NCBI RefSeq assembly: GCF_003019035.1 | Contig: NZ_CP027447.1 | Source: Escherichia coli | Lineage (GTDB): Bacteria > Pseudomonadota > Gammaproteobacteria > Enterobacterales > Enterobacteriaceae | Length of the DNA: 64,000 nt | Direction: 5' to 3' (one strand) | Shown: positions 1-64,000 of the stretch, in pieces | How the letters are laid out: each line of letters starts with the position of its first letter | Position numbering within the stretch: position 1 is the stretch's first letter | Made by a program: the position numbers and the translations under genes | Notes under the pieces: model-generated | The model's database searches: none | Told to the model about the DNA's origin: nothing | Seen by the model: the letters and a program-made list of their open reading frames with translations, nothing else

Positions 1-332
1 CGGAGGCGATTACCGAACTCGCCATGTACCGCCAGTTTGCCGATGCGGTGCAGGTGCCAATCCTCGCCAACATTACCGAATTTGGCGCAACACCGCTGTT
101 TACCACCGACGAATTACGCAGCGCCCATGTCGCAATGGCGCTGTACCCACTTTCAGCGTTCCGCGCCATGAACCGCGCCGCTGAGCATGTCTACAACGTC
201 CTGCGCCAGGAAGGCACGCAGAAAAGCGTCATCGACACCATGCAAACCCGCAACGAGCTGTACGAAAGCATCAACTACTACCAGTACGAAGAGAAGCTCG
301 ACGACCTGTTTGCCCGTAACCAGGCGAAATAA
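1..332 (+). CDS. prpB: 2-methylisocitrate lyase, C-terminal part (5' end lies outside window)
   Basis: ORF 24..332 translation matches the PrpB C-terminus; reading frame is open to the window start; followed by prpCDE. Confidence 0.9.
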
Positions 333-376
333 AACACAACGAAAAATATCTCGACCCTACAAATGACGAGGACAAC

Positions 377-1546
377 ATGAGCGACACAACGATCCTGCAA
401 AACAGTACCCATGTCATTAAACCGAAAAAATCGGTGGCGCTTTCTGGCGTTCCGGCGGGCAATACAGCGCTCTGCACCGTGGGTAAAAGCGGCAATGATT
501 TGCATTACCGCGGCTACGACATTCTTGATCTGGCGGAACATTGCGAATTTGAAGAAGTGGCGCATCTGCTGATCCACGGCAAACTGCCGACCCGTGACGA
601 ACTCGCCGCCTACAAAACGAAACTGAAAGCCCTGCGCGGTTTACCGGCTAACGTGCGTACTGTGCTGGAAGCCTTACCAGCGGCGTCGCACCCGATGGAT
701 GTTATGCGCACCGGCGTTTCCGCGCTCGGCTGCACACTGCCGGAAAAAGAGGGGCACACTGTATCTGGTGCGCGGGATATTGCCGACAAACTGCTGGCGT
801 CACTTAGCTCGATTCTTCTCTACTGGTATCACTACAGCCACAACGGCGAACGCATTCAGCCGGAAACCGATGACGACTCCATCGGCGGTCACTTCCTGCA
901 TCTGCTGCATGGCGAAAAGCCGTCGCAAAGCTGGGAAAAGGCGATGCATATTTCGCTGGTGCTGTACGCCGAACACGAGTTTAACGCCTCCACCTTTACC
1001 AGCCGGGTGATTGCGGGCACCGGCTCTGATATGTATTCCGCGATTATTGGCGCGATTGGTGCACTGCGCGGGCCGAAGCACGGCGGGGCGAATGAAGTGT
1101 CGCTGGAGATCCAGCAACGCTACGAAACGCCGGACGAAGCCGAAGCCGATATCCGCAAGCGGGTGGAAAACAAAGAAGTGGTCATTGGTTTTGGTCATCC
1201 GGTTTACACCATCGCCGACCCGCGCCATCAGGTGATCAAACGCGTGGCGAAGCAGCTCTCGCAGGAAGGCGGCTCGCTGAAGATGTACAACATCGCCGAT
1301 CGCCTGGAAACGGTGATGTGGGAGAGCAAAAAGATGTTCCCCAATCTCGACTGGTTCTCCGCTGTTTCCTACAACATGATGGGCGTTCCCACCGAGATGT
1401 TCACACCGCTGTTTGTTATCGCCCGCGTCACCGGCTGGGCGGCGCACATTATCGAACAACGTCAGGACAACAAAATTATCCGTCCTTCCGCCAATTATGT
1501 TGGACCGGAAGACCGCCAGTTTGTCGCGCTGGATAAGCGCCAGTAA
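377..1546 (+). CDS. prpC: 2-methylcitrate synthase
   Basis: 389-aa citrate-synthase-family ORF in prpBCDE context. Confidence 0.95.
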
Positions 1547-1579
1547 ACCTCTACGAATAACAATAAGGAAACGTACCCA

Positions 1580-3031
1580 ATGTCAGCTCAAATCAACAAC
1601 ATCCGCCCGGAATTTGATCGTGAAATCGTTGATATCGTCGATTACGTGATGAACTACGAAATCAGCTCCAGTGTAGCTTACGACACCGCACATTACTGCC
1701 TGCTCGACACGCTCGGCTGCGGTCTGGAAGCTCTCGAATATCCGGCCTGTAAAAAACTGCTGGGGCCAATTGTCCCCGGCACCGTCGTACCCAACGGCGT
1801 GCGCGTCCCCGGAACTCAGTTTCAGCTCGACCCCGTCCAGGCGGCATTTAACATCGGCACGATGATCCGTTGGCTCGATTTCAACGATACCTGGCTGGCG
1901 GCGGAGTGGGGCCATCCTTCCGACAACCTCGGCGGCATTCTGGCAACGGCGGACTGGCTTTCGCGCAACGCGGTCGCCAGCGGCAAAGCGCCGTTGACCA
2001 TGAAACAGGTGCTGACCGCAATGATCAAAGCCCATGAAATTCAGGGCTGCATCGCGCTGGAGAATTCCTTTAACCGCGTCGGCCTCGACCACGTTCTGTT
2101 AGTGAAAGTGGCTTCCACCGCCGTGGTCGCCGAAATGCTCGGCCTGACCCGCGAGGAAATTCTCAACGCTGTTTCGCTGGCGTGGGTGGACGGTCAGTCG
2201 CTGCGCACCTATCGCCATGCGCCGAACACCGGCACGCGTAAATCCTGGGCGGCGGGCGATGCTACATCCCGCGCGGTACGTCTGGCACTGATGGCGAAAA
2301 CGGGCGAAATGGGTTACCCGTCAGCCCTGACTGCGCCTGTGTGGGGCTTCTACGACGTCTCCTTCAAAGGTGAATCGTTCCGCTTCCAGCGCCCGTACGG
2401 TTCTTACGTCATGGAGAATGTGCTGTTCAAAATCTCCTTCCCGGCGGAGTTCCACTCCCAGACGGCAGTTGAAGCGGCGATGACGCTCTATGAACAGATG
2501 CAGGCCGCAGGCAAAACGGCGGCAGATATCGAAAAAGTGACCATTCGCACCCACGAAGCCTGTATTCGCATCATCGACAAAAAAGGGCCGCTCAATAACC
2601 CGGCAGACCGCGATCACTGCATTCAGTACATGGTGGCGATCCCGCTGCTGTTCGGGCGCTTAACGGCGGCAGATTACGAGGACAACGTTGCGCAAGATAA
2701 ACGCATTGACGCCCTGCGCGAGAAGATCAATTGCTTTGAAGATCCGGCATTTACCGCTGACTACCACGACCCGGAAAAACGTGCCATCGCCAATGCCATA
2801 ACCCTTGAGTTCACCGACGGTACGCGATTTGAAGAAGTGGTGGTGGAGTACCCAATTGGTCATGCTCGCCGCCGTCAGGATGGCATTCCGAAGCTGGTGG
2901 ATAAATTCAAAATCAATCTCGCGCGCCAGTTCCCGACTCGCCAACAGCAGCGCATTCTGGAGGTTTCTCTCGACAGAGCTCGCCTGGAACAGATGCCGGT
3001 CAATGAGTATCTCGACCTGTACGTCATTTAA
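1580..3031 (+). CDS. prpD: 2-methylcitrate dehydratase
   Basis: 483-aa ORF, MmgE/PrpD family, operon position. Confidence 0.95.
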
Positions 3032-3070
3032 GCAAACAGCGGTAAGGCGTAAGTTCAACAGGAGAGCATT

Positions 3071-4957
3071 ATGTCTTTTAGCGAATTTTATCAGCGTTCG
3101 ATTAACGAACCGGAGAAGTTCTGGGCCGAGCAGGCCCGGCGTATTGACTGGCAGACGCCCTTTACGCAAACGCTCGATCACAGCAATCCGCCGTTTGCCC
3201 GTTGGTTTTGTGAAGGCCGAACCAACTTGTGTCACAACGCTATCGACCGCTGGCTGGAGAAACAGCCAGAGGCGCTGGCGCTGATTGCCGTCTCTTCGGA
3301 AACAGAAGAAGAGCGCACCTTTACCTTTCGTCAGCTTCATGACGAAGTGAACGCAGTGGCGTCAATGCTGCGCTCACTGGGCGTGCAGCGTGGCGATCGG
3401 GTGCTGGTGTATATGCCGATGATTGCCGAAGCGCATATTACTCTGCTGGCCTGCGCGCGCATTGGCGCTATTCACTCGGTGGTGTTTGGTGGATTTGCCT
3501 CGCACAGCGTGGCGGCGCGAATTGATGATGCTAAACCGGTGCTGATTGTCTCGGCTGATGCCGGAGCGCGCGGTGGCAAAATCATTCCCTATAAAAAATT
3601 ACTCGACGATGCGATAAGTCAGGCGCAGCATCAGCCGCGCCACGTTTTACTGGTGGATCGCGGGCTGGCGAAAATGCCGCGCGTTAGCGGGCGGGATGTC
3701 GATTTCGCGTCGTTGCGCCATCAACACATCGGCGCGCGGGTACCGGTGGCGTGGCTGGAATCCAACGAAACCTCCTGCATTCTCTACACCTCCGGCACGA
3801 CCGGCAAACCTAAAGGCGTGCAGCGTGACGTCGGCGGATATGCGGTGGCGCTGGCGACCTCGATGGACACCATTTTTGGCGGCAAAGCGGGCGGTGTGTT
3901 CTTTTGTGCTTCGGATATCGGCTGGGTGGTGGGGCATTCGTATATCGTCTACGCGCCGCTGCTGGCGGGGATGGCGACTATCGTTTACGAAGGATTACCG
4001 ACCTGGCCGGACTGCGGTGTGTGGTGGAAAATCGTCGAGAAATATCAGGTTAGCCGGATGTTCTCAGCGCCGACCGCCATTCGCGTGCTGAAAAAATTCC
4101 CTACCGCTGAAATTCGCAAACACGATCTCTCGTCGCTGGAAGTGCTCTATCTGGCTGGAGAACCGCTGGACGAGCCGACCGCCAGTTGGGTGAGCAATAC
4201 GCTGGATGTGCCGGTCATCGACAACTACTGGCAGACCGAATCCGGCTGGCCGATTATGGCGATTGCTCGCGGTCTGGACGACAGGCCGACGCGTCTGGGA
4301 AGCCCCGGCGTGCCGATGTATGGCTACAACGTGCAGTTGCTCAATGAAGTCACCGGCGAGCCGTGCGGCGTCAATGAGAAAGGGATGCTGGTGGTGGAAG
4401 GGCCGCTGCCGCCGGGGTGTATTCAGACCATCTGGGGCGACGACGACCGCTTTGTGAAGACGTACTGGTCGCTGTTTTCCCGCCCGGTGTACGCCACTTT
4501 TGACTGGGGCATCCGCGATGCTGACGGTTATCACTTTATTCTCGGGCGCACTGACGATGTGATTAACGTTGCCGGGCATCGGCTGGGGACGCGCGAGATT
4601 GAAGAGAGTATCTCCAGTCATCCGGGCGTTGCCGAAGTGGCGGTGGTTGGGGTGAAAGATGCGCTGAAAGGGCAGGTGGCGGTGGCGTTTGTCATTCCGA
4701 AAGAGAGCGATAGTCTGGAAGATCGTGAGGTGGCGCACTCGCAAGAGAAGGCGATTATGGCGCTGGTGGACAGCCAGATTGGCAACTTTGGCCGCCCGGC
4801 GCACGTCTGGTTTGTCTCGCAATTGCCAAAAACGCGATCCGGAAAAATGCTGCGCCGCACGATCCAGGCGATTTGCGAAGGACGCGATCCTGGAGATCTG
4901 ACGACCATTGATGATCCAGCGTCGTTGGATCAGATCCGCCAGGCGATGGAAGAGTAG
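3071..4957 (+). CDS. prpE: propionate--CoA ligase (propionyl-CoA synthetase)
   Basis: 628-aa acyl-CoA synthetase with AMP-binding motif YTSGTTGKPKG; last gene of prp operon. Confidence 0.95.
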   Translation: MSFSEFYQRSINEPEKFWAEQARRIDWQTPFTQTLDHSNPPFARWFCEGRTNLCHNAIDRWLEKQPEALALIAVSSETEEERTFTFRQLHDEVNAVASMLRSLGVQRGDRVLVYMPMIAEAHITLLACARIGAIHSVVFGGFASHSVAARIDDAKPVLIVSADAGARGGKIIPYKKLLDDAISQAQHQPRHVLLVDRGLAKMPRVSGRDVDFASLRHQHIGARVPVAWLESNETSCILYTSGTTGKPKGVQRDVGGYAVALATSMDTIFGGKAGGVFFCASDIGWVVGHSYIVYAPLLAGMATIVYEGLPTWPDCGVWWKIVEKYQVSRMFSAPTAIRVLKKFPTAEIRKHDLSSLEVLYLAGEPLDEPTASWVSNTLDVPVIDNYWQTESGWPIMAIARGLDDRPTRLGSPGVPMYGYNVQLLNEVTGEPCGVNEKGMLVVEGPLPPGCIQTIWGDDDRFVKTYWSLFSRPVYATFDWGIRDADGYHFILGRTDDVINVAGHRLGTREIEESISSHPGVAEVAVVGVKDALKGQVAVAFVIPKESDSLEDREVAHSQEKAIMALVDSQIGNFGRPAHVWFVSQLPKTRSGKMLRRTIQAICEGRDPGDLTTIDDPASLDQIRQAMEE

Positions 4958-5041
4958 GTTATTGTCGGATGCGTCGCCTGGCGCATCCGACACCATGCGC
5001 CGATGCCTGATGCGACGTTTACCGCGTCTTATTATGCCTAC
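4934..5041. repeat. REP-like palindrome (gtcggatgcg...cgcatccgac) plus canonical REP (gatgcctgatgcgacg...cgtcttat..gcctac), BIME-like
   Basis: Inverted repeats read directly; first unit overlaps the prpE stop codon. Confidence 0.75.
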
Positions 5042-5111
5042 CCACTGTTTTTACACCGATAATTTTTCCCCCACCTTTTTGCACTCATTCATATAAAAAA
5101 TATATTTCCCC

Positions 5112-5127
5112 ACGAAAACGATTGCTT
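5112..5127 (+). promoter_or_regulatory. PurR-box-like 16-mer (acgaaaacgattgctt) upstream of codB
   Basis: About 12/16 match to the PUR box consensus ACGCAAACGTTTGCGT; codBA is purine/nitrogen regulated in E. coli. Confidence 0.45.
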
Positions 5128-5193
5128 TTTATCTTCAGATGAATAGAATGCGGCGGATTTTTTGGGTTTCAAACAGCAAAAAGGGGGAATTTC

Positions 5194-6453
5194 GTGTCGC
5201 AAGATAACAACTTTAGCCAGGGGCCAGTCCCGCAGTCGGCGCGGAAAGGGGTGTTGGCATTGACGTTCGTCATGCTGGGATTAACCTTCTTTTCCGCCAG
5301 TATGTGGACCGGCGGCACTCTCGGAACCGGTCTTAGCTATCATGATTTCTTCCTCGCAGTCCTCATCGGTAATCTTCTCCTCGGTATTTACACTTCATTT
5401 CTTGGTTACATTGGCGCAAAAACCGGCCTGACCACTCATCTTCTTGCTCGCTTCTCTTTTGGTGTTAAAGGCTCATGGCTGCCTTCACTGCTACTGGGCG
5501 GAACTCAGGTTGGCTGGTTTGGCGTTGGCGTGGCGATGTTTGCTATTCCGGTGGGCAAGGCAACCGGGCTGGATATTAATTTGCTGATTGCCGTTTCCGG
5601 TTTACTGATGACCGTCACCGTCTTCTTTGGCATTTCGGCGCTGACGGTTCTTTCGGTGATTGCAGTTCCGGCTATCGCCTGTCTTGGCGGTTATTCCGTG
5701 TGGCTGGCCGTTAACGGCATGGGCGGCCTGGACGCCTTAAAAGCGGTCGTTCCCGCACAACCGTTAGATTTCAATGTTGCACTGGCGCTGGTTGTGGGGT
5801 CATTTATCAGCGCGGGCACGCTCACCGCTGACTTTGTCCGCTTTGGTCGCAATGCCAAACTGGCGGTGCTGGTGGCGATGGTGGCCTTTTTCCTCGGCAA
5901 CTCGTTGATGTTTATTTTCGGTGCAGCGGGCGCTGCGGCACTGGGGATGGCGGATATCTCTGATGTGATGATTGCTCAGGGCCTGCTGCTGCCTGCGATT
6001 GTGGTGCTGGGGCTGAATATCTGGACCACCAACGATAACGCGCTCTATGCGTCGGGTTTAGGTTTCGCCAACATTACCGGGATGTCGAGCAAAACCCTTT
6101 CGGTAATCAACGGTATTATCGGTACGGTCTGCGCATTATGGCTGTATAACAATTTTGTCGGCTGGCTGACCTTCCTTTCGGCAGCTATTCCTCCGGTAGG
6201 GGGCGTGATCATCGCTGACTATCTGATGAACCGTCGCCGCTATGAGCACTTTGCGACCACGCGTATGATGAGTGTCAATTGGGTGGCGATTCTGGCTGTC
6301 GCGCTGGGGATTGCCGCAGGCCACTGGTTACCGGGAATTGTTCCGGTCAACGCGGTATTAGGTGGCGCGCTGAGCTATCTGATCCTTAACCCGATTTTGA
6401 ATCGTAAAACGACAGCAGCAATGACGCATGTGGAGGCTAACAGTGTCGAATAA
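5194..6453 (+). CDS. codB: cytosine permease (NCS1 family), GTG start
   Basis: 419-aa polytopic membrane ORF; overlaps codA start. Confidence 0.93.
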
Positions 6454-7726
6454 CGCTTTACAAACAATTATTAACGCCCGGTTACCCGGCAAAGAGGGGC
6501 TGTGGCAGATTCATCTTCACGACGGAAAAATCAGCGCCATTGATGTGCAATCCGGGGTGATGCCCATAACTGAAAACAGCCTGGATGCCGAACAAGGTTT
6601 AGTTATACCACCGTTTGTGGAGCCGCATATTCACCTGGACACCACGCAAACCGCCGGACAACCGAACTGGAATCAGTCCGGCACGCTGTTTGAAGGCATT
6701 GAACGCTGGGCCGAGCGCAAAGCGTTATTAACCCATGACGATGTGAAACAACGCGCCTGGCAAACGCTGAAATGGCAGATTGCCAACGGCATTCAGCATG
6801 TGCGTACCCATGTCGATGTCTCCGACGCAACGCTGACTGCGTTGAAAGCGATGCTGGAAGTGAAACAGGAAGTTGCGCCGTGGATTGATCTGCAAATCGT
6901 CGCCTTCCCGCAGGAAGGGATTTTGTCGTATCCCAACGGTGAAGCGTTGCTGGAAGAGGCGTTACGCTTAGGGGCAGACGTAGTGGGGGCGATTCCGCAT
7001 TTTGAATTTACCCGTGAATATGGCGTGGAGTCGCTGCATAAAACCTTCGCCCTGGCGCAAAAATACGACCGTCTCATCGATGTTCACTGTGATGAGATTG
7101 ATGACGAACAGTCGCGCTTTGTTGAAACCGTTGCTGCCCTGGCGCACCGTGAAGGCATGGGCGCGCGAGTCACCGCCAGCCACACTACGGCAATGCACTC
7201 CTATAACGGGGCGTATACCTCGCGCCTGTTCCGCTTGCTGAAAATGTCCGGTATTAACTTTGTCGCCAACCCGCTGGTCAATATCCATCTGCAAGGACGT
7301 TTCGATACCTATCCAAAACGTCGCGGCATCACGCGCGTTAAAGAGATGCTGGAGTCCGGCATTAACGTCTGCTTTGGTCACGATGATGTCTTCGATCCGT
7401 GGTATCCACTGGGAACGGCGAATATGCTGCAAGTGCTGCATATGGGGCTGCATGTTTGCCAGCTGATGGGCTACGGGCAGATTAACGATGGCCTGAATTT
7501 AATCACCCACCACAGTGCCAGGACGTTGAATTTGCAGGATTACGGCATTGCCGCCGGAAACAGCGCCAACCTGATTATCCTGCCGGCTGAAAATGGGTTT
7601 GACGCGCTGCGCCGTCAGGTTCCGGTGCGCTATTCGGTACGTGGCGGTAAGGTGATTGCCAGCACCCAACCAGCACAAACCACCGTATATCTGGAGCAGC
7701 CAGAAGCCATCGATTACAAACGGTAA
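6443..7726 (+). CDS. codA: cytosine deaminase
   Basis: Amidohydrolase ORF; start set at GTG 6443 (VSNNALQ...) rather than the track's upstream ATG 6428; HxH metal motif PHIHLD present. Confidence 0.93.
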
Positions 7727-7743
7727 TTTCCTCTGCGTTGAAG

Positions 7744-7767
7744 AGCCACTGACCTGTGTCAGTGGCT
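7744..7767. terminator. Hairpin between convergent codA and cynR (agccactgac/gtcagtggct), likely bidirectional terminator
   Basis: Perfect 10-bp inverted repeat with 4-nt loop read in sequence. Confidence 0.6.
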
Positions 7768-8665
7768 ACCGTGATTCATGCCCGCCAACATCCGCACATT
7801 CTTCCAACGCCATGTGTAAAAATGCCTTCGCGGCGGCTGTCTGCCAGCTATTTTTCCGCCGCAACAAAACCGCCGTTCTCTCCAGTAACGGTGGGGCAAG
7901 GGATATAGCTTTAAGCCCGTCATGTTGTGTGGCAATCGCTGCTGGCAACAATGTGGAAAGGGAAGTGCGGCGAATCAGCTCCAGAACCGCGCTAATTGAG
8001 TTCGCCTCAATGACCACCTGTGGATGTAGCCCCGCTTTCTCGCAGTAGTGGTCAATTTGCTCTCTGGTGGCAAATTCCGCGCTGAGCAGGACCAGTTTTT
8101 CATCATGCAAGCGACTCAACGCCACCTGTTCACAGGCAGCCAGCGGATGATGTTGCGCCACGACTAACGCTAAACTTTCTGTCAGTAAAGGAATTGCCTC
8201 CAGCTCCGGCGAATGCACAGGCGCGAAGGCAATCCCAACGTCCAACTCGTCGCGACAAAGCAGATCTTCGATTTTCTCCTGCGACATTTCCTGTAGCTGG
8301 AGCGTGATGCCGGGGTAGCGCGCATAGAAATCCGCCATTAAAGGGCCGATAAAGTAGCTTGTAAAGGTGGGAGTGACGGCGATACGCAGCGATCCTCGCG
8401 TCAGATCGGCAACATCATGAATCGCCCGTTTACCCGCCCCCAGTTCCTGTAACGCCCGGCTGGCGTACTGTCGCCAGACTTCTCCTGCATCAGTGAGACG
8501 AATCGTTCGCCCGCTACGGTCAAACAGCGGCACGCCTAAACTCTCCTCTAACTGGCGAATCTGCTGGGAAAGCGCAGGCTGGGAGACGTGCAACGCACTG
8601 GCGGCACGGGTGAAGCTGCCATGTTCAGCCACGGCAAGAAAATAATTGATATGTCGAGAGAGCAT
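7766..8665 (-). CDS. cynR: LysR-family transcriptional activator of the cyn operon
   Basis: LysR HTH N-terminus ([22 protein letters not shown]...); start set at internal ATG 8665; divergent from cynT. Confidence 0.92.
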
Positions 8666-8774
8666 TCGCCAACCTATAAGTAAATCCAATAGAACTCATC
8701 ATAAATGAGACTTTTACCTTATGACAATCGGCGAGTAGTCTGCCTCTCATTCCAGAGACAGACAGAGGTTAACG

Positions 8775-9434
8775 GTGAAAGAGATTATTGATGGATTCCT
8801 TAAATTCCAGCGCGAGGCATTTCCGAAGCGGGAAGCCTTGTTTAAACAGCTGGCGACACAGCAAAGCCCGCGCACCCTTTTTATCTCCTGCTCCGACAGC
8901 CGTCTGGTCCCTGAGCTGGTGACGCAACGTGAGCCTGGCGATCTGTTCGTTATTCGCAACGCGGGCAATATCGTTCCTTCCTACGGGCCAGAACCCGGTG
9001 GCGTTTCTGCTTCGGTGGAGTACGCCGTCGCTGCGCTTCGGGTATCTGACATTGTGATTTGCGGTCATTCCAACTGCGGCGCGATGACCTCCATTGCCAG
9101 CTGTCAGTGCATGGACCATATGCCTGCCGTTTCCCACTGGCTGCGTTATGCCGATTCAGCCCGCGTCGTTAATGAGGCGCGCCCGCATCCCGATTTACCG
9201 TCAAAAGCTGCGGCGATGGTACGTGAAAACGTCATTGCTCAGTTGGCTAATTTGCAAACTCATCCATCGGTGCGCCTGGCGCTCGAAGAGGGGCGGATCG
9301 CCCTGCACGGCTGGGTCTACGACATTGCAAGCGGCAGCATCGCAGCTTTTGACGGCGCAACCCGCCAGTTTGTGCCACTGGCCGCTAATCCTCGAGTTTG
9401 TGCCATACCGCTACGCCAACCGACCGCAGCGTAA
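8775..9434 (+). CDS. cynT: beta-class carbonic anhydrase, GTG start
   Basis: 219-aa ORF with beta-CA motifs (CSDSR, HxxCG). Confidence 0.93.
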
Positions 9435-9446
9435 CCTTATTTTTAA

Positions 9447-9935
<489 letters not shown>

Positions 9936-9967
9936 CAGCCATGCGTAACCATCAAAAGACGTTCACG

Positions 9968-11122
9968 ATGCTGCTGGTTCTGGTGCTGATTGGTCTTAAT
10001 ATGCGACCACTGCTCACCTCCGTCGGGCCACTGCTACCGCAATTGCGCCAGGCAAGCGGAATGAGCTTTAGCGTGGCTGCCCTGTTGACCGCTCTGCCGG
10101 TGGTTACCATGGGCGGGCTGGCGCTGGCCGGAAGCTGGCTTCATCAGCATGTCAGCGAACGTCGCAGCGTCGCCATCAGTTTGTTACTGATTGCCGTCGG
10201 TGCATTGATGCGTGAGCTTTACCCCCAAAGTGCGCTGCTGCTTAGCAGCGTACTGCTTGGTGGAGTGGGGATCGGCATCATTCAGGCAGTGATGCCTTCG
10301 GTAATTAAGCGGCGGTTTCAGCACCGTACGCCACTGGTGATGGGGCTGTGGTCCGCGGCTCTGATGGGCGGCGGTGGACTTGGTGCCGCCATTACGCCCT
10401 GGTTAGTTCAACATAGCGAAACCTGGTATCAAACACTCGCCTGGTGGGCGCTGCCTGCCGTTGTTGCGCTCTTTGCCTGGTGGTGGCAAAACGCCCGCGA
10501 GGTCGCCTCTTCTCACAAGACAACAACCACTCCGGTTCGCGTGGTATTTACTCCCCGCGCGTGGACGCTGGGTGTTTACTTCGGTCTGATTAACGGTGGT
10601 TACGCCAGCCTGATTGCCTGGTTACCCGCTTTCTATATTGAGATTGGTGCCAGCGCGCAGTACAGCGGTTCCTTGCTGGCATTGATGACGCTTGGGCAAG
10701 CAGCAGGGGCATTGCTGATGCCTGCTATGGCTCGCCATCAGGATCGGCGGAAACTTTTGATGCTGGCGCTGGCGTTACAACTGGTGGGGTTCTGCGGCTT
10801 TATCTGGCTGCCGCTGCAATTGCCGGTCTTCTGGGCAATGGTGTGTGGGTTAGGTCTGGGCGGCGCATTTCCGCTCTGTTTGCTGCTGGCGCTCGATCAC
10901 TCTGCGCAACCGGCTATTGCTGGCAAACTGGTGGCGTTTATGCAGGGGATCGGTTTTATCATCGCCGGGCTTGCTCCCTGGTTTTCTGGTGTGCTGCGTA
11001 GTATCAGTGGCAATTACTTGATGGACTGGGCGTTTCATGCGCTGTGCGTCGTTGGGCTGATGATCATAACCCTGCGTTTTGCACCAGCACGTTTTCCGCA
11101 GCTGTGGGTCAAAGAGGCATGA
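9968..11122 (+). CDS. cynX: MFS transporter, putative cyanate transporter
   Basis: Polytopic membrane ORF; start chosen at ATG 9968 (384 aa); upstream ATG 9941 is an alternative. Confidence 0.85.
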   Translation: MLLVLVLIGLNMRPLLTSVGPLLPQLRQASGMSFSVAALLTALPVVTMGGLALAGSWLHQHVSERRSVAISLLLIAVGALMRELYPQSALLLSSVLLGGVGIGIIQAVMPSVIKRRFQHRTPLVMGLWSAALMGGGGLGAAITPWLVQHSETWYQTLAWWALPAVVALFAWWWQNAREVASSHKTTTTPVRVVFTPRAWTLGVYFGLINGGYASLIAWLPAFYIEIGASAQYSGSLLALMTLGQAAGALLMPAMARHQDRRKLLMLALALQLVGFCGFIWLPLQLPVFWAMVCGLGLGGAFPLCLLLALDHSAQPAIAGKLVAFMQGIGFIIAGLAPWFSGVLRSISGNYLMDWAFHALCVVGLMIITLRFAPARFPQLWVKEA

Positions 11123-11133
11123 TGCGACGCTTG

Positions 11134-11192
11134 TTTCGCCAGATAATGGAAGAGTGAATTATTGTCGGATGTGCCCAATGGCGCATCCGACA
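11134..11192. repeat. REP-like palindrome (attgtcggatg...gcgcatccgaca); second copy of the element at 4934..4992
   Basis: Aligns in register with 4934..4992 (about 75 percent identity, arms conserved). Confidence 0.7.
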
Positions 11193-11209
11193 TTTATTTC
11201 AGTGCTTAT

Positions 11210-11821
11210 TTAAACTGAAGGTTCAACTTTATAATCTTTGTAATAATAGTGCTTATCCCGGTCGTTTATTTCGCGAATAACCCGACAAGGAACGCCAGCA
11301 GCCACGACGTTTGGTGGAATGTCTTTTGTGACGACACTACCCGCGCCAATAACAGCATTATCCCCGATGGTGACGCCAGGATTAATGACCACATGACTTC
11401 CGATCCAGACGTTATTGCCAATCGTTATCGGAAAAGAGTACATCTCGCCGTTTTTTCTCAATTCATGGTGTACAGGGTGTCCCGTAACGGAAAGAGTAAC
11501 ATTGGGTGCAATCAATACGTTATCACCGATCGTTACCGTGTAGTCGTCTACAATGGTTAAATTGAAATTTGCATAAAAATTGCGGCCTATATGGATGTTG
11601 GAACCGTAAGAGAAATAGACGGGTGGTTCTATCCAGGCGTTTTCCCCTACCGTGGCAAACATTTCTTTAATCAGGCTTTCTCTTTTTTCAACTTCTGATG
11701 GATGCGAGTGATTAAACTCATACATTAACGTTTTCCCACGAAGTCTTTTTTCCGGTAAGCCTTCGCACATATCGGTAAATAGCTTGCCTGCTTTTATTCT
11801 TTCGGTCATTGGCATGTTCAT
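11210..11821 (-). CDS. lacA: galactoside O-acetyltransferase
   Basis: Hexapeptide-repeat acetyltransferase; start set at internal ATG giving MNMPMTERI... Confidence 0.95.
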   Translation of the reverse strand: MNMPMTERIKAGKLFTDMCEGLPEKRLRGKTLMYEFNHSHPSEVEKRESLIKEMFATVGENAWIEPPVYFSYGSNIHIGRNFYANFNLTIVDDYTVTIGDNVLIAPNVTLSVTGHPVHHELRKNGEMYSFPITIGNNVWIGSHVVINPGVTIGDNAVIGAGSVVTKDIPPNVVAAGVPCRVIREINDRDKHYYYKDYKVEPSV

Positions 11822-11845
11822 TGCGATCATTCCGTCCTGATATGT

Positions 11846-11878
11846 TGGTCGGATAAGGCGCTCGCGCCGCATCCGACA
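11846..11878. repeat. REP-like palindromic element between lacY and lacA
   Basis: tcggataaggcg...cgccgcatccga inverted repeat. Confidence 0.6.
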
Positions 11879-11886
11879 TTGATTGC

Positions 11887-13185
<1,299 letters not shown>

Positions 13186-13191
13186 TTATTA

Positions 13192-16304
<3,113 letters not shown>

Positions 16305-16308
16305 TCAC

Positions 16309-16376
16309 ACAACATACGAGCCGGACGCATAAAATGTAAAGCCTGGGGTGCCTAATGAGTGAGCTGACTCACATTA
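16309..16376 (-). promoter_or_regulatory. lac promoter (-10 tatgtt, -35 tttaca) and CRP/CAP site (tgtgagtcagctcact)
   Basis: Motifs read on the reverse complement; CAP half-sites TGTGA/TCACT intact, spacer differs by one base from the canonical K-12 site. Confidence 0.85.
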
Positions 16377-16396
16377 ATTGCGTTGCGCTCACTGCC
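16376..16396 (-). promoter_or_regulatory. lac operator O3 (ggcagtgagcgcaacgcaatt), overlapping the lacI 3' end
   Basis: Exact match to O3, about 90 bp upstream of O1. Confidence 0.85.
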
Positions 16397-17471
16397 CGCT
16401 TTCCAGTCGGGAAATTTGTCGCGCCAGCTGCATTAAAGAATCTGCCAACGCCTGGGGAGAAGCGGTTTGCGTATTGGACGGAAGGGTGGTTTTTCTTTTC
16501 ACCAGTGAGACGGGCAACAGCTGATTGCCCTTCACCGCCTGGCCCTGAGAGAGTTGCAGCAAGCGGTCCACGCTGGTTTGCCCCAGCAGGCGAAAATCCT
16601 GTTTGATGGTGGTTAACGGCGGGATATAACACGAGCTGTCTTCGGTATCGTCGTATCCCACTACCGAGATATCCGCACCAACGCGCAGCCCGGACTCGGT
16701 AATGGCGCGCATTGCGCCCAGCGCCATCTGATCGTTGGCAACCAGCATCGCAGTGGGGACGATGCCCTCATTCAGCATTTGCATGGTTTGTTGAAAACCG
16801 GACATGGCACTCCAGTCGCCTTCCCGTTCCGCTATCGGCTGAATTTGATTGCGTGTGAGATATTTATGCCAGCCCGCCAGACGCAGACGCGCCGAGACAG
16901 AACTTAATGGACCTGCTAACAGCGCGATTTGCTGGTGACCCAATGCGACCAGATGCTCCACGCCCAGTCGCGTACCGTCTTCATGGGAGAAAATAATACT
17001 GTTGATGGGTGTCTGGTCAGAGACATCAAGAAATAAAGCCGGAACATTAGCGCAGGCAGCTTCCACAGCAATGGCATCCTGGTCATCCAGCGGATAGTTA
17101 ATGATCAGCCCACTGACGCGTTGCGCGAGAAGATTGTGCACCGCCGCTTTACAGGCTTCGACGCCGCTTCGTTCTACCATCGACACCACCACGCTGGCAC
17201 CCAGTTGATCAGCGCGAGATTTAATCGCCGCGACAATTTGCGACGGCGCGTGCAGGGCCAGACTGGAAGTGGCAACGCCAATCAGCAACGACTGTTTGCC
17301 CGCCAGTTGTTGTGCCACGCGGTTGGGAATGTAATTCAGCTCCGCCATCGCCGCTTCCACTTTTTCCCGCGTTTTCGCAGAAACGTGGCTGGCCTGGTTC
17401 ACCACGCGGGAAACGGTCTGATAAGAGACACCGGCATATTCTGCGACATCGTATAGCGTTACTGGTTTCAC
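16389..17471 (-). CDS. lacI: lactose repressor, GTG start
   Basis: 360-aa ORF beginning VKPVTLYDVAEYAGVSYQTVSRVVNQ; LacI/GalR HTH. Confidence 0.97.
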   Translation of the reverse strand: MKPVTLYDVAEYAGVSYQTVSRVVNQASHVSAKTREKVEAAMAELNYIPNRVAQQLAGKQSLLIGVATSSLALHAPSQIVAAIKSRADQLGASVVVSMVERSGVEACKAAVHNLLAQRVSGLIINYPLDDQDAIAVEAACANVPALFLDVSDQTPINSIIFSHEDGTRLGVEHLVALGHQQIALLAGPLSSVSARLRLAGWHKYLTRNQIQPIAEREGDWSAMSGFQQTMQMLNEGIVPTAMLVANDQMALGAMRAITESGLRVGADISVVGYDDTEDSSCYIPPLTTIKQDFRLLGQTSVDRLLQLSQGQAVKGNQLLPVSLVKRKTTLPSNTQTASPQALADSLMQLARQISRLESGQ

Positions 17472-17547
17472 ATTCACCACCCTGAATTGACTCTCTTCCG
17501 GGCGCTATCATGCCATACCACGAAAGGTTTTGCGCCATTCGATGGTT

Positions 17548-18381
17548 TCAGCGTAAATGCACGCCGCTTCGCCTTCCCGCTACCAGAATAGCCTGCGATT
17601 CAACCCCTTCTTCGATCTGTTTTGCCACCCGTTGCAGCGCCGGAAGATGCTTTTCCGCTGCCTGTTCGATGGTCATTGCGCTCGCCATATACACCAGATT
17701 CAGACAGCCAATCACCCGTTGTTCACTGCGCAGCGGTACGGCGATAGAGGCGATCTTCTCCTCCTGATCCCAGCCGCGGTAGTTCTGTCCGTACCCCTCT
17801 TTGCGCGCGCGCGCCAGAATGGCTTCCAGCTTTAACGGTTCTCGTGCCAGTTGATAGTCATCACCGGGGCGGGAGGCTAACATCTCGATTAATTCCTTGC
17901 GTTCTTGTTCCGGGCAAAAGGCCAGCCAGGTCAGGCCCGAGGCGGTTTTCAGAAGCGGTAACCGTCGCCCGACCATTGCCCGGTGAAAAGATAAGCGGCT
18001 GAAACGATGGGTGGTTTCGCGTACCACCATTGCATCAACATCCAGCGTGGACACATCTGTCGGCCATACCACTTCGCGCAACAGATCGCCCAGCAGTGGG
18101 GCCGCCAGTGCAGAAATCCACTGTTCGTCACGAAATCCTTCGCTTAATTGCCGCACTTTGATGGTCAGACGAAAACTGTCATCGGAGGTACTGCGCCGGA
18201 CATATCCCTCTTCCAGTAACGTCTCCAGCAGTCGCCGCACAGTGGTGCGATGCAGGCCGCTGAGTTCCGCCAGCAGCCCGACGCTGGCACCGCCGTCAAG
18301 TTTATTTAACATATTTAATAACATTAGACCGCGGGTTAAGCCGCGCACGGTTTTGTATTCCGTCTGCTCATTGTTCTGCAT
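17548..18381 (-). CDS. mhpR: IclR-family transcriptional activator of the mhp operon
   Basis: IclR-family ORF divergent from mhpA; start set at MQNNEQ..., with ATG 18393 as alternative. Confidence 0.9.
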   Translation of the reverse strand: MQNNEQTEYKTVRGLTRGLMLLNMLNKLDGGASVGLLAELSGLHRTTVRRLLETLLEEGYVRRSTSDDSFRLTIKVRQLSEGFRDEQWISALAAPLLGDLLREVVWPTDVSTLDVDAMVVRETTHRFSRLSFHRAMVGRRLPLLKTASGLTWLAFCPEQERKELIEMLASRPGDDYQLAREPLKLEAILARARKEGYGQNYRGWDQEEKIASIAVPLRSEQRVIGCLNLVYMASAMTIEQAAEKHLPALQRVAKQIEEGVESQAILVAGRRSGVHLR

Positions 18382-18413
18382 ATTAATTGACATTTATATA
18401 GTTAAAACAACGT

Positions 18414-18430
18414 TGTGCACCTGGTGCACA
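18414..18430. promoter_or_regulatory. Perfect palindrome tgtgcac-ctg-gtgcaca in the mhpR/mhpA divergent region; candidate MhpR and/or CRP-like operator
   Basis: 7-bp inverted arms with 3-bp spacer, about 140 bp upstream of the mhpA start. Confidence 0.5.
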
Positions 18431-18571
18431 TTCGGGCATGTTTTGATTGTAGCCGAAAACACCCTTCCTATACTGAGCGCACAATAAAAAATCATTTACA
18501 TGCTTTTAACAAAATAAGTTGCGCTGTACTGTGCGCGCAACGGCATTTTGTCCGAGTCGTGAGGTACTGAA

Positions 18572-20236
18572 ATGGCAATACAACACCCTGACATCCAGCC
18601 TGCTGTTAACCATAGCGTTCAGGTGGCGATCGCTGGTGCCGGTCCGGTCGGGCTGATGATGGCGAACTATCTCGGCCAGATGGGCATTGACGTGCTGGTG
18701 GTGGAGAAACTCGATAAGTTGATCGACTACCCGCGTGCGATTGGTATTGATGACGAGGCGCTGCGCACCATGCAGTCGGTTGGCCTGGTCGATAATGTTC
18801 TGCCGCACACTACGCCGTGGCACGCGATGCGTTTTCTCACCCCAAAAGGTCGCTGTTTTGCTGATATTCAGCCAATGACCGATGAATTTGGCTGGCCGCG
18901 CCGTAACGCCTTTATTCAGCCTCAGGTCGATGCGGTAATGCTGGAAGGATTGTCGCGTTTTCCGAATGTGCGCTGCCTGTTTTCCCGCGAGCTGGAGGCC
19001 TTCAGCCAGCAAGATGACGAAGTGACCGTGCACCTGAAAACGGCAGAAGGGCAGCGGGAAACGGTCAAAGCCCAGTGGCTGGTGGCCTGTGATGGTGGGG
19101 CAAGTTTTGTCCGTCGCACCCTGAATGTGCCGTTTGAAGGTAAAACTGCGCCAAATCAGTGGATTGTGGTAGATATCGCCAACGATCCGTTAAGTACGCC
19201 GCATATCTATTTGTGTTGTGATCCGGTGCGCCCGTATGTTTCTGCCGCGCTGCCTCATGCGGTACGTCGCTTTGAATTTATGGTGATGCCGGGAGAAACC
19301 GAAGAACAGCTGCGTGAGCCGCAAAATATGCGCAAGCTGTTAAGCAAAGTGCTGCCTAATCCGGACAATGTTGAATTGATTCGCCAGCGTGTCTACACCC
19401 ACAACGCGCGACTGGCGCAACGTTTTCGTATTGATCGCGTACTGCTGGCGGGCGATGCCGCGCACATCATGCCGGTGTGGCAGGGGCAGGGCTATAACAG
19501 TGGTATGCGCGACGCCTTTAACCTCGCATGGAAACTGGCGTTGGTTATCCAGGGGAAAGCCCGCGATGCGCTGCTCGATACCTATCAACAAGAACGTCGC
19601 GATCACGCCAAAGCGATGATTGACCTGTCCGTGACGGCGGGCAACGTGCTGGCTCCGCCGAAACGCTGGCAGGGTACGTTACGTGACGGCGTTTCCTGGC
19701 TGCTGAATTATCTGCCGCCAGTAAAACGCTACTTCCTCGAAATGCGCTTCAAGCCGATGCCGCAATATTACGGCGGTGCGCTGGTGCGTGAGGGCGAAGC
19801 GAAGCACTCTCCGGTCGGCAAGATGTTTATTCAGCCGAAAGTCACGCTGGAAAACGGCGACGTGACGCTGCTCGATAACGCGATCGGCGCGAACTTCGCG
19901 GTAATTGGCTGGGGATGCAATCCACTGTGGGGGATGAGCGACGAGCAAATCCAGCAGTGGCGCGCGTTGGGCACACGCTTCATTCAGGTGGTGCCGGAAG
20001 TGCAAATTCATACCGCACAGGATAACCACGACGGCGTACTACGCGTGGGGGATACGCAAGGTCGCCTGCGTAGCTGGTTCGCGCAACACAATGCTTCGCT
20101 GGTGGTGATGCGCCCGGATCGCTTTGTTGCCGCCACCGCCATTCCGCAAACCCTGGGCAAGACCCTGAATAAACTGGCGTCGGTGATGACGCTGACCCGC
20201 CCTGATGCCGACGTTTCTGTCGAAAAGGTAGCCTGA
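18572..20236 (+). CDS. mhpA: 3-(3-hydroxyphenyl)propionate hydroxylase (FAD monooxygenase)
   Basis: 554-aa ORF with N-terminal FAD fold GAGPVG. Confidence 0.95.
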
Positions 20237-20237
20237 T

Positions 20238-21182
20238 ATGCACGCTTATCTTCACTGTCTTTCCCACTCGCCGCTGGTGGGGTATGTCGACCCGGCACAA
20301 GAGGTACTCGATGAGGTCAATGGCGTGATTGCCAGCGCCCGCGAGCGTATTGCGGCTTTCTCCCCTGAACTGGTGGTGCTGTTTGCGCCAGATCACTACA
20401 ACGGCTTTTTCTATGACGTGATGCCACCGTTCTGTTTAGGCGTTGGAGCGACGGCAATTGGTGATTTCGGCAGTGCGGCAGGTGAGCTGCCCGTGCCTGT
20501 GGAGCTGGCGGAGGCCTGTGCGCATGCCGTCATGAAGAGCGGGATCGATCTTGCCGTTTCTTACTGTATGCAGGTGGACCACGGGTTCGCCCAGCCGCTG
20601 GAGTTCCTGCTCGGTGGGCTGGATAAGGTGCCAGTTCTGCCTATGTTCATCAACGGTGTCGCCACGCCGCTGCCCGGTTTCCAGCGTACCCGCATGTTGG
20701 GGGAAGCCATTGGACGTTTCACCAGCACTCTCAATAAACGCGTGCTGTTCCTTGGGTCCGGTGGGCTTTCCCATCAGCCGCCGGTGCCAGAACTGGCGAA
20801 AGCCGATGCCCATATGCGCGACCGTCTATTGGGGAGCGGGAAAGATTTACCCGCCAGTGAGCGCGAATTGCGTCAGCAACGGGTGATTAGCGCCGCTGAG
20901 AAGTTTGTTGAGGATCAGAGAACGCTGCATCCGCTCAACCCGATTTGGGATAACCAGTTCATGACTTTGCTGGAGCAGGGACGCATACAGGAACTGGATG
21001 CCTTCAGTAACGAAGAGCTTTCCGCCATTGCCGGAAAGTCGACACATGAAATCAAAACCTGGGTCGCCGCTTTTGCCGCTATTTCTGCGTTTGGCAACTG
21101 GCGTAGCGAAGGGCGTTATTACCGCCCAATCCCGGAGTGGATTGCCGGATTTGGCTCGTTAAGCGCCAGAACAGAGAACTGA
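20238..21182 (+). CDS. mhpB: 2,3-dihydroxyphenylpropionate 1,2-dioxygenase (extradiol)
   Basis: 314-aa ORF, operon position. Confidence 0.95.
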
Positions 21183-21199
21183 ATATGCAGGAGAAGATG

Positions 21200-22066
21200 A
21201 TGAGTTATCAGCCACAAACCGAAGCCGCCACCAGCCGTTTTCTGAATGTAGAAGAAGCGGGTAAAACGCTGCGCATCCATTTTAATGACTGCGGACAAGG
21301 CGACGAAACTGTTGTCCTGCTGCATGGTTCCGGCCCGGGTGCTACTGGCTGGGCGAACTTCAGCCGCAATATCGATCCGCTGGTAGAGGCGGGCTATCGG
21401 GTGATCCTGCTGGATTGTCCGGGTTGGGGCAAGAGCGATTCGATCGTTAATAGTGGTTCGCGATCGGATCTTAATGCACGAATCCTGAAAAGCGTGGTGG
21501 ATCAACTGGATATCGCCAAAATCCACCTGCTGGGCAACTCGATGGGTGGCCATAGTTCTGTGGCGTTCACCCTTAACTGGCCGGAGCGCGTCGGCAAACT
21601 GGTGCTGATGGGCGGCGGTACGGGCGGCATGAGTTTGTTTACGCCGATGCCAACCGAAGGTATTAAGCGACTGAATCAGCTTTATCGTCAGCCGACTATC
21701 GAAAACCTGAAGCTGATGATGGATATCTTCGTTTTTGATACCAGCGATTTGACCGACGCCCTGTTTGAAGCGCGTCTGAATAATATGCTGTCGCGCCGCG
21801 ATCACCTGGAAAACTTCGTTAAGAGCCTGGAAGCCAATCCGAAACAGTTCCCGGATTTTGGCCCACGGCTGGCGGAAATCAAAGCGCAAACCCTGATTGT
21901 CTGGGGGCGCAACGACCGCTTTGTGCCGATGGATGCGGGTCTGCGTCTGCTGTCCGGCATTGCCGGTTCTGAACTGCATATCTTCCGCGACTGTGGTCAC
22001 TGGGCGCAGTGGGAACATGCCGACGCTTTCAATCAACTGGTGCTGAATTTCCTCGCACGCCCTTAA
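21200..22066 (+). CDS. mhpC: 2-hydroxy-6-ketonona-2,4-dienedioate hydrolase (alpha/beta hydrolase)
   Basis: GNSMGG nucleophile elbow; start set at MSYQPQ... (288 aa). Confidence 0.93.
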
Positions 22067-23828
<1,762 letters not shown>

Positions 23829-23832
<4 letters not shown>

Positions 23833-24842
23833 ACGATAAAAAACTTTATATCTCGGACGTCACGTTGCGTGATGGTATGCACGCCATTCGTCATCAGTAT
23901 TCATTGGAAAACGTTCGCCAGGTTGCCAAAGCACTGGACGATGCCCGCGTGGATTCGATTGAAGTGGCCCACGGCGACGGTTTGCAAGGTTCCAGCTTTA
24001 ACTATGGTTTCGGCGCACATAGCGACCTTGAATGGATTGAAGCGGCGGCGGATGTGGTGAAGCACGCCAAAATCGCGACGTTGTTGCTGCCTGGAATCGG
24101 CACTATTCACGATCTGAAAAATGCCTGGCAGGCTGGCGCGCGGGTGGTTCGTGTGGCTACGCACTGTACCGAAGCTGATGTTTCCGCCCAGCATATTCAG
24201 TATGCCCGCGAGCTCGGAATGGACACCGTTGGCTTTCTGATGATGAGCCATATGACCACGCCGGAGAATCTCGCAAAGCAGGCAAAGCTGATGGAAGGCT
24301 ACGGTGCGACCTGTATTTATGTGGTGGATTCTGGCGGTGCGATGAACATGAGCGATATCCGTGACCGTTTCCGCGCCCTGAAAGCAGTGCTGAAACCAGA
24401 AACGCAAACCGGCATACACGCTCACCATAACCTGAGTCTTGGCGTGGCGAACTCTATCGCGGCGGTGGAAGAGGGCTGCGACCGAATCGATGCCAGTCTC
24501 GCGGGAATGGGCGCGGGCGCAGGTAACGCGCCGCTGGAAGTGTTTATTGCCGCCGCGGATAAACTGGGTTGGCAGCATGGGACCGATCTCTATGCGTTAA
24601 TGGATGCCGCTGACGACCTGGTGCGTCCGTTGCAGGATCGTCCGGTACGAGTCGATCGCGAAACGCTGGCGCTGGGATACGCCGGTGTTTACTCCAGCTT
24701 CCTGCGTCACTGTGAAACGGCGGCGGCGCGTTATGGCTTAAGCGCGGTGGATATTCTCGTTGAGTTGGGCAAACGCCGGATGGTTGGCGGTCAGGAGGAT
24801 ATGATCGTCGATGTGGCGCTGGATCTGCGCAACAACAAATAA
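23829..24842 (+). CDS. mhpE: 4-hydroxy-2-oxovalerate aldolase
   Basis: 337-aa ORF, translationally coupled to mhpF. Confidence 0.95.
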
Positions 24843-24890
24843 TGATGACTGCCGAGAACGTGCATTTTGTATGCCCATCCCAGCACGACT

Positions 24891-24924
24891 GCCGGATGCG
24901 GCGTAAACGCCTTGTTCGGCCTAC
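24891..24924. repeat. REP element (gccggatgcggcgtaaacgccttgttcggcctac)
   Basis: Canonical REP sequence read directly. Confidence 0.8.
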
Positions 24925-25021
24925 ATTTTCTTCGCCTGTAGGCAGTCATTAAATGGTTCTGATTACGCGGCTGGCAATGTATCAGCCGCGATTCACCTGC
25001 ACTCGCAACGAGGTTCATCTT

Positions 25022-26233
25022 ATGTCGACTCGTATCCCTTCATCATCTTCATCCCGCCTGATGCTGACCATCGGGCTTTGTTTTTTGGTCGCTCTGATGG
25101 AAGGACTGGATCTTCAGGCGACTGGCATTGCGGCGGGTGGCATCGCCCAGGCTTTCGCACTCGATAAAATGCAAATGGGCTGGATATTCAGCGCCGGAAT
25201 ACTCGGTTTGCTACCCGGCGCGCTGGTTGGCGGAATGCTGGCGGACCGTTATGGTCGTAAGCGTATTTTAATTAGCTCAGTTGCGCTGTTTGGTTTGTTC
25301 TCACTGGCAACGGCGATTGCCTGGGATTTCCCCTCACTGGTCTTTGCGCGGCTGATGACCGGTGTCGGGCTGGGGGCGGCGTTGCCGAATCTTATCGCCC
25401 TGACGTCTGAAGCCGCAGGGCCACGTTTTCGTGGGACGGCAGTGAGCCTGATGTATTGCGGTGTTCCCATTGGCGCGGCGCTGGCGGCGACGCTGGGTTT
25501 CGCGGGGGCAAACTTAGCATGGCAAATGGTGTTTTGGGTCGGTGGTGTGGTGCCGTTGATTCTGGTGCCGCTATTAATGCGCTGGCTGCCGGAGTCGGCG
25601 GTGTTCGCTGGCGAAAAACAGGCTGCGCCACCACTGCGTGCGTTATTTGCGCCAGAAACGGCTACCGCGACGCTGCTGCTGTGGTTGTGTTATTTCTTCA
25701 CTCTGCTGGTGGTCTACATGTTGATCAACTGGCTACCGCTGCTTTTGGTGGAGCAAGGATTGCAGCCATCGCAGGCGGCAGGGGTGATGTTTGCACTGCA
25801 AATGGGTGCGGCAAGCGGGACGTTAATGTTGGGCGCATTGATGGATAAGCTGCGTCCAGTAACCATGTCGCTACTGATTTATAGCGGCATGTTAGCTTCG
25901 CTGCTGGCGCTGGGAACGGTGTCGTCATTTAACGGTATGTTGCTGGCGGGATTCGTCGCGGGGTTGTTTGCGACAGGTGGGCAAAGCGTTTTGTATGCCC
26001 TGGCACCGTTGTTTTACAGTTCGCAGATCCGCGCAACAGGTGTGGGAACAGCCGTGGCGGTAGGGCGTCTGGGGGCTATGAGCGGTCCGTTACTGGCCGG
26101 GAAAATGCTGGCATTAGGCACTGGCACGGTTGGCGTAATGGCCGCTTCTGCGCCGGGTATTCTTGTTGCCGGCCTGGCAGTGTTTATTTTGATGAGCCGG
26201 AGATCACGAATGCAGCCGTGTGCAGATGCCTGA
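25022..26233 (+). CDS. mhpT: MFS transporter for 3-hydroxyphenylpropionate
   Basis: Polytopic MFS ORF; start set at MSTRIPSSSSSRLM... (403 aa). Confidence 0.9.
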   Translation: MSTRIPSSSSSRLMLTIGLCFLVALMEGLDLQATGIAAGGIAQAFALDKMQMGWIFSAGILGLLPGALVGGMLADRYGRKRILISSVALFGLFSLATAIAWDFPSLVFARLMTGVGLGAALPNLIALTSEAAGPRFRGTAVSLMYCGVPIGAALAATLGFAGANLAWQMVFWVGGVVPLILVPLLMRWLPESAVFAGEKQAAPPLRALFAPETATATLLLWLCYFFTLLVVYMLINWLPLLLVEQGLQPSQAAGVMFALQMGAASGTLMLGALMDKLRPVTMSLLIYSGMLASLLALGTVSSFNGMLLAGFVAGLFATGGQSVLYALAPLFYSSQIRATGVGTAVAVGRLGAMSGPLLAGKMLALGTGTVGVMAASAPGILVAGLAVFILMSRRSRMQPCADA

Positions 26234-26334
26234 CGCGCCTTATTAAGCAGGGGCGAAAGGGACTTCCCCCCAATACACCTACGGCGTTTACAGGTATACT
26301 CGCTAAAAATTATTCAGCGGGTTTGGAAACAAAG

Positions 26335-26874
26335 ATGGCAAAACTTACCTTACAAGAGCAGTTGCTCAAAGCAGGATTAGTCACCAGCAAAAAAGCGGCG
26401 AAGGTCGAGAGAACGGCGAAAAAATCGCGCGTTCAGGCGCGTGAAGCTCGGGCGGCGGTAGAAGAAAATAAAAAGGCACAGCTTGAGCGTGATAAACAGC
26501 TTAGTGAGCAGCAAAAACAAGCGGCGTTGGCGAAAGAATATAAAGCTCAGGTGAAGCAGCTTATCGAAATGAACCGGATCACCATTGCCAATGGCGATAT
26601 CGGTTTTAACTTTACCGATGGCAATCTGATTAAGAAGATTTTTGTCGATAAGCTCACACAAACGCAGTTGATTAATGGTCGTCTGGCGATTGCACGTTTG
26701 CAGATCGATAACAATAGCGAAGGTGAATACGCCATTATTCCCGCCAGCGTTGCCGATAAAATTGCTCAGCGTGATGCCAGCAGTATTGTGTTGCACAGCG
26801 CGCTCAGCGCCGAAGAGCAGGATGAAGACGATCCGTATGCTGACTTCAAAGTGCCTGATGATTTGATGTGGTAA
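26335..26874 (+). CDS. yaiL: DUF2058-family protein (YaiL)
   Basis: 179 aa from MAKLTLQEQLLKAG...; Lys/Ala-rich N-terminal half. Confidence 0.85.
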   Translation: MAKLTLQEQLLKAGLVTSKKAAKVERTAKKSRVQAREARAAVEENKKAQLERDKQLSEQQKQAALAKEYKAQVKQLIEMNRITIANGDIGFNFTDGNLIKKIFVDKLTQTQLINGRLAIARLQIDNNSEGEYAIIPASVADKIAQRDASSIVLHSALSAEEQDEDDPYADFKVPDDLMW

Positions 26875-26894
26875 ACATTGATAAATCGTGTGCA

Positions 26895-26985
26895 GATGCC
26901 TGATGCGACGCTTTGCGAGTCTTATCATGCCTACGGTTTCCAGGCGAAATGTAGGCGGATAAGGCGTTCACGCCGCATCCGGCAG
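26895..26985. repeat. BIME: two inverted REP units
   Basis: gatgcctgatgcgacg...cttatcatgcctac and gtaggcggataaggcgttcacgccgcatccggc. Confidence 0.85.
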
Positions 26986-26998
26986 TCGTGCACTATTA

Positions 26999-27832
26999 TC
27001 AACGCATATTCAGTTTATTGGCGTGGTACGCAATATGCTCGCCAATAAAACTGGAGACAAAATAATAGCTGTGATCATAACCCTCGTGATAACGGATTAA
27101 CGTCTTGATATTCATCTCCTGGCAGATCTTTTCAAGATTTGAAGTCCGCAGCTGTTCTGCGTAAAAATCATCACTCAACCCCTGATCAACCATTATTTCC
27201 GCAACGCGTTGACCTTGTGAAATAAGGCTCACCGGATCGTAATCCAACCAGGCTTCTTTATTTTCACCAAGATACGCGGCAAAGGCTTGCTGTCCCCACG
27301 GTACTTGCGATGGGGAGACAATGGGCGAAAACGCCGAGACGCTGGCATATTCATCTGGGTTACGTAACGCCAGCACCAGCGCGCCCAGCCCGCCCATAGA
27401 ATGACCCGATATCGACTTTCTTGCCGTTGCTGGAAAATGTTTCAGCACTAAATCTGGTAGCTCGCTGCGGATGTAGTCATACATTTTGAAATGTTCATTC
27501 CACGGCGCTTGTGTTGCGTTCAGGTAGAACCCGGCACCTTGCCCGAGATCGTAACGGTCGGCATCTGCGACATGACTGCCTCGCGGACTGGTGTCTGGCG
27601 CAACAACAATAATGTTGTGCTCCGCCGCGTAACGTTGCATCCCCGATTTAGTAATGAAATTCTGCTCGTTGCAGGTCAGGCCCGAAAGCCAGTACAGCAC
27701 CGGTAATTTTTCATTCCCGGCTTTTGGTGGGAGATAGACGCCGACATTCATTTCACATTTCAGTGATTGGGAATAATGCCGATACACATTTTGCCAGCCG
27801 CCAAAGCTGGCATGTTTTTCAATGAGTTCCAT
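26999..27832 (-). CDS. frmB: S-formylglutathione hydrolase (esterase D family)
   Basis: 277-aa ORF with GHSMGG serine-hydrolase motif. Confidence 0.95.
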   Translation of the reverse strand: MELIEKHASFGGWQNVYRHYSQSLKCEMNVGVYLPPKAGNEKLPVLYWLSGLTCNEQNFITKSGMQRYAAEHNIIVVAPDTSPRGSHVADADRYDLGQGAGFYLNATQAPWNEHFKMYDYIRSELPDLVLKHFPATARKSISGHSMGGLGALVLALRNPDEYASVSAFSPIVSPSQVPWGQQAFAAYLGENKEAWLDYDPVSLISQGQRVAEIMVDQGLSDDFYAEQLRTSNLEKICQEMNIKTLIRYHEGYDHSYYFVSSFIGEHIAYHANKLNMR

Positions 27833-27923
27833 CAGTCATTATCTCACGGTTAATCCCCCGGACGGCTGCCCGGGGAGAGTATTAAGAACCCCGTCTGAAC
27901 TGGACGGGTAAACCTGCGGGAAA

Positions 27924-29063
<1,140 letters not shown>

Positions 29064-29067
29064 TCAG

Positions 29068-29343
29068 CTATTTAAGATAGGCACGAACCAGTTCAATAGT
29101 GTCGTCAACGGATTGGCTGACTTCGCGGCTGTAGCAGTCATTTCGGTCAAACGTTTCCCGGATATGGCTTTCAAGCACTTCTGCCATCAGCCCGTTAGCC
29201 GCGCCCCGAACGGCAGCGATCTGTTGGAGTATGGCACGGCATTCGGCATCACCCTCCAGCGACCGTTCCAGAGCATCAATTTGCCCCCGAATACGACGAA
29301 CTCGAGTAAGGACCTTTTTCTTCTCTTCCGGAGTACTGGGCAT
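29068..29343 (-). CDS. frmR: formaldehyde-responsive repressor, CsoR/RcnR family
   Basis: 91 aa from [21 protein letters not shown]...; first gene of frmRAB. Confidence 0.93.
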
Positions 29344-29367
29344 TTCGCACCTCATCATCTGCACGCA

Positions 29368-29420
29368 ATATACTATAGGGGGGTATGCTATATGTCAATG
29401 CATACCCCCCTATAGTATAT
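29368..29420 (-). promoter_or_regulatory. Perfect 21-bp inverted repeat (atatactataggggggtatgc / gcatacccccctatagtatat, 11-bp spacer) 25 bp upstream of frmR; candidate FrmR operator with G/C tract
   Basis: Exact inverted repeat read in sequence; CsoR/RcnR-family repressors bind G/C-tract operators. Confidence 0.7.
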
Positions 29421-29497
29421 AACACTGGAGAATAAAATTTATCCGGTGAATGTAGTCGGATAACAAAAAGGAAAGAGGGGCCTAATCGACAGGGAAG

Positions 29498-29519
29498 GCC
29501 GCCCCGGATAGCGGGCGGC
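29498..29519 (-). terminator. GC-rich hairpin (gccgccc..gggcggc) downstream of yaiO
   Basis: 7-bp perfect stem followed on the minus-strand transcript by a T-rich run. Confidence 0.5.
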
Positions 29520-29527
29520 AGAAGCAA

Positions 29528-30301
29528 TCAGAATTTCCAGGTCAGATGGGCTGCAAGTTGCAGACCGTTATAATCATCGGTTGGGGTGTCGTACCACACT
29601 TTACCTGCCGTCAGCCCGAGATTAAGTTGCTCAGTCAGCGGTTGAATACGTTGCAGACTGACGCTCTTCATGCTGCCGTAGCGTGTTTCTGGCGTCCAGT
29701 CATAGGTGTAAGCGCCTGTTCCGCGGCTTAGCCATAGTTGCGTATAACCAGTGCCGCGCGGGTCATTCAGACGCACGGAAATCATATTGCTGTAACTACC
29801 ACCTGCATCGCTGGAGTCATAATGGGTATAGCGGTAGCTGGAGATCACCGGGCCAGTATAGAGGGATACGCCGCCTTGCCAGGCATCGACTTCGACATCA
29901 TCGTAATATTTAGTGTAGCGATAACCGGTCGTGAAAAGCGTTTTTGGCAACAGGGCCAGGTTAATATCCTGACGAAAATCCTGGCGGGCAAAGACCGGCG
30001 TATTATCCGCAAAGGCAATACCCGTTCGGGTTGTCAGCCAGTTATTCCATTTATACCAGACCGCACCCTGACCGCGAGTGGCATTGAAATGTTCAGTTTC
30101 ATAATCACGACGCCCCTGGGAAAGATTAAAAAGCAGCGTTGCGTTTTCAACTTTCGCCACCAGTTCAGCATACGCTAAATTACGATTGCCATGATCGCCA
30201 GAATAATCGGTAAAATCGTAGCCCGCGGTAATGGAAGTTAACCCGGCATAAGCGGGCAATGTGCTAAAAATGGCCGCCGCTAATAACGTCCGTTTTATCA
30301 T
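29528..30301 (-). CDS. yaiO: outer-membrane beta-barrel protein YaiO
   Basis: 257-aa ORF with signal peptide and C-terminal aromatic residue (…HLTWKF). Confidence 0.9.
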   Translation of the reverse strand: MIKRTLLAAAIFSTLPAYAGLTSITAGYDFTDYSGDHGNRNLAYAELVAKVENATLLFNLSQGRRDYETEHFNATRGQGAVWYKWNNWLTTRTGIAFADNTPVFARQDFRQDINLALLPKTLFTTGYRYTKYYDDVEVDAWQGGVSLYTGPVISSYRYTHYDSSDAGGSYSNMISVRLNDPRGTGYTQLWLSRGTGAYTYDWTPETRYGSMKSVSLQRIQPLTEQLNLGLTAGKVWYDTPTDDYNGLQLAAHLTWKF

Positions 30302-30302
30302 T

Positions 30303-31013
30303 TTAATCTCCTGTACGGATAAGTTCTTGTCGGAGTGAATAAGTTCCGGTAGGTAAATTACGTTCTACAATCACGCGCGGGCCAAGTTGCGTGTTCGGGG
30401 AAATAATTCGCCCAGGCAAAATAATAACTTGTACGCCAAGGCGTGAACGCTGTCCGATATAACAACCTAATTTATCGCATCCGGTAGCGATAATTCCCTC
30501 TGGAGTTCGAACAGACACGGGCTGTTCATCCAGACGATGATTACTGGTACGTACTTGTGCGCCCAAATATGCCTGGTTTGCGACTACCGAGTCGGCAATA
30601 AAACATTGCGGACCAATCGTTGCTTCCGCTTCAATAACCGCATTTTTAATTTCGGTGGCGAAACCAATTTTTACGCCATTGCTGATTATTGTGCCAGGAC
30701 GAATAAACGCATAATTACCTATCAGGCAGTTTGCGCCAATCACTACCGGACCCTGAATAACGGCACCGTGACAAATACGGGTATTCGCGCCGATAACAAC
30801 TTCACCTGCAGTTTCATCAATAATTACCTGGTCTGCAATCTGAATATTTTTCTCTTTAACATTAAGCTTCAGAAAGTTTTTCAGTTCCTGTGACAGAAGG
30901 TTGGGAATAAGCGGTTGACGCTTCCACCAGTGCGGAATAGCGGGTGGGTTTGTCGCGCTGAGGTTCGCGTCCAGTAAAAAAGGCAATAAGTCCATAAATA
31001 ATCCAGATGGCAT
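30303..31013 (-). CDS. yaiX: hexapeptide-repeat (left-handed beta-helix) acyl/acetyltransferase, uninterrupted
   Basis: Repeated [LIV]-G-x-x-x-x hexapeptides across the ORF; N-terminal 50 codons overlap the yaiP 3' end in another frame, so the true start is uncertain. Confidence 0.75.
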   Translation of the reverse strand: MPSGLFMDLLPFLLDANLSATNPPAIPHWWKRQPLIPNLLSQELKNFLKLNVKEKNIQIADQVIIDETAGEVVIGANTRICHGAVIQGPVVIGANCLIGNYAFIRPGTIISNGVKIGFATEIKNAVIEAEATIGPQCFIADSVVANQAYLGAQVRTSNHRLDEQPVSVRTPEGIIATGCDKLGCYIGQRSRLGVQVIILPGRIISPNTQLGPRVIVERNLPTGTYSLRQELIRTGD

Positions 31014-32058
31014 AAGCTAATAATACATACACAACGGAAAGCGGCGCTAAAGGCACCAACAACCAGCAACGATGAAACCAGGCGCTAAAAGCACCAATAA
31101 CACAAACTACGCCGACCCAGATAAGCGGAAACATTGCCAACACCACACCATGCGGCCCGGTGGTGATGAATTCATTAAACCAGGTAGTGAGATAAATCCC
31201 AACGCCATAAAGCACAACCAACAGCATAGGAAATATACTGAAGATACCGAAGCGGCTAAATAAAAGTCTTTTATGCAGGCGCATACAGACCGCGTAGCCC
31301 ACAATCCAACGCCGCCAGCGACGCCATTCCTCACGCGGGCTGTTGCATTCCTGTGGGTATACGATGCAGCGATTCGCCTGCCGAATACGATAGCCGTTTG
31401 CCACCAATGTCCAGGTGAGATCAAGGTCTTCGACTTTAGTACGATCAGAGAAACCGAACTTACGCAATACATCAGTACGGAACATCCCGCAGGCACCGCT
31501 GATAATAAACGGTGCGCCGCCCAGGAGCTGCTGTAGCGTGCGCTTCATAACAATCATCGGCAACTTTACGGTCGCGCGGATGTGCGGTAACAGCCCCGCG
31601 CCTTTCAACGCAGTAGAGGGAATGCCGCCTACGGCATCAGCACCGCGCTCAATTTCTGCCAGCATATAGCCCATTCCGTCTTGATCGGGCGGAACATAGG
31701 TGTCGGCATCACTTAAAAAAACCTGGTCGCAGGTGGCGTAATTGAGGCCATTCATCAGCGCACCACCTTTACCGGTATTTTTTTGCGTGACGGCAACAAA
31801 GCGGTCGCCCCATTTGCGTTTGACTTCCGCCATGACCGCTTCGGTATTGTCCGTGGAGCCGTCGTTAACGCAAATTACCCGGCAAAAATAAGGGTTACGC
31901 AGCAGATTATCCAGTGACTGCGCCAGACACGGGCCTTCGTTATAAGCAGGTATAATGGCGTCAATACAGCCTTTTTTTTGGCTGGGCTTACGCCTTAACG
32001 TACTCAGGAACCATAGCAATATTGCTACGGCCATACAGATAAATATCCAGGTTTTCAT
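30862..32058 (-). CDS. yaiP: family-2 glycosyltransferase with membrane-embedded C-terminal domain
   Basis: 398-aa ORF with N-terminal TM helix, DxD (LSDAD), an EWRRW motif resembling Q-x-x-R-W of processive GT2 synthases, and three C-terminal TM segments. Confidence 0.88.
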   Translation of the reverse strand: MKTWIFICMAVAILLWFLSTLRRKPSQKKGCIDAIIPAYNEGPCLAQSLDNLLRNPYFCRVICVNDGSTDNTEAVMAEVKRKWGDRFVAVTQKNTGKGGALMNGLNYATCDQVFLSDADTYVPPDQDGMGYMLAEIERGADAVGGIPSTALKGAGLLPHIRATVKLPMIVMKRTLQQLLGGAPFIISGACGMFRTDVLRKFGFSDRTKVEDLDLTWTLVANGYRIRQANRCIVYPQECNSPREEWRRWRRWIVGYAVCMRLHKRLLFSRFGIFSIFPMLLVVLYGVGIYLTTWFNEFITTGPHGVVLAMFPLIWVGVVCVIGAFSAWFHRCWLLVPLAPLSVVYVLLAYAIWIIYGLIAFFTGREPQRDKPTRYSALVEASTAYSQPSVTGTEKLSEA

Positions 32059-32067
32059 GCAATTTGC

Positions 32068-32739
32068 TCAAAGAATCATTTTATGAATTACAAAGCCTTC
32101 ACCCAGATCGCTATTGACCTGTTGCCCGCGAAATTGTGCAACTGCACGCAGGCGATCATGACGCATATAATCGCGTCGTTCCTGGCTTTTATGTTTTTTT
32201 AATGCAGCAAGTTTGGCTGTGAAATATTCTTCTTTAACGGATTCAAAAACCTGAGGCATAAATGAAAGCCAGGTACTCGGGGTTTCGTAGCCGAGAATTT
32301 GTGGAATAGTTCGGCAGGCAACCATTGAGGCTTGATAGACTGCAAGATGATCCTGATGGCGGTCAGCATCATGCATGGTGTATACACGAATGATTTCTAC
32401 ATCAGACGGAATTTGATTTTTAATGATGTCTTCCAGGGCGGAAATCATATCATTGAGCTGTAAATGAGCGCGGGTGTCAGCAAAATTAAGATGAATAGTT
32501 TGGTGGCACCCTAATATCTTTAGGGCGTTGCGCGATTCTTCATGGCGATCGATTATTCCATCTGTGCCAGAGTTGCCGGTAGTCATCACCACGGCTGCGA
32601 TATAAATTCCTTTTTGCGCAAGACGAGCAAGCGATGCGCCACAGCCTAATTCTATATCGTCAGGATGTGCGCCAATAGCAAGGATACCCTTTCTTTTATT
32701 TGCCGAAGAAAGGAGGGCTGAATCTAAAACCTTATCCAC
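32068..32739 (-). CDS. yaiS: PIG-L/LmbE-family N-acetylglucosaminyl deacetylase-like protein
   Basis: 223-aa ORF with LmbE-type motif ILAIGAHPDDIELGCG; 10 bp upstream of yaiP. Confidence 0.85.
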   Translation of the reverse strand: MDKVLDSALLSSANKRKGILAIGAHPDDIELGCGASLARLAQKGIYIAAVVMTTGNSGTDGIIDRHEESRNALKILGCHQTIHLNFADTRAHLQLNDMISALEDIIKNQIPSDVEIIRVYTMHDADRHQDHLAVYQASMVACRTIPQILGYETPSTWLSFMPQVFESVKEEYFTAKLAALKKHKSQERRDYMRHDRLRAVAQFRGQQVNSDLGEGFVIHKMIL

Positions 32740-33354
32740 TTAATGACACTCCATTTTATTTATTATACTACAAGCACAACGATGCACTCAGAGACGTAAT
32801 CTCTGGCGCAGCCAGATGCTAATTTATAAGTGTTAAATGTTGCTAATAATTGAAAAGCCAGGGCTTTCAGATCCGGGGGGGCGACTGGTTAATGTTTTTA
32901 TGCAATTCATATGTTAAGTGTTTGTATGTTTGGTATGTATAGTTATTTTGTTTTATACATTGTATTTAGATGTGATTTAGTTTGTCAATTAATTGCATTT
33001 AAAAAATATGTTCTGTGAACAAGTATTGTTTATATACATTATGTGAATGTAATATGCGAGTGATTGAGAATGATACAGTGATATATATAATGCGAATATA
33101 ATAGTTTTATTATATGTATTGATATTGATAGAAATAATGAAGTAATAAATCTCGTAATGTGGTTGTTTATGCATCACTAAAATGAAGTGTAGTAATTTTC
33201 CCAATTGTTAGAACGGAGTAATTGCATATTTAATCTTTCCTTTGCCGTTTTTTTGCTAAGAATAAAATCATCTGTGCGATAACGACTAATTCTTTTAATG
33301 AATGTTTTTATTCCTGAATACTGCTCCCATAACAAGACAGGGGAGCAGACAATC

Positions 33355-34317
33355 ATGGCAATTTCATCGCGTAACACACTTCTTGCCGCACTGGCATTCA
33401 TCGCTTTTCAGGCACAGGCGGTGAACGTCACCGTGGCGTATCAAACCTCAGCCGAACCGGCGAAAGTGGCTCAGGCCGACAACACCTTTGCTAAAGAAAG
33501 CGGAGCAACCGTGGACTGGCGTAAGTTTGACAGCGGAGCCAGCATCGTGCGGGCGCTGGCTTCAGGCGACGTGCAAATCGGCAACCTCGGTTCCAGCCCG
33601 TTAGCGGTTGCAACCAGCCAACAGGTGCCGATTGAAGTCTTCTTGCTGGCGTCAAAACTGGGTAACTCCGAAGCGCTGGTGGTAAAGAAAACTATCAGTA
33701 AACCGGAAGACTTGATTGGTAAACGCATCGCCGTACCGTTTATCTCCACCACCCACTACAGCCTGCTGGCGGCGCTGAAACACTGGGGTATTAAACCCGG
33801 GCAAGTGGAGATTGTGAACCTGCAGCCGCCCGCGATTATCGCCGCATGGCAGCGGGGAGACATTGATGGTGCTTATGTCTGGGCACCGGCGGTTAACGCC
33901 ATGGAAAAAGATGGCAAGGTGCTGACCGATTCTGAACAGGTCGGGCAGTGGGGCGCGCCGACACTGGACGTCTGGGTCGTGCGGAAAGATTTTGCCGAGA
34001 AACATCCAGAGGTCGTGAAAGCGTTCGCCAAAAGCGCCATCGATGCTCAGCAACCGTACATTGCTAACCCAGACGTGTGGCTGAAACAGCCGGAAAACAT
34101 CAGCAAACTGGCGCGTTTAAGCGGCGTGCCTGAAGGTGACGTTCCGGGGCTGGTGAAGGGGAATACCTATCTGACGCAGCAGCAACAAACGGCAGAACTG
34201 ACCGGACCGGTGAATAAAGCGATCATCGATACCGCGCAGTTTTTGAAAGATCAGGGCAAAGTCCCTGCCGTGGCGAATGATTACAGCCAGTACGTGACCT
34301 CGCGCTTCGTGCAATAA
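33355..34317 (+). CDS. tauA: taurine ABC transporter, periplasmic binding protein
   Basis: 320 aa from MAISSRNTLLAALAFIAFQAQA (signal peptide). Confidence 0.95.
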   Translation: MAISSRNTLLAALAFIAFQAQAVNVTVAYQTSAEPAKVAQADNTFAKESGATVDWRKFDSGASIVRALASGDVQIGNLGSSPLAVATSQQVPIEVFLLASKLGNSEALVVKKTISKPEDLIGKRIAVPFISTTHYSLLAALKHWGIKPGQVEIVNLQPPAIIAAWQRGDIDGAYVWAPAVNAMEKDGKVLTDSEQVGQWGAPTLDVWVVRKDFAEKHPEVVKAFAKSAIDAQQPYIANPDVWLKQPENISKLARLSGVPEGDVPGLVKGNTYLTQQQQTAELTGPVNKAIIDTAQFLKDQGKVPAVANDYSQYVTSRFVQ

Positions 34318-34329
34318 AAGGAGGCGCAG

Positions 34330-35097
34330 ATGCTGCAAATCTCTCATCTTTACGCCGATTATGGCGGCAAACCGGCACTGGAAGATATCAACCTGACGCT
34401 GGAAAGCGGCGAGCTTCTGGTAGTTCTGGGGCCGTCTGGCTGCGGCAAAACTACGTTGCTGAATTTGATTGCCGGTTTTGTGCCTTATCAGCATGGCAGC
34501 ATTCAACTGGCGGGTAAGGGTATTCAGGGACCGGGGGCAGAGCGTGGCGTAGTTTTTCAGAATGAAGGGCTACTACCGTGGCGCAATGTACAGGACAACG
34601 TGGCATTCGGCCTGCAACTGGCAGGCGTAGAGAAAATGCAGCGACTGGAAATCGCGCACCAGATGCTGAAAAAAGTCGGCCTGGAAGGGGCGGAAAAACG
34701 CTATATCTGGCAGCTTTCCGGCGGTCAACGTCAGCGGGTAGGGATTGCCCGCGCGCTGGCGGCGAATCCCCAGCTGTTATTACTCGACGAACCGTTTGGC
34801 GCGCTGGACGCCTTCACCCGCGATCAGATGCAAACCCTGCTGCTGAAACTCTGGCAGGAGACGGGCAAGCAGGTGCTGTTGATTACCCACGATATAGAAG
34901 AAGCGGTGTTTATGGCGACTGAACTGGTTCTGCTTTCATCCGGCCCTGGCCGCGTGCTGGAGCGGCTGCCGCTCAACTTTGCTCGCCGCTTTGTTGCCGG
35001 GGAACCGAGCCGCAGCATCAAGTCCGATCCACAATTCATCGCCATGCGCGAATATGTTTTAAGCCGCGTATTTGAGCAACGGGAGGCATTCTCATGA
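34330..35097 (+). CDS. tauB: taurine ABC transporter, ATP-binding protein
   Basis: Walker [10 protein letters not shown], signature LSGGQRQR. Confidence 0.96.
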
Positions 35098-35921
35098 GTG
35101 TGCTCATTAATGAAAAACTGCATTCGCATCGGCTGAAATGGCGCTGGCCGCTCTCGCGTCAGGTGACCTTAAGCATTGGCACGTTAGCGGTTTTACTCAC
35201 TGTATGGTGGGCGGTGGCGGCGCTGCAACTGATTAGCCCGCTGTTTTTGCCGCCACCGCAACAGGTCCTGGCAAAACTGCTCACCATTGCCGGACCGCAG
35301 GGATTTATGGACGCCACGCTGTGGCAGCATCTGGCAGCCAGCCTGACGCGCATTTTGCTGGCGCTACTCGCGGCGGTGTTGATCGGTATTCCGGTCGGGA
35401 TCGCCATGGGGCTAAGCCCGACGGTGCGCGGCATTCTGGATCCGATAATCGAGCTTTATCGTCCGGTGCCGCCGCTGGCTTATTTGCCGCTGATGGTGAT
35501 CTGGTTTGGTATTGGCGAAACCTCGAAGATCTTACTGATCTATTTAGCGATTTTTGCACCGGTGGCGATGTCGGCGCTGGCGGGGGTGAAAAGCGCGCAG
35601 CAGGTTCGCATTCGTGCCGCCCAGTCGCTGGGTGCCAGTCGTGCGCAGGTGCTGTGGTTTGTCATTTTGCCCGGCGCGCTGCCGGAAATCCTCACCGGAT
35701 TACGCATTGGTCTGGGTGTGGGCTGGTCTACGCTGGTAGCGGCGGAGCTGATTGCCGCGACGCGCGGTTTAGGATTTATGGTTCAGTCAGCGGGTGAATT
35801 TCTCGCGACTGACGTGGTGCTGGCGGGGATCGCGGTGATTGCGATTATCGCTTTTCTTTTAGAACTGGGTTTGCGCGCGTTACAGCGCCGCCTGACGCCC
35901 TGGCATGGAGAAGTACAATGA
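35094..35921 (+). CDS. tauC: taurine ABC transporter, permease
   Basis: 275-aa polytopic permease overlapping tauB and tauD by 4 bp. Confidence 0.95.
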
Positions 35922-36769
35922 GTGAACGTCTGAGCATTACCCCGCTGGGGCCGTATATTGGCGCACAAATTTCGGGTGCCGACCTGACGCGCCCGTTAAG
36001 CGATAATCAGTTTGAACAGCTTTACCATGCGGTGCTGCGCCATCAGGTGGTGTTTCTGCGCGATCAAGCTATTACGCCGCAGCAGCAACGCGCGCTGGCC
36101 CAACGTTTTGGCGAACTGCATATTCATCCTGTTTACCCTCATGCCGAAGGGGTTGACGAGATCATCGTCCTGGATACTCATAACGATAATCCGCCGGATA
36201 ACGACAACTGGCATACCGATGTGACATTTATTGAAACGCCACCCGCAGGGGCGATTCTGGCGGCAAAAGAGTTACCCTCGACCGGCGGCGATACGCTCTG
36301 GACCAGCTGTATTGCGGCCTATGAGGCGCTCTCTGTTCCCTTCCGCCAGCTGCTGAGCGGGTTGCGTGCGGAGCATGATTTCCGTAAATCGTTCCCGGAA
36401 TACAAATACCGCAAAACCGAGGAGGAGCATCAACGCTGGCGCGAGGCGGTCGCGAAAAATCCGCCGTTGCTACATCCGGTGGTGCGAACGCATCCGGTGA
36501 GCGGTAAACAGGCGCTGTTTGTGAATGAAGGCTTTACCACGCGAATTGTTGATGTCAGCGAGAAAGAGAGCGAAGCCTTGTTAGGTTTTTTGTTTGCCCA
36601 TATCACCAAACCGGAGTTTCAGGTGCGCTGGAGCTGGCAGCCAAATGATATCGCGATTTGGGATAACCGCGTGACCCAGCACTATGCCAATGCGGATTAC
36701 CTGCCACAGCGGCGGATTATGCATCGGGCGACGATCCTTGGGGATAAACCGTTTTATCGGGCGGGGTAA
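35918..36769 (+). CDS. tauD: taurine dioxygenase (Fe/alpha-ketoglutarate dependent)
   Basis: 283-aa ORF, TauD/TfdA family. Confidence 0.96.
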
Positions 36770-36778
36770 GGGGGAAAT

Positions 36779-36798
36779 GCCGGGTTGGATAACCCGGC
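36779..36798. terminator. Hairpin (gccgggtt-ggat-aacccggc) between convergent tauD and hemB
   Basis: Perfect 8-bp stem read in sequence. Confidence 0.6.
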
Positions 36799-36808
36799 AT
36801 AATGATCA

Positions 36809-37783
36809 TTAACGCAGAATCTTCTTCTCAGCCAAATCCAGCGCAAAGTAGCTGAAAATCAGATCCGCACCCGCACGCTTAATTGAACCTAAGCTTTCGA
36901 GCACGACTTTCTCTTCATCTATAGCACCCGCCAGCGCGGCGAACTTAATCATCGCGTACTCACCGCTCACCTGATACGCGCCAATCGGCAATTCAGTACG
37001 TTCACGCAGCTCACGCACGATGTCGAGGTACGCTCCAGCTGGTTTAACCATCAGACAGTCCGCGCCCTGGGCTTCATCCAGCAGTGACTCACGAATCGCC
37101 TCGCGACGGTTCATTGGGTTCATCTGATAACTTTTGCGGTCGCCTTTTAATGCGCTTCCGGCAGCTTCACGGAACGGACCATAAAAGGAAGAGGCGAACT
37201 TGGTCGAATACGACATGATCGCCGTATCTTTAAAGCCCGCAGCGTCCAGCGCCTGGCGAATCGCTTGTACCTGGCCATCCATTGCGGCGGAAGGGGCGAT
37301 GAAGTCTGCGCCTGCAGCAGCTGCAACCACGGCTTGCTTGCCTAAATTTTCCAGAGTCGCGTCGTTGTCGACGCCATGCTCGCACAGCACACCGCAGTGA
37401 CCGTGAGAAGTGTATTCACAGAAACAAGTGTCTGACATGACGATCATTTCTGGCACAGTCTGCTTGCAGATGCGCGACATACGCGCCACCAGTCCATCTT
37501 CCCGCCAGGCGTCGCTGCCGGTTTCATCGGTATGGTGAGAGATGCCGAAAGTCATCACGGAACGAATACCGGCGTTGGCGATGCGTTCAATTTCGCGTGC
37601 CAGATGTTTCTCTGGAATGCGCATCACGCCTGGCATGGCTTCAACGGCTTTGTAGTCGTCAATTTCTTCTTCAACAAAGATCGGCAACACCAGGTCGTTA
37701 AGGCTAAGTGTTGTCTCTTCAAACATAGCGCGCAGCGCAGGAGATTTGCGCAGGCGACGAGGGCGTTGGATTAAATCTGTCAT
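36809..37783 (-). CDS. hemB: porphobilinogen synthase (delta-aminolevulinate dehydratase)
   Basis: 324 aa from [18 protein letters not shown]... Confidence 0.96.
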
Positions 37784-38308
37784 GGTCTGCCTGATGTTTG
37801 TGGAATCGAGGGGCATAGTATACCTGAAGCAGGGTAGGGATGTTTTACGAAAGTTGTCGCGATGTTGACAAGAAGAGAATGGAAGAGAGGCCAGGACATC
37901 TTTGTAATAGAAATAGCAATAATTTCATATTCACTGAAAATATTTTTAATTTTTATTTATAGTCATGAATTATTGTTTTTGGGGATTTGGTTGCGTTATC
38001 AAAAACGGAATGATTTAAAGTTCATTGGTTATTGATAGATTATTTGTCTGGTTTGTGTGTTTGATATTTTAAATGCATATGCTTTAAAAATGGAAATCCT
38101 GTTAACTTGTTGAAACATTAAGCCTTTATCAATTTTTTCTTTGTGTGTTACTCCGTGCTTTATATATGTCCGTAACCGGACTTCGGGGAAAGAATAATTG
38201 AACCATTCCTCAATAACGCCGCATAATCGTTAGCGCGAAACATAATATGTTTTCTATGCATTGATAATTGATGGATCAACTTATTACGTCCCTGAGGAGG
38301 GATGACAA

Positions 38309-41338
<3,030 letters not shown>

Positions 41339-41352
41339 TGAAGAAATAGGTT

Positions 41353-42035
<683 letters not shown>

Positions 42036-43193
42036 TCAGGACGCGGGGATGACCAACGGTTTATTCCCGCTCAGTTCGGTCACCAGGTCATTGATGCCAT
42101 CGCTCATATTTTTAAAGCGCGTCAATGGCGAACGAGTGACCACCACAAATGCGCCAATATTCTTCTGCGGGATCATCGCCATATAGGTAATGAAACCGCC
42201 ACCACCGCCTGTCTTCTGAATAATCCCTGGACGACCCTCTTTCGGGGCCATATATACCCAGCCTAAACCAAGCGCATCCGCTTTGCCGGGGACATCCATG
42301 CCAATCACTTTCGTAAACTGCGCTCGCTGATAAATCAACGTCTGCATGCGATCAGCCTGGTTACTGCGCTGATAAAAATCAGATGACAAATACTGCTGCA
42401 TCCAGCGCATCATATCGCCAGGCGTGGAATAGACGCCGCCGCTGCCAATTGCCGCCAGCGTGTTATTGCATGGACTGGCACCGCGCTCTGCCACCATTAA
42501 ACGGCGGCACTGGTCCGGCGAGGGGGTGTAGGTGGTGTCTTTCATCCCCAATGGACGGGTAATCTGCTCTTCAAACAACTGGGTATAAGGCTTGCCGGAA
42601 GCATTCGCCAGTGCATCTGCCAGCAGGTCGAACGCAAGGTTAGAGTATGCCGCCTGACTGCCTGGCGCGGCTTTCAGCTTCGCCGTAGAAAGGTATTTCC
42701 AGCGTTGCTCGCGCGTTGGCCAGACAAACACTGGACGATGTGCCGCACCTCCCGGCTGTTCACGGGGCAGGGCACTGGTATGGGTTGCTAGATTCACCAG
42801 GGTAATAGGCGTGCCATTGTAAGTCGGCACACGTGCGCCTGGTGGAGCATATTTACTTAGCGGATCGTTTAACTTCACGGTCCCCTGGTCGAGCAATTTC
42901 ACCAGCATCTCACTGGTCATTAGCTTGGTGAGGGAAGCAATACGCACTACCGAATCCAGCTGCGGGCGAACGTTATTACCAGGTCGCGTTTCGCCATAAC
43001 TGCGAAAGACGCGCTGGTTACCGTCGATAACAACCAGCGCCATCCCCGTGGCACCGCTGCCGTAAAAAATATGATCGGCATAACGATCGACAATATCAGA
43101 GGCAAACTCCGGTTCAGTGATCGGCTGCGCCGCATGGACGGAGGTCAATGACGCCGCACACAGCACGGCAGAAAAAAGCAGACTACGTTTCAA
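42036..43193 (-). CDS. ampH: penicillin-binding protein AmpH (class C beta-lactamase fold)
   Basis: 385-aa ORF with signal peptide and active-site SLTK. Confidence 0.93.
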   Translation of the reverse strand: MKRSLLFSAVLCAASLTSVHAAQPITEPEFASDIVDRYADHIFYGSGATGMALVVIDGNQRVFRSYGETRPGNNVRPQLDSVVRIASLTKLMTSEMLVKLLDQGTVKLNDPLSKYAPPGARVPTYNGTPITLVNLATHTSALPREQPGGAAHRPVFVWPTREQRWKYLSTAKLKAAPGSQAAYSNLAFDLLADALANASGKPYTQLFEEQITRPLGMKDTTYTPSPDQCRRLMVAERGASPCNNTLAAIGSGGVYSTPGDMMRWMQQYLSSDFYQRSNQADRMQTLIYQRAQFTKVIGMDVPGKADALGLGWVYMAPKEGRPGIIQKTGGGGGFITYMAMIPQKNIGAFVVVTRSPLTRFKNMSDGINDLVTELSGNKPLVIPAS

Positions 43194-43544
43194 CGGTGGT
43201 GTCCATAAATTGAATGAAGGTAACTGAGCGTATTTATACTACTCATTGATGGATTGCAAAGGGCGAATTAGTGCAATAATAGTGTTAAAAACGTAACGGC
43301 GCGTAAACACGATCTTTTTCCTGCTCACCAATGCCTGCATTTGTGATCCTGCGCGTGTTAATCCGCTTATGTAAACAATCTTTGGTTTGTGAAATCCGTC
43401 GAAACAATTCTTATGGTCAGGCTGGCGAACTAAGCGCCTTGCTATGGGTCACAATGGGCGGTTTCATTTGGCTGACGCTTTGTAGCGGTCATGCGGTTAA
43501 TACACAGCAGTTGTTAAAACGATAAGAAGTTAGCAGGAGTGCAT

Positions 43545-44765
43545 ATGTTTAAGTCTTTTTTCCCAAAGCCGGGAACGTTTTTTCTCTCGGCCTTTGTTTG
43601 GGCATTGATTGCCGTTATCTTCTGGCAAGCCGGTGGGGGTGACTGGGTGGCGCGTATCACCGGCGCTTCCGGGCAGATCCCGATTAGCGCCGCGCGTTTC
43701 TGGTCGTTGGATTTCCTGATTTTTTACGCTTACTACATTGTTTGCGTAGGACTTTTTGCATTGTTCTGGTTTATCTACAGCCCGCATCGTTGGCAATACT
43801 GGTCAATACTCGGTACTGCACTGATCATCTTCGTCACCTGGTTTTTGGTGGAAGTCGGGGTCGCCGTCAACGCCTGGTATGCGCCGTTCTATGATCTGAT
43901 TCAAACCGCGCTAAGTTCGCCGCATAAAGTCACCATCGAACAATTTTACCGCGAAGTGGGCGTCTTTCTGGGGATTGCGCTGATCGCGGTAGTGATCAGT
44001 GTGCTGAACAACTTCTTTGTCAGTCACTACGTGTTCCGCTGGCGTACAGCGATGAACGAATATTACATGGCGAACTGGCAACAACTGCGTCATATCGAAG
44101 GTGCCGCCCAACGTGTGCAGGAAGACACCATGCGTTTTGCTTCAACGCTGGAGAATATGGGCGTCAGCTTTATCAACGCTATCATGACGTTGATCGCCTT
44201 CCTGCCGGTGCTGGTAACGCTCTCCGCACATGTGCCGGAGCTGCCGATTGTCGGGCACATTCCGTATGGTCTGGTGATTGCCGCTATCGTCTGGTCGCTG
44301 ATGGGGACCGGATTACTGGCAGTGGTAGGGATCAAACTGCCGGGGCTGGAGTTTAAAAACCAGCGTGTAGAGGCTGCCTACCGTAAAGAGCTGGTTTATG
44401 GTGAAGACGATGCCACGCGCGCGACGCCGCCTACGGTACGCGAGCTTTTTAGCGCCGTACGGAAAAACTATTTCCGCCTCTATTTTCACTATATGTATTT
44501 CAATATCGCCCGCATTCTCTATTTGCAGGTCGATAACGTTTTCGGTTTGTTCTTGCTGTTTCCGTCAATTGTTGCCGGTACGATTACGCTCGGCCTGATG
44601 ACGCAGATTACCAACGTTTTTGGTCAGGTTCGCGGAGCTTTCCAGTACCTGATTAACTCATGGACCACACTGGTTGAGTTGATGTCTATCTACAAACGTC
44701 TGCGCAGCTTTGAACATGAGCTGGATGGTGACAAAATTCAGGAAGTAACCCATACCTTGAGCTAA
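43545..44765 (+). CDS. sbmA: peptide antibiotic / microcin transporter SbmA
   Basis: 406 aa from [19 protein letters not shown]...; polytopic. Confidence 0.95.
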
Positions 44766-44777
44766 AAAGGAGAAGTA

Positions 44778-45872
44778 ATGTCGCGCGTCAATCATCTATC
44801 TTCGCTGTCATTGTTGGCGGTTCTGGTTTTAGCGGGGTGTAGTAGTCAGGCTCCGCAACCGTTGAAAAAGGGCGAAAAAGCGATAGATGTGGCGAGCGTC
44901 GTGCGGCAGAAGATGCCTGCGAGCGTGAAAGACCGCGATGCCTGGGCGAAAGATCTCGCCACCACGTTTGAAAGTCAGGGGCTGGCACCGACGCTGGAAA
45001 ACGTCTGCTCGGTGCTGGCGGTGGCGCAGCAGGAGTCAAATTATCAGGCAGATCCGGCCGTTCCGGGCTTAAGCAAGATCGCCTGGCAAGAGATTGACCG
45101 TCGTGCTGAACGGATGCACATTCCTGCTTTTCTGGTGCATACCGCGCTAAAAATCAAATCGCCAAACGGCAAAAGCTATAGCGAACGGTTAGATTCGGTG
45201 CGTACTGAAAAGCAATTGAGCGCGATTTTTGACGATCTGATCAGCATGGTGCCAATGGGGCAGACGTTGTTTGGTTCGCTTAATCCGGTGCGCACCGGTG
45301 GGCCGATGCAGGTCAGCATTGCCTTTGCCGAACAGCATACCAAAGGGTATCCGTGGAAAATGGACGGTACAGTCCGTCAGGAAGTCTTCAGTCGTCGCGG
45401 CGGGTTGTGGTTTGGTACTTACCATTTACTGAATTATCCCGCCAGCTATAGCGCGCCGATATACCGTTTTGCTGATTTTAACGCTGGCTGGTACGCCAGC
45501 CGTAATGCCGCGTTTCAGAACGCGGTCAGTAAGGTCAGCGGCGTGAAGCTGGCACTGGACGGTGATTTAATTCGTTACGACAGTAAAGAGCCCGGGAAAA
45601 CCGAACTGGCAACGCGCAAACTGGCGGGAAAACTGGGGATGAGCGACAGTGAAATTCGCCGCCAGTTAGAGAAAGGGGACAGCTTCTCTTTTGAGGAGAC
45701 GGCGCTGTACAAGAAAGTTTATCAACTTGCCGAAGCGAAAACGGGTAAATCACTACCCCGCGAAATGTTGCCTGGCATTCAACTGGAAAGCCCGAAAATC
45801 ACCCGCAACCTGACTACGGCCTGGTTTGCGAAGCGCGTAGACGAACGGCGGGCGCGTTGTATGAAACAGTGA
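44778..45872 (+). CDS. yaiW: lipoprotein YaiW (DUF1615)
   Basis: Lipobox LAGC; 13 bp downstream of sbmA, likely co-transcribed. Confidence 0.9.
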   Translation: MSRVNHLSSLSLLAVLVLAGCSSQAPQPLKKGEKAIDVASVVRQKMPASVKDRDAWAKDLATTFESQGLAPTLENVCSVLAVAQQESNYQADPAVPGLSKIAWQEIDRRAERMHIPAFLVHTALKIKSPNGKSYSERLDSVRTEKQLSAIFDDLISMVPMGQTLFGSLNPVRTGGPMQVSIAFAEQHTKGYPWKMDGTVRQEVFSRRGGLWFGTYHLLNYPASYSAPIYRFADFNAGWYASRNAAFQNAVSKVSGVKLALDGDLIRYDSKEPGKTELATRKLAGKLGMSDSEIRRQLEKGDSFSFEETALYKKVYQLAEAKTGKSLPREMLPGIQLESPKITRNLTTAWFAKRVDERRARCMKQ

Positions 45873-45929
45873 TCAAACAGGAATGTCATGCCAGATAAAG
45901 CGTTTTAGGTCCTATCTGGCAAGTAAATC

Positions 45930-46238
45930 TTACTGGCGGCGATGTCGCCAGTGCAGCCATAGCGCCACTACTGCAAAAATGAGGCAGCCAACTAAAAACG
46001 GGATCAGCCCGAAAATGGTGCCGACACCTAAACCAATTTCCACCCGTGGGCGACCTGTTTCCTGGACCTGCATTAAGCGCTCATAGACGCCGGGCGCATG
46101 CACTAGCAGGTTCAGCAATTGCGCCCCAGCCCAAAAGCAAAACAGCACAAACAACGCATAGGCAATATTGCCAGGCGTTGAAGAGGCATTGCGATATTTT
46201 CCGCTAAACAGCGATTTTGACAGGGTGAAATCAGCCAT
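45930..46238 (-). CDS. yaiY: inner-membrane protein YaiY (DUF2755)
   Basis: 102-aa ORF with hydrophobic segments. Confidence 0.8.
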
Positions 46239-46497
46239 AAAAACCTCCGGAAGTCATCTGCTTCTCTTCTGGTGTGATACCAGCGGCTTATGGCAAGTCT
46301 GACAGGTCATTTAGATTGTCAATATCAGAATCATGGTAAATTGATGTTGGGAATATTCCCGAAGCGTGAATCTTCGTTGTGAGTCACAAAATGGCAACCT
46401 TAAGTTAAATTTATTAACAAATGCGAAAGTGTTGTCTACCCCACAGACAGTTGTTACAGAATATGCAAAGATGTTGTTTTTCGTTAACGGAGCTGCC

Positions 46498-46710
46498 ATG
46501 AACTTGCCTGTAAAAATCCGCCGTGACTGGCACTACTATGCGTTCGCCATTGGCCTTATATTCATTCTTAATGGCGTGGTGGGGTTACTGGGATTTGAAG
46601 CAAAAGGTTGGCAGACCTATGCCGTCGGTCTGGTGACGTGGGTGATTAGTTTCTGGCTGGCGGGGTTGATTATTCGTCGTCGCGATGAAGAAACTGAAAA
46701 CGCCCAATAA
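46498..46710 (+). CDS. yaiZ: small membrane protein YaiZ (DUF2754)
   Basis: 70 aa from MNLPVKIRRDWHYYAFAIG...; start set at internal ATG. Confidence 0.8.
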   Translation: MNLPVKIRRDWHYYAFAIGLIFILNGVVGLLGFEAKGWQTYAVGLVTWVISFWLAGLIIRRRDEETENAQ

Positions 46711-46733
46711 GAATATTACTGGGCGTTTGAATA

Positions 46734-47828
46734 TTACATTGTGGTTTTCAGTGCGTTATCTGCAGCGTGACGCTCCAGCGCCAGCTCAATCAAACGCGTG
46801 ATCAGGTCGGTGTAACCCAGACCGCTGGCTTGCCACAACTTCGGATACATACTGATGTTGGTGAAGCCAGGCAGGGTGTTGATCTCGTTGATCACCACTT
46901 CGTTCTCTGGGGTTAAAAACACGTCTACACGCGCCATGCCTGCGCATCCCAACGTTTGATAGGCCTGAACGGCAATCGCCCGGATCTTATCGTTGATTTC
47001 TGGCGCAATGGCTGCCGGAACAACCACTTTCGCGCCATCTTCGTCAATGTACTTGGTGTCGTAGGCATAAAAATCGCTGGTTAGTACGATCTCGCCACAG
47101 GTGCTGGCTTGCGGATTGTCGTTGCCCAGAACTGCGCATTCGATCTCACGACCTTTGATCCCTTGCTCAACGATCACTTTATGGTCGAACTCGAACGCCA
47201 GATCGACGGCAATTGCGTACTGTTCTTCACTGGTTACTTTGCTGACACCAACAGAAGAGCCCTGATTAGCCGGTTTTACAAACAGCGGTAACCCCAGTTT
47301 AGACTCCACTTCGGCAAAACTGATGTTGTGACGATTAGCGCGCGTCAGGGTAATAAATGGCGCAATGTTCAGCCCGGCATCGCGCAGCAGACGTTTGGTG
47401 ACATCTTTATCCATACAGGCCGCTGAAGCCAGAACATCAGAACCTACAAACGGTAAATTGGCGACCCGCAGCATTCCCTGCAAGGAACCATCTTCGCCCA
47501 GCGTACCGTGGACAATCGGGAAAATGACATCCACCGTCGGCAACGGCTGACCGTTTTGCGCGTCGATAAGCTGATGTTCATGTTTACCAGGCACCTGCGC
47601 AAGGCTGGTCGCCGAAGGGCGCAACGCAATATGGGCAGGATCGTCTGCATTTAGCAGATAATTGCTGGCATCGCTGACGTGCCATTGCCCTTGTTTATCA
47701 ATGCCCAGCAGCACAACGTCGAAGCGACTTTTATCAATGGCATCGACAATGTTTTTTGCCGATTGCAGAGACACTTCATGTTCCGCTGATTTACCACCAA
47801 AAACGATTCCTACCCGCAGTTTTTCCAT
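46734..47828 (-). CDS. ddlA: D-alanine--D-alanine ligase A
   Basis: 364-aa ATP-grasp ORF beginning [26 protein letters not shown]. Confidence 0.96.
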
Positions 47829-48290
47829 CTTAAAAACCTATCCCGTCTAACACAAAGTGCATACATTACCACGACAAAACGGGGGATTCGCGGCCTTCTG
47901 ACAGAATGTTGCAATCTTCTGCTGACAAAGCGTGCAACGTACTGGTGAAGAAAGTGCGTTATCTCAATGATGTGCGCAAGATCACAAAAATGATGAACGG
48001 GAAGCTAATTTATTCCTGGCTTGTATGGCCATGCAGTGAGTTTTTTTCTCTTAATTATAAGTTAACGAAGAGAATATATTTCATAACTTTTATTTATAAT
48101 AAAGGTTGATAATTAAAAGCCTATATTTTGTGTGGGTAATTATTAAAATAAGAGAAACGTTTCGCTGGTAATCAAACAAAAAATATTTGCGCAAAGTATT
48201 TCCTTTGTCATAAAAATAATACTTCCAGACACTATGAAGTTGTGAAACATAATGTTAACTTCTCCATACTTTGGATAAGGAAATACAGAC

Positions 48291-48551
48291 ATGAAAAATC
48301 TCATTGCTGAGTTGTTATTTAAGCTTGCCCAAAAAGAAGAAGAGTCGAAAGAACTGTGTGCGCAGGTAGAAGCTTTGGAGATTATCGTCACGGCAATGCT
48401 TCGCAATATGGCGCAAAATGATCAACAGCGGTTGATTGATCAGGTAGAGGGGGCGCTGTACGAGGTAAAGCCCGATGCCAGCATTCCTGACGACGATACG
48501 GAGCTGCTGCGCGATTACGTAAAGAAGTTATTGAGGCATCCTCGTCAGTAA
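48291..48551 (+). CDS. iraP: anti-adaptor protein IraP (stabilises RpoS)
   Basis: 86-aa ORF beginning [30 protein letters not shown]; upstream of phoA. Confidence 0.92.
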
Positions 48552-48571
48552 AAAGTTAATCTTTTCAACAG

Positions 48572-48589
48572 CTGTCATAAAGTTGTCAC
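48572..48589 (+). promoter_or_regulatory. Pho box (ctgtcataaagttgtcac) of the phoA promoter
   Basis: Two direct CTGTCAT-type 7-bp repeats separated by 4 bp, about 60 bp upstream of the phoA GTG. Confidence 0.9.
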
Positions 48590-48651
48590 GGCCAAGACTT
48601 ATAGTCGCTTTGTTTTTATTTTTTAATGTATTTGTACATGGAGAAAATAAA

Positions 48652-50067
48652 GTGAAACAAAGCACTATTGCACTGGCACTCTTACCGTTACTGTTTACCC
48701 CTGTGACAAAAGCCCGGACACCAGAAATGCCTGTTCTGGAAAACCGGGCTGCTCAGGGCGATATTACTGCACCCGGCGGTGCTCGCCGCTTAACGGGTGA
48801 TCAGACCGCCGCTCTGCGTGATTCTCTTAGCGATAAACCTGCAAAAAATATTATTTTGCTGATTGGCGATGGGATGGGGGACTCGGAAATTACTGCCGCA
48901 CGCAATTATGCCGAAGGTGCGGGCGGCTTTTTTAAAGGTATCGATGCCTTACCGCTTACCGGACAATACACACACTATGCGCTGAATAAAAAAACCGGCA
49001 AACCGGACTACGTCACCGACTCGGCTGCATCAGCAACCGCCTGGTCAACTGGTGTCAAAACCTATAACGGCGCGCTGGGCGTCGATATTCACGAAAAAGA
49101 TCACCCAACGATTCTGGAAATGGCAAAAGCCGCAGGTCTGGCGACCGGTAACGTTTCTACCGCAGAGTTGCAGGATGCCACGCCCGCTGCGCTGGTGGCG
49201 CATGTGACCTCGCGCAAATGCTACGGTCCGAGCGCGACCAGTGAAAAATGTCCGGGTAACGCTCTGGAAAAAGGCGGAAAAGGATCGATTACCGAACAGC
49301 TGCTTAACGCCCGTGCCGATGTTACGCTTGGCGGCGGCGCAAAAACCTTTGCTGAAACGGCAACCGTCGGCGAATGGCAGGGAAAAACGCTGCGTGAACA
49401 GGCACAGGCGCGTGGTTATCAGTTGGTGAGTGATGCTGCCTCGCTAAATGCGGTGACGGAAGCGAACCAGCAAAAACCCCTGCTAGGACTATTTGCTGAC
49501 GGCAATATGCCAGTGCGCTGGCTAGGACCGAAAGCAACGTACCACGGCAATATCGACAAGCCCGCAGTTACCTGTACGCCTAATCCGCAACGTAATGACA
49601 GCGTACCGACCCTGGCGCAGATGACCGACAAAGCCATTGAATTGTTGAGTAAAAATGAGAAAGGCTTTTTCCTGCAAGTTGAAGGTGCATCAATCGATAA
49701 ACAGGATCACGCTGCGAATCCTTGTGGGCAAATTGGCGAGACGGTCGATCTCGATGAAGCCGTACAACGTGCGCTGGAATTCGCTAAAAAGGATGGCAAC
49801 ACGCTGGTCATAGTCACCGCTGATCACGCCCACGCCAGCCAGATTGTCGCGCCGGACACCAAAGCGCCGGGCCTCACCCAGGCGCTAAATACCAAAGATG
49901 GCGCAGTGATGGTGATGAGTTACGGGAACTCCGAAGAGGATTCACAAGAACATACCGGCAGTCAGTTGCGTATTGCAGCGTATGGCCCACATGCCGCCAA
50001 TGTCGTTGGACTGACCGACCAGACCGATCTCTTCTACACCATGAAAGCCGCCCTGGGGCTGAAATAA
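48652..50067 (+). CDS. phoA: alkaline phosphatase, GTG start
   Basis: 471 aa from [21 protein letters not shown]; active-site region DSAASATAW. Confidence 0.97.
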
Positions 50068-50185
50068 AACCGCGCCCGGCGGTGAATTTTTGCTGTCGGG
50101 TGGTTTTTTTGCTGTTAGCAACCAGACTTAATGGCAGATCACGGGCGCAAACGCTCATGGTTAAAACATGAAGAGGGATGGTGCT

Positions 50186-50506
50186 ATGAAAATAACATTA
50201 CTGGTTACCTTGCTTTTCGGACTGGTTTTTTTAACCACCGTCGGCGCTGCCGAGAGAACCTTAACCCCGCAACAACAGCGTATGACCTCCTGTAATCAGC
50301 AGGCGACGGCGCAGGCGTTGAAAGGGGATGCTCGTAAGACCTACATGAGTGATTGCCTGAAGAACAGCAAGTCTGCGCCTGGTGAAAAAAGTTTGACGCC
50401 ACAGCAGCAAAAGATGCGCGAATGTAATAATCAAGCAACGCAACAATCTCTGAAAGGTGATGATCGTAATAAGTTTATGAGCGCCTGCCTCAAGAAAGCC
50501 GCCTGA
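50186..50506 (+). CDS. psiF: phosphate-starvation-inducible protein PsiF
   Basis: 106 aa with signal peptide and two internal repeats (LTPQQQ...C..QAT.Q.LKGD.R..(Y/F)MS.CLK). Confidence 0.93.
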   Translation: MKITLLVTLLFGLVFLTTVGAAERTLTPQQQRMTSCNQQATAQALKGDARKTYMSDCLKNSKSAPGEKSLTPQQQKMRECNNQATQQSLKGDDRNKFMSACLKKAA

Positions 50507-50523
50507 TACCTGATAGTGCTAAC

Positions 50524-50549
50524 GGGTGAGCTACGAAAATGGCTCACCC
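50524..50549 (+). terminator. Hairpin (gggtgagc...gctcaccc) downstream of psiF
   Basis: Perfect 8-bp stem; weak T-tract. Confidence 0.5.
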
Positions 50550-50607
50550 GAAATTTCATACTTCTGCCTTTAGCCCCGTCTCTATAATTTGGGAAAATTG
50601 TTTCTGA

Positions 50608-51723
50608 ATGTTCCCAAAAATAATGAATGATGAAAACTTTTTCAAAAAAGCGGCGGCGCATGGGGAGGAACCTCCTTTAACTCCTCAAAACGAACATCAG
50701 CGATCCGGGCTGCGCTTCGCCCGTCGCGTCAGACTACCCCGCGCGGTTGGCCTGGCTGGCATGTTCTTACCGATTGCTTCAACGCTGGTTTCGCACCCGC
50801 CGCCGGGCTGGTGGTGGCTGGTGTTGGTCGGCTGGGCGTTCGTCTGGCCGCATTTAGCCTGGCAGATAGCGAGCAGGGCCGTCGATCCGCTTAGCCGGGA
50901 AATTTACAACTTAAAAACCGATGCAGTATTAGCGGGAATGTGGGTAGGCGTAATGGGCGTAAACGTGCTGCCTTCCACCGCGATGTTGATGATTATGTGT
51001 CTGAATTTGATGGGGGCAGGCGGCCCCCGTCTGTTTGTCGCGGGTCTGGTGTTGATGGTGGTTTCCTGCCTTGTCACCCTCGAACTGACGGGCATCACCG
51101 TGTCGTTCAATAGTGCGCCGCTGGAATGGTGGCTCTCCCTTCCCATTATCGTCATTTATCCTCTGCTGTTTGGCTGGGTCAGCTACCAGACGGCGACTAA
51201 ACTGGCGGAACATAAACGCAGGTTGCAGGTCATGAGTACCCGCGACGGTATGACGGGCGTGTATAACCGACGTCATTGGGAAACTATGTTACGCAATGAA
51301 TTTGATAACTGTCGGCGGCATAACCGCGATGCGACATTACTGATTATCGATATCGACCATTTCAAGAGCATCAACGATACCTGGGGCCATGATGTGGGCG
51401 ATGAAGCGATTGTGGCGCTTACCCGACAGTTACAAATAACCCTGCGCGGTAGCGATGTGATTGGTCGGTTTGGCGGCGATGAGTTTGCGGTAATCATGTC
51501 CGGTACGCCAGCTGAGAGCGCCATTACCGCCATGTTACGAGTGCATGAAGGGCTAAATACATTACGTCTGCCGAATACGCCACAGGTAACTTTACGGATT
51601 AGTGTGGGGGTTGCGCCGCTGAACCCACAAATGAGTCACTATCGTGAGTGGTTGAAATCGGCAGATTTGGCGCTTTACAAAGCAAAGAAAGCCGGACGTA
51701 ACCGCACCGAAGTGGCGGCCTGA
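50608..51723 (+). CDS. dgcC: diguanylate cyclase (MASE2 membrane domain plus GGDEF)
   Basis: 371-aa ORF with GGDEF motif RFGGDEF; also known as adrA/yaiC. Confidence 0.95.
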   Translation: MFPKIMNDENFFKKAAAHGEEPPLTPQNEHQRSGLRFARRVRLPRAVGLAGMFLPIASTLVSHPPPGWWWLVLVGWAFVWPHLAWQIASRAVDPLSREIYNLKTDAVLAGMWVGVMGVNVLPSTAMLMIMCLNLMGAGGPRLFVAGLVLMVVSCLVTLELTGITVSFNSAPLEWWLSLPIIVIYPLLFGWVSYQTATKLAEHKRRLQVMSTRDGMTGVYNRRHWETMLRNEFDNCRRHNRDATLLIIDIDHFKSINDTWGHDVGDEAIVALTRQLQITLRGSDVIGRFGGDEFAVIMSGTPAESAITAMLRVHEGLNTLRLPNTPQVTLRISVGVAPLNPQMSHYREWLKSADLALYKAKKAGRNRTEVAA

Positions 51724-51739
51724 CGTCCGGCAAAAGTCA

Positions 51740-52549
51740 TCAGGATTTACTGAGTTTTTCTGATTTTTCCATACACTTCGTCATCGCTTCGATCACTGCG
51801 GCACGGAAGCCTTTCTCTTCCAGTACGCGTACCGCCTCAATGGTGGTGCCTCCCGGTGAGCAGACCATATCTTTCAGTGCCCCTGGATGTTCTCCCGTTT
51901 CCAGCACCATTTTTGCGGAACCCATTACCGCCTGAGCGGCAAATTTATACGCCTGGGCGCGTGGCATCCCGCCCAGCACGGCGGCGTCGGCCATCGCTTC
52001 GATAAACATAAAGACGTAGGCTGGCGAAGAACCGCTCACACCGACCACCGGGTGGATCATCGGCTCGGCAATTACTTCCGCTTCGCCAAAGCAGCGGAAA
52101 ATATTCAGCACATCAGCGGTATCTTCTGGGGTTACCAGCGCGTTTGGCGTTACGGAGGTCATCCCGGCATTAACCAGCGCGGGAGTGTTCGGCATGGCGC
52201 GGATAATTTTCCGGTCATGGCCCAGCGCGCGGGCAAGCTGGTCGAGTGTGATACCTGCAGCAATAGAAACGACCAGAGAGTCTTTATTCAGGCTGGAGGT
52301 GATTTCGCTAAGCACTTTAATCATGATGCCAGGTTTAACGGCGGCAAAAATGATGTCGGCGATTTGCGCCACTTCTTGCGCCGAATCTGCGGCGTTGATG
52401 CCGAACTGGTCATGCAGGGCGGCGACTTTATCCGGGGAGGGGGTATATACCCAGATTTGCCCTGGAAGCACCTGACCGCTGGCAATCAGACCGCCGAGAA
52501 TGGCTTTTCCCATATTGCCGCAGCCAATAAAACCGATTTTCTTTTCCAT
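51740..52549 (-). CDS. proC: pyrroline-5-carboxylate reductase
   Basis: 269 aa from [20 protein letters not shown]; start set at internal ATG. Confidence 0.96.
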
Positions 52550-52668
52550 TGCCTCACTCCTGCCGTGAAATTCATTGTTTTGATAATCGCTGGCAGAAGC
52601 ATAAACAGAACTATGCCGGAAGGCAAAAGCGCGACACAATAGAGGATTACCCAACAAAGGATGACTTT

Positions 52669-53127
52669 ATGACAATTTGGGTGGATGCCGACGCGTGTCC
52701 CAATGTAATTAAAGAGATTTTGTATCGCGCGGCGGAACGTATGCAGATGCCGCTGGTACTGGTAGCAAACCAGAGTTTACGCGTGCCGCCATCGCGATTT
52801 ATTCGTACGCTGCGCGTCGCGGCAGGTTTCGACGTTGCCGATAACGAAATTGTCCGGCAGTGTGAAGCGGGCGATTTGGTGATCACCGCAGATATACCTT
52901 TGGCTGCTGAAGCCATCGAGAAAGGCGCGGCGGCGCTTAATCCTCGCGGCGAACGTTATACGCCAGCGACCATTCGTGAGCGCCTGACGATGCGCGATTT
53001 TATGGATACCTTACGTGCCAGTGGGATCCAGACCGGGGGACCAGATAGCCTTTCACAACGTGACCGCCAGGCCTTTGCCGCGGAGCTGGAGAAGTGGTGG
53101 CTGGAAGTGCAACGTAGTCGTGGCTAA
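52669..53127 (+). CDS. yaiI: UPF0178/DUF188 protein YaiI
   Basis: 152 aa from [18 protein letters not shown]; divergent from proC. Confidence 0.88.
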
Positions 53128-53128
53128 A

Positions 53129-53245
53129 TGTAATTTATTATTTACACTTCATTCTTGAAAATTTATTGGTATAGTAAGGGATGTATTAAAATTTTCACTT
53201 TAAGTGGAATTTTTTCTTTACAATCGAAATTGTACTAGTTTGATG
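53129..53245 (+). promoter_or_regulatory. aroL control region: TyrR-box-like sites (tgtaatttattatttaca at 53129..53146; tggaattttttctttaca near 53205) and a TrpR-operator-like ACTAGT core (gtactagtt near 53232)
   Basis: Matches to TGTAAA-N6-TTTACA read in sequence; aroL is known to be TyrR- and TrpR-regulated. Confidence 0.65.
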
Positions 53246-53309
53246 GTATGATCGCTATTCTCATGACACCGGCTTTCGCCGCATTGCGACCTATTGGGGA
53301 AAACCCACG

Positions 53310-53834
53310 ATGACACAACCTCTTTTTCTGATCGGGCCTCGGGGCTGTGGTAAAACAACGGTCGGAATGGCCCTTGCCGATTCGCTTAACCGTCGGTTTG
53401 TTGATACCGACCAGTGGTTGCAATCACAGCTCAATATGACGGTCGCGGAGATCGTCGAAAGGGAAGAGTGGACGGGATTTCGCGCCAGAGAAACGGCGGC
53501 GCTGGAAGCGGTAACTGCGCCATCCACCGTTATCGCCACGGGCGGCGGCATTATTCTGACGGAATTTAATCGTCACTTTATGCAAAATAACGGGATCGTG
53601 GTTTATTTGTGTGCGCCAGTATCAGTCCTGGTTAACCGACTGCAAGCTGCACCGGAAGAAGATTTACGGCCAACCTTAACGGGGAAACCGCTGAGCGAAG
53701 AAGTTCAGGAAGTGCTGGAAGAACGCGATGCGCTTTATCGCGAAGTTGCGCATATTATCATCGACGCAACAAACGAACCCAGCCAGGTGATTTCTGAAAT
53801 TCGCAGTGCCCTGGCACAGACGATCAATTGTTGA
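53310..53834 (+). CDS. aroL: shikimate kinase II
   Basis: 174-aa ORF with P-loop GPRGCGKTT. Confidence 0.96.
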
Positions 53835-53874
53835 TTTTCGAGCGCCTATACTTAACGTTCATCCCGTGAAATAA

Positions 53875-54075
<201 letters not shown>

Positions 54076-54332
54076 CCGCATCAGACTGCTCGGAAGGGAT
54101 TCTGAGTGCCACCACAAGGGATCTGCGTCACATTTTTCACAATTCATGTTTTTCAAATAATTAGAATATTAAACAATAACAATCCATTACTGGAATCATT
54201 TGGAATCTTTACATTATGCCGTGCAGGTCTGCTGCTACGCTTTTTGTCATTTGTAGCACAGGTAAGTGTCAGCAGTGGTGCTTAGCGCTTGCCCGGTAAT
54301 TAACGACGAAATAAAAGTAAGGTGGAAGAACA

Positions 54333-55010
54333 ATGAGTGCGTCGTTGGCGATCCTGACCATCGGCATTGTACCTATGCAGGAAGTTTTGCCGCTCCTGAC
54401 AGAATACATTGACGAAGATAATATTTCCCATCATAGCCTGCTGGGGAAGTTAAGCCGCGAAGAAGTGATGGCGGAGTACGCGCCAGAAGCAGGCGAAGAC
54501 ACAATTCTCACATTATTAAATGACAACCAGCTGGCCCATGTTTCGCGTCGTAAAGTGGAACGAGACCTGCAAGGTGTGGTTGAAGTGCTCGATAATCAGG
54601 GTTACGACGTCATTATATTAATGAGTACAGCAAACATTAGTAGTATGACCGCGCGTAATACGATCTTTCTTGAGCCGTCGCGGATATTGCCACCGCTGGT
54701 TTCCTCTATTGTTGAAGATCATCAGGTGGGGGTTATCGTTCCGGTTGAGGAGTTGCTGACCGTTCAGGCACAAAAATGGCAAATTTTGCAGAAACCGCCA
54801 GTATTTTCATTGGGTAACCCCATTCATGATTCGGAACAAAAAATCATTGATGCCGGGAAAGAATTACTGGCAAAAGGTGCAGATGTCATCATGCTGGATT
54901 GTTTGGGATTTAACCAGCGTCATCGCGATTTACTGCAAAAACAGCTCGATGTTCCTGTCTTGCTCTCTAACGTATTGATTGCACGGCTGGCTGCGGAATT
55001 ACTGATGTAA
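54333..55010 (+). CDS. aroM: AroM protein (unknown function)
   Basis: 225-aa ORF downstream of aroL-yaiA. Confidence 0.9.
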
Positions 55011-55081
55011 TTTTGCGTGACAGCCAGCGCCTCTGGCCCCTATAGTGAAGTAGATGTTCAACTACCAGACAGGGCCAGTTT

Positions 55082-55366
55082 ATGCTTCAAAGTAATGAGT
55101 ACTTTTCCGGCAAAGTGAAATCGATCGGCTTTTCCAGCAGCAGCACTGGTCGCGCCAGCGTGGGTGTTATGGTTGAAGGTGAATACACCTTCAGCACCGC
55201 TGAGCCTGAAGAGATGACGATAATCAGTGGCGCGCTGAATGTGTTACTGCCTGACGCGACCGACTGGCAAGTGTATGAAGCCGGTTCGGTGTTTAATGTT
55301 CCCGGTCACAGCGAGTTTCATCTGCAAGTTGCCGAACCCACCTCTTATCTGTGCCGCTATCTGTAA
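55082..55366 (+). CDS. ppnP: pyrimidine/purine nucleoside phosphorylase (cupin)
   Basis: 94-aa ORF beginning [17 protein letters not shown]; also known as yaiE. Confidence 0.9.
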
Positions 55367-55573
55367 TTCCTCGCCTTCCCCTTGAACGGGAGGGCATTTT
55401 TCTGAAATGTCCTCTCTTTAACCCATAATAATATTTCCTTTGCTGGGATTTTTTCGATTTCCGATATATTCATAATTCATCAAGGTTGATATAAATATCA
55501 GCGAAGATCTCCAGATATTGTTGCGGAACTGGCGACGATAAAAGATAAATCAGATGATGAATGGTGGCGTGCA

Positions 55574-55852
55574 TTGCTGCAAAGTCGCAATGATCATTTG
55601 CGCCAAACGGCATTGCGCAACGCACATACCCCGGTGTTGTTAACGACATTGACTGAGTCTCAGGATCGGTCGCTGGCTATTAATAATCCACAGCTGGCTG
55701 CCGATGTGAAAACGGTGTGGCTAAAAGAGGAGCCATCATTACTCTTATTTGTCGATCAACCCGCTCTTTCGCAGTTACGGGATTTAGTGAAAATCGGGGC
55801 AACGCGGAAAATTCGCAGTGAAGCGCGTCACCGGCTTGAGGAAAAACAATGA
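55574..55852 (+). CDS. ykiA-like hypothetical ORF with no ATG start; possible gene remnant
   Basis: 92-codon ORF from TTG; frame is open for about 25 further codons upstream without any ATG. Confidence 0.35.
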   Translation: MLQSRNDHLRQTALRNAHTPVLLTTLTESQDRSLAINNPQLAADVKTVWLKEEPSLLLFVDQPALSQLRDLVKIGATRKIRSEARHRLEEKQ

Positions 55853-56009
55853 CACAACGCCCCTGGAGCAAGTTACAGCGTAAAACGCATAATATTGCTG
55901 CGCAAAATATTATTGCCCGCCGTAGCGAATAATTATATGCCTGGTGTGGCTTCGTACGCCGGATAAGACGCGGCAGGCGTCGCATCCGGCATTAAAGGTA
56001 AATCAGCAA

Positions 56010-56921
56010 TTAACGTTGTGCTTCGCCACCTAATCCTTCAATCAGGTTTTGAATTAACGCTGCCAGTTCACCAGTCATCAGGATGAAATCGGCATCAAAA
56101 CGCTGGGCGAAATCTTCACGGTCGATATCTTCGTTTTGATCGCGCAGCTCGTCGCAGAACTTCAGACGCTTGAGCGAACCATCGTCGCACATCACAAACT
56201 GAATGCGTTGCTGCCAGTCGAGCGCCAGTTTAGTCACCACTTTTCCGGCTTCGATGTGGTTGGTGATCTCTTCGCTGGTCAGATCTTGTTTCTTCGCGCG
56301 GATCACGCCACCATCTTCCAGCAGCGATTTCAGCTCGGCTTCATCAAGCAACTGGAAGCCCTGTGCCGCACTACCGGAGCGAACCCATTCGGTCAGCGTC
56401 AGTTCAATCGGGTTTTCCATGCTCAATGGTACAACCGGTAACGACCCCAGGCTTTTACGCAGTAATGCCAGCGTATCTTCCGCTTTTTTGGCACTGGCGC
56501 AGTCCACCATAATCAAACCGTTAACCGTGTCGATCCACATCATTGTCTGGCTAAAACGGCTGAAAGCACGCGGCAGCAGAGAGTGCAGCACTTCGTCTTT
56601 CAGCGAATCTTTTTCGGTTTTCTTCAGCTTACGCGCCTGTTCCGCTTCCAGTTTGGCGATTTTCGCTTCCAGCGCCTGTTTAATCACCGGAGACGGGAGG
56701 ATTTTTTCTTCTTTGCGCGCGCAGATAACAATTTGACCATTGGCAACGTGCGTTAACGCATCGCTGTGCGATCCCATCGGAGGAACCCAGCCCATCTTCG
56801 CCATGTCCTGGCTGCCGCATGGGGTAAATGCCATCGAGGCTAGCTGTTTTTCCATCTCTTCTGCACGCAGCGAAATCTCGCGGCTAAGACGGTAAACCAT
56901 TAAATTTTTGAACCACAGCAT
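56010..56921 (-). CDS. rdgC: recombination-associated nucleoid protein RdgC
   Basis: 303 aa from [16 protein letters not shown]...; start set at internal ATG. Confidence 0.95.
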
Positions 56922-57045
56922 GATAATTTCCACGGCCTTGTCGTTAAATTTAGCGGGCATGATAACGAATTGTCGGCGGGCTTGCATTGCCAATCCGGTT
57001 GTCCGTCTCTACGCTATTGATATTGAAAAAAATAAGGAGAGTACC

Positions 57046-57954
57046 GTGCGTATAGGTATCGATTTAGGCGGCACCAAAACTGAAGTGATTGCACTGGGCG
57101 ATGCAGGGGAGCAGTTGTACCGCCATCGTCTGCCCACGCCGCGTGATGATTACCGGCAGACTATTGAAACGATCGCCACGTTGGTTGATATGGCGGAGCA
57201 GGCGACAGGGCAGCGCGGAACGGTAGGTATGGGCATTCCTGGCTCAATTTCGCCTTACACCGGCGTGGTGAAGAATGCCAATTCAACCTGGCTCAACGGT
57301 CAGCCATTCGATAAAGACTTAAGCGCGAGGTTGCAGCGGGAAGTGCGGCTGGCAAATGACGCCAACTGTCTGGCGGTTTCAGAAGCAGTAGATGGCGCGG
57401 CAGCGGGAGCGCAGACGGTATTTGCCGTGATTATCGGCACGGGATGCGGCGCGGGCGTGGCATTCAATGGGCGGGCGCATATCGGCGGCAATGGCACGGC
57501 AGGCGAGTGGGGGCACAATCCGCTACCGTGGATGGACGAAGACGAACTGCGTTATCGCGAGGAAGTCCCTTGTTATTGCGGTAAACAAGGTTGTATTGAA
57601 ACCTTTATTTCGGGCACGGGATTCGCGACGGATTATCGTCGTTTGAGCGGACATGCGCTGAAAGGCAGTGAAATTATCCGCCTGGTTGAAGAAAGCGATC
57701 CGGTAGCGGAACTGGCATTGCGTCGCTACGAGCTGCGGCTGGCAAAATCGCTGGCACATGTCGTGAATATTCTCGATCCGGATGTGATTGTCCTGGGGGG
57801 CGGGATGAGCAATGTCGACCGTTTATATCAAACGGTTCCGCAGTTGATTAAACAATTTGTCTTCGGCGGCGAATGTGAAACGCCTGTGCGTAAGGCGAAG
57901 CACGGTGATTCCAGCGGCGTACGCGGCGCTGCGTGGTTATGGCCACAAGAGTAA
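57046..57954 (+). CDS. mak: fructokinase/manno(fructo)kinase (ROK family), GTG start
   Basis: 302 aa from [14 protein letters not shown]; SD ggaga upstream of GTG. Confidence 0.93.
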
Positions 57955-57977
57955 AAAACGTAGGCAATTGGCGCATC

Positions 57978-58065
57978 ATGCCTGATGCGACGCTTGCCGC
58001 GTCTTATCAGGCCTGCAAAATGTGCCGGAACCGCAGGCCGATAACGCGTTCATGTCGCATCCGGC
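57978..58065. repeat. BIME: two REP units between mak and araJ
   Basis: atgcctgatgcgacgcttgccgcgtcttatcaggcctgc and gccgataacgcgttcatgtcgcatccggc. Confidence 0.8.
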
Positions 58066-58093
58066 AATAAGCAACGCGCAACGTGACTGCAAT

Positions 58094-59278
58094 CTACCCC
58101 AGTGGTTTCGCCAGCACCGGACTATCCGCCGCTTGCTGGCGCTTATAGCGACCATACAGCAGCAACGACGACATCGCAGCAAACGAAAGCAGGGCGGCAG
58201 GCAGCGCCACGTAATTATATGCCAGCCCCAGCGTCAGCATCATACCACCGCAATATGCGCCGACGGCGCTACCGAGGTTAAACGCTATTTGCCCACCTGC
58301 GGCACCTAATAACTCTCCGCCTTTGGCGTTTTGCAGTAACAATATTTGCAGAGGTGCTGAAAGGGCAAATAATCCCGCGCAACAAATAAAAGCAAAAATA
58401 AGCGACGTTATTTTCATGCCGCCGAAGAAAAAGAGCATCAACAGTGCCAGTACAATGATAAAGTCAGTCACTGCTGCAATGCGCAGTGGTGAATAACGTC
58501 CTGAAATCCGGCCACTTAGCACATTCCCCAGCACCATCCCTAGCCCCACTAACATCATAATAAAGGTCATCGCCGTTTCCGAAAAACCGGAAATAAACAT
58601 CATGTATGGCTTTACGTAGCTGAACCAGGCAAACACACCTGCGTTGCCAAACATCGTAGCGGCGAAAATTAACCACGGGGCAGGGCTGCGTAAAAAGTGA
58701 AATTGTTCGCGTAGTTTTCCTTTCGCCTCGTCGCGAATATCCGGCACCCAAAAATAGACCGATGCCATCACCGCAATATTAAAAACAGCGATCAACAAAA
58801 AGGTGTAGCGCCAGCTAAATTCCTGACTTAAATACGTTCCCAGTGGAATGCCCAGCAAATTGGCGACTGTCATCCCGGAAACCATCCCTGCCACGGCGGC
58901 GGTGACTTTGCCGGGTTTGATAATTTTTGATAACACGATCGCTCCGACGCCAAAAAATGCGCCATGCGGAAAGCCGGATACCAGCCGACCAATGGCGAGC
59001 ATCAGGTAAGACGAAGAGAGCGTGAACATGGCGTTGCCAATGACGCACAACGCCACCAGAAACAATAAGATATGTTTGAGTGAGTAGCGACTGGAAAAAA
59101 GCGCGATGATTGGCGCACCGACCACCACCCCCAGCGCATAATACGAGATCATATGCCCGGCGGCAGGAATCGAAATTCCTACGTTATGCGCCAGCTCCGT
59201 GAGCACGCCCATAATGCCAAATTCGGCCATCCCCAAACCAAACGTACCCAGAGCCAAAGATAAAATGACTTTTTTCAT
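58094..59278 (-). CDS. araJ: MFS transporter AraJ
   Basis: 394 aa from MKKVILSLALGTFGLGMAEFG; start set at internal ATG. Confidence 0.93.
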   Translation of the reverse strand: MKKVILSLALGTFGLGMAEFGIMGVLTELAHNVGISIPAAGHMISYYALGVVVGAPIIALFSSRYSLKHILLFLVALCVIGNAMFTLSSSYLMLAIGRLVSGFPHGAFFGVGAIVLSKIIKPGKVTAAVAGMVSGMTVANLLGIPLGTYLSQEFSWRYTFLLIAVFNIAVMASVYFWVPDIRDEAKGKLREQFHFLRSPAPWLIFAATMFGNAGVFAWFSYVKPYMMFISGFSETAMTFIMMLVGLGMVLGNVLSGRISGRYSPLRIAAVTDFIIVLALLMLFFFGGMKITSLIFAFICCAGLFALSAPLQILLLQNAKGGELLGAAGGQIAFNLGSAVGAYCGGMMLTLGLAYNYVALPAALLSFAAMSSLLLYGRYKRQQAADSPVLAKPLG

Positions 59279-59403
59279 ACCACCATCACAACCACCAGAA
59301 CGGCTACTAATCACCGTAGCCAATAAAGTGATAGCTTGCAGGATAACGACCAGCGAGGCCAAGAGATAATTCGCCCCTCTGTATTCATTATCCTGCTGAA
59401 TAG

Positions 59404-62400
59404 TTATTTCACTGCAAACGCACTTTCCAGTTTGCTGTAGCCCAGTCCATTGATCTTTTTCACTTTGATCTGCACCGGAATACGCTCTTTCATCGCTTCA
59501 ACGTGGCTAATCACACCGATGGTTTTGCCACTGGCATTCAGGGCATCCAGCGCATCAAGGGCGGTATCCAGCGTTTCGCTATCCAGCGTGCCAAAACCTT
59601 CATCAAGGAACAGCGAGTCAATACGCGTTTTATGGCTGACCAGATCCGAAAGCGCCAGCGCCAGCGCCAGACTGACGAGGAAACTTTCGCCGCCGGAAAG
59701 GGTACGGGTATCGCGTACCGCATCTGCCTGCCAGGTATCAACAACCTCGACTTCCAGCGCCTCGCTGGCTTTGCGCTGTAACAGATAGCGCCCGTGCAGC
59801 CGGGTAAGTTGCTGATTAGCGAGATGGACTAAATTATCCAGCGTCAGCCCCTGGGCAAACTTGCGGAATTTATCGCCCTCTTTGGAACCTATTAGCGAAT
59901 TCAGATATCCCCAGTCCTCAACCTGCTGCGTCATTTGAGCAATTTGCTGCATTAAGGTTTGTTGTTGCTGACGGTTGTCTGCATCCTGCTTCAGCTGCTG
60001 GCGAATCTCGCCCTGACTGGTGGTATTTTCACGCAACTTTTGCTGAGTTTGCGCTAACTCTTGCTGAATCTGCTCCACCGTCACACTGAGATCCAGGCCG
60101 TCAGGTCGGTGTTGCTGATGCTGTGCCAGCGCTTCTGCTGTCTGAGTGACCAGCGTTTGCGCCTGACGGCGCTGGTTTTCCAGATTCTGCTTGAGCTGTT
60201 CCAGTTGCGTTAGTGTTTGTTCATCCATTAGCGCCGCAAGGAACGCCTGCTGATCGTCAAAGACGCTGGCCTGTAGCGCGGTGTCAAACTGCGCCTGGGC
60301 TTTTTGCAGACTTTGCGCCGCCAGAATGTCCTGTTGCTGTAACGTCTGCTGCTGGCTGTGTAATGCGAGACATTGTTCATGAACCTGCCGCCAGTTTTCC
60401 AGCACCACAGTTTCTTCGCTGTGCGGGAGTTCATCACTTTGCGGCAACGTTTCCAGAATCGGCGTCAGTTGCTGAATACGGTTTTGCAGCGCGGTTAATT
60501 CGTTCTGGCGTTGCTGCCAGCGCTGCGCTTCTTGCTGACGCGCCGCCAGCCAGCTCTCTTCTTCATCTTCCTGTGGCAATGTCAGTGCATAACCCGCCAA
60601 TGCCGTTAAGAGCTGCTGCTGGCGTTGTTCAATTTGCTGTTGATACTGGATAATTTGCTGATTATGCGCGGCAATCTGCCCTTGTAATTCATGCCGTTGG
60701 CTGAGTAACCGCAGCTGGCGTTCGTGCTCATCTTGTGCATCCAGCCACGGTTGAATATCGTCCTGTGGCTGCAAGGTGATATTGAGGCTGGCCATGACGG
60801 CTTGCCATTGTTGAGTAAGTGCTTGCTCATCTTGTCGGAGGCTTTGCGCTTCGTTTTCATCACGCTGAAGTTGCTTTGTTAAGGCGTCCAGTTGCCCACG
60901 TAGCGTCGCACCTTCTTCACCGAGCTTTTTAACTTCGTTTTCCAGCGCCAGTAATCGAGACTGATTAACGCCAGGCTCCAGCGCCTGATACGCCTCGACC
61001 GCCGGGTGGCTGGTGGAACCACAAAGTGGACAAGGCTGACCCGCCTGTAACTGCGCGCGCTGGGCTTCCAGCGTTTTGATGCGTGCTTCCTGCTCGCAAA
61101 TGGTTTTGACATCGGCAAGTTGCTGCATCTTTTCTTTATAACGCTGGCGCATTTCGTTAAGTGCGGCGTTACGTTGCGTCTGTTCCAGAGTGACATTCTG
61201 GATAGCGACCTGTAACTGCGCCAGACGTTTTTGTTGGGGAACAATCTGTCCATGCAGCGCGACCAGGCGCTGACGCAGTGGGCGTTGCTCGGCATGTTGC
61301 GCCAGGGCGCTAGCAACTTCATCGGCGGTTAACGTCAACGTAATCGCCGCAAGCGCATTAAGTTTTTGCTCTGCATGGGTTAACTGTTGCTGCCATTGCC
61401 GCAGATGCTCGCGATCGCTGGTTTGTTGGGAGAACTGCGCACGCCAACCCGCCAGTTCGTTGTTCCACTGACGGAAGCGGTCGTGTTCCTGTAGCCAGGC
61501 ATTCAGACTTTGTTGCTGCTGCTGTAATTCTGCTGACTGCTTCGCCGCGTGGTGGCGAATGCTCGCGCGAAGCGCCATTGTGCTCTGTAAGCGAGTATTT
61601 ACTTCTTCAATCTGCTGGCGAGTATGCGCCAGCGCCGCGCTGTGTTCTGCGATGCGTTCCCAGTGCGGACGAAGATTTCGTGCCGGTTGTGCCAGACTGA
61701 GCGCCGCAAGTTGAGGTTGCGCTTTTTCTTCTTCGGCTAACGCCTGTTGCAATGCCTGTTGACGGCGGCTGGCTTCTTGCTGCAATTCGTCCAGACGCGT
61801 TAACCAGTTTAGTGATTGTTGTTCTTGCTGCTGCGCGGTAAGTAACTGTTTTTCTTCGTCAGTAAGTGCCTGCAAACTCGCTGTCAGCGATTGCACTTGT
61901 TCTGGCGTGAGCAACGCGACGCCGCTGGCCTGCGCTTGCAGCTTCTCCAGCTCTGTGCGGGCCGATTTGTGCTGCTCAAAAACCATCGACGAGATTTGCC
62001 CGTAGATTTCAGTGCCAGTTAACTCCTCGAGCAATTCCGCGCGTTCTTTGGGTTTGGCATTCAGGAAGGCAGCAAATTGCCCCTGCGAAAGCAGCATCGA
62101 ACGGGTGAAGCGCCCGTAATCCAGTCCGGTTAACGTCGCCGTCAGTTCCAGCTTATCTTTCACTTTGTCGGCGAGAATTTTGCCGTCTGCGCAGCGCGCC
62201 AGCTCTACGCGTGGCACCTGCAAATTACCGTCCGGCTGGTTACGCGCCCGATTCTGGCTCCAGAACGCGCGATACGCTTCACCTTTGACTTCAAACTCCA
62301 CTTCCGCCAGACATTCGGCGGTATCGCGAGTCATGAGATCATTTTGCGATTGTGAAACGTTAGAGAGGCGCGGGGTTTCGTGATACAGCGCCAGACAAAT

Positions 62401-62547
62401 GGCGTCCAGCAGGGTGGTTTTCCCCGCACCGGTTGGGCCGGTAATAGCAAACAGCCCGTTGCTGGCGAACGGCTCGCGGGTGAAATCAATCTTCCATTCG
62501 CCTTTTAATGAGTTCAGGTTTTTCAGGCGCAGGCTGAGAATTTTCAT
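59404..62547 (-). CDS. sbcC: SbcCD nuclease ATPase subunit (SMC-like)
   Basis: 1047-aa ORF with Walker [10 protein letters not shown], long Gln-rich coiled coil, zinc-hook CPLCG, C-terminal signature/Walker B. Confidence 0.97.
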
Positions 62548-63746
62548 GCTTCGTGTTCTCCGGCGAGGCTATGCAATGTCGTGGCGAAAAGATGCTGCAG
62601 ACGTTGCTGCTGCGATTCATCCAGTTCTTCCAGTGCCAGACGGCGATTGAACACCTCTTCGACGCTGAGTTCGCTGAGGGTTTCACGCTGTTGACTGGCT
62701 AACACACGCTCGCGCTGTTCACGACTCCGGCGTACCAGCAATACTTCGACAGGCAATGATTCGGTTAATGCCTGGATTTTGCGCTGAATATCATGCAGAT
62801 ACTCATCAGTAGTGATTTCGATATCCAGCCAGACAGGCGGCTCCAGTGATACATCGCGCCACTGTTCCAGCTGTGCGGTAATCGACGCCAGATCGCCTTT
62901 CAGCACCTCCATGGGTTGCGTTACCGGTACGTTCAGGTTTTCCACGCTCTCTAATTTGCCGTTTGAAAATGTCACCAGATGGACATATTTACTCTTACCG
63001 CATTCATCAAAACTCAGTGGTATGGGGGAACCGCAATAGCGAACATGTTCCATGCCGCCAATAATCTGCGCGCGGTGAATATGCCCGAGCGCGATGTAGT
63101 CGGCTGGTGGAAAGTTTTGTGCCGGAAACGCGTCCAGCGTGCCAATATAAATGTCACGCACGGCGTCACTTTTACTGGCACCCACGGTCGTTAAATGTCC
63201 CGTGGCGATGATGGGCAGAGGCTGATCGCCGCGCAGTTTGCAGGCATCGGCATAATGTTGTTGATAATAATCAGTAATAGCCGCCAGCAAATGCTGCTGT
63301 TTTTCAATACCGTTAAGCCCCGCCTGGCTGGTAATAATGTCACGCGGGCGTAAAAAAGGTATGGGACACAGCACTGCGCCTGGCGTCCCGTCGCGACGAG
63401 GCAAGATTTGCGGCGCATGTCCGGCGCTGGCGACCACGGTAGTATTGAGGAACGCCATGATATCGCGCGATTCATTCAGCGTGGCGACCGAGTCATGGTT
63501 TCCTGCCAGTACCACCAGATGACAGCCAGTTTGCTGTAAATTGACAACAAAACGGTTGTATAACGTGCGGGCGTAACTGGGCGGCGAGCCGGTATCGAAA
63601 ACATCACCGGCAACAATAATCGCATCCACCTGATGGGCTTGTGCTGTCTCCAGCAGCCAGTCAAGAAAAGCCTGATGTTCGGCTTCGCGGCTCTTACTGT
63701 AGAAGTTCTGGCCGAGATGCCAGTCTGAGGTGTGAAGGATGCGCAT
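62544..63746 (-). CDS. sbcD: SbcCD nuclease subunit (Mre11-like phosphoesterase)
   Basis: 400 aa from [12 protein letters not shown]; 4-bp overlap with sbcC. Confidence 0.96.
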
Positions 63747-63854
63747 AACGGTTCCCTGGCGAAAAAGCATGGGCGCGATTATACCCAAACAGATGTGCCA
63801 TTTGCTTTTTTCTGCGCCACGGAAATCAATAACCTGAAGATATGTGCGACGAGC

Positions 63855-63896
63855 TTTTCATAAATCTGTCATAAATCTGACGCATAATGACGTCGC
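63855..63896 (+). promoter_or_regulatory. Pho boxes of the phoB promoter (ttttcataaatctgtcataaatctgacgcataatgacgtcgc)
   Basis: Tandem CTGTCAT/TTTTCAT-type 7-bp repeats at 11-bp spacing upstream of phoB. Confidence 0.85.
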
Positions 63897-63935
63897 ATTA
63901 ATGATCGCAACCTATTTATTACAACAGGGCAAATC

Positions 63936-64000
63936 ATGGCGAGACGTATTCTGGTCGTAGAAGATGAAGCACCAATTCGCGAAATGGTCTGCTTCGTGCT
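63936..64000 (+). CDS. phoB: phosphate regulon response regulator, N-terminal part (3' end outside window)
   Basis: ORF begins MARRILVVEDEAPIREMVCFV and runs off the window end. Confidence 0.9.
   Translation, partial: MARRILVVEDEAPIREMVCFV

Follow-up and report, generated by a model that had tools for sequence, protein, structure and literature searches.

Transcription of the membrane diguanylate cyclase gene dgcC (adrA/yaiC) is probably raised during phosphate starvation by PhoB-driven phoA-psiF transcription leaking past the hairpin that follows psiF. This read-through, put forward in the original prediction as a question, is supported by the PhoB dependence of yaiC, the lack of a PhoB site belonging to the gene itself and the missing U-tract behind the hairpin. 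Both the locus and the link between phosphate and the cyclase are already known, and the predicted finding is correct but ordinary; as the link has been documented in uropathogenic Escherichia coli (UPEC), its confirmation adds little. New here are the independent presence of phoA and dgcC around psiF, the conservation of the hairpin with or without dgcC, and the CGGGTGAG box in its left arm.

Locus and gene content

The stretch, part of a 64 kb window (the whole length of DNA analysed), is the E. coli chromosomal iraP-phoA-psiF-dgcC(adrA/yaiC)-proC locus. Based on genome comparison, its DNA was 100% identical to that of many sequenced E. coli strains, and the locus was found in 5420 of 5426 complete E. 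coli genomes, with identities of 95-100% across these 5420. The window comes from a non-K-12 strain and is identical over this stretch to FDAARGOS_497 and others. An Rfam scan of positions 48000-52000 returned no family at E<=1.

All features described below lie on the plus strand. The phoA gene (48652..50067) encodes an alkaline phosphatase of 471 aa from a GTG start, with a full-length PF00245 match (E=7e-137; 457 bits against a cut-off of 24.4), and psiF (50186..50506) encodes a secreted protein of 106 aa. The dgcC gene (50608..51723) encodes MASE2 and GGDEF domains (PF05230, E=1e-31, 109 bits; PF00990, E=1e-47, 162 bits), with the GGDEF motif at aa 289-293 (window 51472-51486) and an RxxD I-site (RGSD) at aa 280. 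With MASE2, an intact GGDEF motif and the I-site, it has the sequence features of an AdrA/DgcC-type cyclase. RefSeq annotation agreed with the three gene calls, naming dgcC 'diguanylate cyclase AdrA', and the gene identities originally proposed were confirmed.

The phoA promoter and terminator

Promoters of the Pho regulon possess two 7-bp direct repeats (CTGTCAT), 11 bp apart, that replace the -35 element about 10 bp upstream of the -10. The predicted Pho box, or PhoB binding site, was found in front of phoA at 48572..48589 (CTGTCATAAAGTTGTCAC), where it takes the place of the -35 element; the -10 follows 10 bp downstream, and the distance to the GTG codon (48652) is 80 bp. In the motif scan it had two mismatches to the consensus CTGTCATAWAWCTGTCAY, and four matches with at most three mismatches were observed in the window against 0.19 expected. 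The hexamer TATAGT (48600..48605), as read from the sequence, presumably acts as the phoA -10, and together with CTGTCATAAAGTTGTCAC it gives the arrangement of a PhoB-activated, sigma-70 promoter. The box sequence also matches the K-12 PhoB ChIP-seq site listed for phoA (K-12 position 401676), and most of the 64 loci that contain phoA have kept a Pho box at a distance of about 80 bp in front of the gene.

A canonical intrinsic terminator that the original prediction had overlooked lies between phoA and psiF (50073..50112), with a GC-rich stem of 13 pairs followed by GGTTTTTTT (T7); the terminator scan gave its U-tract as GTTTTTTT. Its lower stem is invariant and its upper stem covaries: in an alignment of 52 sequences, five pairs showed compensatory changes while the T-tract was kept, and in 47 of 65 loci the first 8 nt behind the stem included at least five T.

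PhoB dependence of dgcC

Published RNA-seq of K-12 in low phosphate (Fitzgerald et al. 2023, Table S1) compared the wild type with a phoB deletion; the DESeq2 counts used here are steady-state gene totals, rather than junction-spanning reads or a 3'-end map. The counts were 310,112 and 1,548 for phoA (200-fold) and 32,618 and 755 for psiF (43-fold), in wild type and deletion respectively, so that the Pho regulation claimed for this PhoB-bound operon is borne out by published data. For yaiC they were 455 and 65, a 7-fold PhoB dependence (log2 2.8, q=2.3e-19). In the K-12 ChIP-seq and RNA-seq data, yaiC depends on PhoB and has no PhoB site itself, the nearest one being that of the phoA promoter. 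Neither csgD (log2 0.3, q=0.48) nor proC (log2 -0.4) changed, iraP and csgF were 2.4-fold and 2.5-fold (log2 1.3) higher in the wild type than in the deletion, respectively, and fimB was higher in the phoB deletion (log2 -1.4) (Fitzgerald et al. 2023).

Computed per nucleotide from these counts, the signals of phoA, psiF and yaiC were 219, 102 and 0.41, respectively. The psiF:phoA ratio was 0.46, RNA per nucleotide fell about 250-fold between psiF and dgcC, and the PhoB-dependent yaiC:psiF ratio was 0.35%, a figure that mixes termination with differential RNA stability.

A cryptic PhoB-dependent promoter within psiF or the spacer, driving dgcC directly, is extremely unlikely. Some internal promoter activity is suggested by psiF RNA, which per nucleotide amounted to 2.2 times that of phoA in the phoB deletion, but this activity is PhoB-independent. 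Moreover, the published K-12 PhoB ChIP-seq lists no other site between 401676 and 417093, i.e. from the phoA to the phoB promoter, and of the Pho-box-like sequences in the interval from the phoA stop to the start of dgcC, the best had six mismatches out of 18 and none had fewer.

Whether phosphate starvation reaches the cyclase had already been answered for UPEC, as relayed by citing reviews: PhoBR activates YaiC, c-di-GMP increases and type 1 fimbriae are repressed (Crépin et al. 2017, J Bacteriol 199:e00168-17). Papers citing that study relay the circuit and leave out the co-transcription experiment. In the main texts on the Pho transcriptomes of APEC, EHEC and Citrobacter rodentium and of an iModulon study, phoA-psiF was listed and yaiC/adrA was not mentioned.

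The psiF-dgcC spacer

As predicted, dgcC follows psiF on the same strand at a distance of about 100 bp (101 nt from stop to start) and behind a hairpin. The latter (50523..50550) is GC-rich, with a folding energy of -20.1 kcal/mol (z=-4.5), and is a candidate leaky terminator or 3'-end stem. It has the stem of an intrinsic terminator followed by the tail AAATTTCA, without a U-tract, which is why it was passed over in the terminator scan; in all 55 dgcC-bearing sequences, the 8 nt after the stem contained only 1-4 T (mostly 2-3). From its sequence, it would stabilise the 3' end or terminate weakly or atypically rather than act as a canonical member of the class. The hairpin was present in 54/54 dgcC-bearing loci, with both arms invariant and the loop variable. 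Among loci lacking dgcC, the exact core was found in 15 of 26 and related hairpins in most others, and the upper stem showed compensatory changes. Variants in the absence of dgcC included GGGTGAA/TTCACCC (compensatory) and GGGTGGG/CTCACCC (wobble). The idea that genomes without dgcC had gained a T-run after the hairpin was dropped, as a count showed only few to have one.

The left arm of the hairpin, CGGGTGAGCTA (50523-50533), may serve as the CsgD box in the dgcC promoter. The CsgD box consensus is CGGGKGAGNKA, and the exact match at 50523-50533 was the sole one in the 64 kb; an exact match was also found upstream of csgB. The consensus is said to come from the work of Brombacher in 2003 and Zakikhany in 2010 and to have been built on the csgB and dgcC/adrA promoters, and the match is therefore a partly circular test of a CsgD box. 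The CGGGTGAG box common to the csgB promoter and the left arm is treated here as a putative CsgD box. Reviews place adrA transcription under CsgD control. CsgD-activated promoters include those of csgBAC and of adrA in Salmonella and E. coli. The motif CATACTT comes after CGGGTGAGCTA in the dgcC spacer, which also has a -10 lacking a -35, and after CGGGTGAGTTA at csgB, but the dgcC box forms one arm of the psiF-terminal hairpin whereas that of csgB has no inverted partner.

Downstream of the hairpin, a block in the dgcC promoter region, AAATNTCATACT(T) (50551..50563), was invariant across dgcC-bearing spacers; its CATACTT motif recurs behind the CGGGTGAG box of csgB. A perfect TATAAT (50583..50588), present in all 49 distinct dgcC-bearing spacers, is probably the -10 of an activator-dependent promoter belonging to dgcC; it was missed by a simple promoter scan because it has no recognisable -35. 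A box placed ahead of a -10 that has only a poor -35 is the sequence arrangement of a CsgD-dependent promoter.

The invariance of both arms in 54/54 dgcC-bearing loci beside a freely varying loop, and the match of the left arm to the CGGGKGAGNKA box at csgB, would also fit an inverted repeat serving purely as a DNA operator, namely a palindromic CsgD site for dgcC with no RNA role. This reading is very unlikely, however, since the hairpin is kept after psiF in loci without dgcC, with its compensatory and wobble variants, the csgB box lacks an inverted partner, and the phoA terminator has the same invariant lower and covarying upper stem. The argument that invariant arms suffice as proof of a protein-binding palindrome was dropped because of that terminator stem and the persistence of the hairpin without dgcC.

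Probable read-through into dgcC

Under phosphate limitation, phospho-PhoB on the Pho box (48572-48589) drives, according to the literature, very strong phoA transcription. The post-phoA terminator would let about half of the transcript signal pass into psiF, judging from the RNA-seq ratio, and psiF ends in the conserved GC-rich hairpin lacking a U-tract. RNA drops about 250-fold there, and the remaining 0.35% or so would enter dgcC, as the RNA-seq ratios and the adjacency of the genes suggest. The dgcC promoter itself (CGGGTGAG box, TATAAT, no -35) probably needs CsgD/sigma-S and would be nearly silent under these conditions, so that a small leak would be enough for the observed PhoB-dependent mRNA rise of about 7-fold. 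According to the literature, when the Pho regulon of UPEC is constitutively active, the additional DgcC raises c-di-GMP and represses type 1 fimbriae. The 250-fold drop exceeds what a hairpin without a U-tract should achieve alone, and Rho or RNA decay may contribute.

An RpoS-linked, indirect contribution is possible because iraP and csgF are also PhoB-dependent. Taken further, the PhoB dependence of dgcC would be wholly indirect, via IraP-stabilised RpoS, CsgD or another regulator acting on the promoter of dgcC itself, with negligible read-through from psiF. Such an account would agree with the steep fall in RNA from psiF to dgcC and with the complete dgcC promoter conserved in 54/54 loci, whose box is common to csgB. 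It is nevertheless rather unlikely, as csgD mRNA was unchanged, the change of yaiC was greater than that of iraP or csgF, and dgcC lies on the same strand directly downstream of a transcript that ranks among the most strongly induced of the cell, with a hairpin devoid of a U-tract between them. Crépin and co-workers are also said to have credited the linkage, yaiC transcription being reportedly physically linked to the phoA-psiF transcript. Under the preferred reading, read-through past the hairpin, less than one percent of the transcription of a very strongly induced operon suffices to regulate a neighbouring gene of low expression, and the locus thereby connects c-di-GMP, adhesion and biofilm behaviour with phosphate starvation.

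Distribution across Enterobacteriaceae

The comparative set consisted of 80 Enterobacteriaceae loci. Among them, phoA and dgcC were each present or absent independently, and all loci retrieved contained psiF. Salmonella enterica was sampled in two subspecies, arizonae and diarizonae, both of which lacked phoA and its Pho box and kept psiF-adrA; dgcC was absent in Klebsiella, Raoultella and Kosakonia.

A tentative and on balance doubtful proposal is that the psiF-terminal hairpin is a selected, dual-purpose element, combining a leaky RNA terminator with a DNA CsgD operator of dgcC in its left arm. If so, a terminator without a U-tract would meter a small Pho-dependent flow into dgcC, and a single sequence of 28 bp would be the point at which phosphate starvation meets the curli/cellulose programme, where read-through could possibly interfere with or prime CsgD-dependent initiation. 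The coupling would then be lineage-specific, being predicted absent in the two sampled S. enterica subspecies and without relevance to the dgcC-less Klebsiella, Raoultella and Kosakonia. The independent gain or loss of phoA and dgcC around psiF, the loss of the Pho box in these two S. enterica subspecies and the candidate CsgD box inside the psiF hairpin may be of use to specialists.

PsiF

The two internal repeats predicted for PsiF were recovered, as the protein matched PF07769 twice (E=9e-34; 115.5 bits against a cut-off of 21) and its halves were 65% identical (E=7e-18, internal repeat comparison). Each repeat possesses two cysteines, rather than the one originally described (C36/C57 and C80/C101, spacing C-x20-C), and all four were invariant in 33 homologues. 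The N-terminus has a hydrophobic helix (residues 3-18) followed by VGA/AE, which by eye resembles a signal peptide. PsiF is probably a Sec-exported periplasmic protein with two disulfide-stapled helical hairpins. In the structure prediction suggested as a follow-up, the AF2 model showed two helix-loop-helix units and was only moderately confident (pLDDT 69). Neither a fold search of the model against the PDB (best E=2.6) nor a sequence-profile search against the PDB (best E=0.045, a viral shutoff protein) gave a significant match and, given these results and the moderate pLDDT, no function was inferred. The statement that PsiF has no known function is still fair, as the one phenotype met in the literature concerns persister resuscitation upon over-expression. 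The protein is conserved, Pho-induced and predicted to be periplasmic, and no biochemical function is known for it.

Comparison with known systems

Compared with the K-12 phoA-psiF operon and the adjacent adrA/yaiC/dgcC, the genes, their order, the Pho box, the spacer and the annotation are alike, and the PhoB ChIP site is identical in sequence, with no difference of substance. The PhoBR-YaiC circuit of UPEC CFT073, as described in citing papers, involves the same locus and the same proposed logic, with Pho activation raising the cyclase downstream of phoA-psiF. The evidence from that uropathogen was obtained in a pst mutant, whereas the support given here comes from K-12 RNA-seq in low phosphate and comparative genomics.

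The Pseudomonas fluorescens phosphodiesterase RapA and Vibrio cholerae acgAB are c-di-GMP enzymes with PhoB-dependent promoters of their own. PhoB likewise ties phosphate limitation to c-di-GMP turnover in these systems, but the E. coli coupling apparently arises by leak-through from an upstream Pho operon, and c-di-GMP is raised, not lowered.

Gene content and conservation of the locus

The ORF list and the sequence placed iraP, phoA (48652-50067), psiF (50186-50506) and dgcC (50608-51723) on the plus strand, with ddlA and, after dgcC, proC on the minus strand; the RefSeq names are iraP, phoA, psiF, adrA and proC. Pfam searches confirmed the IraP family for the iraP product and identified PhoA as Alk_phosphatase (E = 7e-137), PsiF as two PsiF repeats (E = 9e-34) and DgcC as MASE2 (E = 1e-31) plus GGDEF (E = 1e-47). 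phoA begins with the GTG at 48652; a longer ORF from a TTG at 48583 arose as an artefact when ORFs were called mechanically. A 67-aa ORF in the ddlA-iraP interval (47906-48109) corresponds to the RefSeq hypothetical protein WP_001317654.1. When 48200-52000 was compared with all complete E. coli genomes by megablast, it was matched in 5425 of 5426, with query coverage of at least 80% in 5420 of 5426, and 100% identical strains were numerous. In the human-gut isolate E. coli EC11 (locus L082), an IS1 element splits iraP close upstream of the phoA promoter, at the equivalent of about 48290-48550.

Pho boxes and the phoA-psiF spacer

As originally predicted, a Pho box precedes phoA (CTGTCATAAAGTTGTCAC, 48572-48589), with TATAGT 10 bp downstream; the same sequence lies beneath the MG1655 PhoB ChIP-seq peak at phoA (Fitzgerald et al. 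2023). Over the whole window, the Pho-box consensus was matched four times at no more than three mismatches, versus 0.19 expected. Two overlapping matches in the sbcD-phoB intergenic region (TTTTCATAAATCTGTCAT and CTGTCATAAATCTGACGC, 63855-63883) are the autoregulated phoB promoter, in agreement with the PhoB ChIP site at K-12 position 417093. A further Pho-box-like sequence with three mismatches (CTGGCATAAATATCTCAC, 16855-16872, minus strand), located inside lacI by collinearity with NZ_CP033850.1, is probably due to chance, as no PhoB ChIP peak is given at this site.

The phoA-psiF interval also contains a canonical terminator overlooked in the original prediction (50073-50112), composed of a 13-pair stem and GTTTTTTT. 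Taken as a control for the hairpin after psiF, it showed a like pattern of invariant lower stem and covarying upper stem, with five pairs carrying compensatory changes, and a retained T-tract; 47 of 65 loci had at least five T within 8 nt 3' of the stem. Close upstream of psiF (50103-50130), a block GGTGGTTTTTTT-N(10-12)-(G/A)ACCAGACTTA was kept in nearly all loci retrieved from other genomes (L002-L081), including those lacking phoA, and psiF RNA per nucleotide reached 2.2 times that of phoA in ΔphoB (length-corrected Table S1 counts). Together, these two observations are a hint that psiF may have a weak promoter of its own within the spacer, independent of PhoB.

PhoB dependence of dgcC

The link between phosphate starvation and dgcC, originally raised as a question, was supported by published data, in which yaiC (dgcC) was 7-fold PhoB-dependent in low phosphate (Fitzgerald et al. 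2023, Table S1); the main text of that paper nowhere mentions yaiC. The DESeq2-normalised counts, which are not length-corrected, were 318602/301623 in the wild type versus 1490/1607 in ΔphoB for phoA, 36626/28610 versus 852/659 for psiF, and 471/439 versus 53/76 for yaiC (log2 2.8, q = 2.3e-19). Divided by gene length, they gave 219, 102 and 0.41 counts per nt for phoA, psiF and dgcC in the wild type, and 1.09, 2.35 and 0.058 in ΔphoB. Around 46% of the phoA signal thus passes on into psiF. Of the psiF signal that depends on PhoB, only some 0.35% is seen in dgcC; given the very low basal expression of dgcC, this still amounts to a 7-fold rise.

Read-through from the phoA promoter is the best-supported explanation for this dependence. 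Three findings favour it over direct or indirect alternatives: the best-matching Pho-box-like sequence in the phoA-dgcC interval has 6/18 mismatches, no PhoB ChIP site is given between the phoA and phoB promoters (Fitzgerald et al. 2023), and Table S1 shows no change in csgD (log2 0.3, q = 0.48) or in proC, which is convergent (log2 -0.4). An RpoS-linked indirect component may nevertheless add to read-through, given that iraP was 2.4-fold PhoB-dependent and csgF was up (log2 1.3) in the same table.

Post-psiF hairpin and candidate CsgD box

dgcC follows psiF after a 101-nt stop-to-start spacer containing, as predicted, a hairpin (50523-50550; -20.1 kcal/mol, z = -4.5). Directly 3' of it lies AAATTTCA, which had been overlooked and contains no U-tract; for want of a U-tract, the hairpin was not called by the terminator scan. 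The spacer measured 89-112 nt in all 54 dgcC-containing loci, where its conserved blocks were cGGGTGAG, CTCACCCGAAATnTCATACT and CTATAATTTGGGAAA, the first two separated by a variable loop and the last two by about 17 variable nt, with one to four T (mostly two or three) within 8 nt 3' of the stem. Among dgcC-less genomes, 15 of 26 had the exact hairpin core after psiF and most others had related hairpins, some of them with compensatory or wobble changes (GGGTGAA/TTCACCC, GGGTGGG/CTCACCC). Folding of 71 distinct sequences with RNAalifold showed five invariant lower pairs and covarying upper pairs, both sides being altered in 13 sequences at one pair and in three at another. From these alignments, we conclude that the hairpin is an RNA-level 3'-end element of psiF and lacks the U-tract that canonical terminators carry.

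The left arm, CGGGTGAGCTA, fits the CsgD-box consensus CGGGKGAGNKA, reportedly from Brombacher 2003 and Zakikhany 2010, and the consensus had this single exact match within the 64-kb window, versus 0.27 expected. In the E. coli csgB promoter, an exact CGGGTGAGTTA precedes the csgB ATG by 125 bp and has CATACTT after it; two blocks (box and CATACTT) are common to the dgcC spacer and the csgB promoter. No inverted partner of the box was present in the csgB promoter, and the dgcC right arm is therefore accounted for by the hairpin rather than by CsgD binding. As the consensus is said to have been first derived from the dgcC and csgB promoters themselves, the match supports the consensus as given here and the common cis-blocks, not CsgD binding.

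PsiF protein

The two predicted repeats of PsiF were recovered (mature halves 65% identical), but each has two cysteines instead of the one originally described (36, 57, 80 and 101; C-x20-C spacing), all four being invariant in 33 homologues. The suggested structure prediction gave a moderate AlphaFold2 model (pLDDT 69; 33-sequence alignment) with a signal-like N-terminal helix. Its two further units, H28-42/H48-60 and H72-86/H92-104, are each helix-loop-helix and could each be stapled by their cysteine pair. Neither Foldseek (best E = 2.6) nor sequence-profile searches (best E = 0.045) returned a significant match. In keeping with its description as a protein of no known function, the sole functional report found was that PsiF over-production alters persister resuscitation. 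As a best guess, made with low confidence, PsiF would be a periplasmic protein stabilised by disulfides, with a binding or chaperone-like role.

Distribution of phoA and dgcC in Enterobacteriaceae

Using the PsiF alignment, 80 loci were retrieved from Enterobacteriaceae reference genomes and mapped for iraP, phoA, psiF, dgcC and proC, psiF being present in each by search design. The locus is a mosaic around psiF: 47 loci had both phoA and dgcC, 17 phoA only (Klebsiella, Raoultella, Kosakonia, Trabulsiella and others), seven dgcC only (Salmonella enterica subsp. arizonae and diarizonae, C. sedlakii, E. cloacae, E. hormaechei and one Leclercia), and nine neither. About 1.7 kb of other DNA replaces dgcC in the psiF-proC interval of Kosakonia and relatives (L030, L036, L038, L039, L050, L069-L071), and dgcC and proC are about 1.7 kb apart in Phytobacter and relatives (L037, L041, L042, L044, L045).

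In some phoA-less genomes (L021, L054, L059, L064, L074), a Pho box persists at a long distance upstream of psiF. In the two Salmonella and seven other phoA-less loci, the iraP-psiF interval had no Pho box at up to four mismatches, and a phoA terminator remnant persisted. In the subspecies arizonae and diarizonae (L014, L022), where phoA and the Pho box are gone, this remnant, a scar left when phoA was lost, is the 3' half of the terminator upstream of psiF; adrA still lies next to psiF and retains its complete promoter block. Salmonella is predicted to be without Pho-to-AdrA coupling.

Comparison with known Pho regulation

Apart from the cysteine count, the original observation was real and correctly placed, and its interpretation was right. 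The modest new points are the presence-absence mosaic of phoA and dgcC, the U-tract-less hairpin, which persists whether dgcC is present or not, and the fact that this hairpin overlaps a candidate CsgD box. The read-through question itself is already answered in the literature: according to three citing papers, pst inactivation or phosphate starvation activates YaiC through PhoBR, so that c-di-GMP rises and type 1 fimbriae are repressed in UPEC CFT073, and yaiC deletion brings back fimbriation (Crépin et al. 2017). In K-12 lacking phoB, fimB was 2.6-fold higher (log2 -1.4), and dgcZ was also raised (log2 -1.3; Fitzgerald et al. 2023, Table S1). The fimB rise agrees with the UPEC report, in which Pho activation leads to less fim switching. 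The abstract by Crépin and colleagues reportedly put the effect down to yaiC transcription linked to the PhoB-dependent phoA-psiF operon.

Follow-up and report, generated by a model that had tools for sequence, protein, structure and literature searches.

Gene content of the ppnP-rdgC interval

The window, a stretch of 64,000 nucleotides from the Escherichia coli contig NZ_CP027447.1, is 100% identical to E. coli strain FDAARGOS_497. Within the region read (54600 to 57200), a mechanical listing of open reading frames contained a 92-residue ORF initiated by TTG (55574 to 55852, plus strand). This ORF is located between ppnP (55082 to 55366, plus strand) and the convergent rdgC gene (56010 to 56921, minus strand), the neighbors named by the first-pass annotation, both of which are intact according to their ORFs and to annotation, for ppnP that of the identical FDAARGOS_497 record. 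The 92-residue ORF is wholly contained in a larger remnant (55514 to 55852, plus strand; 112 codons and a stop codon), which PGAP annotates in FDAARGOS_497 (positions 1645 to 1983 of locus L001) as a pseudogene, 'DUF2773 domain-containing protein; incomplete; missing N-terminus'. The following 27 codons (55849 to 55932, plus strand) are annotated by PGAP as a 27-residue hypothetical protein, known elsewhere as YkiD. In K-12 MG1655, the orthologue of the remnant, ykiA (b0392), is listed as a pseudogene, and the small ORF bears the name ykiD (b4732). The pseudogene status of ykiA is already on record in the reference annotation.

Derivatives of K-12 have the same arrangement as the window. K-12 ykiA is likewise located between ppnP and ykiD/rdgC, displays the deletion junction GAAGATCTCCAGATATTGTTGCGGAACTGG, overlaps ykiD through the sequence ATGA, and is approximately 96% identical to the window at the nucleotide level. 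The window allele differs by a 3-nt in-frame deletion (HTPVLL versus HTPALLL in K-12) and by 8 amino-acid substitutions across the 105 shared codons. For the small ORF, K-12 YkiD reads ...AALKII... and the window YkiD reads ...AAQNII....

Downstream from ppnP, a consensus scan detected a terminator-like element (55373 to 55402, plus strand), as a pattern match only. Its hairpin (55373 to 55395) has an 8-bp stem with 6 GC pairs and is followed by a T-run (ATTTTTCTGA). The presence of this element suggests that the remnant is probably not simply read through from ppnP. The spacer between ykiD and rdgC contains a REP-type palindromic element (55950 to 55995, no strand assigned) detected as a partial, sub-threshold match to the Rfam family naRNA4 (55958 to 55993). 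An Rfam scan of positions 55000 to 56200 returned only sub-threshold REP-related matches (naRNA4, REP-derived), at about 55957 to 56004. A copy related to this element lies downstream from mak in the O157 locus. Two ORFs of the minus strand (55680 to 55985 and 55470 to 55649), antisense to the remnant, had no match in a Pfam search and were treated as spurious.

The frame of the remnant is open and devoid of ATG codons

The frame containing TTG 55574 is open from 55490 to 55849 (120 sense codons) and is bounded by TGA codons at 55487 to 55489 and 55850 to 55852. The first-pass annotation had correctly described an open frame, although its approximate values, 117 codons following a TGA near 55500, have to be replaced by those given above. 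Translation of the frame bore out the additional claim that it contains no ATG and that TTG 55574 is the first canonical start. ATG is absent from all 120 codons, neither ATG nor GTG precedes TTG 55574, and the only in-frame near-cognate codons upstream from this position are ATT 55517, CTG 55529, and ATA 55538.

For the 3' end of the 16S rRNA, pairing with the 17 nt upstream from the start codon was predicted to amount to −4.9 kcal/mol for TTG 55574, owing to a GGTGG motif located 6 nt upstream and pairing with an internal mismatch. The corresponding values for the ATG of ykiD and for aroM were −6.2 and −7.7 kcal/mol, and in this part of the window −4.0 kcal/mol or better is reached at approximately 20% of positions taken arbitrarily. 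Thus, the pairing ahead of TTG 55574 is weak to moderate. It had been stated that no obvious Shine-Dalgarno sequence precedes the start, which is a fair description, although the GGTGG motif implies that such a signal is not strictly missing.

The remnant matches the entire Pfam profile PF10971 (DUF2773; positions 1 to 81 of 81) with an E-value of 1.8e-37 and a score of 127.8 bits, the cut-off being 25. The window retains only the last 113 codons or so of this type of gene, as compared to 746 to 819 residues for the intact members of the DUF2773/YdbD family.

An intact gene occupies the same slot in other Escherichia strains

In O157:H7, the slot between ppnP and rdgC is occupied by an intact, ATG-initiated gene of 2280 nt encoding a protein of 759 residues (WP_120795310.1, designated 'ydbD' in the Sakai record). 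Strain WL297 harbors an intact allele in this slot (93% nucleotide identity to O157:H7), and Escherichia sp. E4930 also has an intact gene at exactly this place (73% amino acid identity). Hence, the search for a longer ATG-initiated orthologue, which had been proposed as a check in the first-pass annotation, has a positive outcome. The occurrence of intact genes in the same slot of O157:H7, WL297, and E4930 indicates that the long gene represents the ancestral state of this locus in Escherichia.

The GC content is 42% for the ancestral long gene (positions 4995 to 7274 of the O157:H7 locus, L005) and 37% for its upstream region (window 55367 to 55513), against 52% for the whole window. The AT-richness of the long gene would be compatible with an H-NS-silenced gene acquired horizontally by an Escherichia ancestor.

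Comparison of window positions 55000 to 56100 with the O157 locus by BLASTN returned three collinear blocks. The first block (window 55000 to 55508, 97% identity) aligns to 1 nt short of the O157 ATG. The second block (55514 to 55880, 97% identity) runs from about codon 647 of the long gene, whose final 342 nt it covers, into the initial 32 nt of a 149-residue SF0329-family gene, which follows the long gene in O157:H7 with an ATGA overlap. The third block (55871 to 56100, 98% identity) extends from the last 55 nt or so of the SF0329 gene onward. The window therefore has homology to just a portion of the longer gene that relatives carry intact in the orthologous slot, and the three collinear blocks indicate that it differs from the intact state by two deletions. 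The O157:H7 gene and the remnant share their slot, their upstream region, and the last 109 codons of the long gene, which are 97% identical at the DNA level. The O157:H7 gene differs by the presence of an ATG, a signal peptide, a β-helix, and approximately 410 further solenoid residues absent from the window. The two loci also differ downstream since O157:H7 has a nearly full-length SF0329 gene where the window has ykiD.

A compound deletion of 1.94 kb removed most of the long gene

The disabling lesion is a 1.94-kb compound deletion, which eliminated 85% of the coding sequence, start codon and signal peptide included. The region retained on the left side (55396 to 55508, plus strand), which comprises the promoter and 5' UTR of the ancestral long gene, is collinear with L005 (97% identity). 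It extends to 1 nt before the former ATG, i.e. to position 4993 of L005 where the intact coding sequence starts at 4995. This region abuts a chimeric scar, TCTCCAGATATTGTTGCG (window 55508 to 55525, plus strand; 18 nt), which is an exact copy of an internal segment of the long gene (L005 6063 to 6080). The junction sequence is GAAGAT|CTCCA|GATATTGTTGCGGAACTGG.

The internal segment encodes LSPDIVA (residues 356 to 362). The scrap present at the junction corresponds to codons 357 to 362 approximately (SPDIVA) and is joined to codon 651 and the following codons. Thus, the ORF of the window consists of the last 109 codons of the intact gene preceded by a 6-codon internal scrap, and the annotated remnant corresponds to residues 359 to 362 (approximate limits) and 651 to 759 of the ancestral protein. 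All intact alleles examined encode LSPDIV(A/V)SLS at positions 357 to 365 and (D/E)SDIFAEL at positions 645 to 652. The remnant reads SPDIVAEL (SPDIVA|ELA), a chimera found in none of these intact alleles. This observation, together with the presence of 17 to 18 nt originating from L005 6063 to 6080, rules out a single simple deletion.

The simplest account of the left deletion would be a compound event. In a first break, the end of the 5' UTR, immediately ahead of the ATG, would have become linked to L005 near position 6063. A second joint would have formed between imperfect 12-nt repeats, GATATT(G/T)TTGCG, present at L005 6069 to 6080 (GATATTGTTGCG) and 6933 to 6944 (GATATTTTTGCG). Whatever its steps, the deletion, of approximately 1.94 kb, eliminated the gene from the start codon through codon 650, sparing only the scrap of six codons (357 to 362), and thereby fused the promoter and 5' UTR of the gene to codons 651 to 759.

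The first-pass annotation had suggested a decaying ykiA-like gene. The existence of intact orthologues and the pseudogene annotation support this proposal, with the qualification that decay involved a 1.94-kb deletion, since the alignment rules out loss of the start codon by a point mutation. The frame lacks an ATG because the genuine ATG was deleted. It appears open over 120 codons because the former 5' UTR, which accounts for the 'extra' open codons (55490 to 55513), happens to contain no in-frame stop codon after TGA 55487.

ykiD derives from an SF0329-family gene

Intact SF0329 genes, as found in WL297 and Shigella, consist of 456 nt, encode 151 residues, and end in ...RRKTHNIAALKIIARRSE. 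In the window and in K-12, 372 nt (124 codons) are missing between 10-nt direct repeats, AGTTAC(A/G)GCG. The two copies of the repeat are present in O157:H7 at L005 7293 to 7302 (AGTTACAGCG) and 7665 to 7674 (AGTTACGGCG). The window matches L005 up to position 7302 and then from position 7665 onward (97 to 98% identity), with a single surviving copy of the repeat, AGTTACAGCG, as the scar of the deletion (55871 to 55880, plus strand). The in-frame 372-nt deletion generates MTQRPWSKLQ-RKTHNIAA...RRSE, in which the first 10 to 11 and the last 16 to 17 residues of the SF0329 protein are joined to form the 27-residue YkiD. This comparison identifies ykiD as an in-frame deletion derivative of a 151-residue SF0329-family gene.

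The 149-residue protein of O157 matches the two SF0329 HMMs, PF25753 (81.4 bits versus a threshold of 27) and NF049912 (93.7 bits versus 60). In comparison to this family, ykiD has kept the start codon, the ribosome binding site, and the corresponding terminal codons, and differs by the lack of the 124 internal codons, its 27-residue product no longer matching the family HMMs; no family was matched by YkiD in Pfam or NCBIfam. The ATG of ykiD overlaps the TGA of the remnant (ATGA), and the Shine-Dalgarno sequence of ykiD, GAGGA, is located within the last 15 nt of the remnant. YkiD varies among strains, the observed changes including S7I, R11H, T13K, LK to QN (in this window), and forms of 26 residues. 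The K-12 protein has been detected by epitope tagging in rich medium (VanOrsdel et al.; PMC6001520), in an article whose text is silent about any derivation from a pseudogene or remnant (PMC6001520).

Escherichia sp. E4930 has retained the intact 759-residue gene, and its SF0329 gene has been reduced by a different in-frame deletion (L020, about 6276 to 6341). The leftover is a 21-codon ORF, MRLRRKTHNIAALKIIIRRSE, which overlaps the upstream stop codon as ATGA and retains the same C-terminal peptide as YkiD, RRKTHNIAALKII-RRSE. The conservation of this peptide following two independent in-frame reductions could be due to chance (1 in 9) or could be a hint of selection.

The SF0329 allele of O157:H7 contains an extra A (L005 7690 to 7720; GCTAAAAAATT versus GCTAAAAATT), which changes the family-typical C-terminus, ...ALKIIARRSE*, into ...ALKNYCPP*. 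Even the 'intact' O157:H7 haplotype is thus slightly damaged in the C-terminus of SF0329.

We also considered the possibility that the long gene and the SF0329 gene form an obligate pair, such as a toxin and its immunity protein or a defence system. The family distribution and the gene neighborhoods did not support this possibility. Members of the SF0329 family number more than 500 and occur in different phyla, the family being found in Leminorella among unrelated small genes, and two DUF2773 homologues (P0005 and P0008) have no SF0329 neighbor. A PADLOC search performed with the long protein and the SF0329 protein returned no hits.

The ancestral protein is predicted to be an exported solenoid

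When 1.84 billion representative proteins were scanned exhaustively with HMMER, 169 relatives of the long protein were retrieved at E ≤ 1e-3, including 35 at E ≤ 1e-30; approximately 40 relatives were full-length (746 to 819 residues). A word-indexed protein search identified only 6 relatives. K-12 encodes a full-length paralogue, YdbD (b1407, 768 residues), which displays 28% identity over 747 residues (E = 3e-84). YdbD has the architecture of ancestral YkiA and contains DUF2773. It differs by its locus, pdxI-ydbD-ynbA (K-12, L011 5145 to 8227), where the gene is intact in K-12 and has no SF0329 gene downstream. YdbD is described only as methylglyoxal-induced or possibly participating in methylglyoxal detoxification, and as sigma-E-induced (PMC2731931, PMC13313352).

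An AlphaFold2 model of the ancestral protein, based on an alignment of 41 sequences, had a mean pLDDT of 91.6. The model comprises an N-terminal hydrophobic helix, MNRINILVICMVLFFMTGNACA, consistent with the Sec-type signal peptide predicted from the sequence, a bactofilin-like β-helix (residues 65 to 176, approximately), and an unbroken array of short helices extending from about residue 240 to residue 759 (approximately 520 residues) and resembling LRV/HEAT α-solenoids. The family profile matched the LRV protein of Azotobacter vinelandii (PDB 1lrv) with an E-value of 5.7e-13, and both proteins have short paired helices arranged as a solenoid, according to the model for YkiA. In contrast, 1lrv is a cytoplasmic protein of 244 residues with an Fe-S domain, and ancestral YkiA would combine a signal peptide, an N-terminal β-helix, and a far more extended repeat array. 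The ancestral protein displayed no catalytic signature. Based on this predicted architecture, ancestral YkiA was most likely exported and acted as a scaffold or as a binding protein.

In the model, the portion of the protein encoded by the window corresponds to the last six or so helices of the solenoid. Devoid of the signal peptide and of the rest of the array, this fragment would be unlikely to fold or to reach its compartment. Translation from TTG 55574 would generate a cytoplasmic 92-residue solenoid tail lacking the signal peptide.

PF10971 (window 55610 to 55849; residues 679 to 759) coincides in the model with the tail of the continuous solenoid, and no structural boundary is visible at its start. 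The DUF2773 'domain' thus appears to have been delimited from the truncated ORF of K-12 ykiA and probably does not correspond to a structural domain.

Several decay states coexist in the E. coli population

Positions 55370 to 56010 of the window were compared by megablast to 5,426 complete E. coli genomes. Some match was obtained for 5,424 of these genomes, and about 4,500 (approximately 83%) matched at least 80% of the query, i.e. the remnant and ykiD. The 5' 1.94 kb of the long gene was present in 444 to 447 of the 5,426 genomes, mostly of O157:H7, O55:H7, and O145, and the middle of the SF0329 gene was present in 921 genomes. A third haplotype, identified in O104:H4, NIST0056, and BS-04, has the same left junction as the window, GAAGATCTCCAG, and has lost the rest of the ykiA remnant. 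In this haplotype (L007 1300 to 1924; L004; L008), the SF0329 gene is full-length but disabled by a frameshift (+1 C) near codon 5. Subtraction of the counts suggests that approximately 470 genomes may carry it. Because the left junction is shared, the comparison argues for stepwise decay, in which the large deletion probably occurred once and preceded the later, divergent lesions. In addition, IS1 is inserted in the intact long gene of certain genomes (hits H55 and H60) and replaces the entire ykiA/ykiD slot in strain VL7S7 (L009 1748 to 2445). These insertions and replacements are further independent routes of loss at the locus.

The promoter of the long gene has been retained

In K-12, the ppnP-ykiA intergenic fragment drives expression of a lacZ fusion and is activated by BglJ-RcsB (PMC3950696). 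The transcription start site of ykiA has been mapped by 5'-RACE, and the binding site, located 79 bp upstream, has been verified by mutagenesis (PMC3950696). In the window, the consensus scan identified one sigma-70-like match (55402 to 55429) in the retained upstream region. Because the 97% identity to O157 extends up to the old ATG, the promoter assigned to ykiA is that of the ancestral gene, still firing into the fragment. Transcription of the fragment continues from this retained promoter, which is activated by BglJ-RcsB in K-12, and its 3' end still carries the ribosome binding site of the downstream gene, cut to the 27 codons of ykiD by the 372-nt in-frame deletion. The likeliest present role of the resulting RNA would be that of a passive leader for ykiD.

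Both loci of the DUF2773 paralogues of K-12 are connected to the BglJ-RcsB regulon, through the ykiA promoter in one case and through ynbA, located directly downstream from ydbD, in the other (PMC3950696).

Status of the remnant

Taken together, the homology to the intact gene, the deletion junctions, and the population distribution identify the ORF as a fragment of a larger gene, and we infer that it does not encode a functional protein. Very probably, the ORF (pseudogene ykiA) is a leftover of the 3' part of an ancestral Escherichia gene and has no function. A counterpoint to this interpretation is that the remnant persists across most E. coli phylogroups and has not been purged. Low-level translation of the fragment may occur, given the active promoter and the GGTGG motif located 6 nt before TTG 55574.

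To evaluate selective constraint, alleles were compared by the method of Nei and Gojobori over the 105 shared codons. The two intact alleles of O157 and WL297 gave a dN/dS ratio of 0.20 (16 synonymous and 12 non-synonymous differences). For comparisons among remnant alleles, or between remnant alleles and other alleles, the ratio was mostly in the range of 0.4 to 1.8, with dN up to 0.069, these values being based on only 2 to 16 substitutions per class per pair. Eight remnant alleles had 35 segregating sites in 318 nt, and the adjacent 3' end of ppnP was 98 to 100% identical. The constraint acting on the remnant looks relaxed in comparison to the intact alleles; the direction is clear, but the numbers are small and not decisive.

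These data bear on the possibility that the fragment has been converted into a functional small protein with a new cytoplasmic role, consisting of 92 residues if translated from TTG 55574 or longer if translated from a near-cognate start. The frame is open in all nine remnant alleles examined, the sole change in length being a 3-nt in-frame indel, TTG 55574 is preceded by moderate anti-Shine-Dalgarno pairing, an active and regulated promoter lies upstream (PMC3950696), and the fragment is kept in approximately 83% of the E. coli genomes. However, stop codons are created by 5.1% of the possible substitutions, so that about 1.8 such events were expected and the probability of observing none is approximately 0.17. 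The open frame of the remnants therefore provides no evidence of selection. In addition, dN/dS is close to 1 among remnants versus 0.20 for intact alleles, and amino acid replacements are common and non-conservative. The remnant also lacks the signal peptide and 85% of what was an unbroken repeat solenoid, and strains of the O104:H4 type have deleted the fragment entirely. No report of a translated product of the ykiA remnant was found in literature searches. We consider a functional small protein to be very improbable.

Retention of the fragment as a non-coding 5' leader, comprising the promoter-proximal region and the ribosome binding site and selected only through expression of ykiD, would account for the location of the GAGGA sequence (−6.2 kcal/mol) and of the ATG of ykiD within or overlapping the 3' end of the fragment. 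It would also account for the detection of the YkiD protein in K-12 (PMC6001520) and for the position of the only mapped promoter, upstream from the fragment. However, the ribosome binding site would require only the last 20 nt or so of the fragment, the O104:H4-type haplotype dispenses with the fragment, and YkiD is itself a scrap generated by a deletion and varies among strains. We consider this possibility to be very improbable as well. Finally, a chance ORF or an assembly artefact devoid of gene ancestry, which the absence of ATG and the weak start signals might have suggested, is practically eliminated by the PF10971 match (E = 1.8e-37), by the alignment of the DNA (97% identity) with the 3' portion of an intact gene at the same locus, and by the occurrence of the same sequence in about 4,500 independent complete genomes.

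A broader scenario would be the conversion of a gene into a microprotein by deletion, the BglJ-RcsB-activated promoter and the ykiA leader having been kept for the sake of YkiD or of the 92-residue YkiA tail, which would have acquired a new function. The independent reduction of SF0329 in E4930 with retention of RRKTHNIAALKII-RRSE and the persistence of an open-frame remnant across most E. coli phylogroups both point in this direction; we nevertheless regard this scenario as improbable.

With the interpretation of the ORF as pseudogene ykiA, this sequence is a recognised pseudogene that should be neither counted as protein-coding nor mined as a gene with an unusual start codon, and its general biological significance is small. 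The present analysis adds the exact anatomy of the lesions, the range of decay states found in the population, and the description of ykiD as a deletion remnant. The origin of YkiD as a scrap of an SF0329 protein calls for caution in treating ykiD as a dedicated small-protein gene. The locus offers a natural decay series, with intact, half-deleted, fully deleted, and IS1-replaced states, which could be used to study the persistence of pseudogenes in E. coli.
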